This document shows, in pieces, positions 1 through 64,000 of a stretch of 64,000 nt of DNA (positions are counted from its first letter, which is position 1; the number at the start of each line of letters is the position of its first letter). A program made the translations under genes and the position numbers. This DNA comes from Cirrosporium novae-zelandiae (taxonomy: Eukaryota). Where the stretch lies: positions 1-64,000 of the forward strand of contig JAPETS010000011.1 in NCBI GenBank assembly GCA_026023565.1. The letters run 5' to 3'. The notes below the pieces were generated by a model. It was not told the DNA's origin and ran no database searches. It worked only from the letters and a program-made list of their open reading frames with translations.

Positions 1-1206
1 CCAAAATCTTCCAATTAACCAACCAACCCTAATTTACCCCCCCCCCCCCCCCCCTTTTTTTTTTTTTTTTTTACTTTCTTCCTTTTATTCATTCGTTCGT
101 TCCTATATTCATACGTCAGGACTCAATAGGGAGCTTAGTGCAGAAGCTTATGGTTAAAGCTGGTTGATAATGGTAGTAAGGGGGAGAAAGGAGGGAAGGA
201 CAAAAAGGGAAAAGGGCACAAGAAAAGAAGAGATGAAAAAAGAGGGGGAAAAAAAGGAAAAGGAAAAGGAAAAGGAAGGCAAAGGGGGGGATGGATGGGT
301 TTGGATAAAAGGGTTTGATATACTTGGGCTTGGTGAAGCGGAGAGAAGAGGGAGGGGTGGGGATTATGGATTATGGATTATGGATTGTGGATTGTGGGTG
401 TTGACTGTTGTGTTGTATGAAAACTAGCTAGCTCGGACAGGTATTAGTATTAGGATTGGTATTAATATTGGTGTTGGTACTGTATTGAGGATTTCTTTTT
501 TTTGGTGGGTTGAGGGTCGAGTCGATTCCGTTCTTTAGCTGTTCAGTTATACATATACATCCACACACATATATATCCCCTCATGAAACCAACCATCAAA
601 CCATCAAATGAAATTAATCAAGGAACTAGCGATATCGGACTAGAGACTTATAACCTGCTGGTGTGGTGGGAGAAAGAGTGTATGTATATGTATATGTATA
701 TGTTTGTGTGTAGGGGGTGGGTGTAGGTCGAGATTGGATAAGCAAAGTATAAGGCAAAGGAAACCGGTTTCGATTGATGGGATGATGAGGTAATTAGCCA
801 GTTAACTACTTAAGGAATTGGAAAGGGAAAGTAAAAGGGATGGGAATGGGAATGGGAATGGGAATGTGATGTTTTCTCTCTTGTGCAACTATAGACTAGT
901 GAAGTCGGACTGTGGACTGTAGCTAAGTGACGTCGGGGAAGAGAGTGTATATATATATATGTATGTGGGGGGGGGGGGGGGGGGGGGGGGGGGAGGTTGA
1001 GGTAGGATAAGAAAATTTAAGCAAAGCACAAACAAGAATGTGATGTTTCCTCCTTTTTTCGGATTATAGCTAGGTGACGGGGGAGAAGGGCGTGTATATA
1101 TATATACTAGGTTAGATAAACAAAGCCCAAAGGAAAGCAAAGCAAACTAATTTCCAATTGATGGGTTAACCAACAAACTAAAAAGCAAAGGGGAATGCAA
1201 TCCCCC

Positions 1207-3082
1207 TCAATAAACCTCCCACCACATCTCATGATGACTTCTCAAATCCGCCTCCCCCACCCTCTTCAAATACCCCGTAACATCCCCCCCCTCCTCACCC
1301 TCCCTCCTCGTACTCCCATTCCCCAACCACGCGAACCGATTCCCCCCACTCCCAACATACGTATACTCCCAATCCTCCCACCTCGGGTTCGCCCTCACAA
1401 ACATCACATGCCTACCACTGCCCGGCCAAAACCCATGGATCCTGCCCCCCGGATTCCTTCCATTGGCCCAGGAGCTACAATTCTCCTTGAGCACCGTTGT
1501 CTTGAAGAACTCGTCGCTGTAGTCTTGGAAATCGTCGGTGGCTGCTTTGGAGGGTGTCATGGTGCGGATTCCCTGGGTGCTCATTTTTCGGAACAGTTGG
1601 CACATGTATGTGATTTGAGATTCGGCGGATGAGGGGATGGTTCCTGAGAGACCGGCGCCGTGGGGGCCGTGCAGGAAGAAGAGGTTGGGGAAGTTGGGGA
1701 CGGCGAGGCTCATGTAGCAGTAGGGGTAGCCTGGGTCCCCGCCGCGGCGCCAGAGGTCTTGGAGGAGGAGGCTGTTGAGACCTCGGATGGGGAAGGGGGG
1801 GACAAAGTCGACGTTGGCGCCCGTGCAGCAGATTATGGCGTCCACAGGTCGGTGGGATCCGTCTACTGTGGTAATGCCGGTTTCGGTAAAGTGCGAGATG
1901 GGTGTTCGGATCATGTCGACGTTAGGCTCGGAGATGGCTTCTAGATAACCAGGCCCCGGGGTGAGGCGGCGGCAGCTGGGGCTAAAGTCCGGGATGAGGT
2001 CTTTTGCGAGTTCTGGCTTTTTGGAAATCCGGGAGAGCATTAGCTTGGTAAAGGCTTCGCGGTTGGCGTTGTTTTTGTCCGAGTTTTTGAGCCAGCCCGG
2101 GAAGGACTTGAAGTATTTTTCTTCCATAGATTTGCGGAATTGGAGGTACGTCGATGGGTCTTTGAAGGAGTCGAGTTGGGCTTGAGTATAGTATTTTGGT
2201 TCCACAGTTCGCTCGTCGCCTGCGAAGCTAGAGGCTATCCAGGTTCGGCTTCGCGCGTAGTGATCAATGTGCGAGGCGAGCTTTTGGAGCGGAGGGAGAA
2301 CCTGTAGGCCGCTGGCACCGTTGCCGATGACGGCGAGCTTCTTGCCAGTAGGGTCAAAGGTTGGATCCCAGTTTGAGGAGTGTCGGAGATGACCTTTGAA
2401 ATCGTGGAGACCCGAGATGTCGGGGAGTTTCCAGGCGTTGAAATTACCCAGGGCATTGATAACGGCATCGCATTGCTCAGTGTACTCGTTCCCGGTTTCG
2501 AGGTCCTTGATTTGTAGATTCCATTTCGAGACTTTGGCATCCCAGTCTGATTCCAGGACTTGTTGTCTGAATGAAGTGTATTTGTAGACGTCGTATTTCC
2601 GCGCGATTCTCTGCCAGTAGGCGAGGATTTCATGACCTTGGGCAAACTCTTCGGTCCATTCGATGTTGGGTTCGAATGTGCTCTGGTAGACGTGGGCGGG
2701 AATGTCGCATCGGACCCCAGGGTATTTGTTTTCGAGCCATGTGCCTCCCTAGATATAAACGGTTAGAAGACTTATAACTTGTTGCATATAGGTTGAGGAA
2801 TTGAACTTACAACGTCCGAGTTCTTGTCAATGATCTTCAATTCGATACCGGGAACCTTTTTGGGTAGCAGTACTCCAGCTGTTATCCCGCAAAGTCCAGC
2901 TCCAATAACAATGACCTATATGATAAGTATAAAACTTAGATGATTGTTTTGTAAGAGGTAAACACCTTTATTGTCCGCACGTCATCGACAGGATGATTTT
3001 CTAATTGAAAGCTCGTCTCTTGAGCAGAACCATTTATAGGTGAGCCATTGACAGGCCCACCGTTCATGGCATAATCACCCAT
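1207..3082 (-). CDS. Flavin-binding monooxygenase (FMO/BVMO-like), 3 exons: 3082-2966, 2915-2811, 2748-1207 (~587 aa)
   Basis: GT..AG introns join in frame. Motifs: VIVIGAGLCG (FAD), GGTWLENKYPGVRCDIP, FKGHLRHSSNW fingerprint, VIGNGASG (NADPH), CRRLTPGPGYL, DAIICCTG. Confidence 0.92.
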
Positions 3083-5322
3083 ACCGAATATTGAAGATGG
3101 AGGTGCCAAACCTCAAAAAAATCAAGTCGCAGAGCAGACGAGTTACTCCAAGGCAATGTCAGTGATTGAATACAAAGTATTAATTAAAAAATGGCCCTCA
3201 TATTATTACTATTATGCAGTGCCAGGTTTCAATTCGCCATCGTAACCACAAGAGAAGATAGGCTGAAGCTGCACAATGCCAATTCGGATAGATATTGCAC
3301 CATATCTTGCCCCACTATCAGAACACTATCGCACAGTCCAGGATTACCTGATACGCGTGTGTGGTGGGGTAGTTGGTTGCTGGATCCTTTGCCTGAATTA
3401 GAATCCAGGGTATATCAACAGGTCACATATGTAAGGTATGAGACTAAGTCTGGAGGCTGAATTACTGGAGTAGAAAATAAATCTTTCCGACAGGGTGGAT
3501 TAGGTGCGGGGACATTTTCATGTGCTATGATAGTGAAATATTCATAACATATCCCATGGAAAAGGATGTCTTAGGTCGGAACATATATTTGTTGTGCAAG
3601 AATCAAGACTAGACCATTGGCCGGAATGACTGGACGAGGCTAGAAAAACCCTTGACCACAGAAACCTGTCTTTCCTTGACAAGGGTTTGACAAGACATTA
3701 GCTTGTATGTCTTTCCATGAGGCCTTGGGTTTGGGCCAGAAACAAAATCAATGACCTTGGATGAACAAAGTCCGAAAAAGTTTTATCCATATCTCGGATA
3801 TGATCATGAAAATGACAGGTTCCAATAGTCTACGACAGAAAGGGACAAAAGGGTCTAAGGGGTCTAAACTTATCTCAATGCAGTTTGTTGAATCGAAACC
3901 ATGAAAGTAAAGTCAATTCAAGGTACATTTTAGAAAGAAAAAAAGTATGAGGTTAGACCGAGACTTGGGGGTATGAGACAAGGGAATTTGATTTATTTCC
4001 CGGGGGGGGGGCATCTCTCCAATGCATTTACACAACAGAAATGACGTTATGCGCTAAAAACAAGTCTACCTCAACGACATCCATCAAATAATGACCAATG
4101 CTTCCTTGTCTGAATATTCTAGCTTCTGTTTGACATAAGCTAAGATAACGATAGCAATGGTGCAATTGTGGAGCACTATTATATATCTCGCCTTGGTGAT
4201 TTTGGCTTTGTATCTTTGTTTTTGATATGATGAATCTCGCCCATAGTTATGATTTATGTCATCTATTATTGGCTGTATGTGTACGTTTAGTACGTCTACT
4301 AATTATAAAACTATGCTTACCACAAGGCAGAGCTCCGACATTATTTTCCCCCTGACCTTATTTCTTCATCAACTAATTGATCCTTTTTCTAATAAACATG
4401 CTACGGGAGGACTGCATTGAATGGCTAGAATGGTAACCATACAACCTCTCCAACCTCTCTACCAGTTTATCCACTCAGTGTACTCTTCAAGCTATAGTCC
4501 TTGGGCTACTAGTTAGTTTCATCTAATTTAAATTATAATCTGCATTGATCAGTAAACCTATGATTCCGGCTTGTCAGTTATCAAAATAACTACTGTGGAG
4601 ATAGGACAAGAGGATTAAAGCGATCCATTAGCCAGGTCGTAATGTTCTTTGAATGGATGCGCTTGGGAATGCGCTTGGTGATGTATACCATAGCACAGTT
4701 TTGCATCACGGCTATATATACTCCATTAGGCTTTCAGTGAATAATTATTAGTTTCTCGTATAATATAGGAACAAATCGAGGTATGGCAACAAGCATTCCA
4801 CGGCCACTCAATATTAGACTCAATCACGCCATCTTTGAGAATCTGATACCGTCATAGGACTTGCTACATCGGAAGTCACGTCCAATCCTCCATACTGTGG
4901 TAGTACATGAACGATAAGAGACCTTGTACGATAACCCCTCCGAGGGGCTCTCGGTTGGGATGAAAGATAAAACAATCTTCCTACATTCTCCTTGACCCCA
5001 CTTTACAGGGAAAGACACAAACGGAGGAAGAAGGAAAGTGCTAACGGTATGTATTAAAAAGAACAACCTCAGAGGATAGGTAGAAGAATAAAAACAGATT
5101 CCGGTATCACCACTGTTTGATACCAACTGTAGCCTGTTCCAGGTACTGATATTCCACAGCTATATCTCTTCAATACTTACTGGTTTTGGTAGATTGAAAG
5201 ACTTCACCTCCAATCGCCTCAGTTCGAACACTAGCATTCAACAATATCACATATTCTCTCCTCTCCAATCTTCGTAATTGCCAAACCAGATAGAAGTTCA
5301 AAATAAATCAATCGCCAGAAAT

Positions 5323-7035
5323 ATGGGGGACACAATAGCATCAAAAAAGCCATGGGTTATGAACGCCTTCGTGATGGCTTCTCCCGGGCATTTGGCTCCA
5401 GGTCTGCACCCTTTTGCTGTCTTGGCCCTAATATTGACTCGGAAACTTCACAGGTCTTTGGCGCCATCCAGATGATCGAGCAAAAGATTACCTTGACTTG
5501 AATTATTGGGTTGAGCTAGCCAAGTTTCTTGAAGAGGCCAAATTTCATGGTGTCTTCTTCGCCGATGTCCTAGGGATATATGACGTGTACCATGGTCCAG
5601 AGAATATAGGACCTGCATTGAAGGGACCTGCACAATTTCCAATTGCAGACCCAAGGTTAGTATTTAATTCCATTGCGCCAGAGACATTCTATTATAATTT
5701 ATAACGCATGATGCTAATGCATTTCTTACTCAGTCTCCTCGTCGGAGCAATGGCCTATGCCACAAAGTCCCTCTCGTTCGGAGTAACCGCTTCCACAACT
5801 TATGAAAGCCCATATACTTTGGCCCGAAAATTCTCTGCCCTGGATCATCTCTCCCACGGCCGTGTAGGCTGGAACGTCGTGACAAGTTATCTGGACCACG
5901 CAGCCAAGTGCTTTGGGCTAGATGAACAGATTCCACATGATGAAAGATACAAACGTGCCGAGGAGTTCATGGAAGTCACATATAAGCTATGGGAAGGAAG
6001 TTGGCAGGATGATGCCGTAATCAAGGATCGAGAGAATGGAGTCTTTACAGATCCCGAAAAAGTGAGGAAGATTAACCATAAAGGGTAATTGATCTCGATT
6101 CCGTGATGATATTCCTGGACTGATCTCGTTCATAGAAAATACTTTTCATGTGCTGGTCCGAATTTGATTGAGCCATCTCCTCAAAGAACTCCGTTCATAT
6201 TCCAAGCAGGAGCTTCATCGTGAGTTCAACGACATCTCAAGCTAGAGCGTACCAGACGCTAATGAGGTTGAATCCTACTTAGATCCGGAAAGGCGTTTGC
6301 AGTACGACATGCGGAGGCAATGTTTCTGCCAGGGACGGAACCCGAGAAGACCAAAAAGGTCGTGGATGATATAAGGTATGAAGTTTCATGGACATGAAAG
6401 CAAGTCCCGCTAACATTAACCACTGCAGGAAATCGAATGCGGAACAGGGTCGTGATCCTTCTACCCTTAAGCTTTTGGCAGGTCTCTTGGTTATCATCGA
6501 TGAAACAGACGAAAAGGCCCAGGCAAAGTACCAGGAGATGCTGCAGTATGCCGATCTTGAAGGAACTGGGGCTCTCTTCGGTGGTTGGACTGGCACAGAT
6601 CTATCAGCATTTGCTGATGATGAAGATTTTGCTTTCAAAAAGGTGGGTGGAATTCAAAGCATCATAGAAACATGGAGTCGGACAATTCCTGGAAGTAAAG
6701 GCATCAAATGGACCAAGAAAAGAGTGCTCCAGGAGATGGCCGTCTCTGGAATACATGCGAAAGTAATTGGTAGTCCAACCACGGTAGCAGATGAACTGCA
6801 GAGATGGATTGACGTGAGTGGAGTCGATGGATTCAATCTGAGCTATGCCCACAGCCCAGGGACATTCAAGGATATGGTCAAGTATCTTTGGCCTGAACTC
6901 AAGAAACGTGGAGTATTGCAAGAGGAGTATGCAGTTCCAGGTGGAACCACGAGAGAGAATTATCTCGGAGATGGTCAAGGACCAAGGTTACGGGCAGGTC
7001 ATCCGGCAACAGCATATGTTTGGAAGTCGACCTGA
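5323..7035 (+). CDS. Luciferase-like FMNH2-dependent monooxygenase, DszA/NtaA/SnaA family, 6 exons: 5323-5401, 5454-5655, 5734-6084, 6136-6219, 6283-6375, 6429-7035
   Basis: Spliced product reads GHLAPGLWRHP, FHGVFFADVLGIYD, ARKFSALDHLSHGRVGWNVVTS, PSPQRTPFIFQAGAS, GVDGFNL. All five introns are GT..AG and keep frame. Confidence 0.92.
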
Positions 7036-7713
7036 AAAGGCCTGTATATTGAATTAGTCATGGTTCTTGAAGTAATTACCTAGGTAGTGATAGAGAAGTT
7101 AAGAGATGAAAAATGTGAATTAAATGTTCATTATTGCAAACAAGACAAATTCACTCTTCTGCTCAAAACGCACCTAGACAGACGCGTGCCGTGCCACGAT
7201 AGGCAAACGAACGACTATTTAATTATCAAAGTCCATCGTTATCTGAACCAAAATTGCCATTTTCGCCATTTAATATACAAACTAACAGCTATCAAAGTTC
7301 TCTTGATATATATATATGATACGCCCAATGCTCTTACGTGATAACCTTCGATCTTATGTGCCTGCATTTGCTTGATCATCCTGCCAGGTATGCGATTGAG
7401 AACATATGTTATTATATCTAGCAGAGGTTTACCATCTTGGTGTGCTTGTTGAGCAAACAGCTCGACTCGGCAGCACATCTACGCACTATGGTTCTGCTTT
7501 CAAGTGAATCTGATAGTGATGGGTCCAAAACCTACAATCCACAACGTAGAATTTTATCTCCTGATGCATTTATTACTCTGCTTCTCTCTAGCTCCCTTGA
7601 TACCTCACCGCAACTATCCTCTATCCTCTATCTATCCTTGCCCCCTTGGGATATACGAATTTGAACTCTGACTTAAATTTCAACCAATACTCCCTTGGAG
7701 CTATTTCAGCATC

Positions 7714-8272
7714 ATGACGAAGTCAATTCCTTATAGCTTCTTCCGTCCCATCTTTAATGACCTCTCGGATATAAGAAGCGAAGAATTTGATTTCCTCACC
7801 ACACAGTTCCTGGTTCTGTCTAGCGCCGCAACAACACTCACCAACTTCCCCAGCGACGTTATTAATCCCTCCACCCAGACCCTAGATCCAACCACCCCAA
7901 CCATGCGCCAAGCACTGAGGAGTATAAGGTCCCTGTACCAAGCCGCCGGTACATACTCGAAATGGGCTGAGCCTACCTGGATTTTTCAAAAGCAGGGAGA
8001 CCAGGAAGGCTATATGATAATGTGGAGATGGAAAAAAGAAAATATTCCTGAAGATGTTTTTGCTGTAATTGAGAAACGGTTCGGTAAGTTTGAGACCCTT
8101 GAACTGGACCCTGGACCCTGAACCCTTGCTAATGGTAACATCATTTAGAACTCCTGGCATCCGGAAATACTACGGCCCTTCCCAATTTACCAGAGGCGGA
8201 AATGATCAGAGTGCTTTGAAACGGTTTCTAAACATAACGGTCTCTGGAGGATACAAACGTTGGAGAACCTGA
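7714..8272 (+). pseudogene. Hypothetical gene or remnant, frameshifted by a 7-bp tandem duplication
   Basis: The 135-aa ORF stops just after TGGACCC-TGGACCC (8105-8118). Removing one copy fuses it to the 8069-8272 frame (ELDPEPLLMVTSF...). Family not recognised. Confidence 0.35.
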
Positions 8273-8489
8273 GCAGAGGCGATGCGAATGAGATCAAGGA
8301 ATAATAACTTTAAAATGGAAGTGCTAGAATTACTAGCTAGCATAGTGAGGACCAGCACTAATAAGACACCTGGCAGCAATTTGCCTGACAGGATCACGAC
8401 ACTCAATAAAGGGCTCCGCGTTTGCGTATGCTATACTTATCCTAGGATTGTCAATTGTTAAAATATTTAAATCAATGCAGCTCACAGCA

Positions 8490-9771
8490 TCATATCCCCG
8501 TCTCAACTAAAGGCACTATGATTCTCCCTCCTCCCAACTTCCCAGTCCGTAGTAACTTTAACCCATCATTGACACCCTCCAATCCGGGCGCCACTTTCAC
8601 GTCAACAATCATAGGGGGAACTAGGTCTCCACTCTCCAACAACTGTTCCACCCATATCATTAGACTCGTGCCTACGAGCGGTGATTCGTGGAATAGTTTA
8701 ATGGGGACACTGTGATGCTTGATATGTTCGGTCGAGGAATCAGGATAAGGAAGGCCAGCGAGACCAACGAGGTGCGACCGTATGGAGTCATTTCCATTAG
8801 TTGGTATCATCGCCTTTTGTAGTAACCCTGCTGTGTCTTTTCCTACCGTATCCAGCCCAAACTTCAATCTTCCACCCGCGGCACTCCTAATCTTCTCAAC
8901 AATCATTTCTTTATTATCATCATACCGATCAATAAGTACATCAGCACCATGGTTCCGTAACCGTTTACCATGTTTTGTCACTCCAGCGATACATATCACG
9001 CCGAGACCGCATCGCTTGGCGAGTTGAAGGGCCATAAATCCTGTTGCTGATGATGCACCCCATATTGCAATCCAGTCGCCTGGCCGTGGTCTCTCTGCTT
9101 CGTTAATTCCTTCAAAGCACTCTGCCCGTATGTCTTGTGGCAGCGATTCCCTTTCTAGACTTTTCGTTAAAGATAAAAGATCATCACCTCCTCGATTCAC
9201 AGCTTCAGAGCTAAAGTCAACACCAATGCAGATACCAAGAGCGAGAGCGGCGGCGACAAAAGCAACCCCTAGAGATGCGCCTTGTTTTGCGGGCAAGGAC
9301 GGAGGCAGGCGAAATGAATTATAGGTGGTCGTGATGGAATACTCCTGAAACGCAGACTTGCGAAAATCGCGGTAGTCGGTTGAGATGGCCACTATAGGAT
9401 CACCATGGCGAAATCGGGAGGGTGTTTCAGGAGATTGAACTATTGTGCCTGCGAAATCACGGCCAGCGATACAAGGAAGGCTCGGTAAACCGAATCCGAA
9501 TTCCCTAATATTATCTTTAGTCCAAGTCAATAGAATAAAGGGTGCCGAACAGGCAAACATGAACATACGCCGACTTCCAGTCAATTGGATTCAACCCGAT
9601 GATATGTACCTTTACGAGCATCTCATCATCCGACTGAACATCAGGTATCTGGTACCCAGTTGTGAGGCTATATCGCTGCTTCGGGCCATGAAGTAGGAGG
9701 ACATTTTGCTGCTGGGTGGTAGCAGACACTGTGGTCTTTGCTTCAGTGAACGTTTCTATGTATGTACCCAT
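8490..9771 (-). CDS. MDR-superfamily (GroES-like / enoyl-reductase-like) oxidoreductase, 2 exons: 9771-9569, 9504-8490
   Basis: VKVHIIGLNPIDWKS, then after the intron GRDFAGTIV, AFQEYS, IWGASSATG (NAD(P)H binding), FGLDTVG. Confidence 0.9.
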
Positions 9772-10167
9772 AATGAATGGCTGTAAATATGTAAATGTAG
9801 ATTATTGAACAGACTCGTCAATTGAATATAATATCTACAATCTTATCAACTTGATACCTTCTGATGATAGATTGAATCCTCAAATCAGCGCTAGGGCAAT
9901 AGATTGCCTGGAAAGCCGCGGTGCCTGTCATTTTTTTGGAATTTGCCCCGTCTTCGGAAGAATCCACGTATGCGGTGGGGATGGAGATACATACTTACAG
10001 GTGTCGAGCCAACGGCTGAATCATCCTTCAAGGAAGATAGAACCAGGGGGGAGGGAATATTTTGAACCTCCAGGAGGGGGCATGCAATATCAATGCAGCC
10101 AGCTTCTGCAATCATGGCTTTGAGAGCATGGAAAGGAAGCCAAGTGGGACTATGGCATGGAACAGGC

Positions 10168-10177
10168 ATGACACCAT
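10168..10177. promoter_or_regulatory. CYS-3/MetR-like sulfur-regulator box (ATGACACCAT)
   Basis: Exact match to the Neurospora CYS-3 consensus ATGRYRYCAT, ~400 bp upstream of the MDR gene start. Short motif, so chance occurrence is possible. Confidence 0.35.
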
Positions 10178-10889
10178 TTGACGGCAGTATTGCAATTGAC
10201 TAGATAGGACAAGAAATGTCATAATATCAAGCCTCCTCTGCCTTTGAGTCATCATTGAACTCCACACTCCGCATTTTATCAACTAAGTTTCATAGTAACT
10301 TATTCATTCATCCATTTGTAGTTTGATAATGCCAACGTCAAAATCTCGGAGACTTCACACACTCCCTTACAATCGGCTATAGAAAATAAGTTTTTTGTCA
10401 AATTCGGTTCATCTATCCCAAAATGGAAGACGACGTCTAAGCTGCAGATTGCGTGCTTAAGATAAGCCGAACGAAGATCAAATGAAAGTAAATCATAGCA
10501 CCAGAGCACTATGGCAGGGAACCATGGCAGAGTTATAGTCAGGCCAAAGAAAAGACAACATAATAATTGTGACTTGGTTTGATCTATTGGTAAAATGCAA
10601 GAAAATGGGGACCGAATTTGATATGTTGATTTGAAGAGAGTCCTATTGGGAGGAGAGGATTATGGTTAAATTGCGCCCGCTAAAGGACCGAGAACATGTG
10701 ACAATCTTGTTTGCTTCATTTGCATCATTTGTGTTCCGTCGGCCGAACAACAACAAAAATGTAAACACGACAAAGAAAACATAACAAACAACATGATTAT
10801 GAGTATTTGATGATAGGCGTGGATTATTCCATTGCTTTCGCTTTATCACTTATAGCACTACATTATACAGTACCGTTAATTTTTTGGAT

Positions 10890-13205
10890 ATGTCTAATTA
10901 CACCTCCCAGCCATCATGGAATACCGCCCGTTGCAATCGACTTTTGCGGCCCATTGCTTCGCGAATCGTCCTTCTTAAAAAATATAGGAGTCAACTAGCG
11001 CAACAGGCTGGTTTATTATTCAAGGAGGAATCAATTCAATTGGGGAACAAACGATCGCATCTACAAACAAATATCATCAAGCATGTTAAAGAAGAACCAG
11101 TTTGGGCCCCTAGCCCTGCCAGGCGCAGACGGATCAAACGACAATATGGGATGAAAACCAGCAGCTCAGAAGAAGCTGGATCGACCCATGAGAAACATTC
11201 GAGTCAGAGTTCAACCAAACCTTCGATCCAGCTTTCAATTTCAACACCAGCAATTCTCCGTTACTCCGCAAGACCAGATATGATTGATTCGAGTTCTCAG
11301 GACACACAATTGAACGAATCGAAAGAAGAACCGAGCAAGCAGCCGCAGTTCATCCGATATCATAGAAACAAAACAATACGGAATGACCCTATTGAACATA
11401 ACTTCAATTTGGCCTTGACGCAGACGTTGAAGAAAACACTTCCGGCTGCGCAGTGGGTGCTGGTGGAGGGGATATTCAATGCATTCGAGACGCTGTTAAA
11501 GGCCACTACCCCTCGCCCCCCAGAGGAGGTTGGGACAAGATCTTTGCTCAGTTCATGCCTCCGCAAGGTGCCCGAGTACATTTTTGCGGAGGAGAAGTGG
11601 CAGAGAGAGCAAGACCCGGACGATCATACGGACCTATCCTCGCAAATATATGACAATCTAGAAATGGTACATTCCAACTGGGGAAGTAATATGAGCCCAT
11701 TCGAAGAAGTTGTACGAGCACACGGGGTGAAGCTTTTGGGAAATGCAATCAGTGAAGGTATAATTTGTCCTACCATGGCACATTGTTTGGTTGCATTGTG
11801 TATTCGTGCATTGGCTCCCGATGAAGCAGAAATTCTGCTGGACCACTTACTTGCAAGATATGGTTCATTTCCTTCGCCGATAAATATTGAAAGCAATTTT
11901 TTTGACATAAAAGGTATCAAGACATTACATTTATTTGCAGAGAAGACAAGTCGATATGGGTATCAATATCGAAAGATGGACGAACTTTTGAGAAATGGCT
12001 CTTTGCCCCTTGGATGGATGGCGACTACACATATGAAGCTGTTTTGGAGCAGGCTGGTGGAGTCCATATCTAATAATGATGCGAATTCCTGTGATTCGAT
12101 CCGCCTGGCCAATACTGTCTTGTCTCTTTCTTGCTCCCGAGTAGGCCCTATCTTGGCTCCCGAAGAATGCGCGCTGGATATTGCTTTGCAGAACACGATA
12201 TCACGTCTTATGTTATTCTTGATCGCTATTGATTATACTCGGCAGACGACTTCATTAATTCCTATATCCTCCAATCAGCATACCGCTATACAACAATTAA
12301 TTTTTTCTATGGCAACAGTGGCCGATATCAATCAAGTTACAAGCTCTCGGAATCCTAAGCGGGCTAACTGTCGGATAGAACAAAACGTCATCTGTGCAAA
12401 AGCTCTACTTGCATATCTCTTTATGGACGGGACACGTTCAAGCCACTCAGAGAGTGATGGAAATATTCATCGTCAAACTGCTGTAGTCAAATCGCTTGCA
12501 CGTATCGTGTATGAATTACCTCCTAATTTAAAACGCAGAGAGAATCTATCCTCGTTCATATGTGCAATAGCCAGATGCTGCAACAGAGCCGAGAAAGGAT
12601 CTGGCCAGCGCTGCGTGACATCGTTTGTCTGCAATCTTAGTGCGGTCATCGATTCCTGTAGCAAGAGCTTCCATGCTTTCTCTGATAGGAAACTCAAACA
12701 GATTCTCGTAGATGTTGCTCAGGAGTTTGCAGAGCAGGCTGGGAAGCAGGACTTGTTTGACTGGGCAGCGACCATTGAAACAAGGCTTTTGGGACACTCG
12801 GACCTTTTTGTTCCTAAGCTTTCTCAAACGCCAAAACACACATCGAAGGCCGCCCCTTCAGGCTTTAGATGGGAAGAGGGGATTAGTGAATGGGTGGCAA
12901 GGACACCAGCGCTATTTGAAGAGGAAAAGTCAGCAAGCAGTTTCACGGTCGCCGTTGGTGAAGAGGCGGATGATGAACTTTCGGGCTTAACTCAGTCTCC
13001 ATCAGTCATCAAAAGCTCGAGAATCCTTGAGGATAGGACTAATAGAGTCACGAAACGCAAGCGCAAAAGTGTCACGGGAAAGACATTACCGCTATTCAAA
13101 AAACGAAAATCTGCTAGAGAAAGCTATGGAAAGAAAAAGGGAAAAGTATCATTGAGCCCAATGCGTGAACATGGTAGCGATGATGATGAGTTGTCTTTTA
13201 TTTGA
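10890..13205 (+). CDS. Conserved fungal hypothetical protein (~771 aa, intronless)
   Basis: Long uninterrupted ORF with N-terminal WNTARCNRLLRPI and C-terminal FRWEEGISEWVARTP...DDDELS, which resemble a Pezizomycotina family of unknown function. Confidence 0.85.
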   Translation: MSNYTSQPSWNTARCNRLLRPIASRIVLLKKYRSQLAQQAGLLFKEESIQLGNKRSHLQTNIIKHVKEEPVWAPSPARRRRIKRQYGMKTSSSEEAGSTHEKHSSQSSTKPSIQLSISTPAILRYSARPDMIDSSSQDTQLNESKEEPSKQPQFIRYHRNKTIRNDPIEHNFNLALTQTLKKTLPAAQWVLVEGIFNAFETLLKATTPRPPEEVGTRSLLSSCLRKVPEYIFAEEKWQREQDPDDHTDLSSQIYDNLEMVHSNWGSNMSPFEEVVRAHGVKLLGNAISEGIICPTMAHCLVALCIRALAPDEAEILLDHLLARYGSFPSPINIESNFFDIKGIKTLHLFAEKTSRYGYQYRKMDELLRNGSLPLGWMATTHMKLFWSRLVESISNNDANSCDSIRLANTVLSLSCSRVGPILAPEECALDIALQNTISRLMLFLIAIDYTRQTTSLIPISSNQHTAIQQLIFSMATVADINQVTSSRNPKRANCRIEQNVICAKALLAYLFMDGTRSSHSESDGNIHRQTAVVKSLARIVYELPPNLKRRENLSSFICAIARCCNRAEKGSGQRCVTSFVCNLSAVIDSCSKSFHAFSDRKLKQILVDVAQEFAEQAGKQDLFDWAATIETRLLGHSDLFVPKLSQTPKHTSKAAPSGFRWEEGISEWVARTPALFEEEKSASSFTVAVGEEADDELSGLTQSPSVIKSSRILEDRTNRVTKRKRKSVTGKTLPLFKKRKSARESYGKKKGKVSLSPMREHGSDDDELSFI

Positions 13206-13814
13206 AAGATATACTTGGGTATTATTTGGTTATCTTTGAAGGGGGTTGGATTGCATCTTGGAGAGCATAGAATTGAAAAAGTTCAGGAACCATGACATTG
13301 GATAACTGATCGGAGGTGTTGGGTACACATATTCTTTGGAAGCACTGGAGTTGGAGATTTGCTTCTTTATAAAGATACCCCGGATAGTTTTTTTTTCCAA
13401 ATTATTAAGAGATACCAAGTAGTCGAAATTTATTTGATATGATGTTACCTTTGTGAAAATGGAGTAGAGGGTAGATTTGTCTGTCCGTGTACGGTACCTG
13501 AGTGCCTATCTCCAGTGAAGGCCGACCAACGCCCACAATGCTTAAAGCCATAGCCATAGATTTGAAGCGTACCGTTCATGACACCAAGAATACTCAACCT
13601 GGGTCATTATTTCTTTTCCAACTCTCCTTTTATTTAATCATCTTCCCATCTTCCACATACCTAAATACCTAATTAATTTAAATATCCAAACCCACTAACC
13701 CCAAAGATAAGTGGGGCACCGCACAACGCCGCGCCAAGCTCCCCCGTCACCAACTACCTAACAATCTACCTACATAACCCATTAACTTAACCATCAATTC
13801 AACCAATAAAGAAC

Positions 13815-13901
13815 CCCCTTGTGGTGTAGTTGGATATCACGTTCGGCTGTAATGTCAAAGTTGAAACCGAAAGGTCACCGGCTCGATTCCGGTCGAGGGG
13901 A
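13815..13901 (+). tRNA. tRNA-Tyr(GTA) with a 13-nt intron (13853-13865)
   Basis: Acceptor stem CCCCTTG/CGAGGGG plus discriminator A. A-box TGGTGTAGTTGG. Anticodon stem TTCGG/CCGAA with GTA at 13849-13851. T stem ACCGG/CCGGT. T-run terminator ~25 bp downstream. Confidence 0.93.
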
Positions 13902-14420
13902 ATTGCAAATGCATGAAACATCCAAATTTTTTTCTTCTCTTTTTTTACGGGCCGATGAATGGTTCTTCTTTGGGATTTTTTTAATGATGATTTTTCTATA
14001 CTTATTTTTTACTTCCCCTGGCTATAGATGATAAAAATGATGAAGTAGGTAGTCTAAGTAATTAGGGGAGTTAATCAAGCCTTAGAGTAGGAAATCATTA
14101 TCATCGGCCCCGAATTCCACAAATTTTTCACCATTTCCTTCCCTTGGTTTAGCTGTTCCAGTTCCTCTAACTCCGAACTCTTCTCCTCTTTTATCTCTTT
14201 ATGGAAGTTTCTCATTCATATCCACCATAAATAAACACTGCTCTATGCAATAAAAATTTACCTTTACATTTGCATTATTATTATATTACATATATCAGAC
14301 TAGCCATGGATTCTAAATTTATATATCTATACAGTGATTGTTGATTATTTTTGGAGGGGGGATGTTGTGTGATGTTTTTCGCCGAGGACTGAGGAGGACT
14401 GGCTGGGCTTTCTATTAGCC

Positions 14421-14735
14421 GTCAACTATCATCAACCAACCTACAATTTCATTTTTCTATTTACCTACCGATTACATTATCGAGAATCCCTCCTCCTCCT
14501 CCTCCTCCCATGGAAGTACAGTGATCTGTTGGTTTGCTTTGATTCAATGAAATTTATCTACTTCCGAGTTGCTATATCTCAGTAGTCGCACGATCTACCT
14601 TGGGGTTATGCCCTTGCCTGCGGAGATACAGTAGATCCCAAATGACCGGAATGTAATATTATTTATCTTACAGGCAACTAACTCCTCGATTCTATAATTT
14701 TTTTATTGCATTTAGTTTAGTATGCCATTCTAATA
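14421..14735. repeat. Decayed dispersed-repeat fragment with inverted partners at 17428-17518 and ~21390-21547
   Basis: caatttcatttttcta..ccgattaca..ccctcctcctcccatg matches the reverse complement of 17428-17518. gagttgctatatctcagt..cgcacga..tggggttatgccct..cttacagg matches the reverse complement of ~21420-21547. Confidence 0.8.
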
Positions 14736-14834
14736 TTTATATAAGCCTAGGGCCTATGTTACGGTTCCCTATTAGGCTAGACCGTTAAGGCACGCACCCT
14801 AGGCTCGCCTTATAAGGTGAGCCTCCACCCTAGC

Positions 14835-15382
14835 TCAGATCTTCATACTTTTGACCGAGAATATACGACGGTACATTAGGGGTAAGGATATTTTGATTAT
14901 ACCAACCGTGGTGCAATAGATGCATTCGTATACCATTAGAACCTGGACATCAATGTACGCTTTGAAATTTCCAATGCCAGGTAATCAATGCCTTTGCTAT
15001 CATGACTAACTGATGGCTATCCAATTCAGCGGCATGTTGGTCTAAGCCGTAATGAATCACTTGCATCCATTAGTATTTCTCTCGTTTTTTGGTTATCCGT
15101 TCTGTTTTTCATTGCCGTACAGGTAAGATTCATAGCCATATCTGCAAACAAAAAGATCTGTTGTTTGAGTTTAATTAATATTTTGTACATTTAAGAATGA
15201 CATTGGTATAGCCATTTTATTATTGTAACTATAAGTGAAGTATTATCGATACCGTAAGGAACAAGCCTAACGTATCGAGCGGCAAGTCGCAAAAGAACAA
15301 AAAACAGAGCGAGTAAAGGAAATATAACTGTTAAGGTGGATATTTCTTTCTGCCACTGGTTCTGATGGATTTCACTGCTCAT
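14835..15382 (-). pseudogene. Truncated PTH11-like (fungal rhodopsin-domain) integral membrane protein remnant
   Basis: IFPLLALFFVLLRLAARYVRLVPYGIDN, then a later exon VLMVYECIYCTTVG/IKISLPLMYRRIF with a frameshift and stop. The remaining helices are absent. Confidence 0.7.
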
Positions 15383-16147
15383 GTTGAAAAGAAACAGTCA
15401 GTTATCTGAAAAAGAAGCGTTGCAAAAGATCAAGTTTGATATAAGAGGAAATGTTTAGCATCAGAGGATAATCGTTATGGAGACTTTTTGATGCCATTGT
15501 CGCTGTTTAATAGCAGGGGAAGTATATCCTATGCTGGATCCTAGCCCTACTCAGACCAAATTCTTGTTTCTTATTAGTATCCAAGTTCATCACCCAGGCT
15601 GTTAATATAAGATTTGAACCAAAACTTTCTATTCCCATCTAGTAATGTTCAGGGTTCCCTCCCTAGAGCATCCCCGGATGGACTATACTGGCATCCCGAG
15701 GGCCCATGTTGGTTAAGGTGAACCATCTGGAATGTTTTAGTTAGGGATGCACCAAAGATAGGTGTACTTGAGTGAAAGGAAACGGCCAATGTTACCCGGT
15801 ATTCATGATTAGGATTCATGAAGGTGACGAATTGAACTAGACTGTGCCGCTCTCTAGTATTGCAACCTCAGTAACTAGGTATATTATATTATCTAGGATA
15901 AGTATCCAGACCAAAAACAATCTTCCTCAAAGAAGTCTTTACCAACCGCTTCATGGATCACTAGTCTAAAAAGAAAACCATGATAACTACACTATTGACA
16001 GGTGGGAATAAAATTTGACCGTTGAAAAGATCCTAGCTCGTATTTATAGTACATCATCCTGTCAATCCAGCATGATTGTCATTTTAATTACAAAGCTTTC
16101 CTTACTTATATTTTCATATTGATTGTTTTGATCTGCGTGCCAAAAAC

Positions 16148-16951
16148 ATGGACAAGTCCACCACTGTTGATGTTAAGCCTCACATTGTGTTTGTTCCCGG
16201 TGCTTGGCACCTCCCGTATGCTTTTGACACGGTTCGAAAACTTCTAGCCGAGGACGGATACCTTTCTGAAGTACCTGCGTTCCCTTCAGTAGGAGCCGAA
16301 CCTCCAACAAAAACCCTTAATGATGACATCCACCATGTGCATGAAGTTCTAGAGCGACTAGCTAACCAAGGGAAGAAAATTATTGTCGTGGTTCATTCGT
16401 ATGGAGGATTGGTAGGGGCTAGTGCCGTCAAAGGGTTAGAACTTTCTCAGAGGGTGAAACAAGGCAAAGATGGAAGCGTTATTATGTTGGTTTATATGAG
16501 TGCTTTTGTGGTACCGAAAGGGTCAAGTCTGAAGGACATGCTCGGTGGAAAATGGTTACCGTGGATGAAGTTCAATGGCGATTATTGTTGGAGCTCTGAA
16601 CCAGAGACTGCTTTCTACAGCGACCTTGCTCCTTATGAACAAAAGAAATGGATCTCGAAGCTCACGTACACGTCCGCTAGTGTTTTCTCTGACCCGGTTA
16701 CCTATGAACCTTGGCACAGCTTGCCTTGCATGTACCTTTTTTGTGAAAAGGATCAAGGGTTGCCTATTTCTGTGCAGAGGTCGTTTGCCGCTACCCTCAA
16801 AAAGGGGTGTCACTATAATGAGTTCTCATGCCAAGGCTCTCATTCGTCGTTCTTGAGCATGCCGGAAAAGGTTGTTGAGGCTGTGCGAAAAGCATTGCTG
16901 ATCGGTATTAATGCTAGTACTGAGATGAGGGCCCCTAATGGTAATGCATGA
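16148..16951 (+). CDS. Alpha/beta hydrolase (Abhydrolase_6-type), 267 aa, intronless
   Basis: IVFVPGAWH, VVVHSYGG nucleophile elbow, YLFCEKDQ acid, GSHSSFLS histidine. Confidence 0.92.
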   Translation: MDKSTTVDVKPHIVFVPGAWHLPYAFDTVRKLLAEDGYLSEVPAFPSVGAEPPTKTLNDDIHHVHEVLERLANQGKKIIVVVHSYGGLVGASAVKGLELSQRVKQGKDGSVIMLVYMSAFVVPKGSSLKDMLGGKWLPWMKFNGDYCWSSEPETAFYSDLAPYEQKKWISKLTYTSASVFSDPVTYEPWHSLPCMYLFCEKDQGLPISVQRSFAATLKKGCHYNEFSCQGSHSSFLSMPEKVVEAVRKALLIGINASTEMRAPNGNA

Positions 16952-17247
16952 CCTTTGACGTAATTTGGTTCAATCGATAGTGAATGTTATATATACTGAA
17001 TAGATCATATATCAGTATACCCTACCATCAGTCCGTGCGATCAGTTCACTCCATTCTCTGTTCTGTTCAAAGCGAGTTATTTTGGCTATGCTTGTTTCTT
17101 AGATATGATTATTTGCCCTTGGCATTAGATTTGTGTGCTAAGTGATTTTGTAGGTGGGATGTGCAATTGAAATGAAAAGGATCCTGGGTGAGCCTTGGGA
17201 ATAATATATATTGAAAAAGTATGCAAATGGTTAATTAGCTAGTTGGT

Positions 17248-17868
17248 TGGTAGGCTAATTAATGTTACCATTACTAAGACCTTATATTAGATAAACCTCT
17301 GCTAAATGTAAGACTACAACCGCAGTCTTAATGGTGTAAGCTACGTGTGAGAAGATCTGGCACACAAGCTAGGGTATAAAATGTGCAATAGATTACTACT
17401 GAAAAGTTCATCACGCCGTAATTATACCTGCACTTTCATGGGAGGAGGAGGGGCTCTCAGCAGTGTAATCGGTCAAGTAGAAAAATGAAATTGCAGATTG
17501 ATAGTTGATAGTTGATGGAAAGGAGTGCACATGTCGGCCTACCATCCCATGGGCTCGGCCGACCATACGTAAAAAATTAATTGTATGGTCGTATGAACTT
17601 TTATGGGGTCAACACACATCCATAACATTAAATTATGTAAAGCCTATTTTTAGGCATATCTTGGGGCTTACTTGGGGGCTTACTTGAAGGTCGCCGCGGC
17701 TAATTTTTAGCCTAGAAATTTCTATGGTCGGGTGAGCTGCGCAGTCTTTGGTAGCAGTTCTCTTCTTACACGTAGCCTACATCCCTAAGACTACAACCGT
17801 AGTCTTACATATAGCAGATGCCTATCTAATGTGATGTTTTAGTGATCGTAACATTCATTAGCCAACCA
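17248..17868. mobile_element. Non-coding ~620-bp element with ~108-bp imperfect terminal inverted repeats (MITE/foldback-like)
   Basis: 17248-17355 aligns with the reverse complement of 17761-17868 (ggctaat.aatgttac.at.actaa.ac.t.a.attagata..c.tctgcta.atgtaagactac....agtctta...gctacgtgt.agaaga). The right end abuts the break in the neighbouring pseudogene. Confidence 0.75.
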
Positions 17869-17869
17869 C

Positions 17870-18668
17870 ACCCCATCTACAAAAGGTCACCAGACGCGAA
17901 GGACAGGATAATGGATAATGCCGACTGCAGTGATCATAATTATACTCTAGTCGCCAAAGAGGCCACATGGTATGGCTGCTAGGCCCAGCTGGATGAGAGC
18001 GGTTATAAAGCCGCCGATGTAAGGCAGGTCGTAGCCTAGGTGGCCGGGCCGGGCCGAGCCTCTTTTGCCTTACGGAAACGCAGAGGCCGGCTCGCAGCGG
18101 TCGCTCGGGGAGCTGGTTAAGCGGCCCGCCGTATTCCCCGGCCTTTTTCCCCGCATCAGCCTTGATTTTCTCCCATCGCATATTGATTATCTGCTCGAGA
18201 CGACTGCGAATTAGTCTCATCCACGGTTCGTCTTCATCCATCTAAGTCTCGAAGTCTCGCACGATGTAGCCAATGACCCAGCTGTAGTTGTCGCGGACAA
18301 ACCCGTTGCTGCCGTTTATAACCTTGCAGGAACAGTCGGCGACAGGCATCAGCCTATTCTCACCGATGGCGTCCACGACGGTGTTTACCGCGTAGGCTAC
18401 CCAACCCGATGCGATGAAAGGATAAGTAAGAATTAAGTTATAGACTCGGAAAGGAGGTTGGGGACGAGATAGGGCTCGTACCGAAAGAAAAGGCGACCGG
18501 CGTCACGCGAGATCCGGCCAATTGCGCGAGCGCGCGAGCCACCATGTTGCTGCCGAGGATGAAGAGCATAAAAAAGACATCGGCCGGCTATCTCCACTGC
18601 TCCAAGGACCGAGCCGCTAGAGCACCGGGGTGGAAGTCGCGCCGATGAAGTACTGACATTGAAGGCAT
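17870..18668 (-). pseudogene. RIP-like mutated pseudogene of a conserved fungal membrane-protein family of unknown function
   Basis: Reconstructed frame: QWR*PADVFFMLFILGSNMVARALAQLAGSRVTPVAFSFG, intron, WVAYAVNTVVDAIGENRLMP..CKVING..RDNYSWVIGYIVRDFET*MD..AGLCVSV..IQLGLAAIPCGLFGD*SII. Three TAG stops, frameshifts, and a 3' truncation at the element. Confidence 0.8.
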
Positions 18669-18989
18669 CGCATCCAGCCGAGTGTTGGTGCACGCGACGG
18701 CAAAGAAAGCAGTCCACGAGCACAAGCATGAAATATTGAAGGTGGAGAATACCGAAGATTAGGGCCGACGCGAAGCAGCGAGGAGCGTTTCGCTGCTCGG
18801 TATCCCTCGGGCCGATTCTTTTCCGATAACTTTGGGTGGGTGTGCTGTGGGTAGTTTACCATGTGATTTGGCGATGGAGAAACGCTGGCTGTTCCCCAAC
18901 TACTGTGATTGTCGGTGGATTCAGTTGCCTACCGAGGCAAATAATTTGTCTTTTCCTCATCTTAAGGAAAGGAAATTGCAATATTGACA

Positions 18990-21057
18990 TTAAAGGATAG
19001 TGATAATTTGCTCTTCAGAGCTCCAAAACTCCCTTTCGACCTCTGCCTGCATGACGCAAGTGAATAGAGCAACGCGGCGGAAACAGTCATGGTGCAGATC
19101 ATGAACTTTCAGAAGCATGCCAGTCAGTGTCGGCAATTTGTCTTCCTCCGATCTTGGAGAAAACAGTGACTGTTTGGGGGGCCTCAGAGCCAGTGGAAGG
19201 GCCCAGACCTCCTCCTGTTCGCCCTCGCTCTCCACGTCCTCCAAGCGATCGGGATGGCCCCCGCCAATGATGACCAGTTTCCCGTTTGGCGCAGATCTGT
19301 ATAAAAGATTCCGGAACGGATTCCATACCATCTTCATCGACCGGGCCTTGACTTTCAGGAATCCCCCTTTGAGTGCGCCGTATGGCAAGTTGTAATGCTC
19401 AAGGTCAACATGGTAGTCCAAGATGATGCAGCATGCTTCGTGAGGCTCCACCACCGGCCCGGGGTTGTATACGATGCCGTCAACGGAAGCCCAGCTCCAC
19501 GAAGGTGCTCGGTACGCAGTCGGCCCGGGAAGGGGGTCATGACCGGCTTTTGTCCATAACAGGTCGCCGAGAAGATGGTGCTCCCACATACCCGCTACGT
19601 ACCGGCTCTTCAGCCGAAGGTGAAACTCTTCGGCGACCCCAGCTATGGCCTTTAGCCTGTCTTTGGGAGCCGTGAGTGCGCGCGGAGTAAAGTCTTGCAA
19701 GATTCTGTGCCAGAGTTTTGTCATTTCCCGCATGGTCTCCGTGTGAGGAGGGGAGCTGTCTGCTTCTGGATAAAAGAACCGAGGCGAGAGCCTGTCAATC
19801 CCTGTCAATTTGGCCCTGATGAAGCTGTTTCCGATATTCAGCAAGCCACGTTGGCACAGATACTGGAGAGTGTGGGATGCGTATATCAGAGCTCGCGGCG
19901 TAAGAATACGCTCTTCGAGGCACCAACCTCGGGAATTGGTAGGTTCCTTGTCCGCTTCGTACGGATTGCTCATTGCGCGCGGGGAGAGCGTGATGGTCCC
20001 AAGACCTCCATCTGGACAGAAAAAAGGCACAACGAAGGTTGGCAGGAGACGCGGGCAATCCTGTAGAAATCCTATGCTGACCTTTGTTGTCTTAGCGGCA
20101 ATGATAGTGAGGTGGGCGTTTTGAAATATGCGCCGCATGTTCCGAATCTCTTGCACTTTATCGTCAGCAGAATCCTGAATAATGCAATATGAATCGATCC
20201 AGAGGTAGCGAAATTGAAGCTTATGAGTAACGTGCACGGCATCCTTGATTGTTTGTGGTGTTTCGTTCATATTTAGGCCCGAAGTGACGTATTGGATTAT
20301 GTTGTCTGTAGTCGTCTTTTGCGGCTGGTCTTCGCCCCAGACGTAGCTTAAGGTGACATAAGGCTCCTCGATGCCACCTGTGTCGACTTTTAGCTTTGGT
20401 TTTCCTGGATCCTGGCAATCGAGCACGCGGGTGGGCAGAGAGGATTTGATTTGTTTGGGACAGTTCTCGTGACCCTCTCCGTTTCGCAGACATTCATGGA
20501 TGCTCTCTCGTGCGAGACGAACAATGTTCTCTGACTGCATCTCGTAAATAAGAGGCCGGGCCTGAATGAACCTTGAAGCCTCGTCATCTGTTTCTAAGTT
20601 TCAGCAAGGTTCGTCAGTTAAAGACTTGGGTAAGCGTCATACCCGACGGTGTGGAGATAGCAATGCAGGACATAGCTAGAGCTCGATCATCGCGTGCATT
20701 CTCATATTGTGTTATGAGAAACGTCTCCCCATTCCCTTCATGTCGAAATGCCACCACAATGTCTATCTTCTTCTGGCAAAGAAAGTCTGCGTCTGCTCTG
20801 GCCGACTCAGGCGAATACTGTGTCTGGGACTGGTCTTGCATAGTATTAATGACAGCATCCACCTCGGAAAAGATCATGTCGCACCATGCGCACCCCTTCT
20901 GATTCGCTTCTTGAATGTCCCTCCAGCTCATGGTGTAAGAAATCCGCTTCTGCCATGCCTCTCTAAATGATTCGGCATTGAAGAGGTGGCCGTGACAGGT
21001 GGAACAGACTAAATCTTCAACGGGCGAAGACTTAGTCTTCGATATTGAGTAACCCAT
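18990..21057 (-). CDS. HET-domain (heterokaryon incompatibility) protein, 2 exons: 21057-20643, 20587-18990 (~670 aa)
   Basis: LPTRVLD, YVTLSYVWG, PQTIKDAV, YLWIDSYCIIQD, RGWCLEERIL, DRLKAIAGVA, YRAPSWSWASVDG. The GTATGA..CAG intron restores TPSDDEASRFIQARP. Confidence 0.93.
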
Positions 21058-21389
21058 ACTTTTGGAACTCCGTAGGCACTCTACACTACACGAAGCTCAG
21101 GGTCCTAAGTTGTATCAGTGAATTACTATCGAATGACTAGCGAGGATGAATTCGGCACTCACCTATCAGCTGTCGGTCGTGCCAACGCTGATGGAAAATG
21201 CCGGACGGGCTCCGGAGCAAAGACGGCGGTTAGCAGACATAGCAAGCCGATGAGCAAAGATGGACCATCTTATAGTACCTCGCTATGTTGTGGCGGCGCG
21301 ATGAGCACCTATGTATGGACGCAGAGTAGTTGAAGACCACCAATTTCTGCAAGGCTTGTTCTAGGATGAGTAATGCTATAAAGAAACAT

Positions 21390-21547
21390 GAGGTGGAATG
21401 ATATAGTTAAAGAGCAAATGCTGCAAAATAAAAGAAGATGAGTAAATTACCTGTAAGGTAAATACAACTATTAATTACGGTAACTAGGATCTTCGCAGGG
21501 CATAACCCCACGGTGGCTCGTGCGCGCCACTGAGATACAGCAACTCA
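21390..21547. repeat. Inverted partner of the 14566-14735 repeat fragment
   Basis: gcagggcataaccccacggtggctcgtgcgcgccactgagatacagcaactc is the reverse complement of 14566-14625 with a few substitutions. Weaker similarity extends to ~21390. Confidence 0.75.
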
Positions 21548-21699
21548 GTTAGCCTTAGGCGCTAGAATCTATTGCAATACCTTTAAGATCCAGCTATATG
21601 GAGTTGAAGGATTCCGAGATCGATAAATCCTCTTCTCAGCCTTACCATAGCTAATTTTAAGAATCTCTTTTGGAACATGTTCTTGAACTATCAATTTTC

Positions 21700-22635
21700 C
21701 ATTCTAAATTATTGTTGTTTATCCGGTATGACTACATTTCATTGCACTAAACGTTCATAGCCATTCCATCTTGGTGGACAGTTCACTAGATGAAGCGCGC
21801 GACGCCAACAATGTTTCCCCGCCACCTGTGGAAACATCTCCAAATCAGGTCTCGGATGTGCCGTTGCTGATACTAGCTTGAATGCAGAGTAATCTATCCC
21901 ATCGATCAAGACTACTCCGTTGTTTGGTGAATCTGGAATATTAATTGCTGTGGATGTCTAAAAGCACATACTGGGGGGTTGACTGCAGGAATAAATGCAA
22001 TTCGCACCGTCTACTTCCTCTTCCCATCTCCTTTAAAGTCAACAATCATGATTCTACCTTGGGGTGGCATAGCTGGAACCCCGACATGCCTTGGAGATAT
22101 CAACAATCTTGACTCATCCGGCGGCACGGGCCCTTGTGTTGTGTTTCACGATGAAGAGTGCTGTTACGAGTTGCAAGACTTTTCGTTCTAGTTTCTGATG
22201 ATAGATGAAGAAATAAAAGTCCCAGAACTCCGCAAGTTCACCTGGGGTTTTGAAGACCATAGCCTCCATGGGACCATTCCAGTCGTTGCCGTTTTCCGTG
22301 CGGAGAGGATTCCCTTCTAAATACAATGTGTCTATTAGCCTCTTTATTCTCACTATAAGCCCACATTGCGCATTTTTGTTCACAGATGTCGAATCTAGCT
22401 TCAGGTACATTCTGCAAACAAAAGGCCGCTTTTTAGCTCCGCTACGAAAGGGAAAAAACAACCAGCCCAGCTCTCGGTAAACGCACTCTATGGACAGATT
22501 TCTCACAAGCTCCGTACGAAAATTTAGCTCGTGTTCTATTTCTCCGTCATAATCAATCCGTAAAGACGAAGTTATTCTAAAGGATAATTCAAGGACGAAT
22601 CTTCCTACCCTTTTCTCAAGTCCCTCTATAGACAA
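21700..22635 (-). pseudogene. Probable degraded gene of unknown family
   Basis: 173-codon open frame without an ATG start, followed by protein-like frames broken by stops. No motif recognised. Confidence 0.3.
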
Positions 22636-23585
22636 GGATATTGGAGGCCGTATATTGGATCACGAAGACAATTTGAAAGCAATTACATTAACGACAAAGC
22701 TCAAGGACCGAAGTGTACAGCTTTGAGGGTGGCATGATCGTTCAGAGAAGACTACTGTCGAGGTACTTCATCCGGATACTATCGAACAACCATAAAATGA
22801 TCAGGAATTTCGTATTCTAACCAATGCGACGGTGACACTCATGACCTCTAAGAATACGAACGAAGACCAAGTGATTCTCCAAAGAGAATTACGCGAAACC
22901 AATGCCCGAGATAAGGAGATCTTGGATGTTCGTATAAAATCTGCCTCGGGGCCAGCATGTTGTCGTACGAAGTACATCTAACAGTAAGGTCTAAATTGCC
23001 ACAGACAACATAAATAGTCCTGATTATACGGCCAGTGGCTAGGATTCTCTGTTAACAAGGCACCCTTTCACAGCACAGAAGCTTATAGAGTCTAGTATGC
23101 ATGAACCCTCAACATCTCTTTTTACTCCACCTACAAGCTAAATTTCCACAAAAACTACTTTAAGGGCAAATTCATGTCTTGCGCTAGCAGCGAGCCTGTG
23201 GTGGCCTTCCTAAGAATACCCCTGAGCAGCTCGTGGCAGCGGGTTTTCCGATTTCTATGAGTTCTTTCTAGCTTTTATACTCACTTACGATGGGAAGCTA
23301 TCCCAAGACTGATATCATCTCAACTTTTCTGGCTTGCGATTCTTGCTAGTTTTGGCTCACCAAAAACCACTGGATGCACGCAGGAGATGCAATACACGCC
23401 GCTCTTCCGCTTGTTTCGTTCAAAAAGAATCGAAGCGTGGCTGCAAACCATCTATGTAGCCACCTGGAAAGATTCTACCTCGGTAATCTTCCACTTGTTT
23501 TCTTGGCTATCTTGTATACAAACTGGAGAGACTACTAAAGAAAGAAAATTCTAAATCGATAGAAATACTACGATTGCTCTGAATT

Positions 23586-24345
23586 GTGAATGTAGCACAC
23601 TTGAGAGATGCAACAAGTACCTATCAGAGACCTCCGGAAGATTCATCCGGATCCATAATCCATGATAATATTCTCCGTAGCTTCAAGAACACACTTAATA
23701 ATACTTCATTCGTCAACCTTTTGGAGTATTCTCTAACGGCTCATTATCGCAAACGTTGCTCTCTCATATTCACGTTACAAGACACAAATCAGTACTTTAA
23801 ATCGAGAACGTCTAGTGTTCCTTCGGTTCCTCTATCATTTGACAGCAGTACTACAAAATTGCATCTGAATCTGGGGAATGACCCTCAAAGTCACAAAGAT
23901 GCTTATCCCTGTATGGGATAACCCGGATGACCCACGATCGTTGCTAAGTTCGACAAAGCTTCACCAATTTCCCCTACATCTCTAGAATTCTCAGGAGTTC
24001 TTGCAAACGATAGAGACCCAGTTGGGTGGACGGACGAAGAAATCTCAATCCCCAAAATGTTCATGTCGGTCAAGGATTTGATTGACACGGCATTCCTCTA
24101 TACACTATCACTGAGAGACTTTCAAAAGCTTGGAATACTATTTAATTGGATTAAGCAGGCTAGAAATACTATTACAACATCATACACTGTCTATTTTGCA
24201 TGAGCATATCTGCCACATTCCCAAGTGATCACGCTGTCCAGATCTGAAGCCAGCCAGGGATGAACAAGGTGATGTTGAGTCTTGAAGAGATGAGTGAAAA
24301 TGTTCAGGCTTTGATCAGAGCACTTCCCCCGCTTGGTAAATTTTG
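23586..24345 (+). pseudogene. Probable degraded gene of unknown family
   Basis: A protein-like frame continues past stops at ~23920-23930 (PTIVAKFDKASP..DPVGWTDEEISIPKMF..FNWIKQARN). No motif recognised. Confidence 0.3.
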
Positions 24346-24619
24346 AGAGTCAAGAGTCTTGATTATTGATTTGTGGAATATCTCAAGGCAGAACTTGCTT
24401 ATTTCTAATCTTGGCTCGCATTCTATGCAATGCAGTAATGATAAAATGTTTATGACCACTAGAAATCCTGTCAATTCAATTTCATCCTTTTGTTAGACTG
24501 AAGCTTCCTTCATCTTTGGTCCACGTACTTGGGCTCGATCGACCTAATTTAATTATTGAAAAGAAAAGACAAGTCCATCAATCGTCTTATGCTGCTTTGA
24601 TTTAAGTAGAGCCTTATGG

Positions 24620-26070
24620 GATACTTTTTCTTTAAAGAGATTATTATGCACTCAACTAATTATACTCATGCTACCAATAAATCCCTTGTTGGTAAGGAGT
24701 GGTTCCTAGCCTTACTATCTCATATAATACCACCTAGCAGCCACCTCCTATCCCAGGGTAACCCCTTACTAACCCTCTTCATACATATCGTGTATCATCG
24801 AGTGTTGCGAAAAGTCATTACTCATATCGCTCTCCGTCCGCTGTTATGAATTCTACACTGTACGCCTGCAGAATCCATCTCTATCGCCTTTGCCTTCGAC
24901 TACTCGTTCAGTCTGTTACTCGGTCTTATAGTCGTCCTCTACCCCTAATTTAAACGTGGGGGGCACAAGCACGGAGGGCTGTGGGGGCATGCCCATCATG
25001 GTCGAATATTGTGAATAATCGCTTTCATCGCAGTTCCCGCTAATGCTTCGGCGCACTGAGGAACTACGCTGGTATGACATCGGAGGGCCGGGGAAGTAGG
25101 TGGCGTTTGAAGGTTGAGAGTGAGGTTACGAGGAGACGGTTCAAGCTGGATCGTAGTAACGGGTATAGGGCAGCTTGCAAGAGTCTTCGGTGGTTGCAGG
25201 CGTCGTCTGTGCTGCTCCCGTTGCAGCCCCAGCGTAAATGGGCACTGTTTTAACCCCTGTGGAAGTAGGCGCATTGGAGATTTTAGGGATAGTGTATGCG
25301 AAATCTCACAACGCAGGGTCATTGTCTTTGAGTTGGTCTGACAGGGCGCTTAATCCATCGCCGCCTTCAAGCGGGACAACCTCGCACCGAGACGAAATAG
25401 ATGCCTGCCCTTCATCAATTGGCCGACCCTGGGAATTTGTCGACATCTTCCTAGATTTCCTCACTTCTTGAGGGTTTTAAGATGATATTTTCGTGGTAGC
25501 AGGAAACGTAGAAGTCTGGATGGATGGTTTATCTACGTAGCTGGTCGCTATGGGAGCCAGCACACAGCTTTGTGGGGCTGAGCTACACATCCTAGAGCTC
25601 TGCCTAACTAAGGACGCTTACCTTCATCGTCACCCTTAGCTTCATCTACGATAGCAACGCTTCTTACGGTCTTAATTAAATCCTCTGCTTGCTCATTGCA
25701 TACTTCTAGGCTCGCTAACTGTTGCACAAGTATGGGGTCGTCAAGTGGACCACCAAGGCTACGGCGGCTTAGTTGCATCCAACCTTTCCTATATCGATGA
25801 TGCGCGCTTCCTTGCATCTGGTTCACCACCACAGCAAGTGCTGTCATACCTAGGCCTTACCCTTCCCTAAATCTTTTACCTGTGACAAGACCTTTCCTCT
25901 ATGACAACTATCATCATCCTTTACGTCTTACATACGGTTTTATCACTATACTGTTGCTATCCAACTAGTGCTATTATATAATTACCTCAATTACACTGCC
26001 TGGCTTAGACGTTTCCTTTACACTTAGCACAATCAAACCACCTTAGTACAATTCTGGTAGTTTCGCTCGC
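24620..26070 (-). pseudogene. RIP-like degraded gene remnant
   Basis: The 25608-25847 frame can splice (GTAAGC..CAG) into a long Ser/Pro/Thr-rich frame running to ~24920, interrupted by scattered stops. Flanks are rich in TpA. Confidence 0.4.
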
Positions 26071-26261
26071 CGAGGTTATGATAATATTCACAATTGCACG
26101 AAATACCTATCGTTTAACTCAATATCCTGAACACAAATACAACTTTCATTAAATATAGCCAACATGTAAGTTTGAAATTCTTTTTTACCTAGAGACATTG
26201 CTAAATTCGTCTAGTTATTTCGACAAACTAATTATCCTTTTGTTAATACAGAACAGTTATA

Positions 26262-29200
26262 ATGTCTTCTTCTTTCGTTCTGGCGTGGACTTTGTTATTG
26301 TCGACCCTTAGCCTCTTAATTAGAGCACATGTACGAATAAAGAAAATTCCAATAAATAAACATCTGAAAACATGGCGAGTACAAAATATACCCGTTCAAA
26401 ATGATTATAAAAGCCTGAAACTGTTTTTGGAAAACTTGTCAACCGATGAAGAGAAGAAAAAGGGAAAACCCAATATTAAACAATTCAACGTGGTTGTTGT
26501 TAATAACAACAAGGCTTGCGCTACCGTCACTTTCTTCAAAACTCCAATCGCCTTTCAAAAAACAAAAGATATAAATGGATATCAAGACACGAAATTGTAT
26601 TTTGACACTGAATTTTATGACATGACAACCCTTTTCAATCCTCAAAAGCCGACTGTTGAGTAAGTAAATATCATGCTGTTTCCAATGATCATTTTCAAGA
26701 AATGCTAACGTTGAGTCTAAGTATTATAGCTGTTACTGGCCTTGCTGGTCATGCTTTAGGATCTTGGAAAGTCCCTAATGGTAATGCAGTATGGCTTCGA
26801 GATTGGCTCCCTCAACAAGTTTCTAATGCTCGGATTCTTACATATGGCTATGACTCTCGTTTGTTGAAAAACAAATCCAAATGCACTATTGAACAATTGG
26901 CAAGCAAATTTTTGGAGGCTTTGAAAACTTCTCGTGGTTCTGAATCGGTAAGCCTCAAGCCTACATAACTACTCAACTTGTCGTTAAGATTAACCTTGTC
27001 TCAGGAAAGGCAAAGACCCATTATATTTATCGCACACGACTTAGGAGGATTGCTTGTGAAATCAGTTAGCATTGCACCATAACTAAATTTCTGACAATAC
27101 TTATTAACCGTAATGCAGGCTATCGCACAGGCTGGAGCTTCTGGTATAAACGAAAGTCAAGAAAATATTGACGTGCTTAAATCATGTTATGGTTTCCTCT
27201 TTTTTGGCGTCCCTAATCAGGGGCTCAATCATCAACAACTAAAGCTCATGGTTCGTGGAGAACCTAATGAGGAACTCATGAACGCTTTAATCACAACTTG
27301 TACCAACGAGCCTTCAGAGTATTTAAAAGGTTTACATGAAAAGCTCTGTGAAAGGTTCAAATTCAATGATTCCCAAGTCGTATCTTATTACGAATGTTAC
27401 GGAACGAAAGCAGTCAAGGCCATTGGATTCTGGGAATATTTACAAGGTTTGTTAGGACTTGGCCCATCAGTCGGACTTGGAGAGTTGCACAGAAGTGGCC
27501 CCGAAGTTATGATGGTTACGCAAGCTTCTGCAACCAGTGGTTTTGCAAATCAAAAACCCTGTGACCAAATCCCGGTGGAAAGAGACCATTTAAACCTAGT
27601 CAAGTTCCCAAGTGAAGTGGATCAGCTCTATCGAGATGTGACAAGAAGAATTGATAACTTGGTCTTAAAAGCTCCTGCTGTAGTCAATAAGCGATTCTCT
27701 TGTTAGTACTACACCTCAGCTTATCAAAATATTGCCGCTCTAATCTGTATAATGTCTAGTACAATTTTCCCGGAGTGATCTAAGCCAAGAAGAACAAAGT
27801 AAGCGTGCCAAATAATTTATGATAAAAGTTTTAATTATTCTAACGAGTATTAGTCTACCACCAACAATTGGCTTTCCCCGAGCTTCATAGACGCCGACAT
27901 GAGGTTGATAATCCAATGGAAGACACTTGTACATGGATATACGAACAAGATACAAATCAAAAACAACAACATCGTCTTATGGCTTAAAGGAAAGCGCGGC
28001 TCCGGAAAATCGACTTTAACAAAACAGCTCTTCCAACATATTGAATCAAGTTATCGAAATTATACGACAATAGGATTCTTTTTTAATGCAAAGGGTTCAT
28101 CGTCAGAAAAAAAATCTCTTGGATTGTTTCGGTCTTTGTTGTATCAGTTGCTTGAGAAAATGTCTTATCTCTTCTCGTCTTTCTTACTAAAATTTAAATA
28201 AGAACATGGAACCTCAAGTGGCAACGTCGAATGGTATCTTAACGAACTTCGCAATTATCTAAATTTCCTAATAAGAGCCTTAGGGGCACACCCTGTTATC
28301 ATACTCATCGATGCTTTAGACAAAAGCGACAACCCATATGAGAGTGTTGATGAGCTTCAAAAACTACTAACCTTAGCTACTTCAGCAAATGGCACGGTGA
28401 ATATTTTTATATCTAGTCGACACTTTCCTTTTATTATATTTTCAAATTGCTCCGAAATCAACATAGAGGACAAAAATGGTTTAGACATCCATGAATACGT
28501 ACAACAAACCCTTTCTTTCAACAATGACGAGAACTTGAAAAACAAATTTAAAAATAAAATTGTAGACAAAGCTTCCGAGGTATTTCTCTGGGTCGTCATC
28601 GTTGTGAAGGAATTGAATGAACCTGAAGATAACGGCCAGCTATCGTAAGAGATGGATGAGATCCTCGAGGAAACCCCAAACGGGTTGAATGATCTTTTCT
28701 TGCATCTATTCGGGAAGATTGAGCCGAAATACCGCCAGGAAACCTCTATATTAATGCAATGGATCTTATTTACAGAGAGCCCTTTGAGTGTATCAGAACT
28801 GCGCTGTGCCCTCAGTTTCAATGTTAAAGAAAAGACTTACACATATCACATCGTTCTAGGAAATCATCTGAAGGCTATGCCGAGAACGATATTACAATGG
28901 AAAGAAGAATTTTAAGCCTTTCAAAAGGGTTGATTGAGATCAGAAGATCTAAAATAAATCTCGAAGAAGTTCAATTTATTCATGAATCTGTGAGGGATTT
29001 TTTATTGCAGTTCAAAGGTCTTCAAGATATCTCGAAGAACTTGCTTTTGAAAAACGCCACAGTCAAATGGCCGAAGTTTGTGCCAACTATCTCAGTATAC
29101 GAGAACTGCAAACCTTATCGTATCTAAAAGACACCAACGACTGTACCTTCGATGAATTTGGAAGATTGCATTCAAAATATCCTATTTAGTAATATGCGGT

Positions 29201-30781
29201 CACATGGTTGTTCAAATATGCTACCAAAACCGAGAATGGAAACAAAGGCATACTACAGAGACAGCTTGCGAAACGTCTTAATGAAGGCAACAAGCAACTA
29301 TTAATATTCGAGGTCTGGCGAGGTTCTTAACGTCTGATAGACCAACGTATTCCTCGAAGGTTAAGCTTCGAGCTAGAACTCAAAGAATTTAGGAAACTAC
29401 TAAAAAACAACCCTCTGTATATTGTAGCATAGCATAACCTCCTAAGCGGCATGTCTTACTTGCTAGAACAAGGATTTGATATTAATACTAAGGGAGGACT
29501 CTATGTGCATCCTCTCTTGGCTTCTGTGTGGGCAGGTCATAAACCAATAACACGACTTCTCCTAAATAATGGTGCAGATGTCAATTCTCAAGACAGTAGA
29601 GATATGAATGCATTATGCGCAGTGTCATTGCTTGGAGATAAGGAAATAGTGGAGCTTCTTCTCGAAAAAAGAGCAGATACCAATGCTGAAGATGGGCCTT
29701 ACGGCAATGCCTTACAAGTAGCTTCATTATTGGGGGAAACGGCTATAGTACGGCTTTTGCTACAAATAAGGCAAATGTCAATGCTCAGGTATGTGTGTAT
29801 GGAAGTGCATTACAAGCTGCTTCAACCTGTAGAAGCGATAATATAAAGAGTTATCAAAGTTATCCAGGTGTCTCAACATGGGATGAAACGTATTATGAAA
29901 TAGGACGAATTTCAAAACCTGAAAAAGAGCATGAAATGTGTGAAAGCGAGGCTATAATGCAGCTTCTTGTGGAAAATGATGCGAACATCAATGCATAAGG
30001 GGGTATATACGGCACTGCGTTAAATATAGCCATTAAAAATAATAATAAAAAAATAGTTCGGTTTCTCGTGAGTAATGAGGCGGTAGATGCTCACATGGAA
30101 TATAAAAATAACCAAACAAGCCTTCATTGGGCAGTTTCACATGGATACATTGATATCGCGAAGTACCTACTTTCAGAGGGATTTGATATCACGAGCCGAA
30201 ATAGATTTGGCGAAACTTCACTCCATGCAGCAATCAAGCAAGGTAATCTGGATATACTAAAACTATTGCTTTCAAAAAGACCGGACATCATGAGTCGAGA
30301 TATAAGAAACAATAGTTTACTTCATTGTGCAGCTATATCGGGGAAGGTACATGTGATAAAATTACTACTTTCGAAAGAATTGGATATCACTATCCAAAAC
30401 AATAACGGCGACACTCCACTTCATACTGCAGCTTGGTGGGGGAATTCTGATGCGGTAAAGATATTGATATCGAAAGGATCAGACATGACAAAAAAAAACG
30501 TAAAAGGCAAGATTCCACTTCATTATGCGGCTAAATATGCACGACTGTACGGAATAAAACTTCTCATCAATGCTGGATCAAACTTGGCGTTAAAAGACAA
30601 AGCTGGCTTAACACCCTTAGAATACGCAAGGGGAAACATATCTTACGATCCAGAACAGTTTGAAACTATCATCGAGTATTTAGAAGCAGAGATGCAGAAG
30701 CAAAACATAATATTTGAAAAAGAAAACCCCTACCGTCAAATGAACATGCAGGTGAGGCGTTGGGGGCGGACTAGGCGATAG
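26262..30781 (+). pseudogene. Fungal NLR-like gene (SesB/DUF676-like alpha/beta hydrolase + NACHT + ankyrin repeats), disrupted
   Basis: IIAVTGLAGHALGSW..WLRDWLP..RILTYGYDS..RPIIFIAHDLGG; TCTWI; Walker A LWLKGKRGSGKST; Walker B ILIDALDK; VFLWV; QFIHESVRDFL; many ankyrin repeats. At least eight stops or frameshifts between ~27950 and 29998. Confidence 0.9.
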
Positions 30782-30942
30782 CCTAGGCTATATAGCGGCT
30801 TTCTCATGGGAAGAAGAAGGCTTTTTGACGGCCTATCAGGAACCTCAAGATCTCATACGATCTTTATAACAATCACCATAGCAAGCAGTACACGCATATA
30901 TACTTAAGGCTATGGAGCTTACTGACAGTGGAGAGGCGCGAG

Positions 30943-31084
30943 CAGGGAAGGGGAATGGACCAAACCAAATAGACGGACTGACCCCGACTGACCAGACCGA
31001 TCAAACCGAGCCTCTCCGTCTGTAGACCGATCAGAGCGAATTCCTCGGTCTGGTCGGTCCGGTCTGGTCCATTTCCCTTCCCTA
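30943..31084. mobile_element. 142-bp hAT-type MITE with 8-bp target-site duplication
   Basis: Left end CAGGGAAGGGGAATGGACCA, right end TGGTCCATTTCCCTTCCCTA. Subterminal GACCA/GACCG repeats. Flanks GGCGCGAG (30935-30942) and AGCGCGAG (31085-31092). Confidence 0.85.
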
Positions 31085-31520
31085 AGCGCGAGAGCGCAGC
31101 GGGGGAGCGAGACGTCAACGTGGCGCGGATGAAACAAGGACCTAAGAAAAAAACAACTAAGAAAAAAATAGGCCTTAGGAGGGCCGTGGTGTTGGGTAGT
31201 GGTGACTTTTAACACTGCACGCTATTTCTCTAGGGTCAAGGTAGTGGGTATAAAAGAAATCAACACTACACTTGCGGCCACCCTATATTGATGGATATGG
31301 ATAAGGTGTCTGGCTTGACTTGGCTTGACTTGCCCTGACTTGGTTTGAAGGCATAAGATATGAGGGAGATTTTTGAAAGTTTGTTGTATGCTACTATTAA
31401 TGCTGCTCTCTTTCCTTCTCATCTTTTTAGGTTTGGGGGTTTTGGGGTTTATGATTTAAGGGGGTTCGGATCCAGGGGGGTATAAGTCTATAGTGGAGTA
31501 CATGTACAGTACATAGAATC

Positions 31521-31713
31521 CAGTGTTGTCAATAGACCAGACCCAGACCCGACCAGTCTGGTATAATCAAAAATAATTTTATAATAAAATAACACGGATT
31601 AGCAGTAATAAAAACGTTCACGACTATTACTACAATAACAATCAAATTACCCGCAGCAATAATTGCCTTCAGACTGGTGTGGTCTGGTCTGGTCTGGTTT
31701 ATTGCCAATACTA
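31521..31713. mobile_element. 193-bp hAT-like MITE
   Basis: Left end CAGTGTTGTCAATAGACCAGACC matches the reverse complement of the right end (TAGTATTGGCAATAAACCAGACC). AT-rich core. No target-site duplication seen. Confidence 0.7.
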
Positions 31714-31749
31714 ATGTCGTAGAAAAAACATAGAAGTGAGGGAATGGAG

Positions 31750-34370
31750 AAAATGGAGAAATTAGAATAGAATAGAAAAGGTTAGGCGCTAAAGAGGTGA
31801 GGAGGTTTGTACTGTATATGTACTGTATATAATATGGGTTATGGGTTATTGGTTATGGATCATGGATCATGGTTATGAACGGTAAGAGTTGGGGTTGGAG
31901 TTTACTGCCAGTATATAATGTAATATGGATATAGGTATAGTATATCCCTAGACAAAGAAAAGGGAGAGAGAGAGAAAAAAGGAAAAAAAAAGGATAGATA
32001 TATTCAAGAATTGTATGGATGTATGGAAGGAACAAAATAGATAGATACATGGGATACATGGAAGAAGAAAGGACGAGTACTTTCTATCTACTCTAATTAT
32101 TAATTCTAATTCCAGTTCCATTTCCAATTTTTAAGAATTTAAGAATTTTAAGAATTGGATATATATATATATATATCTTATTTATAGAAAAGGAGTAAAA
32201 CTGTGAAAAATAGATAGATAAATATTATAGGGGAGAGAAATAGATATAGACATAAAAAAGGGAGATGAGGGGATATAGAGATAGGGGGGAGGGATAGGGA
32301 GTGTATATGTATATGTAAGAAGGTTTGGGTTTGGGTTTAATGCTTTCTAGTGGTGTATTGGGTAATTGGTGGGTGTAGTGAGTAAGCAAGGTAGGTAATG
32401 GGGTATATAATGGGGTAATAGGTAGATAAAGAATATTATTATCGTATCGTATCCTATTTTATATATATCCCACCTCACCACCTCACCACCTTATCTCACA
32501 GCACACCCCTCTCCTCTCCCACCCAACAACTTCTTTAACCCTCCCAACGAAAAAAATATATAAAATTATACACTACACTTATACTTTACACTACACTCCA
32601 ACCCATCCCAACCCATCCATCCCATCCATCCCATCCATACCATGCCCTACCACACTCCAATCCTATTATATATATTTATTAGGGTTATCTATTCTTATAT
32701 ATTATAATTTTAATAGTTTAGTTGGTTAGTTATTTTTTTTAGGGATTTAGTATAGGATAATATATAGGGAGAGTAGAGGAGAAGGGGAGGGATATAGGAT
32801 ATAATGTGTGGTATGTGGTGTGGGATATAAGGGGGGGGGGGGGGGGGGGGGGGGGGGGTGATAGGTATATAAGTAGGTAGGTAGGAAATAAATAAATAAG
32901 GTAGTGGGTGGATGTTATATAATATATGAACATGATGGGTAATAGGTAGTGAGAGATGTTTATTATCGTATTTATATCCCACATCCATACCCATACCCAT
33001 ACCATCCTACCTTATCCCATAATACCACCTCATCTCACAATACCCCTTCCCACCCTCTCACCCAATCCCCTACGTAACCAACAAACTTCCTTGACCACCT
33101 CCAAACACCCAACCAATCCATTCATCCTATCTATGCTATATTAACCTGTGTTCCAATCCTATTATACATATACATACATATATACAATATTAGGGCTATT
33201 CTTCTAAATTATAATTTTTAATAACGTAGTCAGCTTAGTCAGTCAGGAAATTAGGAGGTTATCTTTTTGATATAGGGAAAGGGTAGGAGGAAGAGGAGGA
33301 GGGAAAGGGTATATATATAACAGGATTTAGGATTAGATTGGGGATTCTGGTGGGTGGGTGGTATATGGTAGACTATATAATATATAGTATGTGACGACGG
33401 GTGATAGATAATAGGCGGTTCATTATCACATCCCCCCCCCCCCATATTTCCATTCTTCATAATATCCATTCCTCCACCACCACCACGCCCCAAATCATCC
33501 CAAGTCATACATATACACATACATATCCCTCCCACCTTAGTATCCCTCAACTCAACTCAACTCAGCTCAGATAACCCCAGATAAGATAGATAGATAAATA
33601 GATATATCCCCATATTCCTTCCTTCTTAGCTTGAAATTTCCACTTACCCAAAAAGAAGAGAAAAAATGAAGAGTATTTTATGAGCTTGTCTTTTTATATT
33701 TTAACAACAATTGAGTTGATTGAAATTTGAAAATCCTGATTTCTTTTTTTTTTTTTTTGGTTTTTTGGAAGGGGGGGGGGGTTGGTGTTGAGATTGTATT
33801 TATGGTTGTATGTATGGCTGGTTATGGATGGATGGAGAGATTGGATAATATAGTGTAGGGAAATAGTGCAAAGGTGAGAGGGTGGTTAGGTAGATAGATG
33901 GATGGATGGATGGATAACAAAGAAATAGGAATATATTGTTATTGTCATTATCATCATCATCTTCTCCTTTTTCTTTTTCTTGATATTATATCATATCCAT
34001 CAACCCCCCCCCCTCCCCTTCTCTCCCTTCAACCCCTAGCCCTCAAAAAATCCAAAACCCAAAACTCAAAACTCGAAAAACCTCAAGCTCAAATAATAAA
34101 CCTAAAACATCCCATTTTATTTCATTGATTGATTGATTGATTGATTGATTGATACATGTACATTTATCATAGATTCCACACCACACTTAATGCTGATCCC
34201 CTATCCTATCCCTATACATCATACACATGAGAGGAGAGATTTTTTCTTTTCTTTTCTTTTCTTTGGAAAAAGGTTTTTGAGACATCGTAAACAACATACA
34301 TACATACACACTCGCACACACTCACACACCCATTCATCCACCCATTCATCCATCCATCCATGCTGAAAAA
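31750..34370. repeat. Low-complexity spacer with microsatellites, a poly-G tract and a decayed ~500-bp duplication
   Basis: (AT)n, (CATC)n, (GATT)n repeats and a G-run at 32831-32858. tccaatcctattata..ttaggg.tat..attataatttt occurs at ~32656 and ~33152. Confidence 0.65.
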
Positions 34371-34643
34371 TCTTCAGATCTTCAGAAATTCCAACAATCT
34401 TCATGGTAGTTTCATAGCGCCAGCTCCCTTACTCACTCCGGAGCAGGAATAAGAAAAAAAGAGTATGATACACCTGAGAAATAAGGGACAAAGATCTCCA
34501 TGCAGTACCAAACTAGTAAACTAGTATGTAGTTTTCTTACTCCTCCTTCTCTAAGAAAAAAAAAAGCCGCTAATCATAACACTCATATACACACACGCAC
34601 AAGTCCAATAGTTTGATTTGCTTGTTTGCTGCATACGTTATCA

Positions 34644-37600
34644 TTAATGTAGCCTACGCTTAGGGTTGGTAGGCGTAGGCCTTTTCTGCTTTGTCGATCT
34701 CGTTGATCCGCTGTCCCCCTCGATGAATTTTAACAACTCGTCAATGCTTCTCGAGTCCATCCTTTTGCCGCCCTTTCCATCACCTTTGGTGCTTCCATTT
34801 GCCGTCTGTCCCACCTGGGGTTGTGGCTTGGTGCCCAGAGTCACTCGAGGATGAAGTTGCATTCTTCGAAGCTTTCGAGCTTGGAGATCCTTGGCATGTT
34901 TGGCTATCGAGACGGCATTCTGAGTTAGTTGCTCTAGCCAGCTTTCGGCTTCTTTGGTGTTTCTGTCATTAGCGCCGAGCTTGTTGAGGAATATATTATA
35001 TGCCTCACGCATGCGATTAACAGCACCCTTAGAGTCCTGGTCGAGAGCCAAAGCTTGCGCCAGCTGGAAGAGAAGGGTGGCGGTGTTGATCGACTGTTTG
35101 CCATAGATGTCTTCACTCAATTCCAGAGATGATTCGAACCATAGCCGAGACTCATGGTACTGCTTCATATGCTGAAGCATTACAGCTGCATTATTCAACG
35201 TGGTAATCAAATCTGGATGTTTGACTCCATAGATGACTTTCCACAGGTTAAGCGCATGTTTCATATAAGCCAGGGCGCATTCAGTATCTCCATTTGCATG
35301 TTCAAACAGCGCAAGGTTCAGGTAGCTGAGTACCGTCTCGGCAGAGTCAATGCCAATCATGCGCTCAGAAATAATTACAGCCTTGTTCGCTAGTTCGGCT
35401 GCAGCACCCTTCTCGCCGAGCTGGTAATAAAGCATAGAAAGCTGGTGGTAAAGTCTGGCTACTTCGGGATGAAGTATACCATAAATCTGTTCATGAAGAG
35501 ACAACGACTCCAGGAGCAGCTCTTGACCAAGTTCCTTCTGGTTCTGCAGAATAGACATTCGACCCGCTTCCAAGGCCTCCTCCGCAAGACCGCTCCTAGG
35601 AGAAGCATCCTTGATGAGTGGAACAATATTCAAAATATCGTCTGCCTGAAAGGTGAGAGATACACCCGCCTCCTTATCAGATTTGTTCGTTGGGGATGAA
35701 TCCCTAGACTTTTTCTTTTTCTTTCCACCAGAAGCATCAGTGTTGGAATTTGCTCCGTTCGTCGTGCTGCTTGGAGTGTGTCCGTTTGTCTGGGTAGGCC
35801 TCGTGTAGATGAAATCCTTAATCTCAAGCTGAAGGCCAAGTTTCAGGGCAATCTCTCTCAGCATCTGGACATGCTTGATTGATGAATGCCAATCTTTGTC
35901 TAGAGTAAACCTGTATCTTTGGTTTACTTGAGCCTCGATTTCCTTTTGAAGCTCCGCTGGCTTTACAGACTCAAAGGAAAAGTCGCCTTCGGGATAAAGA
36001 GATCGCAGCATCTTGTCCATTTCTGGCTTCGGGTTTGGATTTAATCCAAGACCGAGAAGACAGTTGAGAAGGTAGGCTATACAAGCGGGAGAAAATATCG
36101 ATGGGAGATGTCGTAAGTAGCGATTTGCAATATGTTTGAAAGCCCGGGAAATCATTTCTTGTACTGCAATCACTCGTAGAGCATGCAATCTGGGTTCATC
36201 CGGTGTCGCAAGTTTAGCAACCTCCCCCAAATATCTGATATTGACACCACGTTTATGCATGAGTCGACTAAGAGATTGGCCGTCCATTGGGAAGCCGACT
36301 TCTCCTTCCTTGAGATTCTGGACCTATGTAATATTAGTAAGGCTCATTTCAATTGTTCAAGCAACGTACCATTTCTGGAAGAATCGAATCAAGGAGATAG
36401 TTGCAAACAGCCCGGACCTCTTTCTCGTCCTTTGCAAACTCCTCCCGATCTTTGTCATTATCAGCAGTCTGTCCACTCCAAACATCAGGATTCAGTCTCC
36501 AGTCAAACTCATTGAGCTCGGCAGCAGCCTTCTCAACTGCATCAACTTGATCCTGAGTATTTTCGCCATCCACATTTGCGGCCTGTTCAGCAGTCTCTTT
36601 GGAATTCTCGCCATCTACATTCGTGTCTGCAACTGCATCCGTATCCTTCTCAGCTGCATCCGTGGCCTTTTCTGCGTCCTTGGCTTTTTCTTCATCCGTA
36701 GCCTTTTCTGCATCTGTGGTCTTTTCAGCACCAGTCTGATCCTTGGTATCGCTGTCCGCATTCTTTTCATCAGATTCCTTAATCTCCTTTTGCGGTTGAG
36801 ATTTAAGCTTCTCGGCAATAAATTCACCCCTCTTAAATCTGAAATATCCCTCGATAAGCTCTGGCCGGAGAACAGCCATGCGGTGAGGATAATCACTCTT
36901 GATCTCATGTTTCTCAGCTTCCGGTTCCTTCCAATTCTCTTCAAGCCATTTCACGTCAAGGGGTGTTATCCGATACAAATCAAGAACATATTTCCGTCCG
37001 TCCGTCCCAATTAACCCTTTTGTCTCTACACTTCCCTCTAAATCATGTCTCTTGCCATCCTTGTCCCAGACAGGATGCTTCTTGACTCGTAAATATTCAG
37101 AAAGCTTTTGGAAAACAGGCACAAATACTTCATTTTCGGCGACCACCTCCTTGCCCTCGACGCCGCCGTAATCGATTTGATGTTCTCCAGGCTCCCGTTG
37201 TTTAAAAATACCTGGAACAATGCTTTGACCCACAAGACGTTTGCCAAGATAATCTACTACCACCGTACCCGGAGTAAACAGTCCTGGGATATCAAGCTGA
37301 TTCACAGCCTTGACTCCCATTACGTCCTTTCCGACGGCAACCCTGGCAGCTTCATCGCCACCCTCGCTTGCAAAAGTGCCAACACCATCTGCACCATAAG
37401 AAAAGAAGATATTGTTATAAATAAATATCTGTGCATCCGGACCCTCGGTCGGGTTAAGTGGTGAAACTTCGCCGCGAGCCACAAGTACAGCGCCTCTAGC
37501 AGCAGCCTCGTTATAATCTGCAAAGAGTTTCGAAGTTAATCGTTCCCGGAAGACTCGGTCCTGGACCGACTCTCGAGGCAACTCTCGTGTGGATTGGAAC

Positions 37601-38877
37601 TCCTCATTCCAATCCCGCAGACTTTCCGAATTTTCAATACCCGAGATAAGAGTAGTCTCCTGGGTACGTGTAATATCAGACTGATGGACCATCGATTGGC
37701 TACTTAGAGTTGGAACAACCCAGGGACTTGCAGGTACCGCATTGGTGGGCTGGAACGTGGTCAACGGATCCTTATCAATGTTGAGATTCTGCAAGGTGCT
37801 AAAGGAAGTATCAAACGATGGTGATATCATAGACATCAGAGTCAAAAGTGAATGCGCCATGAGAACCTTTGGCTTCGTCCTTGGTGAGGGGTCAAATTTG
37901 TTGTTGGAACAATTGTTGACGTAGAAGCCAGACACATGCGAGGTAATCTGAAATTGTTCTCCCTCGTTTGTTGTGATCTGGAGATACAAAAGGTGACCCT
38001 TTTGGCGGAGGTGATGGGGTGGGGGATTCCACGGCGACAGCGCGAGCGCTTTCATCATCTTAGGGGCTGGCTTTTCAGATGGCGGCAGAATCGATTGTAA
38101 AGACGCCGGAGACTTCAGGTCGTAACCATGCAGGTCATGACCAGGTTCAGTTTCTTTGGTCGATTTTCCATTGGTCTTATCACCCTTGGAACCTCCTGGC
38201 GATGAAAGAACATCATGTAATGAAGCCCCGGAACAAATTCCATGTAGAAGATCTGGCCGGTCTCCAGCAACACCGAGAAGCTCTCTCAGCCTCAGCATGT
38301 GCATCCGAGCCTCTTTCTCCGAGTAAGGATCTTCTACAAGTACCAATTCCGAACCAGCTTCCAGGTCCGGAACCTCCGAAAGCTCCACAAAATCATTGAT
38401 CCGTTTGCCCTTGTGCTCAAGATGGAAACATGTATATTGAAAGGTATTTGGGAGTTCGACAATGGATTGCCGGAGATCTTGGACTTGCTCTTGGGTAGAA
38501 ACCTAGAAGCAATCAGCATGATCCAATTGACTTTGTAAGAGTATATACCATTACTTGAACCTGAAATGGTTCATGAGGCAGTTTGACAGAAACCTGGAAG
38601 ACGGCTGTTCCAATTAGTTCTCTTGGACAATTCCATATGCGGGCCGACTCTTACATCCAACTCCCAAATCTCCGTCGTGATTCTCTTCTCCATCCTTGGA
38701 CACCTCTTTGCCGTTACTTTCGTCGGAATTTTTCTCTATAGGTTTTTCATTTTGTGGGGGATCCTCTTCTAAACAATATCAAACGAGTCAACTATGGTTA
38801 TCGATAGCGGGAAGTTCGGACAAATGGGGAAAAAACATACTCTGAGGTCCATTGACATTTTCATTTTCCTGGGCCAT
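34644..38877 (-). CDS. CLU1: Clustered mitochondria protein (Clu1/Tif31), 5 exons: 38877-38841, 38768-38655, 38604-38549, 38502-36370, 36323-34644
   Basis: LSPWNPPP..GHLLYL, LRDWNEEFQSTRELP, VETKGLIGTDGRKYVLDLYR, MHKRGVNIRYLG and C-terminal TPR-like repeats. Introns keep frame. Confidence 0.96.
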
Positions 38878-40177
38878 TACTCCGTCTCCGTCGAAAGTAC
38901 TTTTGGAATCAGGTTATGGTACAATGCAGAACAGAGAAGGATTGAGCAGAGTTTGAAAAGGTGGCAGAGAAAGAATGACAGATAAGAAAGTCCAGTAAAC
39001 AGACTGTACAATGGGAGGAATTTTGAGGGTAAAAAGAAGAGGTTGTGCGGTGTAGGTAGTAACTTGGAGATGATAATGTAGAGAAAAAAAATACGCTTGG
39101 TGCTAGAAGGCGAGTTTGGCCGGCTGTAAGCTTCTGTGCTCCGATCGGGCTCTTATTCTGCGTAGACCGTCGTTGACCCCCCAAAGAGCCAAAGATGCGT
39201 GTGAGTAAGGCAAGGTATTACCTGGACGAATAAAACTCGGGCTTTTCCCCAGCAAGCCGCAAATCTAATCCGAACCTTCCGGTCCAAAGTTGCCAATCCC
39301 ACAATCCCACAATCCCACATTAAATATCAACATTCACGAAAAAAACTTTCATGGACGAGTGCAATAGAAAAGAGGGAAAAAGTGACCAAGGCTTGATTGA
39401 TGCAGCTACCACAGCTAGGTCGTCCCTGTTTGACTGTCCCACCTACATGCAGGAGTAAACGAACAAAAACTTACAACTCTCTTGGAGTTATTTGTCCTAG
39501 GATGTCCCTGTCCGATTCAACACCATCAAACTGCATCGCAAATATTGTGTATATTTCTCTTCTGAGTCTTCGTTGTCGAATGCCCAACAAGCCATCACTC
39601 GAGATATCATACGTCACCTAGCTTCGTGGAATGTGCTCTGTCTGCCCAATGCTGATCTGGGGTCTTATCACCCCATCCGTGTGGAGAGTTACATCGTCGC
39701 TGTGCTTGATTGGAGATAGGCATGACATAAGTAACATATGATTATGACTTGTATAAATACCACAGGCTATCCTAGCTTCAAAATAATATCATGGACGTTG
39801 GTTTCTTGACATAGACAAATATTTGTAGAGATTGTGATATTGTGATATTTCGACTGCCAGGGTTGTTGGGGTTGGTCAATATGCCACGGTGGTTGCAACC
39901 AAGGTTTGTTGTAATAGATATGGTCCAACATTGACCTCTAGATTTGGAATGTAGGGTAGGGTTTAAAAATTTACCTTCTATGAAAACTTATCTTCTATTG
40001 GGCTTATGGAAGGTGTTCTAGGCAAAGTTATTTGGCTCTAGAATACAGTAATAGACGAGAGGTATTGCTATATCTGAAAAACCTGGTATTCCAATGACCA
40101 CTTGCGCGTAGTCTAAAGCCACCGAACCTCTAATCCATTTACCGTTATAAACCTCTAACCTTCTAGCCAGGACTCCT

Positions 40178-42830
40178 TCAGTTGTCGTTATCCTCATCCT
40201 TCTTAGGTTCAAATCCTAGACTGATAACCCTCTCCAAAAACCCCTTTGCATTTTTCACATTAACATGGTATTTTTCCCCCTGTACAAAATCCTTTGCAAC
40301 CAACTCCCTCGTCCGTCCCAAGCTCTCGATTGCGCTAATCCTGTCCAACGTAGCCTCGAGATGTTCGTCAAACCCCGGCTGACTACATATCTCTCGGAAA
40401 GCATGCTGCATAGGTACCGAATCCGCTCGAACCATGGCGTTGGAGTCAATGGTAAATATATTGATGTGGTCGTATGACTGGATGAAGTCTGCACGTGTCA
40501 TGATCTGGCGCGCCTCGTGAAGTGGAATTTGAGGGAGGACGAGCCCCTTTGAGGGGTCGTGGTTGGCTTCCATTTCCTTTTCCTTTTCTACAAGAGCACG
40601 GGCGAGGACCATCGCACCAGACTATACATTAAGAATTAGTTAATAATTACGTCTTGTTTAGCTATCCAATGGTTTGGTGTCACGGTGCACTCAAGATATG
40701 ATGGGAATAACTCACCGAGTACTTTTGCTCATCCATAACATCATCATCCATTTCCTCTCCAAGAATCCAGCATTTGCTCAACAGCCATCCCTTCTCCATC
40801 TTTCTAATCTTCATGCAAGCTTGGATCATATCCTTTTGCTTAGCCACCCTACTTAAGAATGTCAATCGGCCCCCAACGTTATCATAAACCTGTTCAAGTA
40901 TACTAAAGGGTGTATCTTCTCCAAAATACCGCTGCCGGTATTGCTTCAACGCTTGCATAGCTCGATTCTTGGGGAGATCGAGAACAGGAAGTACCTCCAT
41001 GCGTGTAGCATATTGTTTCAGTCGCTCATAGACCCAGTAGTCATCGCTGTTGAGTACTGCATTGTATTAGCAACCTATATAGACACACGGCATGACAAAT
41101 TGGAGATAGAAACGATATGAACCCAGCTTGATATTCAAACCACATGCAGGAGTTTACATATCACGATACCAAGCTAGGTCGACTGCTAAGATAAGTTATC
41201 ATAGCTTGATCATTCTGCTCCTATCATCAAGTTTTGCACCAACCAACTTACCAAAAGTTACCAAGCTGCTTGCAGCCCATTGCTCCGCACGTTGCTGTAT
41301 CAATTCTAGCAGGTCACGTCCGTCCTCATCATCTCGGAGTAGATGTGTACTGTTAATGACCAAGACCAAAGGTCTACCAACCTCTTTACGTCTCTTTAAA
41401 GCAATTTTTTCTAGCTTATTAAAGGCTCGTTCAATGTCGAGTAGTGCAGTAGTATCTCTAGGGCCACGGATACTAAAGAGACTTCCAATGTAACTAAAGA
41501 AATATCAAGTTAGTCTAGAATCGGAATTGATAAACTCAACATTAGGTTCAAGAGACATCTTATAGACTCTAACGGAATGCATAAAGTATCAATTGGTAGA
41601 ACTGGGATCTAGGTATGATCGCAAATTCTCGGATGCAAGTACTCGATGGCTTGCAATGGAGTTTTATTAGGGAATACCCTTGTAAAGAAGTGGTTAAAAC
41701 TTACTCTTCGTGAAACTCGAAATCCAATGCCTTTCCAAGTCTAATACGAAATATCTCGGGATCGGCATGCGCCTCCATCATGGCAACTCCCTCACCATCA
41801 TTCTTTTGCATAGCATCAAGAATCATGGAGGTTTTTCCAGTGCCTTTTTCTCCTACAATTAGATGATAATGGCCTACATCTTGACCACCTATTATAGCAT
41901 CAATCTTTAGTTGCTCCTCTCGTGGAATCCAGTGAGTAGCATCATAATCATCTTCCTTGTCTAACATGCCATTGTTTTCGGCTTGTTTTTCAAGTGCTGC
42001 TATCGTCAGAACTGGGTCTCCGGGTTTGAAAGCGTTTTCCATTTTCTGTAGTATAAGGTATTTATAATATTTGTGGTACCCGTATCCAGCAAGCCTGCCA
42101 AAAGTGAGAACGAGATCCAGGACTAAACGAACTTGATAGTGTTTGCAATAAGTCAATCCAGTCCAAAATATGCAGATTGACCGCAAGACCCCCAACCTGT
42201 TCCAGTTCTACTTTTGTCTATAAGTGTTTACTGAACTTCTTGAAGGGGTCCTAACGATACTTTATATTGCGGGCTACTCTTGGATCTGGATTGGCTTGAA
42301 CTGACTTGTCGCAAACATTATAGATAAATGGAAGAAGAAACTCACCCTAATACTGCGAGAGATGCAAATGTCGTCATGGCGCTCTCAAACATTTTGACAA
42401 GGACTTCTGGAATGCCGCCTTTGGTTTTGGATTTATTCGTCTCTTCTTTGTCCTTTTTGGACTCTGGGGGGTCTTGATCAATTGACTGAGGCTTTATTTG
42501 TGGCTCTGGGCTTGGATCGAGGTAGGATGAATAGCGTTTTCTATCCCCATAACATGAATTTGGGGGACCAAAGCTGGAGGGCAAAACACTTGGAGCTGCG
42601 AGTATGGGGGTACTCATGCTTCTTGAAGGGCGTCCAGATATGCCAAGTGGCAAATACCCAATCTTTCGACTCTGCACATTGGCATTGAGCTTTGTGGAAA
42701 AGAATTTTGCACTCTCATATCCTCTGTTCACTGTCCTTGAACTGTAAATGAATGAAGTTTCTTTGGCAGTGGTACATCTGACATTAGAGAAAACCTGAAG
42801 AGGCCGTATGCGATTGAAAAAAAAAGACAT
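40178..42830 (-). CDS. Conserved fungal AAA-like P-loop ATPase, probably mitochondrial membrane-anchored, 5 exons: 42830-42346, 42094-41705, 41493-41252, 41056-40716, 40621-40178
   Basis: Arg/Ser-rich N-terminus, one hydrophobic segment (FASLAVLGLAGYGY), Walker A IVGEKGTGKTS, NSDDYWVYERLK, VGGRLTFL. Four GT..AG introns keep frame. Confidence 0.88.
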
Positions 42831-43383
42831 AATCAACTATACAAGCACAGGAAGAATACTAAATTCTTCAAGCCCCAGAGTTATTTGCTTGGTGTCTATT
42901 AAAAGAAATCAAATCCCCTGTTCGCATTGGAATGATAATGCGTCGACCAAGTGCCAACACAGCACAAGAGCCACCCAATATTGCGCCTGCTCCGTAAGTG
43001 AGTTGAAGTTTCAGAATAATATAGTTGAACGTGAAAAAATAACTTGGAGAAAAAGAAAGTGATAAAAGGCCTAGGTAATTAGTTGGGAGTAATGGGTAAA
43101 GTAGGTAAACAATAAGGTTGGTAAAACAGGTTATTACATGCCCAGGCCTTAGCCCAAAGTCTGTTTTTACGAAGACCATTTCAGCTTCGATTTACATATC
43201 ATCTTTCAGGCTTTCAGATACCAATAATACATTACGAACCATACTTTTGTACCCACACTTTAGACCTCGTTCTACAAATATAAATAATACCAGTCTACAA
43301 TCATAAATCTCTTGTAATCCATAGTTCCAATCCATTCTGTAATCTTACAGAGTAATACCATGATCTTGCTTGTAATAGCCAAT

Positions 43384-44214
43384 TCATTTTTCTCCGTTGA
43401 CCTTCTTCCAGACCTCTTCTTCTGCCACACTCGCTCTCTCCCCTGCCTTTCTTGCCCAACTCTTCATACCTTCCCAAACATTCCCCCCGGCTTCCTCAAC
43501 GGTCTTCAGACTTTCGCTTAAGCTTCCCCTCCGAGCTGTTTCGCCAGTGTATCCAAGCGTAGGGCTCGAGTCATTAGTGGATTCATGCGCAAAGCGCTGA
43601 GCGGATGACATTTCAGCGGCATACGGATTTTGGATATATCCGGGAGGATGTTCTCGATAGGTCGTTGAAGTCGTAGAATGTGGAGGTTGAGAGGGATAAG
43701 TTTGGGAAGGGTTTTTGGGAGGCGGAATAGACATCTGGGGTGGGAGAGGAATCGAGGAAGTAGAGGCGGCTATAGGAGCTATGGGGGCAGAATGTGAGCT
43801 TGGAGATTGACCTGGCTTTGGAGGTGGGACCATGGACTTGGAGGTCGGGGTCGATGAGCTCAAGGAAGGGTTTGGCACAGCTCCAGGCTGTGGTGGGGGT
43901 GGTCCATCTGTGCTAGCCGCTGTTGCTGTTGTTGTTTCTACTACTGTTCTCGTCGGTGTTGGAGTAGCTGTAGCTGTAGCGGTAGCTGTAGGTAGAGTTT
44001 GAGCACTAGCTGTAGGAGCAGGAAAGGCCGCAGCAGCCGGTTGAGCTGGTGGATAATTTCCAGTTGCTCGTGCTGCCGCAGTAGTAGTCGCTTGATTAGA
44101 CGCAGGGAAGGAGGATGGAGGTTGTATTGGAGGGGCAGTTGCCGGGGAGACTTCTTCCGCAGTAGCCCCAGCAGTATTAATGGGGCTGGATGTATATATT
44201 GGGATACCAGACAT
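43384..44214 (-). CDS. Pro/Thr-rich fungal hypothetical protein (~276 aa)
   Basis: Starts MSGIPIYTSSPIN. Contains EHPPGYIQNPYA and C-terminal WEGMKSWARKAGE..AEEEVWKKVNG. Confidence 0.8.
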   Translation of the reverse strand: MSGIPIYTSSPINTAGATAEEVSPATAPPIQPPSSFPASNQATTTAAARATGNYPPAQPAAAAFPAPTASAQTLPTATATATATPTPTRTVVETTTATAASTDGPPPPQPGAVPNPSLSSSTPTSKSMVPPPKPGQSPSSHSAPIAPIAASTSSIPLPPQMSIPPPKNPSQTYPSQPPHSTTSTTYREHPPGYIQNPYAAEMSSAQRFAHESTNDSSPTLGYTGETARRGSLSESLKTVEEAGGNVWEGMKSWARKAGERASVAEEEVWKKVNGEK

Positions 44215-44983
44215 CTTTAAACCTGTAAATGTGTAAGCTTTATAGACGTCTGGAGATGAAAGAGGAAGAAGGTAGTTAAGCGGAAGGTGTTGACGTCCAG
44301 GGAACAAAGGTCTGGAACAAAAGGAAGCAAGGGGTTCCTTTTGTCCAATAGTTGGTTTGAGTTAAAAGTGTATCAGATAAAGTCATTCGAATAACACAAA
44401 TCAAAAGAAAGAAATAACAAGAAGAACAAAAGCAAGAAAACACGACGTCCGTGGTAGTAGAGTGTGAGCATGGAGACTGATGTCACAGGACCAACAATAG
44501 ATACCAAGATACCAACTTAAAGAGGTAACTTTGCAATCCCTCCCAACTAATTACTCCTGTTAATTAACAATGGTAAAATTGAGACTTGAACAATTCATGA
44601 GTTTGTAATCCCTTTTGATAGCTGCTTACTGAGGTTTACAACAATTATCCCAGAAACGTATTCCCTGTCCCATTATTCTAGAGGCTAGTCTATCTTCATG
44701 AACGGGAGAGGATCCTTATTACAGCCCGGAAGCAGAACAAGTTAAATCCTAAACCATTCGTATGCAAAGCCCTCCTCCCTTAAAATTAAGGAAACAGAAA
44801 ACACATGAAAGAATTGTCAGGCAGTAAAGTACAACGGTTACAGAGCCTTGCTGAATCACATCTGTGCTAAACCCCTCCATCCACATGTGTTCAATCAACT
44901 CCTAGCACCCATCACCCTCCCCAGTCGAGACGCTCATCATTTCTATGTCACGACTCGATTTTGGTAAGTATTCAGCGAGCTGT

Positions 44984-46555
44984 TTAACCAGATCCACCCT
45001 TGAATTTCTTGCCGAAGAGAAGGAGTTGAACTTGGTCATAGATGGAGAGCACACCGGCACCGGCAACACCACGGAGGATGTTGGCACCAGCACCACGGAA
45101 GAGGGACATGGTACCTTCCTTGGCGATGATTTGCTTAGCAGCATCAAAAGAGGACTTGTACTTGACAGCCTTTGGAAAAATTAGCACCAAATGTGGTCAA
45201 CAAGGAAGACATCAACTTACTTCACCAGAAGTCATCATCATACGACGACGGACAGTATCCAAGGGGTAAGAGCAGATACCAGCACCAGTGGTGACAGCCC
45301 AGCCGAGAGCGAAAGAGGCCAAGAAGCTGCCTTCAAGAGGACCAACCAAGACAACAGGCTTGATGGAGTCGTACATACCAAAGTACAGACCACGGTAGAC
45401 GATGATACCAGCGACCGAAGGCATGAAACCACGATAAAGACCGGCAATACCATCAGAGGCAAGGGTCTTCTTGTAGACATCAACGAGACCGTTGAATTGA
45501 CGATCACCGCCACCCTTGGTGCTCTTGGCATCGTTGGCCAAACGAGTACGGGCATAATCTAGGGAGTAGACAAAAAGAAGGGAGGTTGCACCGGCAGCAC
45601 CACCAGATGCAAGATTACCGGCCATCCATTTGGCATATCCGTCACGATCACGCTTGAACGCAAACATCGACTTGAAGGTATCACGGAATGCAAAGTTGAG
45701 GGCTTGAGTAGGGAAGTATCGGATAACGTTGGCAGTGTTACCTCTCCATAATGAAAGGACACCTTCATTTTTGGAGGTTCGGCTGAAGCAGTCTACGATA
45801 CCATTGTATCTCTTGTCCAGACGGCCAGACTTGATCATTTCTTCCTATGATGTATTTCGTTAGCTTCATGATAATCTGATAACGTATCTCTTATCAAGCA
45901 TGACGTGAACGGCCACCAGAACCTCAGGGGACCAGCGCGAACTCATCAGAAGGTGAATTTTTCATGCGCAACTATGTTTGTGATTTATCCGTTCATAATT
46001 ATAGTCTGGTTCAAAGTACATAGGTAGTTGATGAGGCCGGAAGCGCCGGAGGACACGAGATAAGATCAATCGACAGATATTGCCAATTGCAATTGAAGTC
46101 TTACCTGATTTTGAACTAAGAGCTTGACTCGCTCAATAGGAGCAGCGGCAGTCTTCGAGACGGCAGCGGAAACACCACCCACTGTAAACATTGTCATGTC
46201 AGTAATCCGTCTCTCCCGGGCAAGCCACTACACGCCGAGATGTATCAATCTACAGCGTTGCGAATCTATAAACGTACTCAAGAAGTCGACCACGAAGCCC
46301 TATAAAACAGTAGAGTTAGTCGTGAAGTTCATCGGAATTGATAAGTTTGCTTGCTGCAGACACAATCGCCTCGATATGTACAAGAACTGTCATTCCTTCA
46401 CAGCCAAGGCTAAAGAAGGGTAGGGAAACATTTTCCAGTGTCTTTGAGGCAGATTGAACTGAGGTCAAAGTTTTTATGACGGGGATTCAGGGTTAGCTTA
46501 CGGGCATGCCCATCACCGACTTGTCGGCCTGCTTAACCTCTCCTTCTTTGGCCAT
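44984..46555 (-). CDS. AAC: Mitochondrial ADP/ATP carrier, 5 exons: 46555-46502, 46299-46278, 46181-46105, 45844-45221, 45169-44984
   Basis: [46 protein letters not shown] and the RRRMMM signature. Confidence 0.98.
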
Positions 46556-49500
46556 GGTGAAGTTGGGATGATCAAAGGAAGAATATTAAAGAAATGAGGG
46601 GAGATTGGGGATGGAACAGGTCGATCAGCCTCGACTATAGAATGTGTTGAGGATGAAAACGAAGATGGTTGAAGGAAGAGGATGAAGTGAAGTTGGTCGC
46701 AATTTGAGCAGACCGAGAATTTTTTAGCGCCAAAAAGGCCAGCCCTGATTTTCCCGAGAAAGCCTCAGGAAGGGTCAGGGAAGGAAAAGCTAAGATCGGC
46801 TCTTGGCTTGAGGTTTTGCTTGCGCTATTTCTCCACCAAAGTCTGTCGTTTTTTTTCTTTCCAGAGATATCCGAATTTCTTTTAAACCAACATTGAACGA
46901 GGAGTTGGAAAGAATGAAAGAACGGAGAAGAAGTGATGACTTGTTATTTTTCTTCCGGTATACTTTTTAGTAACGGAATAATCAATCTTTCTAGCCTATG
47001 ATATGCTTAAAAGAGAGCAAGTTTTTTGCAACTGTCTACATAGTACCTATTTGGTATATCTACGCCTGATACACAATATCCATTGAGATCTATCGATATC
47101 CATGATATCGTCATCCGAGTGGTCCAAAACATTTAAGATAGACTTGGGTACAAAATCTGATTCCATCAAATTATTCGATCAGGATATAAATATCGCAAGT
47201 TCAAATGTCAAATTGGGTTGGTAGAGCTGAAAAACAGAAGCTGGAATGGCAAGCTGACTAAGAATGTTCCCTCGGCTGTGCATATGAAAAGGGATGTCCA
47301 AGAGGGGACCCCCAAAGCCCCTAAGACCCCAAGGGACACCCAAGAGAAAGGCTGGACCAAGACCACTTTTTTGGAGAAACTTGCAGAAACTGGTCCCTGG
47401 TCCTTTCAGATAAGGTCTCCGCACATACACCTCCACACCCACACACCTACACCCACACCCACACCCACTTACCTCCACACAAGACACCAAATGACCATAG
47501 TTTTTGATCTTCGGAAAAGAGGATGTCAGATTTTTTTGGATTTTTTAGGATTTTTTTGCCTTCGTCCGTTACTAAGGAGTAGGTGGTTGTAATCGGGATT
47601 CGACCTAGGGAATAAGAATTTTTAACATGTAGTTAGTTGGTTGGTAATTTTTACATCCGTCCCTTGTTGTGTGTATCTACAAATCTCTAATTCACTAATT
47701 ACTTTTATACCCAGCAAGGTTGCAATCTCCTTCCGTCGGGATCCACTCCATTGGCTTGCAGCAAGCATAAAGAGGACATGGTTAGTTTACAATTTGGCCG
47801 TTACAAGTCTTGGGCCAAAATGGAGAAAATGGCCACACAATGCTATTCCAGGCGAGCCCGGCAGATTATCCGGCCTCTCCGAAACCGCCTTTCTGACATC
47901 ATCACCACTCTTTACTTGGAGCAATTGGAACTATCTGGATGATTGATTATCGATTACTGTCACTGTCAGACATCTTAATCTCTTCTTTTTTTGTCATTTT
48001 GTGCGCTGACGCTTGTCTGAAAACCCCAGATCATCTTAGGGAATTATCAATAGAACATACTTTCCAATTGCATGAAAGGGACAAACTATGGTCAAAGTCT
48101 ACACAAAATTGCCTAATGAGACCCTCAATTGAAAAAAGGAGAACTAATTAACACCACCTTGATGATTCTAGAGAAGAAGAAAAGCCTTCTTAGCCTATGC
48201 GACAATGCACAGTACACGCGCTGCCTCAGATATTTCCATGACTTCGAAAGAACAGCAAAAGAATCTCATCCAATCGTCAATAAACCTCGCCCATGAACTC
48301 TCAAAGTTATGCGCGCCCTTGACGCACAATTCAGCACTAGAATACTATACACGCGCAGAGTCATCACCCTGAGTGGCTTCAAATGGCATGGTCAGAGGGG
48401 AAATTTCTGAGGCTAGTGCTTAAAGTCGCAACTCTAAGGCTAGGAACCTTTGTCCAGTGTGTGCCATCTCTGTTGGAATTTCAGATTATCTTGTTCGTCT
48501 GACTGTTTGTTGACGTGTTTGGAGATTCTATCGTCTGTGATTACATTTATCCTATCCTTTGAAGATGTCGAAACAAATAGAAGAGTTGTCTCCATGGATT
48601 TTGTGCTTTTACCCTTGAGAGGTATGAAGGAGGTAAAGAGGTGTTACAGCAGATACTGTATCCTGGGTTGGTCCAAATATCCCTTTTTCACAGAGGAAGA
48701 CGCATTATAGCTGACCTTGGTGAGTGCTGGTTTTTTATTTGCGATGTTTTGGTTAGCCCCCTTATCAGTGACAGCAAGGTTATATTGAGCTTCCATATTA
48801 GTAGAGCGGGCTTCTTGCGGAATACCTGCCGAGGCATATCTTTCCTATCTGAAAAGGCTTTTGTTCATTAATAGCTACTATGCAACAAAAACTGTTTGGT
48901 TTTGTGATAAGCAGGATGATAACATCATCATCTCTTTGCTAAACTATCTCGAGTTACTTTGAGGTCAGCAATATGTTTTGGACTAGTAGAGTAGGAATAT
49001 TTTCTTTGCTATCTTTTTCCTTGCTATCCCGTTCCTTACTACCTTTTTCTTTGCTGCCACCAACTTGTCCCATTCTCTCGCTTGGTACAGGCACAGCTAT
49101 AACAGCATACCCTTCGAGCTCTTCAAAAATGATATAAACCTCCGCCTTAATACGCAATCTCTTCAAGGACAGCAGAAAAATTCGCCAGCCACCATGGTCA
49201 AGTAACACTCTCCTTAGTATCTGGCGCAGTCCGAGATGACCTCAGTTTAGAGGCAGGCTCAAGAACTGATGGAAGGCCTCCTGAAACGGACAGCCAAATA
49301 GAGACTGCAATGGCATCTCTTGATTGAGTACCTGCAGTACCTACAACTTCCCAGTTAGATGCTGCTGGCTTGAGAATTACTACTATTACTACTACTTGGC
49401 TGATTCTCACCACCAAACCTCCCCCTCCACCTCCTCGATTTCAAAGTCCTGTTTCCACTCTCACTCCCTCCTTCATTTACATCCACCCTTTCTTCTTCAT

Positions 49501-52500
49501 ACCCCCCCTCCTCATATTTCCCCCACACCACCCTTTCCACTTACCCCAATTCCCCTTGCTTCTAAACTACCCAGGTCCCATCTACAGATGGATTATTTAT
49601 GTTTATTTCGAGATTTCTTCCTCTTATTCTATTATTCATGGATAGCACGAGGGGTGTGGGCATCTGTCAATTTCTTCTTTAGATGAAGAGTTTGGTCCTG
49701 TTTTTTTTTTGTGCTAGAGGAAATGGATGGATGGATGGATGGTGGGTCAGCTTGTCTGTCTGTTAGGACGCAAGCCAATACTTTTATCTAACTAAGTCAA
49801 AAGGATATAAGATATTTATTACTTAAACAGACGCTCAGTGTTAGGTAAGATATATAACCTAGCTGTGCCATGACAGTGTCTACTTCTACCACGTCTTTTT
49901 TAGCCGTACAAAGTGCAGACAAGCAAAGAACCAGCCAATCAACCAACCATTTAAACTAATCAACAATGCAGAAAAAAGCCCATGGCCCATAGCACCATCC
50001 CAGTCACAGTCACAGAAAAAAAGAGAAAATTAACTTTAAAAACAACATCATCACTCTAGACAACGCAGCGCTCTATCCTATATCCTTATATACCCCTTTC
50101 CTCTTCCTCTTCCTCTTCTCCCCCTATACCCCCTCCATCCCCAGCCTAACCACAGCCACACGAGTAAGTCCCCGAACCAAACGAGGCTTCTCGAGAATAG
50201 TTGCTCCTTACCCTAGACACCGAGCAGGAGGAAGCAAGATTCTTCCCAATTTCTCAATTTCTTGATACCGTACCCCCCCCCCTTGCCGCGGCTTGGTTTG
50301 TGACTCTACTCCCTACTCTACTCTAAGTGCCCTTAAAACGAATAACCTTTACCATGATGTGGATCTATATCCATACCTCTATATCTATGTTGGAAATGAT
50401 GCAATAGCTAGATCTGAATTCTTTATTTTATTTTATTTTCGGTGAGAATGGTGGTCCGTTCTAGCTATTGCGAGAGTTGTTTTTTGTTTATCGTCTTTTT
50501 GCCTTTTTGGTGGAGAGTATGGAGTATGTTGGAACATGCAGGATGCAGTATGGTGATTGATTGATCTCTCTCACGTTCTCTGGGTTCTAGGTATCACTAC
50601 TCTTATCACCACTACGATCAACGCGGTTCAAATCCAAATCCAACCCCCTCTCCCCTTCGATTTCCACTTCTACTTCCACTCCACCCCCATCGCCGCTCTA
50701 TTCCAGCTACCTATCATCCATAATTATAATTATAATTATAATTCCATTCCATCCTCTACTCTACTCTACTCTACTATCCTTATCGTTATCCCAGGTCTGC
50801 GATGCTTATACTAATACCGATACCGATACCGATGCTAATATTAATACTCTTATCTTGTCTTGTCTTAGTTCTCTCGGGGGCTGGTGTTGGTATTAGGTGT
50901 TAGTGTTGATATTTGTGATCGTTAGTGCTGGGTGATGGATCTCCTCCTAGATAGAGCATCTCCCTACTCTCTCGGCGGCTTTGTTAATGTCAATGATATA
51001 AGCCGTTGCTGTCATTTTTATCATTGTCGTTGTCATCGGTATTCCAGCTTCTTGTTCTCCTTTATCCTGGTTCCTGGTCACAGTCGCTGGTGGTGGTGAT
51101 ATCTAGTGGTAGTAGAAGTATCCATCTCGAATCTCCCAACTGCTCTCTCCTTAATACCGGCATCCCATTACCAGTATATCCCTCTCATCCCTCCCATGTC
51201 TTATTTTAACCAGTCTTCCTAGTATTAGCAATCAATGGTAGTGATATCATATCATCCTACCCCACCCCACCTCATCTCACCTCACCGGTCGACTACTTGT
51301 TGTGTAAGTGTGCAAGTATAAGCTGCATCTTGCGTCTTCGATTTGATCCGATTTGGTTTGATTTGGAGTTCCTGATTCCTGATTCTTGATTATTAGTACC
51401 AGGTGCCAGTACTAGGAATAAGAAGAGTAGTAATTATGAGTAGGGCTAATATCATCCCCTCTCCCCCTCTTTTTTTTCCTTTTTTTTTTCCTTTTTCCTC
51501 TTAATCCCGATCTTGACCCTAAGCCCAGGAAATACATCATACCCCATACCCCATACCCCATATCCCGCTCCACCTAGTACTATCTATCTATCTATCTATC
51601 ATATAATGCTTCCTATTCTTCTTATTTACCTATTTAATTAAATAGCTAAACGAGCAAGATAAGCTAAAATAACCCCATGCAATCCATCTAATACATCTAC
51701 ACAAGTATACAATACACATTAGTAAAGCCTCCTCGAGCTCCAAAAGCCCCTAATTTAACCCTACCCTTACAACCCCGAAAAAAAGAAAAAAAAAATCCAA
51801 ATCTCTCTCCTTTCCAACTTTCCAAAAGCCAAAAGCCAAAAAAAATAAGAGAATCAAACATCAAGCATAACCCCCCTCAATTTCAACTTCCGGTTTTCTT
51901 GAATGTTTATATTTATATTCATATCCAGATATTTGGATCAAGAGTTCGGCTAAGCTGAGCTTTTTGTTTTTTCTTCTTCTTTGCTTTCTTTGAAGGGGGT
52001 TTGCTGCGTGTGTTAAATACGGGAAAAGGAGGGGGAGATTAATCTAGACCTTGGGCTTGGTTGGGGTTTTCCCTTTTTTTTTTCCATTTCTCTTGGCTGT
52101 TTTCTAGGAAGTAAGCGGGGTTTAGAGGGGTAGGGGTGGAAAGAATGTGATTAGGGATGAAAATGAAAGAGTGAATCACATGGGGAAGGGAAGGGGGAGG
52201 GGGAGGTATAGATGGGGATGTAGATATAGATTACAGGTGGAGATGGAGATGCAAACGCATAACTCGGCCAACTAAAAAGAAAAAGAAAAGGAAAAGAGGA
52301 GGAGGAAGAGGGAAAAGAAGGGAAAGAAAAGGGAAAGGGATATGGGGGCATGGAACACTTCTATACTATACTATACTATATCCTAAACCATCCCTTCATA
52401 ACGCACGATTGTAAGGGAAAGAAGGAGGAAAGGTCAAATTAATAGGCTAATTAACCCAATACAATTAAGATCTTGAGCGTTCAACATTATTATTCATTCG

Positions 52501-52869
52501 AAGGAAGTTGGTAAGCTGATTTCTGCCTGGAAAAAAAAAATAGTTACATGGCTTATCTTATGATCCTTACTTATATGGCAACCCCTACAGGCATGCGCCA
52601 TGAGGGGATGGCTCGGGGGATGCTGTGTTTCACTTTTTTTTGTCTGGTCTGTTCTGGTCTTTCATAATCGGGGTCGTATTTAGAATGTGGATATAGAGGT
52701 GTGTGAGAGTAGGTGATTATAATTCGGGGACAGGGACAGGGACAGGGAGATAGGGGGAGGGTAGGGGTAGAGGGAGGGAGTTGGTGGTTGGAGATGTAGA
52801 TATAGATATAGACATATATGGATGGATATTCGATCAAGTGGGATATATGCGCAACTAAATATAAGGAGG

Positions 52870-52961
52870 GAGAAGGAGGAGAAAAAGGAGAAGAAAAAGG
52901 AGAAGAAAAAGGAGAAGAAGAAGAAGAAGAAGAAGAAGAAGAAGAAGAAGAAGAAGAAGAA
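52870..52961 (+). repeat. (GAA)n microsatellite with GGAGAAGAAAAA units
   Basis: Pure GAA run at ~52913-52960 preceded by 12-bp variants. Confidence 0.9.
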
Positions 52962-53262
52962 ATGGCACATAAGCATGCTGGAGAGGGATTTTATAGTATC
53001 GCATATCATACACAGTAAATACCAAGTCCGGTTCGATATCCCCAAAAGCGCTACTAATCGCTCACGCTAGCATCAGTATTCTTCTTCTTATGTACGTCTC
53101 AAACAAGCTGTAGTATCGGAAATCCAAAGTCACATATGTTTATGTGACTGCATAGGGATTAATTATTTCCAAAGAATAGCTATTGGATTGAATTCAACCA
53201 CCCATCTAGATTCGAAATTTCGAACTAGATGGATTTTTGGGTTTTTCACTTTTTTGCCATTC

Positions 53263-55183
53263 CTATTCAGCCTTTTTCTCCTTCCTATGTCTCCTCCGTT
53301 TCCGTTTCCCTTCTCTAACATCAACGTCAACATCAGCACCAGCATCCATTTTCTCATTTCCATTAGCATTAGCATCGACATCCCCCTTCCCATCCCCACC
53401 CTCCACAGGAACAACCCACTCCGGTTCCTCCTCCCTGCCAAACGTCTCCTTCCGCCATATCCTTAACCTAGCCTTCTTACTTAAATTCTTCTTATCCTTG
53501 CGCTTCTTCTCCGGATCCCGAAACGATGCTAGCTTTTTGAGTCCCGCATACTGGTTCAGCTGCGCGTCGTCCGCTAGCAGGATGTCGCGGGGTGTGAGGC
53601 CGAATGACTGTGGGGATGATTCGCGGTAGCGGAAGAAGCCGGAGTGTTTGGAGGTGAGCGGGGAGGCGGTGTTGAGAGTGAGATGGGTGTCTACGAGGGC
53701 TTCGATGTCGGCGTGTTGGCGGCGGGATTGCTTTTGGGTGGAGAGGGGTTTGCGGGGGGGGTGTTTTTCTTGCTTTTCTTGTTTTTCGGTGTCCGAGTCC
53801 AAGGGGGGTGCTTCTGCCGAGTCGTCAAAGGTGGGGACCAGGTCTTTGATGTCAATGTCGTCGTCCCATTTTGGTTTCTTGGGCTTGTGGGACTTGGATG
53901 TGGGGGGACCGGCTTCGGATTCCATTTCACCGTCTTCCCCAGCGTAGTAGCTTTCCCCGAACCGTTTCTGCATTTCATTTTCCCATTTCTCCGTGTCGAA
54001 GTCGCCTTCCAGGAACTTGAACCAGTCTTCGTTCTTGAGCTGATCCCAGCTTAGCCCCGACGCGGCTTTGATCTCCTCAATCTTCTTTTCCATTTCCTCC
54101 ACCTTGAGTTTTTTCAGCCGGGCTTTCTCCTCCGCTCGCCGTTTCTTTTCTGCCTCTTTCTTCTCACGTTCTGTTTCTCGTGTTCGTTTTCGACTGTTCT
54201 TTTCCTCTCGTCTGACAGAGTATTTCTGTGCCGCTTCACGGGAGTGCGTCATCAGTTTCTCATTCATCTTGCTGGGATCTTCAAATCGGAAGTTGTATGC
54301 CTCTTCAAAGGCTTCGGCTCTTTTGTCTTCCTCTTCATCGTCGGATTCGAGTGGCTGGAAGCGGGATGAGGAGTCGGGTATCCAAGCACGGGCGGAGAGA
54401 AAGTTGGAAAGAAATGTCTCGGGATCGCGGTCGGCATGCTTAACATCCACTTCTGGTTTGGTAGTATTGGGAAGGGGTTTGGTGTCTTTGGCTTTGAGAA
54501 AGTCGGAATCGGACTCGTCAGAGTCTGCGCCCTCGGCGTAGATGCTTTTAACAATGTTTGATTTCAGATCTTCTTGCTCTTGCGCATATGTCCTAGGTGG
54601 CTCTTCGTCGTTTTCAGTATGGCCGTTGAGAAGGTTCTGTCGATGATAGTCACTTAGATACATAGGTTTTTCTTTCTTCTGATGAGCCTCGGCCTCAGCG
54701 GTGGGATCAGAAATCTCTTCGTAAAATTTCGAGTTGGGGTCGTACACCTTTGGGTCACGACTTCGAATCGCCTGTAGGGTAGCTGCGATTTCGGTATCCA
54801 AAGTTTCGGTGGCGAGTATACCTTCATCGTCTTCATCTTCAGAATCAGATGAGGATCCGTCATTTTCGTCACCTTCATCTCCTCCTTTGCCTTGCTTTTT
54901 GTACTTCTCCTCCACTAAATGACAGATTAGCATCCTAAAAGCCACAAGCAACAGAGAACGTACATCGATGAAGCTCTTCTCGCTTTTTATTATGTTCAAA
55001 ACGCTTCGCATACTCTTCATTGACCTTCAAGGTGGCATTATCTAAACGGACCCCTCCCGATTCCGAAGGACTTTCATCTTCTGAGCTCTCTTCATCAGAG
55101 TCAAGTAATTTGACCTTTTTGCTTGGTGGTCCATCGTTTGCGGAGTCCCCAACGGAGGAGGAAAATCTGACCTTTGAAGGCAT
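53263..55183 (-). CDS. KRI1: Ribosome biogenesis protein Kri1, 2 exons: 55183-54964, 54914-53263 (~623 aa)
   Basis: LKVNEEYAKRFEHNKKREELHRLEEKY, KPMYLSDYHR, FEEAYNFRFEDP, FRYRESSPQSFGLTPRDILLADDAQLNQYAGLKKLASFR. Confidence 0.95.
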
Positions 55184-55570
55184 TGTGGGTGAAAGCTCAA
55201 AGAGCTCAGAGATAATTAATTAGATGAGATATTTTCAATTTTTAATTACTGGATATGCTCCAGCAATCGATAAAGAAAGCTATTCCTGATACTTGGTATT
55301 AATTCGAAATACCTTTTCTTTTCATTTTTTTTTCGTATTCGCGAACAATTTCCATTTTCCAATGCTCTAAAAACTTGGGTTTGGTCCCACCAGACGGTAG
55401 GACGGCGGTGGGATTTGCCGTTCTCCGCGTTTCAATCTAACTCAACTCTAAGACTCGACCTTGTGATCCCTGTCAACTCCAGGGTCCAGTGCCCTTAGCT
55501 ATGAACAATCATTCCCCAGTGCCAACACTTCTCTTGCTTCAGTGCAAGATATTTATTAAAAATATTCCCA

Positions 55571-58500
55571 ATGTCGGATCTTCAACCCTCAGGTACTTCC
55601 GTTCCGTCTACGAAGCCTGAAAAGTCTGAGAGTTCCGTCAATTTAGTGTTTGTTCCCTCAATCACTCGTTTAAGTTATAAGCATTTAAATTGACTGCCAA
55701 TAGACCCATAGGACTCAAAGAAGCCAGTCTTGATTCTCCCACCTTTCGTGCCTCCATAGCACATTATTCAGAACAGATAGATATTGTTGCAATATGGCTA
55801 GAAGGAATTGTCAAATCCGCCAGCAAATTCGTTCTCGAAGGCCAGGCTCTTGAAGGGCTTATGCTTCCCTTTGTTAATAGCTCAATTCCACCTAGAGATC
55901 TCTCTGAAGCTGTCATTGATCATGACTATACCTTACTGGCTGCCGCCCGATATACCGATGGTGCTCGAGACTTTTGGATGAGTACAACTGCCAGACTCCG
56001 CAAGTTGGATATAATAGTTGTACAACCAATTAAGAAATTCCTGGAAAATGACGTTCGAAATTTCAAGGTAGGCTACAGACATCAATTGCGACGCTCTTAC
56101 TAACAGCATTAATTATAAGGATGCTCGTCGAAACCTCGATTCGTTACAAAAAAGCTTCGACAATCTCGTGGCACGTTACTCCGCACAATCCAAATCAAAG
56201 GAACCTTCTGCGCTACGGGAAGATGCATTTCAGGTCCATGAAACTCGCAAATTGTACTTGAAAGCATCTCTGGACGTCTGTATGCTCGCATCACAACTAC
56301 GGTCTGGACTAGATAGATTGGTCATTCGAGTTTTTACAGAACAATGGCGAGAGATGAAGGATACATCCGAAGCATTGGCAGACATTCTGGGAAAATGGGG
56401 CGGTGAGATGGAACGTGTCCGTGCTTGGACAGGAGAACTTGAAGATACCGAAAAAACATTTGTACATGAACTTCGAAAAGCACGGAGACGGATCGAGGAT
56501 GGCGCAGAACTATCCGCACGTCCATCCAGAGAGCTTGATGATTATTCGGCATCTACGGTTCCTTATCTTGGTAGGGGATCAGCCGTCATGGCAATAAGAT
56601 CCCCTACCATCTCGGATGCTACGCAGCAGACCGAAAAACAGGGATGGATGAATCTTCGCACCTTTACCGGAAAGCCTGCCAGATCAAATTGGGTTCGAAG
56701 ATGGTTCTTTGTAAAATGCGGAATATTCAGCTCCCTGGCTGCTCGGGTTGGACGAGTCGAGGAAAGTGAAAAAATCGGTGTGCTATTATGCAATGTACGC
56801 CCAGCTTTCCAGGAAGAACGACGGTTTTGCTTCGAAGTGAAGACAAAAAATAATACTATATTATTGCAAGCGGAGACCCAGCAAGAACTGAGCGCTTGGC
56901 TGTCCGCGTTTGAAGCAGCAAAAAGGAAAGCACTGGAGGACCCAGTTCATTTAAGCGATATCAAGCGCGGCGGACTCCCTTATAAAGACCTTGCCTTTGC
57001 CATCACTCCTCCTATTGGTCCCGACTTCACTTCGAATATGACAGAATCCCTTCTCGCAGCAAGTAGCGAGGATCATTCTGGACCTGCCATCGACCGAGTA
57101 TCAACGCTCGCCCCAGGTGTTGACCCCGCCTTGATCTCGAAAAGCAGCATAGATATAAACCCAAAAAGGGTCGCAACGTTTGAACGACAGGAGGGTGAAA
57201 GTGGACGGGATCATGCGTCGAGGATTATTCAAAAATTGGACCTTCACCGCAAGTCCACAGCTCAAACCCAATTGGCCGGGCCATTTTCTCCCGGTATGCC
57301 TGGAGGTCCTGGAATTACCAGTCTTATCACAACCAGCCATAATATTTTCCCTGGTTCCGGTCAGGACCCAAATGCACCCAGTGGTCGTCACAGAGAAAAC
57401 TCGATCAGCACCCTTGCTCCGGGAACTTTCTTCTACCCTCCAGCACCGACAAATCTAAGTAAAGCCGCACTTATCCTCAGCGGCGAAAGGGGTGTTGGGA
57501 GTGCACATGTCGCCGGTGGTATGCCAGGCGGAATCCTTGGAAATATATGGGGAAGTTCGCGATATGAGCAGATGACAATGCTAGATTCCCGGCCAAAGAC
57601 TGAGCCGCCGATCCTAATACCAGTATCAGACGGAAACATGTCTCCAGGATCGCCCACAAAAGAGCGAAGCGCATCAGGCGTGGCTGCACAGAGCACCGTC
57701 AACCTTTCTCAAACTGTTACCTCTCTTCGAGATAATGCAACCAAAATGCAACACCGAAAAACCATTTCGTTGGGAAAGGATGCCGCACCCCAGATAGCTG
57801 AGATAACTGATACTCGAGAATACCCCAGCAACTTTCCTTGGCAACTAAAGCTAAAAGATACCGAGTTCCACCTATTGTTTCCTGATGTCCCGCTTGGTGA
57901 GAGGGTTGTAATGGCATTTAGAGGCACGTGGAATCCAAACAACCAGCAGGAATTTCCTGGTACGGCATATATAACTTCCAAGTGTCTTTATTTCTACAGC
58001 CACCACATGGGTTTGGTCTTGTCCACAGGACTCACACTAAAAAGTGTATCCGAAGTGACGGCTGCACCAGGCAGAGATTTCGACTACTTGTTCTTTCACC
58101 TTAAGCCATTCGATGACGGCGATGCAACTCGTATCACAATAAAAACATTTTTGGAGCCCCTACGTCTCCTCCAACAGAGGCTCAACTGGCTCGTACGCAC
58201 GGCAAACTCGGATAGCAACCCCGATGGCAAATCGATCGTCGACAGTCTTATAATGCTAGAAAATGCAGATCCAAATAAAAGCCCAAGCCAAGAAAGTTGG
58301 GAAGAGTTGAATTTACCGGCTGATGAAATATCATATTCCCACAGAATGGGTAATCCGGGCAAAGATCTCAAAGCTACGATTCGTGTAGACGGTGGATTTC
58401 ATCGACAGCAGCCCTCGGCTCAGCATCCCAAGGAACACACCAAGTTCAAATTGCCACCACATCCTGTAATATATAAACCTCAAGGGGTAGACAAACTGGA

Positions 58501-59974
58501 GATTGAAAATGAGTTTTCAGTTAGTCCGCGCGCAATGTTTTCAATTCTATTTGGAGATAAGAGTGCTATTTGGCAGCTGCTCTATCATGAACGCAGAGCC
58601 AATACCATGAGACAAGGACCATGGGTTGAGGCTGGACAGGGTTCTTTGCAGCGTACATTCCAATACAATGTAAAAGTTCCTGCGACCTTGGGGTCCAAGG
58701 ACTTGTCGGTAGCAGATCGACAGCTCATCATCATGCAAGAGGATCATCTGCTTTATGTTATATGCGACAAGAAAGTGCCTTGGCATTTACCTTGTCACGA
58801 TGACTTTTTGCTTACCAGCAAGATCATCATCAGCCACGTTGCCAAATCAAAGTGCAAACTTGCCATTTATTCCAAGGTCGAATGGCTTAAACCTCCAAAA
58901 ATGTTTCATGGTCTAATTGCCAGACAAGCACAGGAGGACCTGGCTTTTGATGCAAAAGATCTATTGAATGTCGTGACCGATCAAGTTCGAAAGCTTGGTC
59001 ATTGCTCCACCCGGAAGGTACAGAATATATACGGACTTGTGGGTCAGCAGCCTCAAGCCGCCGAGCTAACAGATCTCCCCCCAGGAGAATCGGCCCTAAA
59101 GACCGAGGCACGACGGCTCCCCAATCGTCAATCATTAGCAGGACTAGTTACCCTTTACATTTATTCAATATTCTGTCAATCCTTTTCATCACTACTCACA
59201 ATTCTTTCCTCATTATTTTCCGGTTTTCTCAGCTTTCTGCAGTGGATTTATAAAACAGCCGATGCCCATACTATCATATTGTCTCTTCTTCTAGTCAGCG
59301 CTTTTGGCAATGTTTTTTACACCTCGGCAGATTGGTTTCAATGGAGAAACGACCGTCGAGTGGGCAATTTCCTATCAAGAATCGGCATTACGCCAGAGCT
59401 TTCAATGACCAAAAGCATCCTCATAAACGACATGGATCTCCTAGTTACAAATACAACCAGCATGTCCCCTGCACCACAAGGACAATGGTAAGTTTATCCA
59501 ATTGAATTATCCTCATGCCGGCTAATTATCCCCAGTTCCACCAAGTTTTTCGAAGTACTTAAATCAACAGCGCCTGATTTTCTTTATCAAGTTTCCAGCT
59601 CGCCTGTGGCAAAGTACAGTCGTAGTGGAATCGCAGCCCTACGTCTCAAGCGGACCCGGGCTCACATTGGTGCTCGTCGAAATGATCTTATAGTTGCTCT
59701 CCGTGTCCTCAATAGAGTTGAACGGGAAGTTCTTCAGGCAGAGTGGGAGACTTGGCTCTCACAGGAGACATTAAGATGTAGACAACTAGAAACATTATTG
59801 ACAAGCCAAAAGAATAACGAGTCGGATTTTGGGGGTACAGATATCAGAGAGAAATTAGGTGTTTCCTGGGGTGAAGTTGAGGCATGGCATCATGAGTATT
59901 GCGATAGTTGTCAGGAAGAGGCAGATAAGGTTATTTCGAGCAAGCAGATTGGGGGACAGGTAGCACTCATTTAG
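55571..59974 (+). CDS. SIP3: Sip3/Lam1-like membrane-anchored lipid-transfer protein (BAR, PH, GRAM-like, StART-like VASt, TM), 4 exons: 55571-55647, 55704-56067, 56120-59487, 59536-59974
   Basis: PIGLKEASLDSPTFR, EKQGWMNLR..WVRRWFFVK, ERRFCFEVKT..LQAETQQELSAW, C-terminal RRNDLIVALRVLNRVEREV. Confidence 0.92.
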
Positions 59975-60369
59975 ATAAGTAGGCGTTATGGATTCTTATG
60001 AATTTGATGATTTGATGATGAATCATTTTATTGTCCGCATGTCGCTTGTCAGCTATGGTGGACATCAAGGTCCTTTTGAGCATTGGGGTTGTTATTGGAT
60101 ACCCTGTTGAATGGTTTTACATATGGATGAGGGTTAATAGATTTTAATGTCTTTGGTGTCAGTACTTGGTAGCTAACCGTATCTTCACATATAGCATAGA
60201 TATAGTTCTCGCCCACGGATATTCACCCATCACCACCTTCAGCGAAAGCAAATCTGCAGCATCGATACCGCCTCACCAATCCAGGAATCCTCAAACTTCT
60301 ATCCCATCCCATCCCACCAAATCTCCAATATAGCTTAGTGCTCTACCAATTCTACCTACCTACCTCATA

Positions 60370-61800
60370 GCTAAATACCATAGCCATAGTCCCACTCTAT
60401 ACATATTTTATATACACAATTTCAGCTCCCGTTAATCCCAATCTATAACATCGATATATTTCCAACCGCTACCATAATACACAGACTAAACTGATTAAAA
60501 ATCAGGTTCATTTCCCCCTATATCAAGCTCTTATGCCAATCCATCCATCCTATCTCATCCCATCCCATTCCACAAAGCCAGCTTTCCTCCTCGCGCAACC
60601 CAATACAGCACACACAGCGCCCTCCCCCTACTAGCTCCATCTATCTATCCCCTAACCAAAATGCCATAGTCATAGTCATAGTCATAGTCCTCCCATTTCA
60701 TATGTATATATATATATATATAATTCCACCTCCTTATTATACCCCACTCCCAATCTACAATATTGACCTCCTAACTGACTTGATAATAAAAAAAACCCCA
60801 GATTTATTTCCTCGCACCACACTAGTCCAATATTTCTCAAACTCAATCAATCTATCTATCTATCCCACACCAACCTTATTTCATTAAACCATTTTTTTTT
60901 TTTTTTCAGTATAATAACAACACAAATATGGTGGTGCTCCACCAGCTTCCATCTACTTACTTTATAGGCCAAATATTATCTATAGTCATAGTCATAGTCA
61001 TAGTTACAGTTCCCACCCTAATATATAATTTCCAGTTCCCATAAACTCCCAATCTATATACAATATCGATATCGATATACCAACCACATCATCGTCACCA
61101 ATCCAATCCAACCCTATCTATCTCACTAAATTGGTCAGCTCTCCTCTCCTTCTCCTTCTCCTCTCCCCAAACCTAATAATATAATAATATAATAATACTC
61201 CACTACTTCCCACCTCCTCCCCCTACCTACCTACCTTGTAGTCAAATACCCATAATCATAATCATAATCCCAGTTCCAGCCCCCCCCCCTAACTCCAACT
61301 CTTACTCTACTTTATATATATATACATACACACAATTCCATCTCCCCATAATATACCACTCCCAATCCACCAATACCAATACCAAATCAATACCTCATCA
61401 ATACCAATACATTTCCAAACCCCCAATTATAATAATAATCACACATAAATATATATCCATCGACCACCCTAACCTTTGAACAATATACATGATTTAAGTT
61501 CAAAACCATTAGGGGGGGGGGCTTGTTGTTTGTTTGTTTGTTCCTTTTAATATCTTCTTACCCCCCCCCCCCTCCCTCAAGGGATTTTTTTTTTTTTTTT
61601 TCTTTCTTCTTTTTCCTTGATTAAATTAATTAAATTTTTATGTTGTTGTTTATTTTATATAATAATCCTTATTACCATAATCCCTCCCCCCCCTTCCATA
61701 TACATATATATACATACATCCACATCTAATTATATAATCCCACCCTTCCCATCATCATCACCTAACTCCCAATCCATATACAATCCAAATCCAATATAAC
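60370..61800. repeat. Decayed tandem array of about five ~300-400-bp units
   Basis: The order (CATAGT/CATAAT)n, C-run, (AT)n, AATT(T)C, CCCAATC recurs at ~60380, 60664, 60982, 61250 and 61675. Confidence 0.55.
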
Positions 61801-62492
61801 CCTCCTCCAACCATAATCACAATATCTATAATATACAAAATATACAAAATATACTATATTAAACTAAATAAAAAAAAAAAAAACCTAAAGCTCTTTTATA
61901 TCCTTTATTATCGTTTACCCTCCCCCCCCTTCTCTTTAAAAATCTTTACACCCAATCCAATTTATTTTATTTTATTTTATTTTATATAAGACGGTTCTTT
62001 TTTTTTTTCTGATATGATAGGATAGGATAGGATGGGGTGGGCTTTACTACTACCACTTCTATCTCCCTCCCTCCCTTCCTCCCTCCCTTACCTATCTTTA
62101 TATCTTTATACCCTCCTCCTCACACACACACACATACACACACATACACATACACCTCAGTCAGTCAATCAGTCAGTCCCACATTTATAATCCCAGTCCC
62201 TCTTCTCATCCTGATCCTCATCCTCTTACCCTCTAACATAATAAACCACAAATAACCTACCTACCCTTTCCATTTCCATTTTTACTTTTTTTTTTAAAAA
62301 AAAAAAAAAATCTTGATATACTACTTACTACCTAGATATATAATATAAAAAAAAAAATACTTCCATCAAATATCAAATTTCATATTCATTTAATCTTATT
62401 TATTTAATTTTATAGCTTTATAAAGTTAAATACCAACAACGGTCCTCCTAATCCCCTCTTTTTACCTTTACTTTCTTTTTCTTTCATCCACT

Positions 62493-62526
<34 letters not shown>

Positions 62527-62818
62527 TCCAAAAATTTTCTATATAAATTTATTTATCAATATATACACCTCAACATATCCCCCAGTCAAAATCACGTAAG
62601 CGATTCAAGGAAACGTGGTAGTATAGTTGGTTAATTAATTAATAATTAGAGATATCTATTTCTGTTTTTATTTTTCAATATTTTTTTTTATATATGATTT
62701 TTTTTTTTTTATTATTGGTTGATTAAATGTGGGAGTTTAGGGAGTTTAAGGGTTGGAATTGAGAATTGGGGATGAAGTTGTATATGCTTCTAAGAATCTA
62801 TCCATCCACTTCAACCAA

Positions 62819-64000
62819 CTACCCACACCCTCCACCTCCCCTCCCTTCCCCTTTCCCCCCCCTAACCCAAACCCAATCCCCCTCCTCTCCCCCATCCTCC
62901 CTCCGAACCCACCTAACCCTGTGCAACGGAATCCAGCCCTCCTCCTCAAACATGCCCACCCCCTTCCACTCCGCCATCGGAATCTCCAAAACTCGATCCT
63001 CGAACCGGTCTTCATAGCCAATGTAATATGCGTATGGGATTCCGGTTGAGGGGTTGTGCGTGTAGAGGGGGTCGTGGTGGAGGCGGGAGAGGATTTGATG
63101 GATTGGGGTTGTGGGGGGGAGGAGGGCAGGTTTAGATGGGGGGGTTAGGGTCGGGGTCGGGGTTGAGGGGGGGAGGAAGGTTGTTGGTGGGAGGGGGGGC
63201 AGGCTTGTTGGCGGTGGGAGGGGCCGTGTTGGGGTGATGGTCGTCGTGTGGCTGTTTAGTTGGGAGTTGGGGATTAGTGACAGGGAGATGTGGGTTGTGG
63301 ATGCCGTGGTGGTGGTGGTGGGCGTCGCTGTTGCGGTTGCGGTTGCGGTTTCGAGGGCCGAGGTGAGGAGGTTTGAGAGGGCTTGGTTGATCGTGCTGGT
63401 TTTGTGTTTGTGTTTTTGATTTTGTTTTTGTTTGTCGTTGGAGTGTTCCTGGGGTATTGCGTAGCCGCAGCCGACTAGGAAGAATGTGTTTTCTTCGTCG
63501 TTTGAGCCGTCATTGTCGTTGTTGTCGTCGTTGTCGTTGCTACTACTACTATTTTGTTTCTCGCATAACATCGCAGGCCAGATCCTAGGCTTCAGGACAG
63601 GGATACCATCATCGTTGCTTTTCCTTCCATCGATACTTTGGACAAACACAGCGCATGTCCTTTCAGCGATATCCACGAACCGTGCGAAATCGGGATTAGA
63701 GTTTGAATGCGTGCCGAAATACTGCGTGTGGATTTGGATGTAGGATGAATATGAGCCGAGGAATGTAGAGAGGGGGGTTGATGATGATGGAGAAGCGGGG
63801 GGATTGGGATCGGCGTTGGCTTTGGCTTCGGCTTCGGCTTGGATGGAGGAGAAGATTGCTTCGCTGCAGGAAAAGGGGATGGATGCGGCGAGGTTGAGGG
63901 ATGGAGCGCGGATTGATAGAACGGTTAGATTTGTCGGGTGAAGATTTGTGGGCGGTATTATTGATGGGTCTACAATAGGTTCGGTCTTCCAGGGGAATTT
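62819..64000 (-). CDS. 3' part of a protein with a C-terminal MJ1316 (DUF504) domain, probably of the fungal poly(A)-polymerase-like/MJ1316 fusion family; 5' end lies outside the window
   Basis: Frame is open from 64000 (KFPWKTEPIVDP..VLSIRAPSLNLA) to the stop at 62819. MJ1316-like motif ILSRLHHDP..YYIGYEDRF..EIPMAEW..WIPLHRVRW. Confidence 0.75.
   Translation of the reverse strand, partial: KFPWKTEPIVDPSIIPPTNLHPTNLTVLSIRAPSLNLAASIPFSCSEAIFSSIQAEAEAKANADPNPPASPSSSTPLSTFLGSYSSYIQIHTQYFGTHSNSNPDFARFVDIAERTCAVFVQSIDGRKSNDDGIPVLKPRIWPAMLCEKQNSSSSNDNDDNNDNDGSNDEENTFFLVGCGYAIPQEHSNDKQKQNQKHKHKTSTINQALSNLLTSALETATATATATPTTTTTASTTHISLSLIPNSQLNSHTTTITPTRPLPPPTSLPPLPPTTFLPPSTPTPTLTPPSKPALLPPTTPIHQILSRLHHDPLYTHNPSTGIPYAYYIGYEDRFEDRVLEIPMAEWKGVGMFEEEGWIPLHRVRWVRREDGGEEGDWVWVRGGKGEGRGGGGCG

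What the first reader, a model, noticed from the sequence alone, without database searches (positions are those of the whole stretch)
17248..17868. Inverted-repeat element whose two ends carry a palindromic site with the spacer in direct orientation
Seen: each ~108-bp inverted end holds a 22-bp site with 9-bp palindromic arms around a 4-bp asymmetric spacer: TAAGACTAC-AACC-GCAGTCTTA (17309-17330) and TAAGACTAC-AACC-GTAGTCTTA (17786-17807). The surrounding ends are inverted, so one spacer should read GGTT on the + strand, yet both read AACC. One spacer has therefore flipped relative to its flanks. Inference: either a hairpin-loop micro-inversion by template switching, or an arm-spacer-arm recombinase/resolvase-type site. 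The 4-bp spacer is shorter than the 6-8 bp typical of tyrosine recombinase sites. The interior has further hairpins, e.g. CGACCATAC..GTATGGTCG at ~17560-17591.
Basis: partly seen in the sequence, partly recalled or inferred. Interest (0 to 1): 0.7.

Follow-up and report, generated by a model that had tools for sequence, protein, structure and literature searches.

The report
Flipped hairpin loop in decayed fungal transposon
A worn-out, non-coding mobile element in a fungal chromosome has a small hairpin in each of its two inverted ends, and the four-base loop of one hairpin has turned over, which is most likely an ordinary DNA-copying slip and not a recombination site.

Summary
A 108-nt inverted repeat (17248-17355 / 17761-17868, 80% complementary) bounds a 621-bp non-coding element. 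Each arm holds the 22-mer TAAGACTAC-AACC-GYAGTCTTA, and both copies read the same way on the + strand. When the arms are aligned, the spacers are AACC against GGTT, an exact reverse complement.

The window is nuclear DNA of a filamentous ascomycete (HET, CLU and Kri1 genes). Parts of the element recur, diverged, in other contigs of the same organism. I therefore read it as a decayed MITE-like relic with long terminal inverted repeats. Its build resembles the Mutator-type MITEs of Epichloe, but no target-site duplication could be found.

The flipped spacer is best explained by a single hairpin-loop micro-inversion (template switching, or recombination between the 9-bp arms). One other copy reads TGTT where the left arm reads AACC, so the left arm is probably the one that flipped.

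Rivals:
- Four transitions from a GGCC centre. This is weak.
- A recombinase site. The spacer is 4 bp, 0 of 41 ORFs of 120 aa or more match a recombinase or transposase family, and no rearranged contig was seen.

This is a known kind of event and of low interest.

The parts
17248..17355 (+). Left terminal inverted repeat (may start about 17245)
   Evidence: the repeat finder I1, 108 nt at 80%. Alignments. nhmmer profile hit 17245-17374.
17761..17868 (-). Right terminal inverted repeat (may end about 17872)
   Evidence: nhmmer profile hit 17872-17740.
17309..17330 (+). Left 22-bp hairpin site: arms 17309-17317 and 17322-17330 (8 of 9 paired), loop AACC at 17318-17321. Probably the flipped copy.
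   Evidence: Polarity comes from the loose end before 17322, where another copy reads TGTT at the loop in the same outer-to-inner orientation.
17786..17807 (+). Right 22-bp hairpin site: arms 17786-17794 and 17799-17807 (9 of 9 paired), loop AACC on the + strand, which is GGTT read from the element's end inward
   Evidence: DNA fold -6.5 kcal/mol, z -8.3.
17356..17760 (.). Non-coding core with small tandem duplications (17498-17516, 17660-17686) and short hairpins
   Evidence: The longest stop-to-stop frames are 65 aa or less. The two longest have no Pfam match. Tandem repeats.
17560..17591 (+). Interior hairpin: 9-bp perfect stem, 14-nt loop
   Evidence: Sequence. DNA fold -8.8 kcal/mol, z -4.9.
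17553..17567 (+). Inner inverted repeat, left copy (partner at 17723-17737)
   Evidence: the repeat finder I2, 15 nt at 87%.
17723..17737 (-). Inner inverted repeat, right copy
14381..14524 (-). Separate fragment related to the core (17425-17559). It has no terminal repeat beside it.
   Evidence: blastn 79% over 81 nt. Alignment. nhmmer E 4.4e-12.

Best explanation
The 621-bp stretch is a decayed, non-autonomous cut-and-paste transposon relic (MITE-like) with terminal inverted repeats of about 108-112 bp. It lies between genes in a filamentous ascomycete chromosome. Each terminal repeat carries, about 60 bp in from its tip, a short palindrome that can form a hairpin with a 9-bp stem and a 4-nt loop.

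In one terminal repeat, probably the left one, the loop was replaced by its own reverse complement in a single mutational event. Either the polymerase switched template across the hairpin during replication or repair, or the two 9-bp arms recombined. Because the arms are palindromic, only the 4 loop bases show the event. The two sites therefore now read alike on the + strand, although everything around them is inverted.

What is shown: the anatomy, the exact reverse-complement relation, the dispersed partial copies, and the absence of coding capacity. What is inferred: the transposon origin, the mechanism of the flip, and which arm flipped. The element and the flip most likely have no present function.
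For: - Inverted repeat of 108 nt at 80%, E 3.6e-22. The whole element folds arm on arm as single-stranded DNA, z -5.96, with the spacer positions left unpaired.
- Spacers AACC against GGTT are exact reverse complements between aligned arms.
- Outside the spacer, only 18 of 104 aligned positions differ (11 transitions, 7 transversions). Four adjacent transitions in the one pattern that mimics an inversion would have a chance of about 0.106^4 x 4/16, roughly 3e-5 by my arithmetic. One inversion explains all four.
- Host: HET domain (PF06985, 4.4e-28), CLU, Kri1 and eIF3_p135 genes in the window.
- Dispersed family: in run X1 (35.7 Mb of contigs, probably the source of the window) 8 contigs were laid. 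One is the locus itself. The others match only parts of the element at 80% or more: 17322-17355, 17365-17412 (3 contigs) and 17755-17798 (2 contigs). Their loose ends continue in sequence that looks like a diverged terminal repeat.
- Polarity: the contig laid on 17322-17355 reads ...TAAGGCTGC TGTT just before 17322. It therefore has the hairpin too, with a loop one letter from GGTT and unlike AACC (compared by eye).
- No coding capacity: frames are 65 aa or less, with no Pfam match.
- Loop-only inversions at perfect hairpins, typically with 4-nt loops, are documented as template-switch mutations (69 cases; PMC8794818, passages). Small inversions of 4-50 bp at hairpins are documented as pervasive in plastid DNA (PMC12371153, passages).
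- Ascomycete MITEs with terminal repeats of 115-116 bp at 81-93% identity are described (EFT-24m and EFT-26m; PMC3227409, passages).
Against: - No target-site duplication was found at any plausible pair of ends. The best direct repeat (10 nt, 1 mismatch) lies 12 bp outside the left terminal repeat and 41 bp outside the right one, and is at chance level for the space searched.
- No full-length second copy was seen. Other contigs match only 34-48 nt pieces at 80% or more.
- No autonomous partner could be sought, because no genome is held for this window.
- The polarity argument rests on a single other copy whose second arm I could not read letter by letter. Four of the 34 aligned letters differ at unknown places.
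- All four spacer differences are transitions, so a point-mutation route is not strictly excluded.
- The left site, proposed as the flipped one, has a stem mismatch next but one to the loop. A template switch reaching into the stem would have erased it, so a later G-to-A change, or switch points right at the loop, must be assumed.
Confidence: 0.72

Rival explanations
1. No inversion took place. The ancestral site was a perfect 22-bp palindrome with a GGCC centre. Transitions (RIP-like C-to-T and G-to-A) changed GG to AA on the + strand in both sites, so each arm differs from the ancestor by two point mutations.
For: - All 4 spacer differences are transitions.
- Transitions dominate in this family: 11 to 7 in the arms outside the spacer and 14 to 4 in the core fragment pair.
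- The arms have RIP-like dinucleotide indices: TpA/ApT of 2.0 and 1.4, and (CpA+TpG)/(ApC+GpT) of 0.69 and 0.88.
- Compared by eye with the other copy, the window's arms carry TpA where that copy has TpG.
Against: - It needs four events in the one pattern that mimics an inversion, about 3e-5 from the observed transition rate (my arithmetic), plus a specific GGCC ancestor.
- The required changes fall in CpG and CpC contexts. Outside the spacer, 0 of 11 transitions are in CpG and 2 of 11 in CpC.
- The other copy reads TGTT, not GGCC or an intermediate.
- There is no CpA bias overall, and the indices come from sequences of only 108 nt.
Confidence: 0.06
2. The two 22-bp sites are arm-spacer-arm targets of a site-specific recombinase. 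Their spacers are in direct orientation, so recombination between them would excise the 477-bp segment.
For: Only the shape supports it: 9-4-9 palindromic arms around an asymmetric spacer, present twice and 21 of 22 letters identical in direct orientation.
Against: - The host is a filamentous fungus.
- The spacer is 4 bp, against 6-8 bp in lox, FRT and dif-type sites (recalled knowledge).
- 0 of 41 ORFs of 120 aa or more in the 64-kb window, and 0 of 6 shorter frames beside or within the element, match a recombinase, integrase or transposase family.
- The one run that holds the locus gives a single contig with the window's arrangement. The only joint it shows comes from the unrelated core fragment at 14.4 kb. 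Contigs cannot show rare forms.
- The other copy has different arm letters and a different spacer.
- The sites sit inside decaying terminal repeats (20% divergence), with a stem mismatch in one.
Confidence: 0.02
3. The structure is not a transposon. It is a local inverted duplication (a foldback) in an intergenic region, and pieces of it resemble other genomic repeats. The loop flip is still a hairpin micro-inversion.
For: - No target-site duplication.
- No full-length second copy at 80% or more.
- The core fragment at 14381-14524 lacks terminal repeats.
- There is a nested inner inverted repeat, 17553-17567 / 17723-17737.
Against: - At least 6 other contigs carry the inner part of the terminal repeat, or the core next to it, and their loose ends continue into diverged terminal-repeat-like sequence. 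This is what a dispersed old family looks like.
- The anatomy matches the long-terminal-repeat MITEs described in ascomycetes (PMC3227409).
Confidence: 0.15

Closest known systems
Hairpin-loop micro-inversions: template-switch (quasi-palindrome) mutations (Monttinen and Loytynoja 2022, PMC8794818) and small inversions at hairpins in plastid non-coding DNA (Kelchner and Wendel 1996, cited in PMC12371153)
   Same: A short perfect or near-perfect inverted repeat flanks a loop of a few bases. The loop is replaced by its exact reverse complement and the flanks are untouched. PMC8794818 (passages) reports 69 loop-only inversions, typically of 4-nt loops. PMC12371153 (passages) gives 4-50 bp inversions helped by hairpins.
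   Different: Here the hairpin lies in nuclear DNA of a fungus, inside a transposon's terminal repeat. The event shows up as a discordance between the two ends of one element, not between species. The mechanism is inferred here, not observed.
Mutator-type MITEs of ascomycetes with long terminal inverted repeats (EFT-24m and EFT-26m of Epichloe festucae; Hop-related), Fleetwood et al. 2011, PMC3227409
   Same: Non-coding elements of a few hundred bp, degenerate, found near genes, with terminal repeats of about 115 bp at 81-93% identity (table read). Here the terminal repeats are 108 bp at 80%, the element is 621 bp, and it lies 297 bp downstream of an alpha/beta-hydrolase ORF.
   Different: No 9-bp target-site duplication was found. 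No sequence comparison with those families was possible, because the paper's supplements are not held. The superfamily is therefore open.
lox / FRT / dif-type recombinase core sites (recalled knowledge)
   Same: Two inverted arms around an asymmetric spacer whose orientation would decide between excision and inversion.
   Different: The spacer is 4 bp and not 6-8 bp. No recombinase was found nearby. The host is a eukaryote. The sites are decaying and no rearranged form was seen.
   Same: The same situation in another fungal genome: a hairpin in each transposon arm, with one loop turned over.
   Different: A different genome and element, with 12-8-12 sites. It is not independent evidence.

Membership tests
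MITE / non-autonomous TIR DNA transposon | Terminal inverted repeats | tested here: met
   108 nt at 80%, E 3.6e-22.
MITE / non-autonomous TIR DNA transposon | Target-site duplication flanking the ends | tested here: not met
   A scan of all end pairs 17205-17261 x 17855-17914 for direct repeats of 2-10 nt found none that abuts symmetric terminal-repeat ends. The best (10 nt, 1 mismatch) is offset 12 bp and 41 bp from the two ends. At 20% terminal-repeat divergence a short duplication could have decayed.
MITE / non-autonomous TIR DNA transposon | No coding capacity, small size | tested here: met
   621 bp. Stop-to-stop frames are 65 aa or less. The 2 interior frames tested have no Pfam match.
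MITE / non-autonomous TIR DNA transposon | Multiple dispersed copies of similar size | tested here: inconclusive
   Besides the locus itself, 7 contigs of run X1 match parts of 34-48 nt at 80% or more (6 are shown in the table). No full-length copy was seen at that threshold. There is no other terminal-repeat copy within the window.
Mutator-like MITE (EFT-24m / EFT-26m type) | Long terminal repeats (about 100 bp or more) | tested here: met
   108-112 bp, against 115-116 bp in PMC3227409.
Mutator-like MITE (EFT-24m / EFT-26m type) | 9-bp target-site duplication | tested here: not met
   no 9-mer with 2 or fewer mismatches at ends consistent with the terminal-repeat alignment.
Mutator-like MITE (EFT-24m / EFT-26m type) | Terminal-repeat similarity to an autonomous MULE with a MuDR/Hop-type transposase | not testable with these tools
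   No genome is held for the window. No fungal DNA collection is on hand. There is no transposase in the window.
Hairpin-loop micro-inversion (template-switch mutation) | The difference is the exact reverse complement of the loop, bounded by inverted arms, with collinear flanks | tested here: met
   AACC against GGTT between 9-nt arms, with the arms and flanks aligned.
Hairpin-loop micro-inversion (template-switch mutation) | An outgroup copy shows one state as ancestral and the other as derived in a single step | tested here: inconclusive
   One other copy reads TGTT, close to GGTT, in the orientation of the left arm (loose end before 17322). It is a single copy, compared by eye, and its second arm was not read letter by letter.
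Site-specific recombinase target (lox/FRT/dif/res-like) | Spacer (overlap region) of 6-8 bp | tested here: not met
   The spacer is 4 bp. The 6-8 bp figure is recalled knowledge.
Site-specific recombinase target (lox/FRT/dif/res-like) | A cognate recombinase encoded nearby or in the element | tested here: not met
   0 of 41 ORFs of 120 aa or more, and 0 of 6 shorter frames, match a recombinase or integrase family in Pfam. The rest of the genome could not be searched.
Site-specific recombinase target (lox/FRT/dif/res-like) | Recombined products (excision or inversion between the sites) | tested here: inconclusive
   Contigs of run X1 show only the window's arrangement. Contigs drop rare variants and no raw reads were available.
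RIP-mutated repeat | Excess of C-to-T / G-to-A changes with a CpA preference, and skewed dinucleotide indices | tested here: inconclusive
   The arm indices are RIP-like and the core's are not. Transitions to transversions are 11 to 7 outside the spacer. Contexts are CA 5, CT 4, CC 2, CG 0, which is no clear CpA bias. The sequences are very short.

The most novel reading that the evidence does not exclude
The direct orientation of the two spacers might not be an accident. It could be a conserved property of the family: an asymmetric 9-4-9 site in each terminal repeat, read by a fungal recombinase or an unusual transposase, so that the core can be excised or the ends told apart. My evidence rests on one locus and a glimpse of one other copy, so it cannot exclude this.
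Probability: 0.02. Interest if true: 0.7.

Novelty: new member of a known kind. Interest (0 to 1): 0.12.

Why it matters
It matters little. It is a clean eukaryotic nuclear example of a hairpin-loop inversion, and it is visible within one element because the two terminal repeats serve as each other's control. Such events can be mistaken for clustered point mutations or for recombinase sites. They are worth masking when transposon ends are aligned or dated. If the family alignment showed many independent flips, the element could serve to estimate the rate of template-switch mutation in a fungal genome.

Tried and rejected
- Own-genome search: no genome is held for this window.
- Plasmid collection, distant blastn of the element: no match. 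This is a prokaryote-centred collection, so it says little.
- Metagenome scan with the degenerate 22-mer (arms fixed, spacer free): 73 loci. blastn of the element against all 73 found nothing beyond the 22-35 nt around the pattern (best E 0.007), so these are chance palindromes and not relatives.
- Earlier findings by sequence and by place: nothing.
- Sequencing runs: 3 were listed, only X1 holds the stretch, and it may be the source. No RNA holder was listed. X2 and X3 laid nothing.
- Inversion or excision of the core: no such joint appears in X1's contigs. The one 'opposite strands' joint (17100 to 17428) arises because the same contig also carries the 14.4-kb core fragment. The 'put in' rows at 17450-17473 belong to that fragment too.
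- nhmmer with a profile of the two arms and with the whole element against the window: no further terminal-repeat copy.
- Target-site duplication scan: nothing convincing.
- Strand-uniform RIP as the cause of the direct spacers: rejected. Outside the spacer, 5 transitions fit the one-strand pattern and 6 contradict it (from the list).
- A perfect 9-bp-stem hairpin is not rare in itself: about 5 distinct sites in the window against about 2 per shuffle.
- Supplements of PMC3227409, which might hold MITE consensus sequences for a direct comparison, are not held.

Full report
**Observation.** The region was read directly and scanned for repeats.
- The arms 17248-17355 and 17761-17868 form a 108-nt inverted repeat, 80% complementary, 405 nt apart. 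Within the window blastn gives 79.6% identity and E 3.6e-22.
- The 22-mer TAAGACTAC-AACC-GYAGTCTTA occurs at 17309-17330 and at 17786-17807, both on the + strand. There are 2 matches at up to 3 mismatches, against 0.00 expected in 100 shuffles.
- Aligning the left arm with the reverse complement of the right arm puts the two sites in register. The 9-nt arms align, and the four spacer positions read AACC against GGTT. All four differ and the two are exact reverse complements.
- Two refinements. The left site's stem has one mismatch, so it folds at -3.6 kcal/mol against -6.5 for the perfect right site. All four spacer differences are transitions, which opens a rival route by point mutation.

**Where it lies.** No whole genome is held for the window.
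- ORFs in the window carry a HET domain (PF06985, 4.4e-28), CLU, Kri1, eIF3_p135 with TPR, VASt/PH, a fungal AAA winged helix, a mitochondrial carrier and ankyrin repeats. This is nuclear DNA of a filamentous ascomycete.
- The element sits in non-coding DNA, 297 bp downstream of an alpha/beta-hydrolase ORF (16148-16951, +). On its other side is a GC-rich stretch and then a HET-domain ORF (18990-20540, -).
- Its own frames are 65 aa or less and match no family.
- None of the 41 ORFs of 120 aa or more in the window (12, 29) matches a transposase, integrase or recombinase family.

**Is it a repeat family?** Within the window the only relative is a 140-nt piece of the core (17425-17559 against 14381-14524 on the minus strand, nhmmer E 4.4e-12). 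It has no terminal repeat beside it.

One public run holds the locus: X1, 35.7 Mb of contigs, possibly the very source of the window. Laying its contigs on 17100-18000 at 80% likeness gave 8 contigs:
- One contig is the locus itself, with 0 other letters.
- The others match only short parts: 17322-17355 (1 contig), 17365-17412 (3 contigs) and 17755-17798 (2 contigs). One more is not shown.
- Their loose ends continue in sequence that, by eye, resembles the inner part of the terminal repeats with many substitutions and small indels.

The element therefore belongs to an old, diverged, low-copy dispersed family. No full-length second copy was seen at that threshold. Two other organisms of the same study (X2, X3) laid nothing.

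**What kind of element.** The build is that of a MITE-like non-autonomous DNA transposon: long terminal inverted repeats, a small size, no coding capacity, a position near genes, and diverged dispersed relatives.
- Ascomycete MITEs with terminal repeats of 115-116 bp at 81-93% identity are described in Epichloe festucae. They are assigned to Mutator by their 9-bp target-site duplication (EFT-24m and EFT-26m; PMC3227409, table and passages read).
- I could not show membership. A scan of all plausible end pairs found no duplication that abuts symmetric ends.
- The paper's supplements, which might hold consensus sequences, are not held.
- The superfamily stays open, and a non-mobile local inverted duplication remains a minority alternative.

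**The flipped spacer.** I compared three readings.

(A) One micro-inversion of the hairpin loop.
- The change is confined to the loop of a 9-bp-stem hairpin and is an exact reverse complement. This is the signature of inter-strand or intra-strand template switching, or of recombination between the two arms.
- Monttinen and Loytynoja (PMC8794818; passages) report 69 loop-only inversions at perfectly pairing hairpins, typically with four-nucleotide loops.
- A review of plastid rearrangements (PMC12371153; passages) describes 4-50 bp inversions at hairpins as pervasive, citing Kelchner and Wendel 1996.

(B) Four transitions from a GGCC centre.
- Outside the spacer, 11 of 104 aligned positions are transitions.
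- Four adjacent transitions in one of the 4 of 16 arrangements that mimic an inversion have a chance of about 3e-5, by my arithmetic.
- A GGCC ancestor must also be assumed.
- The changes would fall in CpG and CpC contexts, which account for 0 and 2 of the 11 other transitions.
- A RIP process acting on one strand over the whole element would neatly produce direct spacers. However, outside the spacer 5 transitions fit that pattern and 6 contradict it (list).

(C) A recombinase site.
- Only the arm-spacer-arm shape speaks for it.
- The spacer is 4 bp.
- The host is a fungus.
- No recombinase is encoded in the 64 kb.
- The sites lie in decaying repeats.
- The contigs show a single arrangement. 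The only 'opposite strands' joint is produced by the 14.4-kb core fragment lying on the same contig. Contigs cannot show rare forms, so this last point is weak.

**Which arm flipped.**
- The contig laid on 17322-17355 carries, immediately before 17322, a loose end that finishes ...TAAGGCTGC TGTT.
- That copy therefore has the hairpin's first arm (two G where the window has A) and a loop, TGTT. The loop is one letter from GGTT, the state of the right arm read from its tip inward, and it is unlike the AACC of the left arm.
- By eye, 19 of the 30 loose letters agree with the right arm's reverse complement, and most disagreements are G in that copy against A in the window.
- This suggests an ancestral xGTT, a flip in the left arm, and later G-to-A or C-to-T changes in the stems. 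One of these would account for the left stem's mismatch.
- It is one copy, read by eye, and I could not read its second arm letter by letter, so I hold this loosely.

**Controls and dead ends.**
- A scan of the metagenome collection with the degenerate 22-mer gave 73 loci. None is similar to the element beyond the pattern itself.
- The plasmid collection gave nothing.
- The whole element folds arm on arm as single-stranded DNA (z -5.96), with the spacer positions unpaired.
- Perfect 9-bp-stem hairpins with short loops are only mildly enriched in the window: about 5 distinct sites against about 2 per shuffle. The hairpin itself is therefore unremarkable.
- RIP indices are suggestive in the arms but rest on 108 nt each.

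**Earlier notes of this scan.** A look-up by words shows that flipped hairpin loops in small mobile elements have been met repeatedly in other genomes, including a decayed fungal transposon with 12-8-12 sites (e1-7785694). These are unchecked AI notes and I did not use them as evidence. They do show that this is a recurrent, ordinary pattern.

**Verdict.**
- The element is a decayed long-terminal-repeat MITE-like relic of undetermined superfamily.
- Both the element type and the mutation type are known kinds, so interest is low.
- The decisive test is a family-wide table of loop orientation per terminal repeat in the whole genome and its relatives. It could not be run here because no fungal genome collection is on hand.

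Noticed in passing
window 968-993, 32831-32858, 62494-62518, 37-72: There are very long homopolymer tracts: about 26-28 G or C, and C18 followed by T18. They are often next to TA/TG-rich microsatellite-like sequence and sit in AT-rich, gene-poor stretches. They pair with each other as 'inverted repeats' only because of the homopolymers.
   Followed up: no
window 13815-13901 (+): Rfam finds a tRNA (49.5 bits, 87 nt) that ARAGORN does not report. It is probably an intron-containing eukaryotic tRNA gene. It lies about 500 bp from the 14381-14524 repeat fragment.
   Followed up: no
window 14381-14524 (-): This is an isolated fragment of about 140 nt related to the element's core. It has an expanded GGA repeat and mostly transition differences (14 transitions to 4 transversions), and no terminal repeat beside it.
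   Followed up: partly
window 31001-33000: These are the only 1-kb bins of the window with RIP-like indices (TpA/ApT above 1 and (CpA+TpG)/(ApC+GpT) below 1). GC is 35-42%, and several low-complexity repeats lie there. This could be a degraded repeat island.
   Followed up: no
window 17336-17344 and 17772-17780: A second small palindrome (GTAGGCTAC in the right arm's reverse complement, GTAAGCTAC in the left arm) lies 5 nt inward of the 22-mer. TAAG..CTAC-like motifs recur 3-4 times in each terminal repeat (read). They may be subterminal binding-site repeats.
   Followed up: no
window 17858-18241 (-): A 127-aa ORF ends 10 nt inside the right terminal repeat. Its tail is Arg/Pro-rich and it has no Pfam match, so it is probably not a real gene as drawn. 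The GC-rich stretch 17900-18990 has several open frames that match no family.
   Followed up: partly
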